From NCBI RefSeq assembly GCF_002854065.1, contig NZ_CP024147.1: a DNA stretch of 64,000 bases; one strand, 5' to 3'. A model generated the notes under the pieces. That model saw nothing but the letters and a program-made list of their open reading frames with translations. It did no database searches and was not told where the DNA came from. Positions 1-64,000 of the stretch are shown one piece after another; position 1 is the first letter of the stretch, and every line of letters begins with the position of its first letter. Source of the DNA: Escherichia coli (GTDB lineage: Bacteria; Pseudomonadota; Gammaproteobacteria; Enterobacterales; Enterobacteriaceae). The position numbers were made by a program, and so were the translations under genes.

Positions 1-15841: not shown

Positions 15842-16627
15842 TTAACGTCCTTTCCACACCGGATCGCGCTTCTCGGCAAACGCCAGCGGCCCTTCAATGG
15901 CATCTTCCGAATGCAGAACCGATGGATAGTGTTTCAACACGCCGCTGCGAATATAGCGATACGCTTCTTCTACCGGCATTTCGCTGGTGGTGCGGTAGAT
16001 CTCTTTCAGCGCCGCAATCGCCAGCGGGGCGCTGTTAACCAGCTGCTGAGCCAGTTCGCGGGCGTTATCCATCAGTTCCGCCTGGCTAACCACGCGGTTG
16101 ACTATCCCCCAACGCAGCGCCTCTTCTGCGCCCATTCGTCTGCCGGTCATCACCATTTCATTGACGATGGCAGGCGGCAGGATCTTCGGCAGACGCAGCA
16201 CACCGCCGCTGTCAGGAACGATGCCCAGTTTGGCTTCCGGCAGGGCGAAGCTGGCGTTATCGGCACAAACAATAAAATCTGCCGCCAGCGCCAGTTCGAA
16301 ACCGCCGCCAAAGGCGTAGCCGTTCACAGCTGCGATAACCGGTTTGTCGAGATTGAAAATTTCGGTTAATCCCGCAAAACCACCCGGGCCAAAGTCAGCA
16401 TCCGGTGCTTCGCCTTCTGCTGCCGCTTTTAAATCCCAGCCCGCGGAAAAGAATTTCTCTCCGGCACCGGTAATAATGGCGACACGTAATTGCGGATCGT
16501 CACGGAAATTTAGAAATACTTCGCCCATTTCAAAGCTGGTTTTTGCATCAATAGCATTCGCTTTTGGGCGATCAAGGGTAATTTCCAGAATTGATCCATT
16601 GCGGGTCAGATGTAATGATTCACTCAT
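15842..16627 (-). CDS. caiD: Carnitinyl-CoA dehydratase (crotonase family)
   Basis: Start placed at [18 protein letters not shown] (261 aa); the ORF-track 297-aa form is an upstream extension. Confidence 0.88.
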
Positions 16628-16735
16628 TCCTTTTCTCCATTTTTGCTTTTTCAGGGACGACAACATCCCTGCAAAAAATGCATATTGTTTTAGAACGTGA
16701 TTATTAGCTTGCAGGGTAGTTCCCTGCCGTTTCAT

Positions 16736-19081
16736 TTATTTCAGATTCTTTCTAATTATTTTCCCCGAGCAATTACGTGGCAGATCTTTTCTGATCTCCA
16801 GATAAGAGGGCACTTTAAATTTCGCCATATTTTGTTCGCAGAAGCGAAAAAATTCCTCTTCGCTCAATGTTTCACCTTCATTCAGCACCACAAATGCTTT
16901 GATGGCTTCATCGCGAATCGAATCTTTAATACCCACAACCACGATGTCCTGAATTTTCGGATGGGTGGCGATGATATTTTCCAGCTCCACGCAGGAGACA
17001 TTCTCGCCACCGCGGGTGATGCTGCCAACTTACTGATTTAGTGTATGATGGTGTTTTTGAGGTGCTCCAGTGGCTTCTGTTTCTATCAGCTGTCCCTCCT
17101 GTTCAGCTACTGACGGGGTGGTGCGTAACGGCAAAAGCACTGCCGGACATCAGCGCTATCTCTGCTCTCACTGCCGTAAAACATGGCAACTGCAGTTCAC
17201 TTACACCGCTTCTCAACCCGGTACGCACCAGAAAATCATTGATATGGCCATGAATGGCGTTGGATGCCGGGCAACCGCCCGCATTATGGGCGTTGGCCTC
17301 AACACGATTTTCCGCCATTTAAAAAACTCAGGCCGCAGTCGGTAACCTCGCGCATACAGCCGGGCAGTGACGTCATCGTCTGCGCGGAAATGGACGAACA
17401 GTGGGGATACGTCGGGGCTAAATCGCGCCAGCGCTGGCTGTTTTACGCGTATGACAGGCTCCGGAAGACGGTTGTTGCGCACGTATTCGGTGAACGCACT
17501 ATGGCGACGCTGGGGCGTCTTATGAGCCTGCTGTCACCCTTTGACGTGGTGATATGGATGACGGATGGCTGGCCGCTGTATGAATCCCGCCTGAAGGGAA
17601 AGCTGCACGTAATCAGCAAGCGATATACGCAGCGAATTGAGCGGCATAACCTGAATCTGAGGCAGCACCTGGCACGGCTGGGACGGAAGTCGCTGTCGTT
17701 CTCAAAATCGGTGGAGCTGCATGACAAAGTCATCGGGCATTATCTGAACATAAAACACTATCAATAAGTTGGAGTCATTACCGCCACCGCGTTTGATCAT
17801 ATTGCAGCGGCGATCGACGACATAAAAAAAGCCTTCTTCGTCGCGGTATCCGGTATCGCCGGTATGCAGCCAGCCATCAGCTTCCAGCACTTTTGCAGTG
17901 GCTTTCGGGTTGAGAAAATACTCTTTGAAGATGGTTTTCCCTGGTACGCCTTTAATACAGATTTCACCGATCTCACCTGCCGGGAGCGGGCGATTGTGAT
18001 CGTCGCGGATCTCCGCTTCGTAGCAAAACCCCGCCCGACCAATCGACGGCCAGCGTCGTTTATCGCCAGGGCGATCGCCGATAATGCCCACAATGGTTTC
18101 CGTCATCCCATAAGACGTCAGCAAGCGAACGCCGAAGCGTTCACAAAACGCATCTTTTTCCTGCTCCGACAAGTTGAGATAAAACATCACTTCCCGCAGG
18201 CGGTGTTGCCGATCGTTCGCTGAAGGCGGCTGCACCATCAACGTACGAATCATCATCGGAATACATTCGGTAACGGTGGCGCGGTACTTCTGCACCTGTC
18301 CCCAGAAGGCGCGGGCGCTGTATTTCTCGACCAGCACAAAGGTGGCCCCGGCAGAAAACGCCGCCATCGCCGCAGTACACTGGCAATCGATATGAAACGC
18401 AGGCATTACCGTCAGGTAGACGTCATCGTCACGCAGTGCACACTGCCAGGCGGAGTAATATCCAGCGAAGCGCAGGTTGTAATGGGTAATCACCACACCT
18501 TTCGGTCGGGAGGTGGTGCCGGAGGTGAAGAGAATTTCCGCCGTATCGTCAGTCGATAGCGGCGGTGCATAGCACAAGGTGGCAGGTTGTTGATTTTTCA
18601 GTTGAGTAAACGAACTCACGCCATCATCAGCGGGAAGTGCCACATCTGTCAGGCAAATGTGCCGCAACTGAGTGGCATCTTCCTGCTGAATCTGTTGATA
18701 CATAGGATAAAATTGCGCACTGGTCACCAGCAGGCAAGCCTGGCTATTTTGCAAGATCCACGCGCTTTCCTCGCGCAACAGGCGGGCGTTAATCGGCACC
18801 ATAATCGCGCCAATTTTTGCCAGCCCGAACCAGCAAAAGATAAATTCCGGGCAGTTGTCGAGATGTAGTGCAACCTTGTCGCCTTTGCGAATCCCCAGCG
18901 TATAAAACAGGTTTGCCGTGCGGTTAATCTCCTGATTTAACTCAAGATAACTATACCGGTTAACGACTCCGCCGCTGGATTCACAAATCAGCGCCGTTTT
19001 ATGACCGTAAACGTCCGCCAGATCGTCCCACATTTGACGTAGATGTTGTCCGCCAATGATATCCATTGCACCTCTATCCAT
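16736..19081 (-). pseudogene. caiC: caiC (crotonobetaine/carnitine-CoA ligase) interrupted by IS1
   Basis: C-terminal 84-aa fragment (16736-16990) and N-terminal 459-aa ORF (17702-19081, reading into IS1) are split by an IS1 at 17015-17782. Removing IS1 plus one 9-bp duplication restores a ~522-codon adenylate-forming enzyme. Confidence 0.9.
17015..17782 (+). mobile_element. IS1 insertion sequence, 768 bp, copy 1, inside caiC
   Basis: Ends GGTGATGCTGCCAACTTACTGAT... and ...AATAAGTTGGAGTCATTACC; insA 17070-17345 and insB frame 17264-17767 with the A-run frameshift site between them; flanked by 9-bp direct repeat GCCACCGCG (17006-17014 and 17783-17791). Confidence 0.95.
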
Positions 19082-19139
19082 TTTTGTTCGTTTGTTATTG
19101 GGCGGGCGTTAGTCAGGCAAGCCGACTGACGCCACGCGT

Positions 19140-20375
<1,236 letters not shown>

Positions 20376-20389
20376 TTATGTAGCGCATG

Positions 20390-20478
<89 letters not shown>

Positions 20479-20485
20479 CACGGAC

Positions 20486-21628
20486 TTAGCGGTATTGCTT
20501 CAGCACCGCACGACCCAGCGTCAGGATCTGCATTTCGTCAGATCCTCCGGAAACGCGGTCTACACGCAGGTCACGCCAGAAGCGGCTGATGCGGTGGTTG
20601 CCCGCAATCCCGACACCGCCCAGCACCTGCATTGCGCTATCCACCACTTCAAATGCCGCATTGGCGCAGAAGTATTTGCACATCGCTGCATCGCCAGAGG
20701 TGATGGTGCCGTTGTCTGCTTTCCACGCTGCTTCATACAGCATGTTTTTCATGGAGTTTAATTTGATCGCCATGTGGGCGAATTTTTCCTGAATCAACTG
20801 GAAACGACCAATAGCCTCGCCAAACTGCACGCGCTGGTTGGCGTAGCGCGCCGCATCTTCAAAGGCGCACATCGCCGTACCGTAGTTGGTCAGGGCTACC
20901 AGGAAACGTTCATGGTCGAACTCTTCTTTGACGCGGTTAAAGCCGTTACCTTCCCGACCGAACATGTCTTTCTCGTCCAGTTCCACATCGTCAAAGGTGA
21001 TTTCACAGCAGCTATCCATACGCAGACCGAGCTTCTCAAGTTTGGTCACTTTGATGCCCGGTTTGCTCATATCAACAAACCATTCGGTGTAGACAGGTTT
21101 GTCCGGAGAAGCCCCGTCGCGCGCCATCACCACGATGTACGGGGTGTAGGCGCTACTGGTAATAAAACACTTACTACCATTAAGATAAATCTTACCATTT
21201 CTACGGGTATAAGTCGTTTTCAGGCTACCCACGTCGGAGCCCGCGCCCGGTTCGGTAATCGCTGAGTTCCACATCTGCTTACCGGTGCCGCGGAAAGCCA
21301 TAATCTTGTCGATCTGCTCTTGTGTGCCTTCGCGCAGGAAGGTATTGAACCCGCCCGGCAACTGGTACAGTACATAGGTTGGTGCCCCCAGACGTCCCAG
21401 CTCCATCCACACGGCGGCGAGAGTAACAAACCCCGCGTCCAGACCACCGTGCTCTTCAGGGATCAGCAGACTGTCGATACCCATATCCGCCAGTGCTTTG
21501 ACAAAACGTTCCGGGTAGACGCTGTCACGGTCGCACTCGGCAAAATAGGCCTCCCAGTTTTCGCTGGCCATCAGTTCGCGGATACCGGCGACAAACAGTT
21601 CCTGCTCATCATTTAAATTAAAATCCAT
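20486..21628 (-). CDS. caiA: Crotonobetainyl-CoA reductase (acyl-CoA dehydrogenase family)
   Basis: 380-aa ORF; synteny. Confidence 0.95.
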
Positions 21629-21658
21629 CTTTCAACCTCTTGATATTTTGGGGGTTAA

Positions 21659-23953
<2,295 letters not shown>

Positions 23954-24202
23954 TTAATTCCACTGTGAAAACGAATATTTATTTTGCGTTCCCGTTTGTT
24001 TTATTTTTGTTAACATTTAATATAATTATTATTAACCTCGTGGACGCGTTAATGGCTAACTCATAATGGGTATTCAATAAGCTGCATTCTGTGATTGTTA
24101 TCACATTTTTGTTTCGGGTGAATAGAGGGCGCTTTTCTCGTTAATTTTGATTATTAATCAGTTTGTTATGTTATGTTGTGAGTGAAAAAATAGCATCTGA
24201 CT

Positions 24203-24332
24203 TTCAATATTGGTGATCCATAAAACAATATTGAAAATTTCTTTTTGCTACGCCATGTTTTCAATATTGGTGAGGAACTTAACAATATTGAAAGTTGGAT
24301 TTATCTGCGTGTGACATTTTCAATATTGGTGA
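24203..24332. promoter_or_regulatory. Repeated palindromic TTCAATATTG motifs in the divergent caiT/fixA control region
   Basis: TTTCAATATTGGTGA at 24203, 24258 and 24318, interleaved with AACAATATTGAAA at ~24224 and ~24281; core CAATATTG is a perfect palindrome; TGTGA adjacent to the third copy. Confidence 0.5.
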
Positions 24333-24423
24333 TTAAAGTTTTATTTCCAAATTAAAGGGCGTGATATCTGTAATTAACACCACCGATATGAACGACGTTT
24401 CCTTCATGATTTCTGGAGATGCA

Positions 24424-25194
24424 ATGAAGATTATTACTTGCTATAAGTGCGTGCCTGATGAACAGGATATTGCGGTCAATAATGCTGATGGTTCATTAGA
24501 CTTCAGCAAAGCCGATGCCAAAATAAGCCAATACGATCTCAACGCTATTGAAGCGGCTTGCCAGCTAAAGCAACAGGCAGCAGAGGCGCAGGTGACAGCC
24601 TTAAGTGTGGGCGGTAAAGCCCTGACCAACGCCAAAGGGCGTAAAGATGTGCTATCGCGCGGCCCGGATGAACTGATTGTGGTGATTGATGACCAGTTCG
24701 AGCAGGCACTGCCGCAACAAACGGCGAGCGCACTGGCTGCAGCCGCCCAGAAAGCAGGCTTTGATCTGATCCTCTGTGGCGATGGTTCTTCCGACCTTTA
24801 TGCCCAGCAGGTTGGTCTGCTGGTGGGCGAAATCCTCAATATTCCGGCAGTTAACGGCGTCAGCAAAATTATCTCCCTGACGGCAGATACCCTCACCGTT
24901 GAGCGCGAACTGGAAGATGAAACCGAAACCTTAAGCATTCCGCTGCCTGCGGTTGTTGCTGTTTCCACTGATATCAACTCCCCACAAATTCCTTCGATGA
25001 AAGCCATTCTCGGCGCGGCGAAAAAGCCAGTCCAGGTATGGTCGGCGGCGGATATCGGTTTTAACGCAGAGGCAGCCTGGTCAGAACAACAGGTTGCCGC
25101 GCCGAAACAGCGCGAGCGTCAGCGCATCGTGATTGAAGGCGACGGCGAAGAACAGATCGCCGCATTTGCTGAAAATCTTCGCAAAGTCATTTAA
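24424..25194 (+). CDS. fixA: Electron transfer flavoprotein beta-subunit homologue
   Basis: Start placed at [14 protein letters not shown] (256 aa); the ORF-track start at 24361 is an extension. Confidence 0.9.
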
Positions 25195-25208
25195 TTACAG
25201 GGGATGCT

Positions 25209-26150
25209 ATGAACACGTTTTCTCAAGTCTGGGTATTCAGCGATACCCCTTCTCGTCTGCCGGAACTGATGAACGGTGCGCAGGCTTTAGCTAATCAAAT
25301 CAACACCTTTGTCCTCAATGATGCCGACGGCGCACAGGCAATCCAGCTCGGCGCTAATCATGTCTGGAAATTAAACGGCAAACCGGACGATCGGATGATC
25401 GAAGATTACGCCAGTGTCATGGCTGACACTATTCGCCAGCACGGCGCAGACGGCCTGGTGCTGTTGCCAAACACCCGTCGCGGCAAATTACTGGCGGCAA
25501 AACTGGGTTATCGCCTTAAAGCGGCGGTGTCTAACGATGCCAGCACCGTCAGCGTACAGGACGGTAAAGCAACAGTGAAACACATGGTTTACGGCGGCCT
25601 GGCGATTGGCGAAGAACGCATTGCCACGCCGTATGCGGTACTGACCATCAGCAGTGGCACGTTCGATGCGGCTCAGCCAGACGCGTCACGCACTGGCGAA
25701 ACGCACACCGTGGAGTGGCAGGCTCCGGCTGTGGCGATTACCCGCACGGCAACCCAGGCGCGCCAGAGCAACAGCGTCGATCTCGACAAAGCCCGTCTGG
25801 TGGTCAGCGTCGGTCGCGGCATTGGCAGCAAAGATAACATTGCGCTGGCAGAACAGCTTTGCAAGGCGATAGGTGCGGAGTTGGCCTGTTCTCGTCCGGT
25901 GGCGGAAAACGAAAAATGGATGGAGCACGAACGCTATGTCGGTATCTCCAACCTGATGCTGAAACCTGAATTGTATCTGGCGGTGGGGATCTCCGGGCAG
26001 ATCCAGCACATGGTTGGTGCTAATGCATCGCAAACCATTTTCGCCATCAATAAAGATAAAAATGCGCCGATCTTCCAGTACGCGGATTACGGCATTGTTG
26101 GCGATGCCGTGAAGATCCTTCCGGCACTGATCGCAGCTTTAGCGCGTTGA
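25209..26150 (+). CDS. fixB: Electron transfer flavoprotein alpha-subunit homologue
   Basis: 313-aa ORF; synteny. Confidence 0.93.
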
Positions 26151-26200
26151 TCCACTCTGGCAGGGCTGCATTACGGTCCTGCCGCTGACAGGGAGCTCTT

Positions 26201-27487
26201 ATGTCCGAAGATATCTTTGACGCCATCATCGTCGGTGCAGGGCTTGCCGGTTCGGTTGCCGCACTGGTGCTCGCCCGCGAAGGTGCGCAAGTGTTAGTTA
26301 TCGAGCGTGGCAATTCCGCAGGTGCCAAGAACGTCACCGGCGGGCGTCTCTATGCCCACAGTCTGGAACACATTATTCCAGGTTTCGCCGAATCCGCCCC
26401 CGTAGAACGCCTGATCACCCATGAAAAACTCGCGTTTATGACGGAAAAGTCAGCGATGACTATGGACTACTGCAACGGTGACGAAACCTCGCCATCCCAG
26501 CGTTCTTACTCCGTTTTGCGCAGTAAATTTGATGCCTGGTTGATGGAGCAGGCCGAAGAAGCGGGCGCGCAGTTAATTACCGGGATCCGCGTCGATAACC
26601 TCGTACAGCGCGATGGCAAAGTCGTCGGTGTAGAAGCCGATGGCGATGTGATTGAAGCGAAAACGGTGATCCTTGCTGATGGGGTGAACTCCATCCTTGC
26701 CGAAAAATTGGGGATGGCAAAACGCGTCAAACCGACGGATGTGGCGGTTGGCGTGAAGGAACTGATCGAGTTACCGAAGTCGGTAATCGAAGACCGTTTT
26801 CAGTTGCAGGGTAATCAGGGCGCGGCTTGCCTGTTTGCGGGATCACCTACTGATGGCCTGATGGGCGGCGGTTTTCTTTATACCAATGAAAACACCCTGT
26901 CGCTGGGGCTGGTTTGTGGTCTGCATCATCTGCATGACGCGAAAAAATCGGTGCCGCAAATGCTGGAAGATTTCAAACAACATCCGGCCGTTGCACCGCT
27001 GATCGCGGGTGGCAAGCTGGTGGAATATTCCGCTCACGTAGTGCCGGAAGCAGGCATCAACATGCTGCCGGAGTTGGTTGGTGACGGCGTATTGATTGCC
27101 GGTGATGCCGCCGGAATGTGTATGAACCTCGGTTTTACCATTCGCGGTATGGATCTGGCGATTGCCGCCGGGGAAGCCGCAGCAAAAACCGTGCTTTCAG
27201 CGATGAAAAGCGACGATTTCAGTAAGCAAAAACTCGCGGAATATCGTCAGCATCTGGAGAGTGGCCCGCTGCGCGATATGCGCATGTACCAGAAACTACC
27301 GGCGTTCCTTGATAACCCACGCATGTTTAGCGGCTACCCGGAACTGGCGGTGGGCGTGGCGCGTGACCTGTTCACCATTGACGGCAGTGCGCCGGAACTG
27401 ATGCGCAAGAAAATCCTCCGCCACGGCAAGAAAGTGGGCTTCATCAATCTGATCAAGGATGGCATGAAAGGAGTGACCGTTTTATGA
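26201..27487 (+). CDS. fixC: FAD-dependent oxidoreductase (ETF-quinone oxidoreductase-like)
   Basis: 428-aa ORF with N-terminal GAGLAG FAD-binding motif. Confidence 0.93.
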   Translation: MSEDIFDAIIVGAGLAGSVAALVLAREGAQVLVIERGNSAGAKNVTGGRLYAHSLEHIIPGFAESAPVERLITHEKLAFMTEKSAMTMDYCNGDETSPSQRSYSVLRSKFDAWLMEQAEEAGAQLITGIRVDNLVQRDGKVVGVEADGDVIEAKTVILADGVNSILAEKLGMAKRVKPTDVAVGVKELIELPKSVIEDRFQLQGNQGAACLFAGSPTDGLMGGGFLYTNENTLSLGLVCGLHHLHDAKKSVPQMLEDFKQHPAVAPLIAGGKLVEYSAHVVPEAGINMLPELVGDGVLIAGDAAGMCMNLGFTIRGMDLAIAAGEAAAKTVLSAMKSDDFSKQKLAEYRQHLESGPLRDMRMYQKLPAFLDNPRMFSGYPELAVGVARDLFTIDGSAPELMRKKILRHGKKVGFINLIKDGMKGVTVL

Positions 27488-27771
27488 CTTCTCCCGTCAA
27501 TGTGGACGTCAAACTGGGCGTCAATAAATTCAATGTCGATGAAGAGCATCCACACATTGTTGTGAAGGCCGATGCCGATAAACAGGCCCTGGAGCTGCTG
27601 GTGAAAGCGTGCCCCGCAGGTCTGTACAAGAAGCAGGATGACGGCAGTGTGCGCTTCGATTACGCCGGATGTCTGGAGTGCGGCACCTGTCGCATTCTGG
27701 GGCTGGGGTCGGCGCTGGAACAGTGGGAATACCCGCGCGGCACCTTTGGTGTGGAGTTCCGTTACGGCTGA
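27484..27771 (+). CDS. fixX: Ferredoxin-like protein
   Basis: 95-aa ORF with a Cys cluster (CLECGTC); start overlaps fixC stop. Confidence 0.9.
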   Translation: MTSPVNVDVKLGVNKFNVDEEHPHIVVKADADKQALELLVKACPAGLYKKQDDGSVRFDYAGCLECGTCRILGLGSALEQWEYPRGTFGVEFRYG

Positions 27772-27828
27772 TGTTGGTTTGATACGTAACGCCGTACTGA
27801 CTCTCATTGCAAAAAACAGGAATAATCC

Positions 27829-29160
27829 ATGCAACCGTCCAGAAACTTTGACGATCTTAAATTCTCCTCTATTCACCGCCGCATTTTGCTGTGGGGAAGC
27901 GGTGGTCCGTTTCTGGATGGTTATGTACTGGTAATGATTGGCGTGGCGCTGGAGCAACTGACTCCGGCGCTGAAACTGGACGCTGACTGGATTGGCTTGC
28001 TGGGCGCGGGAACGCTCGCCGGGCTGTTCGTTGGCACATCGCTGTTTGGCTATATCTCCGATAAAGTCGGACGGCGCAAAATGTTCCTCATTGATATCAT
28101 CGCCATCGGCGTGATATCGGTGGCGACGATGTTTGTTTCATCCCCCGTCGAACTGTTGGTGATGCGGGTACTTATCGGCATTGTCATCGGTGCAGATTAT
28201 CCCATCGCCACCTCAATGATCACCGAGTTCTCCAGTACCCGTCAGCGGGCATTTTCCATCAGCTTTATCGCCGCCATGTGGTATGTCGGCGCGACCTGCG
28301 CCGATCTGGTCGGCAACTGGCTTTATGATGTGGAAGGCGGCTGGCGCTGGATGCTGGGTAGCGCAGCGATCCCCTGTTTGTTGATTTTGATTGGTCGATT
28401 CGAACTGCCTGAATCTCCCCGCTGGTTATTACGCAAAGGGCGAGTAAAAGAGTGCGAAGAGATGATGATAAAACTGTTTGGCGAACCGGTGGCTTTCGAT
28501 GAAGAGCAGCCGCAGCAAACCCGTTTTCGCGATCTGTTTAATCGCCGCCATTTTCCTTTTGTTCTGTTTGTTGCCGCCATCTGGACCTGCCAGGTGATCC
28601 CAATGTTCGCCATTTACACCTTTGGTCCGCAAATCGTTGGTTTGTTGGGATTGGGGGTTGGCAAAAACGCGGCACTGGGGAATGTGGTGATTAGCCTGTT
28701 CTTTATGCTCGGCTGTATTCCGCCGATGCTGTGGCTAAACACTGCCGGACGGCGTCCATTGTTGATTGGCAGCTTTGCCATGATGACGCTGGCGCTGGCG
28801 GTTTTGGGGCTGATCCCGGATATGGGGATCTGGCTGGTAGTGATGGCCTTTGCGGTGTATGCCTTTTTCTCTGGCGGGCCGGGTAATTTGCAGTGGCTCT
28901 ATCCTAATGAACTCTTCCCGACAGATATCCGCGCCTCTGCCGTGGGCGTGATTATGTCCTTAAGCCGTATTGGCACCATTGTTTCGACCTGGGCACTACC
29001 GATCTTTATCAATAATTACGGTATCAGTAACACGATGCTAATGGGGGCGGGTATCTCGCTGTTTGGCTTGTTGATTTCCGTAGCGTTTGCCCCGGAGACT
29101 CGAGGAATGTCACTGGCGCAGACCAGCAATATGACGATCCGCGGGCAGAGAATGGGATAA
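27829..29160 (+). CDS. yaaU: MFS-family transporter
   Basis: 443-aa multi-pass membrane ORF; position as in K-12. Confidence 0.85.
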   Translation: MQPSRNFDDLKFSSIHRRILLWGSGGPFLDGYVLVMIGVALEQLTPALKLDADWIGLLGAGTLAGLFVGTSLFGYISDKVGRRKMFLIDIIAIGVISVATMFVSSPVELLVMRVLIGIVIGADYPIATSMITEFSSTRQRAFSISFIAAMWYVGATCADLVGNWLYDVEGGWRWMLGSAAIPCLLILIGRFELPESPRWLLRKGRVKECEEMMIKLFGEPVAFDEEQPQQTRFRDLFNRRHFPFVLFVAAIWTCQVIPMFAIYTFGPQIVGLLGLGVGKNAALGNVVISLFFMLGCIPPMLWLNTAGRRPLLIGSFAMMTLALAVLGLIPDMGIWLVVMAFAVYAFFSGGPGNLQWLYPNELFPTDIRASAVGVIMSLSRIGTIVSTWALPIFINNYGISNTMLMGAGISLFGLLISVAFAPETRGMSLAQTSNMTIRGQRMG

Positions 29161-29270
29161 TTTGTTCAGATTTCTCTCTTTTCTGAATCAATATTATTGA
29201 CTATAAGCCGCGTGAATATATGACTACACTTTGTGGGAAAACAAAGGCGTAAACACGCGGGCTAATAACT

Positions 29271-29793
29271 ATGATCCTCATCATTTATGCGCATCCGTAT
29301 CCGCATCATTCCCATGCGAATAAACGGATGCTTGAACAGGCAAGGACGCTGGAAGGCGTCGAAATTCGCTCTCTTTATCAACTCTATCCTGACTTCAATA
29401 TCGATATTGCCGCCGAGCAGGAGGCGCTCTCTCGCGCCGATCTGATCGTCTGGCAGCACCCGATGCAGTGGTACAGCATTCCTCCGCTTCTTAAACTTTG
29501 GATCGATAAAGTTTTGTCGCACGGCTGGGCTTACGGTCACGGCGGCACGGCGCTGCATGGCAAACATTTGCTGTGGGCGGTGACGACCGGCGGCGGGGAA
29601 AGCCATTTTGAAATTGGTGCGCATCCGGGCTTTGATGTGCTGTCGCAGCCGCTACAGGCGACGGCAATCTACTGCGGGCTGAACTGGCTGCCACCGTTTG
29701 CCATGCACTGTACCTTTATTTGTGACGACGAAACCCTCGAAGGGCAGGCGCGCCACTATAAGCAACGTCTGCTGGAATGGCAGGAGGCACATC

Positions 29794-29801
<8 letters not shown>
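29271..29801 (+). CDS. kefF: KefC ancillary protein (flavodoxin-like quinone oxidoreductase)
   Basis: 176-aa ORF; overlaps kefC start. Confidence 0.9.
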
Positions 29802-32327
<2,526 letters not shown>

Positions 32328-32412
32328 TTTTGTATATTAGAATTCCGGCATCACTGATACGTGCAGATATCCGTGTATACTAGACGTATAAATTGTACAG
32401 GAGCACGATATC

Positions 32413-32646
32413 ATGACTGCAAAACGTACCACACAAAGTGTGACCGTCACCGTCGACCGTGAGTTAGTCAATCGCGCTCGTGATGCAGGCTTAAATATGA
32501 GCGCCACCCTTACGGTTGCGCTCAATGCTGAACTTAAAAAACATGCAGCAACACGTTGGCGTGAAGAGAACGCAGAAGCTATCGCTGCGTTAAATCAATT
32601 GGCTGATGAAACCGGATGTTTCTCTGATGAGTACCGGAGCTTCTAG
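32413..32646 (+). CDS. ccdA: CcdA-family antitoxin (chromosomal ccd)
   Basis: 77-aa ORF resembling plasmid F CcdA in its ..TVTVD.. N-terminal and ..RWREENAEAIAALNQ..ADE..F C-terminal segments; 2-bp gap to ccdB. Confidence 0.8.
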   Translation: MTAKRTTQSVTVTVDRELVNRARDAGLNMSATLTVALNAELKKHAATRWREENAEAIAALNQLADETGCFSDEYRSF

Positions 32647-32648
32647 CG

Positions 32649-32963
32649 ATGCAATTTACGGTATACCGCAGTCGCAGCAGGAACGCCGCGTTTCCCTTTG
32701 TTATCGATGTTACCAGCGACATTATTGGTGTGATTAATCGCCGTATTGTTATTCCATTAACACCTATTGAACGATTTATCCGTATTCGCCCACCAGAACG
32801 GCTTAACCCAATCCTTTTACTGGTAGACGGCAAAGAATATGTGCTCATGACGCATGAGACTGCAACTGTTCCAGTTAACGCGCTGGGAACGAAATTTTGC
32901 GATGCCAGCGCGCACCGAACGTTGATTAAAGGAGCATTAGATTTTATGCTCGACGGGATTTAA
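32649..32963 (+). CDS. ccdB: CcdB-family toxin (gyrase poison homologue)
   Basis: 104-aa [35 protein letters not shown].. resembling CcdB (MQFKVYTYK..FVDVQSDIID..RMVIPL..); the 3' end overlaps the convergent apaH stop by 4 bp. Confidence 0.8.
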
Positions 32964-33808
32964 GACGCGGCCGCCTCTCCCTCACCCATATCTTTATGCC
33001 GGTTCGACGGCTGGACAAAATACTGTTTATCTTCCCAGCGCAGGCAGGTTAATGACCCACCCCAGCAGCAGCCGGTATCCAGCGCGTAAATACCTTCCGG
33101 CGTACCTTTGCCTTCCAGCGATGCCCAGTGACCAAAGGCGATGCTGTATTCTTCAGCGACAGGGCCAGGAATCGCAAACCACGGTTTCAGTGGGGCAGGG
33201 GCTTCTTCCGGCGATTCTTTGCTGTACATATCCAGTTGGCCGTTTGGAAAGCAAAAACGCATACGGGTAAAGGCGTTGGTGATAAAACGCAATCTTCCCA
33301 GCCCCCGCAATTCCGGTGACCAGTTATTTGGCATATCGCCGTACATAGCGTCGAGAAAGAAGGGATAGGAGTCACTCGACAGCACCGCTTCTACATCGCG
33401 CGCGCACTCTTTGGCGGTCTGCAGATCCCACTGCGGCGTGATCCCTGCGTGGGCCATCACCAGCTTTTTCTCTTCGTCGATTTGCAGCAGAGGCTGGCGC
33501 CGCAGCCAGTTAAGCAGCTCGTCGGCATCCGGCGCTTCCAGCAGCGGTGTCAGGCGATCTTTCGGTTTATTGCGGCTGATCCCGGCAAATACCGCCAGCA
33601 GATGCAGATCGTGATTGCCCAGCACCAGACGTACGCTGTCGCCTAAGGATTTCACATAGCGCAGAACATCCAGCGAACCCGGGCCGCGCGCGACCAGATC
33701 GCCTGTCAGCCAGAGGGTATCTTTCCCAGGGGTAAATTCTACTTTATGCAGCAATGCGATCAGTTCATCGTAACAACCATGAACGTCGCCAATAAGGTAT
33801 GTCGCCAT
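32960..33808 (-). CDS. apaH: Bis(5'-nucleosyl)-tetraphosphatase (symmetrical)
   Basis: 282-aa ORF with N-terminal GDVHGC metallophosphatase motif. Confidence 0.93.
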
Positions 33809-33814
33809 ATTCTT

Positions 33815-64000: not shown

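Follow-up and report, generated by a model that had tools for sequence, protein, structure and literature searches.

A conserved putative CaiF half-site within the predicted fix promoter accompanies the CaiF and CRP operator modules of the Escherichia coli cai-fix control region

Introduction

The operator published for the activator CaiF has the form 5'-TTTCAATATTG-N13-CAATATTGAAA-3', and two such sites, F1 and F2, have been described in the cai-fix region (PMC12083890; the operator also in PMC3680233). The portion of PMC12083890 that cites Buchet 1999 reports physical binding of CaiF to F1 and F2. As for CRP, separate molecules of this regulator serve the cai and the fix promoters (PMC3105977), and RegulonDB lists for fixAp two CRP sites that are placed similarly to those of acsP2, with the proximal site at -69.5 (PMC3531196). 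A second precedent is provided by GrlA, whose homology to CaiF is also stated in PMC9979310. In the part of PMC4730234 that cites Islam 2011, GrlA is proposed to activate the LEE1 P1 promoter in a MerR-like manner, from a non-dyad target in an 18-bp spacer. Here we describe the array of CaiF-type motifs between caiT and fixA in a 64-kb window of E. coli DNA (the whole stretch that was analysed, to which all coordinates refer) and compare it with the corresponding regions of other Enterobacterales.

Results

The array lies between the divergent genes caiT, whose start codon ends at 23950 on the minus strand, and fixA, whose ATG is at 24424, and it had been correctly assigned to their shared control region in a first-pass annotation of this DNA. 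The region was found in 5389 of the 5426 complete E. coli genomes. The gene caiF is intact at 14765-15160 on the plus strand (tblastn, 100% identity to K-12 CaiF over 131 aa), so that the array has the context of the published operator, with divergent caiT and fixA on its two sides and caiF in the same genome. The genes caiE, caiD, caiB, caiA and fixABCX are likewise intact. The annotation had also considered caiT and caiC to be inactivated, and each was indeed found to be cut by a 768-bp IS1 (at 17015-17782 in caiC and at 22935-23702 in caiT). The two IS1 copies have the same orientation, and each is bordered by a 9-bp target duplication (GCCACCGCG and GGTTCGTTA). The caiT::IS1 junction was not found as one contiguous match in any of the complete E. 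coli genomes searched, and the window may accordingly derive from a Shigella-like lineage. Compared with K-12, the intergenic region has 11 differences, none of which falls within any of the five half-sites described below; the proposed comparison with intact-operon strains was uninformative, the five sites being identical to those of K-12.

CaiF matches the Pfam family PF07180 (CaiF_GrlA) with E=1.8e-6, above the curated cut-off, and is 28% identical to GrlA over the HTH region by blastp (E=5e-8). Y11, N43, Y47 and R75, for which DNA contacts of CaiF have been reported (PMC12083890), are all kept from E. coli to Hafnia.

The core CAATATTG occurs at 24205, 24226, 24262, 24283 and 24321, which places five copies within 24205-24328. 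Over the whole window it was matched seven times against 1.31 expected, a number reached in none of 100 shuffles; the remaining two copies (8139 and 34244) lack the TTT/AAA flanks and were set aside as chance matches. The longer 11-mer TTTCAATATTG has exactly five matches, at 24202, 24259 and 24318 on the plus strand and at 24226-24236 and 24283-24293 on the minus strand. A repeat search returned TTTCAATATTGGTGA(T/G) as a direct-repeat family of three copies, spaced by 57 and 59 bp, and AACAATATTGAAA was present twice (24224-24236 and 24281-24293). The three-copy motif at about 55-60 bp and the second motif lying twice between its copies, both of which had been annotated before, were thereby recovered. 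The inverted pairing of the copies had not been recorded: four of the five cores pair as two perfect 11-13-11 inverted repeats, and one copy is left unpaired. Tandem Repeats Finder reported nothing in the array region; beyond the motifs the units diverge too far for the array to be a simple tandem repeat. The F1 and F2 units have 75% identity over 51 nt, about 29 nt of which are motif, and are about 40% alike outside the motifs, and the three left arms have 15-16 nt in common. A half-site with one mismatch, TTTCGATATTG, was also seen inside the caiF coding sequence (14863-14873), where it is probably a chance match.

The first inverted repeat (24202-24236, plus strand) is composed of TTTCAATATTG at 24202-24212, a 13-bp spacer and CAATATTGAAA at 24226-24236, and the second (24259-24293, plus strand) of the same two arms at 24259-24269 and 24283-24293, again with a 13-bp spacer; both repeats are perfect. 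Since both stretches match the published operator letter for letter, they are by sequence F1 and F2, and four of the five copies are already known. Each spacer contains a CRP-like sequence, GGTGA-N6-AAACA in F1 (centre 24219.5) and GGTGA-N6-TAACA in F2 (centre 24276.5), and GGTGA, which comes after each left arm, agrees in sequence with the left half of the reported fix CRP sites. Mismatches to TGTGA-N6-TCACA number two in the F2 spacer, three in the F1 spacer and four at the copy proximal to fixA, with none in the cai-proximal site; across genera GGTGA is invariant, and the right halves of the CRP-like sites are variable. The earlier suggestion of CaiF and/or CRP as the regulators thus gained support from the published CaiF operator and from the CRP sites at cai and fix. 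A dimeric regulator had been deduced from the regular spacing of the copies. This deduction was imprecise: a dimer would bind the 35-bp inverted repeat, with its cores 21 bp apart, and the spacing of 57/59 bp is that at which entire CaiF+CRP modules recur, about 5.5 helical turns, which would put neighbouring modules on roughly opposite faces of the helix.

In the cai promoter, a perfect CRP site, TGTGA-N6-TCACA, was located by sequence match at 24090-24105 on the minus strand. The 1998 abstract of Buchet et al. is said to place CRP1 at -41.5 of cai and CRP2 and CRP3 at -69.5 and -126.5 of fix, and the cai and fix transcription starts are reportedly 289 bp apart. With the perfect CRP site at -41.5, the cai start would be 24056, and counting 289 intervening bases from there gives a fix start at 24346. 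The sequence agrees exactly with these figures. Counted from the inferred cai start, CATTAT, the -10 hexamer of cai (24068-24063), occupies exactly -12 to -7, and the spacer centres come to -69.5 and -126.5 only if the fix start is 24346. The position 24346 is thus inferred from CRP positions, those attributed to the 1998 abstract having been cross-checked with PMC3531196. Within the core promoter of cai, ATTCAATAAGC (24072-24082) was considered as a CaiF half-site and rejected; it matches at 7 of 11 positions, and across genera only TGAATAcC beside the -10 is kept. In the Hafnia group (six loci and others), TTGAT-N4-ATCAC, which has an FNR-like look, replaces the E. coli cai CRP site, and this suggests that in the cai promoter of that group the global regulator was swapped at the same class II position.

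The fifth copy (24318-24333, plus strand) consists of an exact match to the CaiF left half-site, TTTCAATATTG at 24318-24328, followed by GTGAT, and it is not either of the two published CaiF sites. The prospect raised in the annotation, that the repeats simply coincide with mapped sites, therefore held for four of the five copies and not for this one. It has a left arm only, without the inverted-repeat architecture of F1 and F2: the sequence 13 nt downstream reads TATTTCCAAAT, with 4 of 11 matches, and a right arm with two or fewer mismatches was not found at this copy in any species scanned. A consensus promoter scan predicted the hexamers GTGACA (24311-24316) and TAAAGT (24334-24339) with a 17-bp spacer, and the half-site plus GTGAT exactly fill this spacer of the fix promoter as predicted from the scan and the inferred start. 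The two hexamers agree with a fix start at 24346, relative to which the fifth copy lies at about -28 to -18. The predicted fix -10 TAAAGT and the T-rich tract, GTTTTATTT (24334-24347, plus strand), include the inferred start and were delimited by the promoter scan and by conservation. By-eye comparison of the proximal block with the sigma-54 and IHF consensus sequences gave no match to either. The possibility that FixA starts further upstream, at the GTG at 24361, was rejected; this codon shares the fixA frame in E. coli (277-aa ORF), and the frame is lost in Proteus.

For the comparison across Enterobacterales, a CaiT scan with one genome per species yielded 80 loci, from which the caiT-fixA intergenic regions were extracted; FixA and CaiF were mapped, and half-sites were placed relative to the fixA ATG. 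Conservation was measured in a stack of 54 sequences from 20 genus-level groups, anchored on the fixA-proximal copy and weighted by genus, in which column i=1 corresponds to window position 24319, the first T of TTCAATATTG. The fifth copy proved to be the most widely conserved copy across enterobacteria. The 14-mer TTCAATATTGGTGA has 0-1 mismatch in almost all of the 54 sequences (20 genus-level groups), and within Enterobacterales 20 genus-level groups keep the block TTCAATATTGGTGAY-NNNGKT-WTTATTT in register. Columns i=1-14, which hold TTCAATATTGGTGA, reach about 2 bits, a value inflated by their use as the anchor. Among un-anchored columns, those at i=18-29 (A.GT.TTATTT) have 1.1-2.0 bits in 10 of 12 columns, and those at i=42-56 (c.TG.TA..T.TATT) have 1.1-1.7 bits in ten columns. 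The latter belong to a second conserved block, CGTGATATCTGTAAT (24360-24374, plus strand), which lies 42 nt downstream of where the half-site starts. With the pattern xTGnTAyyTnTAT it is found in register in every one of the 20 genera, the Hafnia group among them, and it might represent either an extended -10 or some element of the 5' untranslated region. The linker from F2 to the promoter and the -35 region are variable (0-1 bit). An invariant spacer beside a drifting -35 region is the reverse of an ordinary promoter, in which constraint falls on the hexamers and the spacer can vary freely, and argues for more than RNA polymerase contacts. The placement in a promoter spacer is weakened by the hexamers themselves, GTGACA and TAAAGT being kept only in the Escherichia/Citrobacter/Salmonella/Phytobacter clade.

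Full repeat units vary from 0 to 3 per lineage, with a period of 55-61 bp that is most often 59. Two full units are present in Escherichia, Citrobacter, Salmonella and Phytobacter, with left arms at about -222, -165 and -106 from the fixA ATG; one is present in Yokenella, Atlantibacter, Pluralibacter, Trabulsiella and two further genera (left arms about -165 and -106); and Proteus has three, with left arms at -283, -224, -165 and -106, that is, three exact 59-bp steps, and seven copies of CAATATTG. F1 is kept at about -222/-198 in the four genera with two units, and F2, at -165/-141, in every member of the Enterobacteriaceae and Morganellaceae that was examined. In these two families the last copy stands about 105 bp from the fixA ATG, with Providencia heimbachae as an outlier at -138, and 102-119 bp separate the class II CRP/FNR-like site of cai from the first left arm with one, two or three units, the outlier here being Intestinirhabdus at 92 bp. 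Within the species, E. coli ZF8-1 shows an exact 57-bp loss of one CaiF/CRP module (equivalent to 24202-24258) between TTTCAATATTGGTGA repeats, and the same deletion junction is present in 12 of the 5426 E. coli genomes, ZF8-1 included, with O121 or O121:H19 making up most of the 12. Recombination between direct repeats demonstrably adds and removes units.

Lineages with no full unit comprise Hafnia, Edwardsiella, Leminorella, Limnobaculum and Serratia H1w, in which there is a single block 263-348 bp upstream of fixA, and Budvicia, in which the same block is doubled, 27 bp apart. The Hafnia-group block reads TTCAATATTGGTGATCTAGGTATTATTTTGG, and the inverted repeat is absent from these taxa. 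In Hafnia, Edwardsiella, Leminorella and Serratia H1w, where caiT-fixA is present, the proximal block is the only CaiF-like element, and Limnobaculum is likewise without a full repeat. CaiF was found within the fetched locus for four Hafnia-group genera, and not for Serratia H1w or Budvicia. Fourteen Shewanella/Ferrimonas loci with divergent caiT-fixA and without a CaiF homologue had 0-1 CAATATTG in 571-1873 bp and no block. In Entomohabitans teleogrylli, caiF and a single full inverted repeat (-226/-202) are present and the proximal half-site has been lost, which counts against an activating role of the latter.

Several local arrangements were also recorded. Entomohabitans teleogrylli keeps GGTGAG-TTTTTATTT and GTGATATTTTTAT. 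In Budvicia aquatica the block is found at -338 and -311 from fixA, in tandem with a 27-bp offset, as TTTCAATATTGGTGATGAAGGTATTGTT and then TTCAATATTGGTGATAGAGGTATTATTTT. A reversed half-site, CACAATATTGAAAATTATATTG, is present only in Leminorella and Limnobaculum (three loci), about -35 from the fixA ATG and just upstream of the ribosome-binding site. In Salmonella enterica subsp. arizonae and diarizonae (two loci), F1, F2 and the proximal half-site are almost perfect; in the same two loci neither caiE nor caiF turned up in the 8 kb to the left or to the right of caiT.

Discussion

It is probable, in our judgement, that the array is the CaiF and cAMP-CRP operator of the divergent cai and fix operons and that the fifth copy is an activating CaiF half-site in the spacer of the fix promoter. 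In the published part of this scheme, CaiF, probably as a dimer, binds each inverted repeat and together with cAMP-CRP switches on cai and fix, the F1 and F2 modules each being a pair of inverted 11-bp CaiF half-sites clamped round a CRP-like site. The fifth copy would then be a third, truncated module, made of a CaiF half-site and GGTGA, the right part of which may have been replaced by the fix core promoter. A CaiF subunit on the lone half-site would help RNA polymerase directly, as proposed for GrlA in the LEE1 P1 spacer, and F1 and F2 would serve as upstream enhancer-type modules, 0-3 of which would have been added per lineage via gain and loss of a unit of about 59 bp. We infer the occupancy by CaiF and the activating role of the lone half-site from its conservation pattern, its sequence identity to the CaiF half-site and its co-occurrence with caiF. 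It is also possible, and we offer this only tentatively, that the fifth copy, not F1/F2, is the ancestral core target of CaiF, a single half-site in the fix core promoter from which CaiF would contact RNA polymerase in the way proposed for GrlA, and that F1 and F2 are later enhancers of variable number. From the 1998 work of Buchet et al. it is said that a 50-bp region overlapping the fix start is needed for cai transcription 290 bp away, and the lone half-site could lie behind this requirement.

The system described by Buchet (1998, 1999) is the nearest to the present one, with the same locus, the operator present twice, GGTGA-N6-WAACA in each spacer and an adjacent regulator gene; unlike the operators of that system, the fifth copy is a single half-site, located in the predicted core promoter and not upstream. 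The acsP2 promoter resembles fix in its tandem CRP sites, which are near -69.5 and -122.5 compared with candidate centres at -69.5 and -126.5. However, each CRP-like site of fix lies between two half-sites for another activator, one specific to the operon, and fix has a third GGTGA, in the core promoter. For the comparison with GrlA, the LEE1 P1 sequence TTGACA-TTTAATGATAATGTATTT-TACACA was confirmed 160 bp upstream of ler in O157:H7. In both LEE1 P1 and fix a non-dyad candidate target lies within the spacer of a sigma-70 promoter, and both spacers are AT-rich and begin with TTT. They differ in that the LEE1 spacer has 18 bp, whereas 17 bp are predicted for fix, and the LEE1 spacer is only vaguely like the CaiF half-site; the recognition helices also differ. 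Spacer length counts against a MerR- or GrlA-like mechanism, in which the activator compensates for an overlong spacer (19 bp in MerR-type promoters and 18 bp in LEE1 P1; PMC4730234); the 17 bp predicted for E. coli fix are optimal. The comparison suggests that members of the CaiF/GrlA family may act in common from inside the promoter.

The fifth copy could instead belong to a class II CRP promoter, in which GGTGA-N6-TTTTA (centre 24335.5) would stand at -41.5 of a start near 24377, TGATATCT (24362-24369) would be an extended -10, and the half-site, at about -54, would touch CRP and the alpha subunit of the polymerase. We regard this arrangement as unlikely, even though GGTGA-N6-TWTTA and TGnTA both keep register throughout the 20 genera, the CRP-like centre is the canonical 29.5 bp away from the T of the TA in TGnTA, and GTGACA and TAAAGT are kept in one clade only. 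A start near 24377 conflicts with the reported 289-bp separation of the two starts, which in combination with the cai CRP site at -41.5 gives 24346. The RegulonDB CRP position of -69.5 puts the start at 24346 as well (PMC3531196). Furthermore, the right half TTTTA agrees with TCACA at 2 of 5 positions, and the proposed -10 is without the usual T at -7.

A location between -35 and -10 is also the classic position of a repressor, and the proximal half-site might therefore act as a brake, at which inducer-free CaiF or an AT-binding silencer (e.g. H-NS) would block the polymerase until relieved by the inducer or by the upstream complex. CaiF binds DNA in vitro without carnitine, which counts for such a brake. 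H-NS is in addition reported to repress carnitine metabolism (PMC2131755). We nevertheless consider a brake very improbable: CaiF is without a reported repressor role at cai/fix, the Hafnia group has only this block and CaiF there must still activate, and the exact identity to the CaiF half-site speaks against a generic AT-binding protein. The explanation to which we give the least credence is that the copy is a functionless relic of a duplication of the module of about 58 bp, its right half decayed and the remainder preserved by overlap with the fix core promoter. The 15-16 nt common to the three left arms and the recombination of units in and out would agree with such an origin, but the copy stays the same in four families despite drift of the adjacent -35 region, it is the sole copy in taxa without any full module that could have been the source of a duplication, and outside the motifs the F1 and F2 units are only about 40% alike.

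For an activating CaiF half-site in the fix promoter spacer, the literature to 2025 other than the primary papers Buchet 1998 and 1999 gave no direct counterpart: it mentions only two CaiF sites, no third CaiF site was found in it, and nothing useful was found on genomic SELEX data for CaiF or on promoter names. This two-site literature suggests that in vitro CaiF on its own gives no visible binding to the lone half-site. The array itself corresponds to CaiF and CRP sites mapped in 1998-99, and for four of the five copies there is little new. What may be novel is the conserved promoter half-site and the variation in unit number, a modest extension of a characterised system with putative binding. 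The promoter-embedded half-site is missing from current descriptions of the system and from CaiF-based carnitine biosensor work. Finally, the E. coli lineages in which one module is deleted, including O121:H19, provide natural tests of the contribution of each module.

Follow-up and report, generated by a model that had tools for sequence, protein, structure and literature searches.

An intact allele of the chromosomal ccdO157 toxin-antitoxin islet between folA and apaH of Escherichia coli

Two small genes lie between folA and apaH on the Escherichia coli chromosome analyzed here, and they raise the question of which family they belong to, how they came to this site, and whether the second of them still encodes a working toxin. 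Examining them within a 64-kb window, which is the whole stretch of DNA under study, we found that the locus is already known: it is a common allele of a chromosomal ccdAB islet that has been well described as ccdO157 (Wilbaux 2007; Mine 2009). What the genes are, how and where they are arranged, that both are intact, and how the islet is distributed among strains were all observed. The region is an intact allele of this type II toxin-antitoxin islet, and it very probably forms a functional, autoregulated, and weakly expressed module.

Gene order and family membership

The pair is flanked upstream by the core gene folA (dihydrofolate reductase; 31848..32327, plus strand), which was recognized from the list of open reading frames and the annotation of a collinear O145:H28 genome. 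An 85-bp leader (32328..32412) precedes ccdA (32413..32646), an antitoxin gene of 77 codons with a CcdA-family match, which is followed after 2 bp (32647-32648) by ccdB (32649..32963), encoding an intact toxin of 104 residues that ends in ...FMLDGI; all of these parts are on the plus strand. Read from the sequence, the ATG of ccdA is preceded at a distance of 9 nt by a Shine-Dalgarno motif, AGGAG (32399..32403), and that of ccdB, at the same distance, by a GGAG (32636..32639) that falls within the 3' end of ccdA. The 2-bp gap together with this internal GGAG suggests that translation of the two genes is coupled. Downstream, apaH (32960..33808, minus strand; 282 aa compared with 280 aa in K-12) converges on ccdB and overlaps it by 4 bp (32960-32963), with the apaH stop codon (32960-32962) overlapping the last sense codon and the stop of ccdB. 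These coordinates bear out an earlier sequence-only reading, which had described two tightly coupled small frames with a 2-bp gap and a ccdB ending 4 bp inside the convergent 3' end of apaH. Antisense open reading frames of 62 and 89 aa run across ccdA and ccdB and were taken as chance frames.

A terminator scan of 32200-33100 found no terminator-like site between folA and ccdA or between ccdB and apaH. Transcriptional read-through into and out of the islet is therefore possible. Two terminator-like sites inside ccdB (32680 and 32726) were dismissed as chance, being weak and intragenic, with 2 found compared with 0.9 in shuffled sequences.

The resemblance to CcdA and CcdB of plasmid F, claimed in the sequence-only reading, holds over the full length of both proteins in Pfam: CcdA matches PF07362 (E=1.5e-26; residues 8-77 on model positions 2-71 of 71) and CcdB matches PF01845 (E=5.5e-31; residues 2-103 on model positions 1-101 of 101). 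In BLASTP, CcdA is 30% and CcdB 36% identical to its F plasmid counterpart. Searched against proteins with solved structures in the PDB, CcdA matches F CcdA (E=9e-6), and for CcdB there are matches to CcdB of Vibrio fischeri (E=1.2e-16) and of plasmid F (E=2.8e-11). Against the NCBIfam F-type equivalogs NF010264 and NF010262, CcdA scores 38.6 bits with a cutoff of 100, and CcdB scores 61.2 with a cutoff of 147. Both proteins are members of the CcdA/CcdB families and not F-type equivalogs. Modeling points the same way for the toxin, since the AlphaFold model of CcdB (pLDDT 87, pTM 0.80) matches the fold of the solved gyrase-bound form, a beta-barrel with a C-terminal helix. Its best PDB matches are 4ELZ (V. 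fischeri CcdB:GyrA14, TM 0.86) and 1X75 (F CcdB:GyrA14, TM 0.83), and the top 16 fold matches are all CcdB, with MazF at an E value of ~6e-4 or worse.

The F-plasmid ccdAB system shares family, fold, and gene order with the pair in the window, the antitoxin gene coming first and the toxin gene directly downstream on the same strand, although its proteins are of different length (CcdA 72 aa, CcdB 101 aa). CcdA has an N-terminal strand, QSVTVTV, that lines up with QRITVTV at the beginning of F CcdA, and its C-terminal toxin-binding tail, RW..EN...G.FSDEYRSF, has RW..EN...G.F.DE.R in common with F; the G-I at the C terminus of CcdB and a GTATAC in the leader are further likenesses. Among the differences, Asn69 of F CcdA corresponds to Tyr74 here, and a review connects a change at this position with the inability of the chromosomal antitoxin to neutralize F CcdB. 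Moreover, the F system is plasmid borne, whereas the pair in the window is chromosomal and, according to reviews, not plasmid stabilizing. Chromosomal CcdB of V. fischeri (PDB 3JSC, 4ELY, and 4ELZ), the top solved relative by both sequence and fold, differs in its moderate identity (~35-37%), in a Thr at the position of F Trp99 where the window's CcdB has Asp, and in its genomic context.

Far closer is ccdO157 of O157:H7 strain Sakai (ECs_0052/ECs_0053), which occupies the same folA-apaH site and has the same gene lengths, 2-bp gap, and 4-bp overlap with apaH. Sakai and the window differ by 2 nt in 636 bp: one change is synonymous, in ccdA at 32574, and the other gives Ile44 in CcdB in place of Ser44 of Sakai, so that alignment with the O157 proteins, which the sequence-only reading had proposed along with the F comparison, returned an identical CcdA and a CcdB identical at 103 of 104 residues. 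The exact 636-bp sequence of the window is common to O145:H28 and other strains and is not that of typical O157:H7. In E. albertii, a ccd pair is found at the same folA-apaH site. More distant members of the same 104-aa CcdB subfamily, with a C terminus of ...F(L/M)xDGI, occur in Dickeya (Erwinia chrysanthemi), K. aerogenes, Enterobacter, and other Enterobacterales and on plasmids of Hafnia and Klebsiella. They keep a CcdA of 77-78 aa, the 2-bp gap, and a CGTGTA...ACAC/G block upstream but differ in CcdB identity (55-73%) and in their flanking genes, which are unrelated. Plasmids bearing this subtype include those of Hafnia alvei (NZ_CP015380) and K. aerogenes (NZ_CP139388), with CcdB identities of 73% and 70%, respectively. 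CcdA of the Hafnia plasmid shows 66% identity to CcdA of the window and ends in the same 12 residues.

Islet boundaries and leader

In K-12 MG1655, alignment gives a folA-apaH spacer of 77 bp, confirming the short spacer named in the sequence-only reading. The literature likewise places ccdO157, as a genomic islet, between folA and apaH of O157:H7 and describes it as absent from K-12, with its 77-bp spacer; the core of that spacer is reported to be a REP sequence, and the folA-apaH region is described as plastic, with REP present there in about half of isolates. On the left, the window shares sequence with K-12 up to TAATTTTGTATA and a short GAATT, and on the right from TTTAAGACGC (32959-32968), within which the ccdB stop codon lies. 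From these shared ends it follows that ~614 bp (roughly 32345-32958, delimited by K-12 alignment and composition) replace the palindromic, REP-containing core of the spacer. The left junction is fuzzy (32337-32349) and the right one falls at 32958|32959. Thus, the pair was rightly placed between folA and apaH in the sequence-only reading, but relative to K-12 it is a replacement rather than the pure insertion that had been supposed.

The islet has a G+C content of 47% and its leader one of 38%, compared with 53-56% in the flanking folA, apaH, and kefC. This low G+C content is consistent with a foreign origin, as are the absence of the segment from K-12 and the occurrence of the same module in unrelated contexts. 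Synonymous divergence of the islet between E. coli and E. albertii is less than half that of the flanking genes, suggesting that a transfer of the islet between the two took place after their divergence. A close plasmid-borne source was sought and rejected: the only match of >90% identity in the plasmid collection is an 834-kb record that contains apaH and is therefore chromosomal DNA, and the collection holds no genuine plasmid with a close O157-type ccd.

The leader contains a candidate promoter and a candidate operator. A sigma-70-like promoter (32354..32381, plus strand; a consensus match only, at 9 of 12 positions) is predicted from a -35 element, CTGATA (32354-32359), a 16-nt spacer, and a -10 element, TATACT (32376-32381). 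It is the only match in 32200-33100, but shuffled sequences give a mean of 1.2, so that the match is not significant alone and takes its support from its position and its overlap with a conserved block. GTATAC occurs once in the folA-ccdA spacer (32375-32380), overlapping the predicted -10 element, and the hexamer is found 6 times in the window, 2 of them in the islet. In the F plasmid leader, GTATAC lies 33 bp upstream of the ccdA start, and in the leader of the window it lies at -38. Other 6-bp palindromes in the spacer are GAATTC, GATATC, and TGTACA, and the leader also has an 11-nt direct repeat, TGTATATTAGA at 32331 and TGTATACTAGA at 32374.

The candidate CcdA or CcdAB operator, CGTGTATACTAGACG (32372..32386), contains the GTATAC hexamer and aligns with CGTGTAAGTTACACA in the Hafnia plasmid and CGTGTAATATACACG in Dickeya. 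Leaders of the homologues from E. albertii, the Hafnia plasmid, K. aerogenes, Enterobacter, and Dickeya have in common a CGTGTA-N-ACAC/G block and a GGAG; in Hafnia and Dickeya the block is clearly an inverted repeat, and in the window it is an imperfect 15-bp dyad. GTATAC itself was rejected as a subfamily-wide conserved operator, as the hexamer is confined to Escherichia and only the looser block is common. The proposal of the sequence-only reading that GTATAC marks an autoregulated operator is thus supported only in part, by its overlap with the predicted -10 and by the similar F leader, and not by conservation of the hexamer, which is missing in other genera. A CcdA or CcdAB operator overlapping the predicted -10 element is plausible.

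Distribution and decay in E. coli

Among 5,426 complete E. coli genomes, the 636-bp segment is present in 2,024 (37%), in one copy each and always on the chromosome; no plasmid of these genomes carries it. This distribution supports the view that chromosomal ccd marks some E. coli lineages only, which the sequence-only reading had put forward and which earlier literature covers under ccdO157. Among the matches listed, 40 of 40 genomes, mainly O145:H28, are 100% identical to the segment, and the exact CcdA and CcdB proteins are each found on at least 1,000 contigs. Counted with allele-specific 40-mers in complete genomes, the Ile44 codon occurs in 357, of which 70 have the exact local haplotype of the window, and the Ser44 codon in 1,618. 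In O145:H28 strain RM13514 the segment is again 100% identical, and the remainder of the window is 97-99% identical. The window differs from RM13514 also by three extra IS1 copies, and the caiC::IS1 junction of the window is found in one piece in no complete RefSeq E. coli genome.

Junction-specific searches for three lesions of ccdB revealed widespread decay. A 13-bp deletion (seen in strain GPEC657) occurs in 259 genomes, a +1T frameshift (seen in MS20673) in 134, and a stop at Gly95 (seen in U15A), which cuts off the tip of the C-terminal helix, in 413. An obviously dead ccdB is therefore present in at least 806 of the 2,024 carriers (~40%, if the three lesion classes do not overlap), indicating that intactness is not under strong selection. 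In strain 2017-02-2CC, another gene replaces the locus and only the last 71 bp of ccdB are left. The leader decays as well: the change A32377T, in 399 carrier genomes (~20%), breaks the GTATAC palindrome and at the same time alters the second position of the predicted -10 element; both are intact in the window. This census agrees with the published decay on a much larger genome set.

Decay falls unevenly on the two genes. Relative to E. albertii, ccdA has a pN/pS of 0.10 and ccdB one of 0.52, and CcdA is identical in five of six other E. coli alleles compared, the exception being GPEC657 with T47I. The best view of the ccd islet is that of a largely selfish element, acquired by horizontal transfer, that doubles as a lineage marker. 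The selfish part of this view follows from reviews, which describe toxicity and expression weaker than those of the F system, no post-segregational killing or plasmid stabilization by ccdO157, and degeneration of the module in the species, including a class with an active antitoxin and an inactive toxin.

Toxin activity and cellular role

The ccdB gene of the window has none of the three common lesions (13-bp deletion, Gly95 stop, or +1T frameshift) in the allele comparison, and its product departs from the 104-aa subfamily at none of the invariant or nearly invariant columns, retaining the conserved D-G-I C terminus. Its one difference from the Sakai toxin, Ile44 (codon ATC, 32778-32780; AGC in Sakai), is predicted by the AlphaFold model to lie at the start of a long loop after strand 31-39. 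This column is variable in the subfamily, with I, S, G, or P (Ser in E. albertii), and so nothing suggests that S44I is inactivating. The same variability leaves unsupported the idea, which we considered, that Ile44 restores a consensus hydrophobic residue (Leu42 in F, Leu in V. fischeri) and gives higher toxicity.

At the C terminus, where the sequence-only reading had pointed to gyrase-contacting residues, Gly103 and Ile104 are conserved but Trp99 of F CcdB is replaced by Asp102. Trp99 is reported to be crucial for the toxicity of F CcdB, and one paper remarks on the Asp at this position of chromosomal CcdB while leaving its effect open. However, nearly all members of the 104-aa subfamily have Asp here, and V. 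fischeri CcdB, with Thr in place of Trp, is seen bound to GyrA14 in solved complexes, which means that Trp is not family defining. The caution, voiced beforehand, that the activity of this toxin cannot be told from its sequence was correct, though the range can be narrowed, as the protein has no common lesion and is one loop residue away from the O157:H7 toxin that is reported to be active. By this comparison, CcdB of the Ile44 allele is inferred to be toxic.

If the module works as we propose, a weak sigma-70 promoter in the 85-bp leader would drive a bicistronic ccdA-ccdB mRNA, to which read-through from folA may add, and the two genes would be translated in a coupled manner through the 2-bp gap and the internal GGAG. 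The C-terminal tail of CcdA would bind and neutralize CcdB, and CcdA, alone or with CcdB, would bind the dyad overlapping the -10 element and repress the operon. Depletion of CcdA, a reported Lon substrate, would then free CcdB to act on the GyrA dimerization domain and trap gyrase in the cleavage complex. Reviews describe O157 CcdB as targeting gyrase with fivefold lower affinity than F CcdB, the O157 antitoxin as degraded by Lon, and the chromosomal system as weaker than the F system in both toxicity and expression.

The frequency of dead ccdB alleles raises the alternative that the window, too, holds a decayed module, with a functional antitoxin and a toxin that is inactive or strongly attenuated despite its intact frame. 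The relaxed constraint on ccdB relative to ccdA, the lesions in at least 806 carriers, and the degeneration described in reviews all speak for this, and S44I does separate this CcdB from the O157:H7 toxin that was tested. Set against this are features of the allele itself, which lacks any frameshift, stop, or deletion, differs at a position where the subfamily varies, retains all nearly invariant residues, and encodes a protein that is common among sequenced contigs. We therefore regard an inactive toxin in the window as unlikely. A use for a weak toxin is easier to entertain: regulated release of an attenuated CcdB might inhibit gyrase transiently and improve survival under antibiotics or heat. 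Reviews citing Gupta et al. 2017 credit ccdAB-O157 with a contribution to drug tolerance and persister formation, and ccdB-1 at the same folA-apaH locus is reported to be up-regulated by bile salts in an AIEC strain. Frequent natural loss of ccdB and its relaxed constraint argue against a strongly selected role of this kind, however, and nothing in the window bears on the question, leaving it a tentative proposal that we would hold at perhaps one chance in a few. It is compatible with the preferred reading of an intact, weakly expressed module and does not exclude it.

In a further reading, what preserves the pair, or ccdA at the least, is that chromosomal CcdA neutralizes the CcdB of incoming plasmids and so spares the host post-segregational killing. 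CcdA is unchanged in the MS20673 and U15A alleles with dead ccdB, with only GPEC657 differing; the 104-aa subtype does reside on plasmids of H. alvei and K. aerogenes, and CcdA of the Hafnia plasmid has the identical 12-residue tail. Such an anti-addiction effect has been demonstrated in the literature for the related chromosomal ccd of Erwinia chrysanthemi, whose antitoxin is reported to neutralize F CcdB. The O157 antitoxin is reported not to do so: according to reviews, F CcdA neutralizes O157 CcdB but CcdA-O157 does not neutralize F CcdB, and F-type ccdB, found on about 4,500 plasmids, is by far the commonest plasmid ccd type in E. coli. Moreover, the plasmid collection offers no E. coli plasmid with a close O157-type ccd, and the low diversity of ccdA in E. 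coli is partly due to a recent common ancestor, as synonymous differences, too, number 0-1. Protection from plasmid addiction as the reason for retention of the pair thus appears improbable. The narrower version, that the chromosomal antitoxin is what selection retains and that CcdA-O157 counters plasmid ccd modules of the same subtype, such as those of Hafnia and Klebsiella with the identical CcdA tail, is just as much a long shot; if true, it would account for a CcdA that stays unchanged where sampled strains have a frameshifted or truncated ccdB. The preferred reading of an intact ccdO157 allele encoding a functional, autoregulated module is compared with these alternatives by far the most probable.

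Beyond annotation, the ccd locus matters little, but its presence or absence and its alleles are useful for marking E. coli lineages, and it is a textbook case of how a chromosomal toxin-antitoxin module decays once it has been acquired horizontally. For laboratory work, ccdB counterselection vectors use F CcdB, and since the chromosomal CcdA does not neutralize that toxin according to reviews, the islet should not interfere with them.

Age and plasticity of the ccd islet

Mapping the ccd genes beyond E. coli, we found that ccdAB occupies the same folA-apaH site in E. albertii as in the window. Between these two sequences, synonymous divergence is about 0.11 for ccdA and ccdB (window 32413-32963 compared with 1765-2315 of the E. 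albertii locus, L005), 0.26 for folA, and 0.31 for apaH. The islet looks younger than the split between E. coli and E. albertii, or looks to have been swapped between both species.

The folA-apaH spacer is plastic, and the arrangement in E. coli 2017-02-2CC is a further state of it. At this locus (L004, 541-1271), a gene annotated as encoding an "IS1096 element passenger TnpR family protein" is found in place of the ccd genes, and the ccdB remnant consists of only the last 71 bp, adjoining apaH. On the same side of the islet in the window, a 6-bp difference just inside the apaH 3' end adjoins the islet junction (32960-33000), and ApaH is therefore 282 amino acids long compared to 280 in K-12.

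Repeats and GTATAC sites in the ccd segment

The window carries an 11-nt direct repeat whose copies, TGTATATTAGA (32331-32341) and TGTATACTAGA (32374-32384), lie 43 bp apart. K-12-homologous DNA meets the islet at its left junction within the first copy, whereas the GTATAC palindrome that overlaps the predicted -10 element in the ccdA leader falls in copy two. The repeat may have arisen by chance, may be microhomology used in integration, or may mark another operator site. Its match in E. albertii is limited to 8 of the 11 positions. A second GTATAC is located within the 5' end of ccdB (32661-32666), a possible internal site for CcdA, and the islet thus holds two of the six GTATAC sites of the 64-kb window.

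Comparison with an O145:H28 genome and IS1 insertions

Outside the ccd segment, the annotated O145:H28 genome RM13514 is 97-99% identical to the window. In the alignment to this genome, two stretches of the window match small islets for type III secretion effector genes, namely espX1, cut by the window start (about 1-830), and espY1 (41075-41755), with an espY1-like open reading frame of 226 amino acids, and a third matches an espY2 pseudogene region (about 58200-58800).

Of three complete 768-bp IS1 copies, one interrupts caiC (17015-17782), one interrupts caiT (22935-23702), and one lies in the intergenic region upstream of sgrR (58916-59683); they are flanked by 9-bp target duplications GCCACCGCG, GGTTCGTTA, and AAACAGAGA, respectively. 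In the alignment, the O145:H28 genome is without all three copies and is otherwise collinear with the window. Since both caiC and caiT carry an insertion, the carnitine operon of the window is probably inactive. The caiC::IS1 junction has no unbroken match among 5,426 complete RefSeq E. coli genomes.

Structured RNA features

Counting Rfam matches above the gathering threshold, we found the SgrS small RNA (61494-61720, plus strand), a TPP riboswitch upstream of thiB (57851-57950, minus strand), and the ES003 small RNA upstream of carA (10017-10069, plus strand), all of which are expected as usual features of E. coli.
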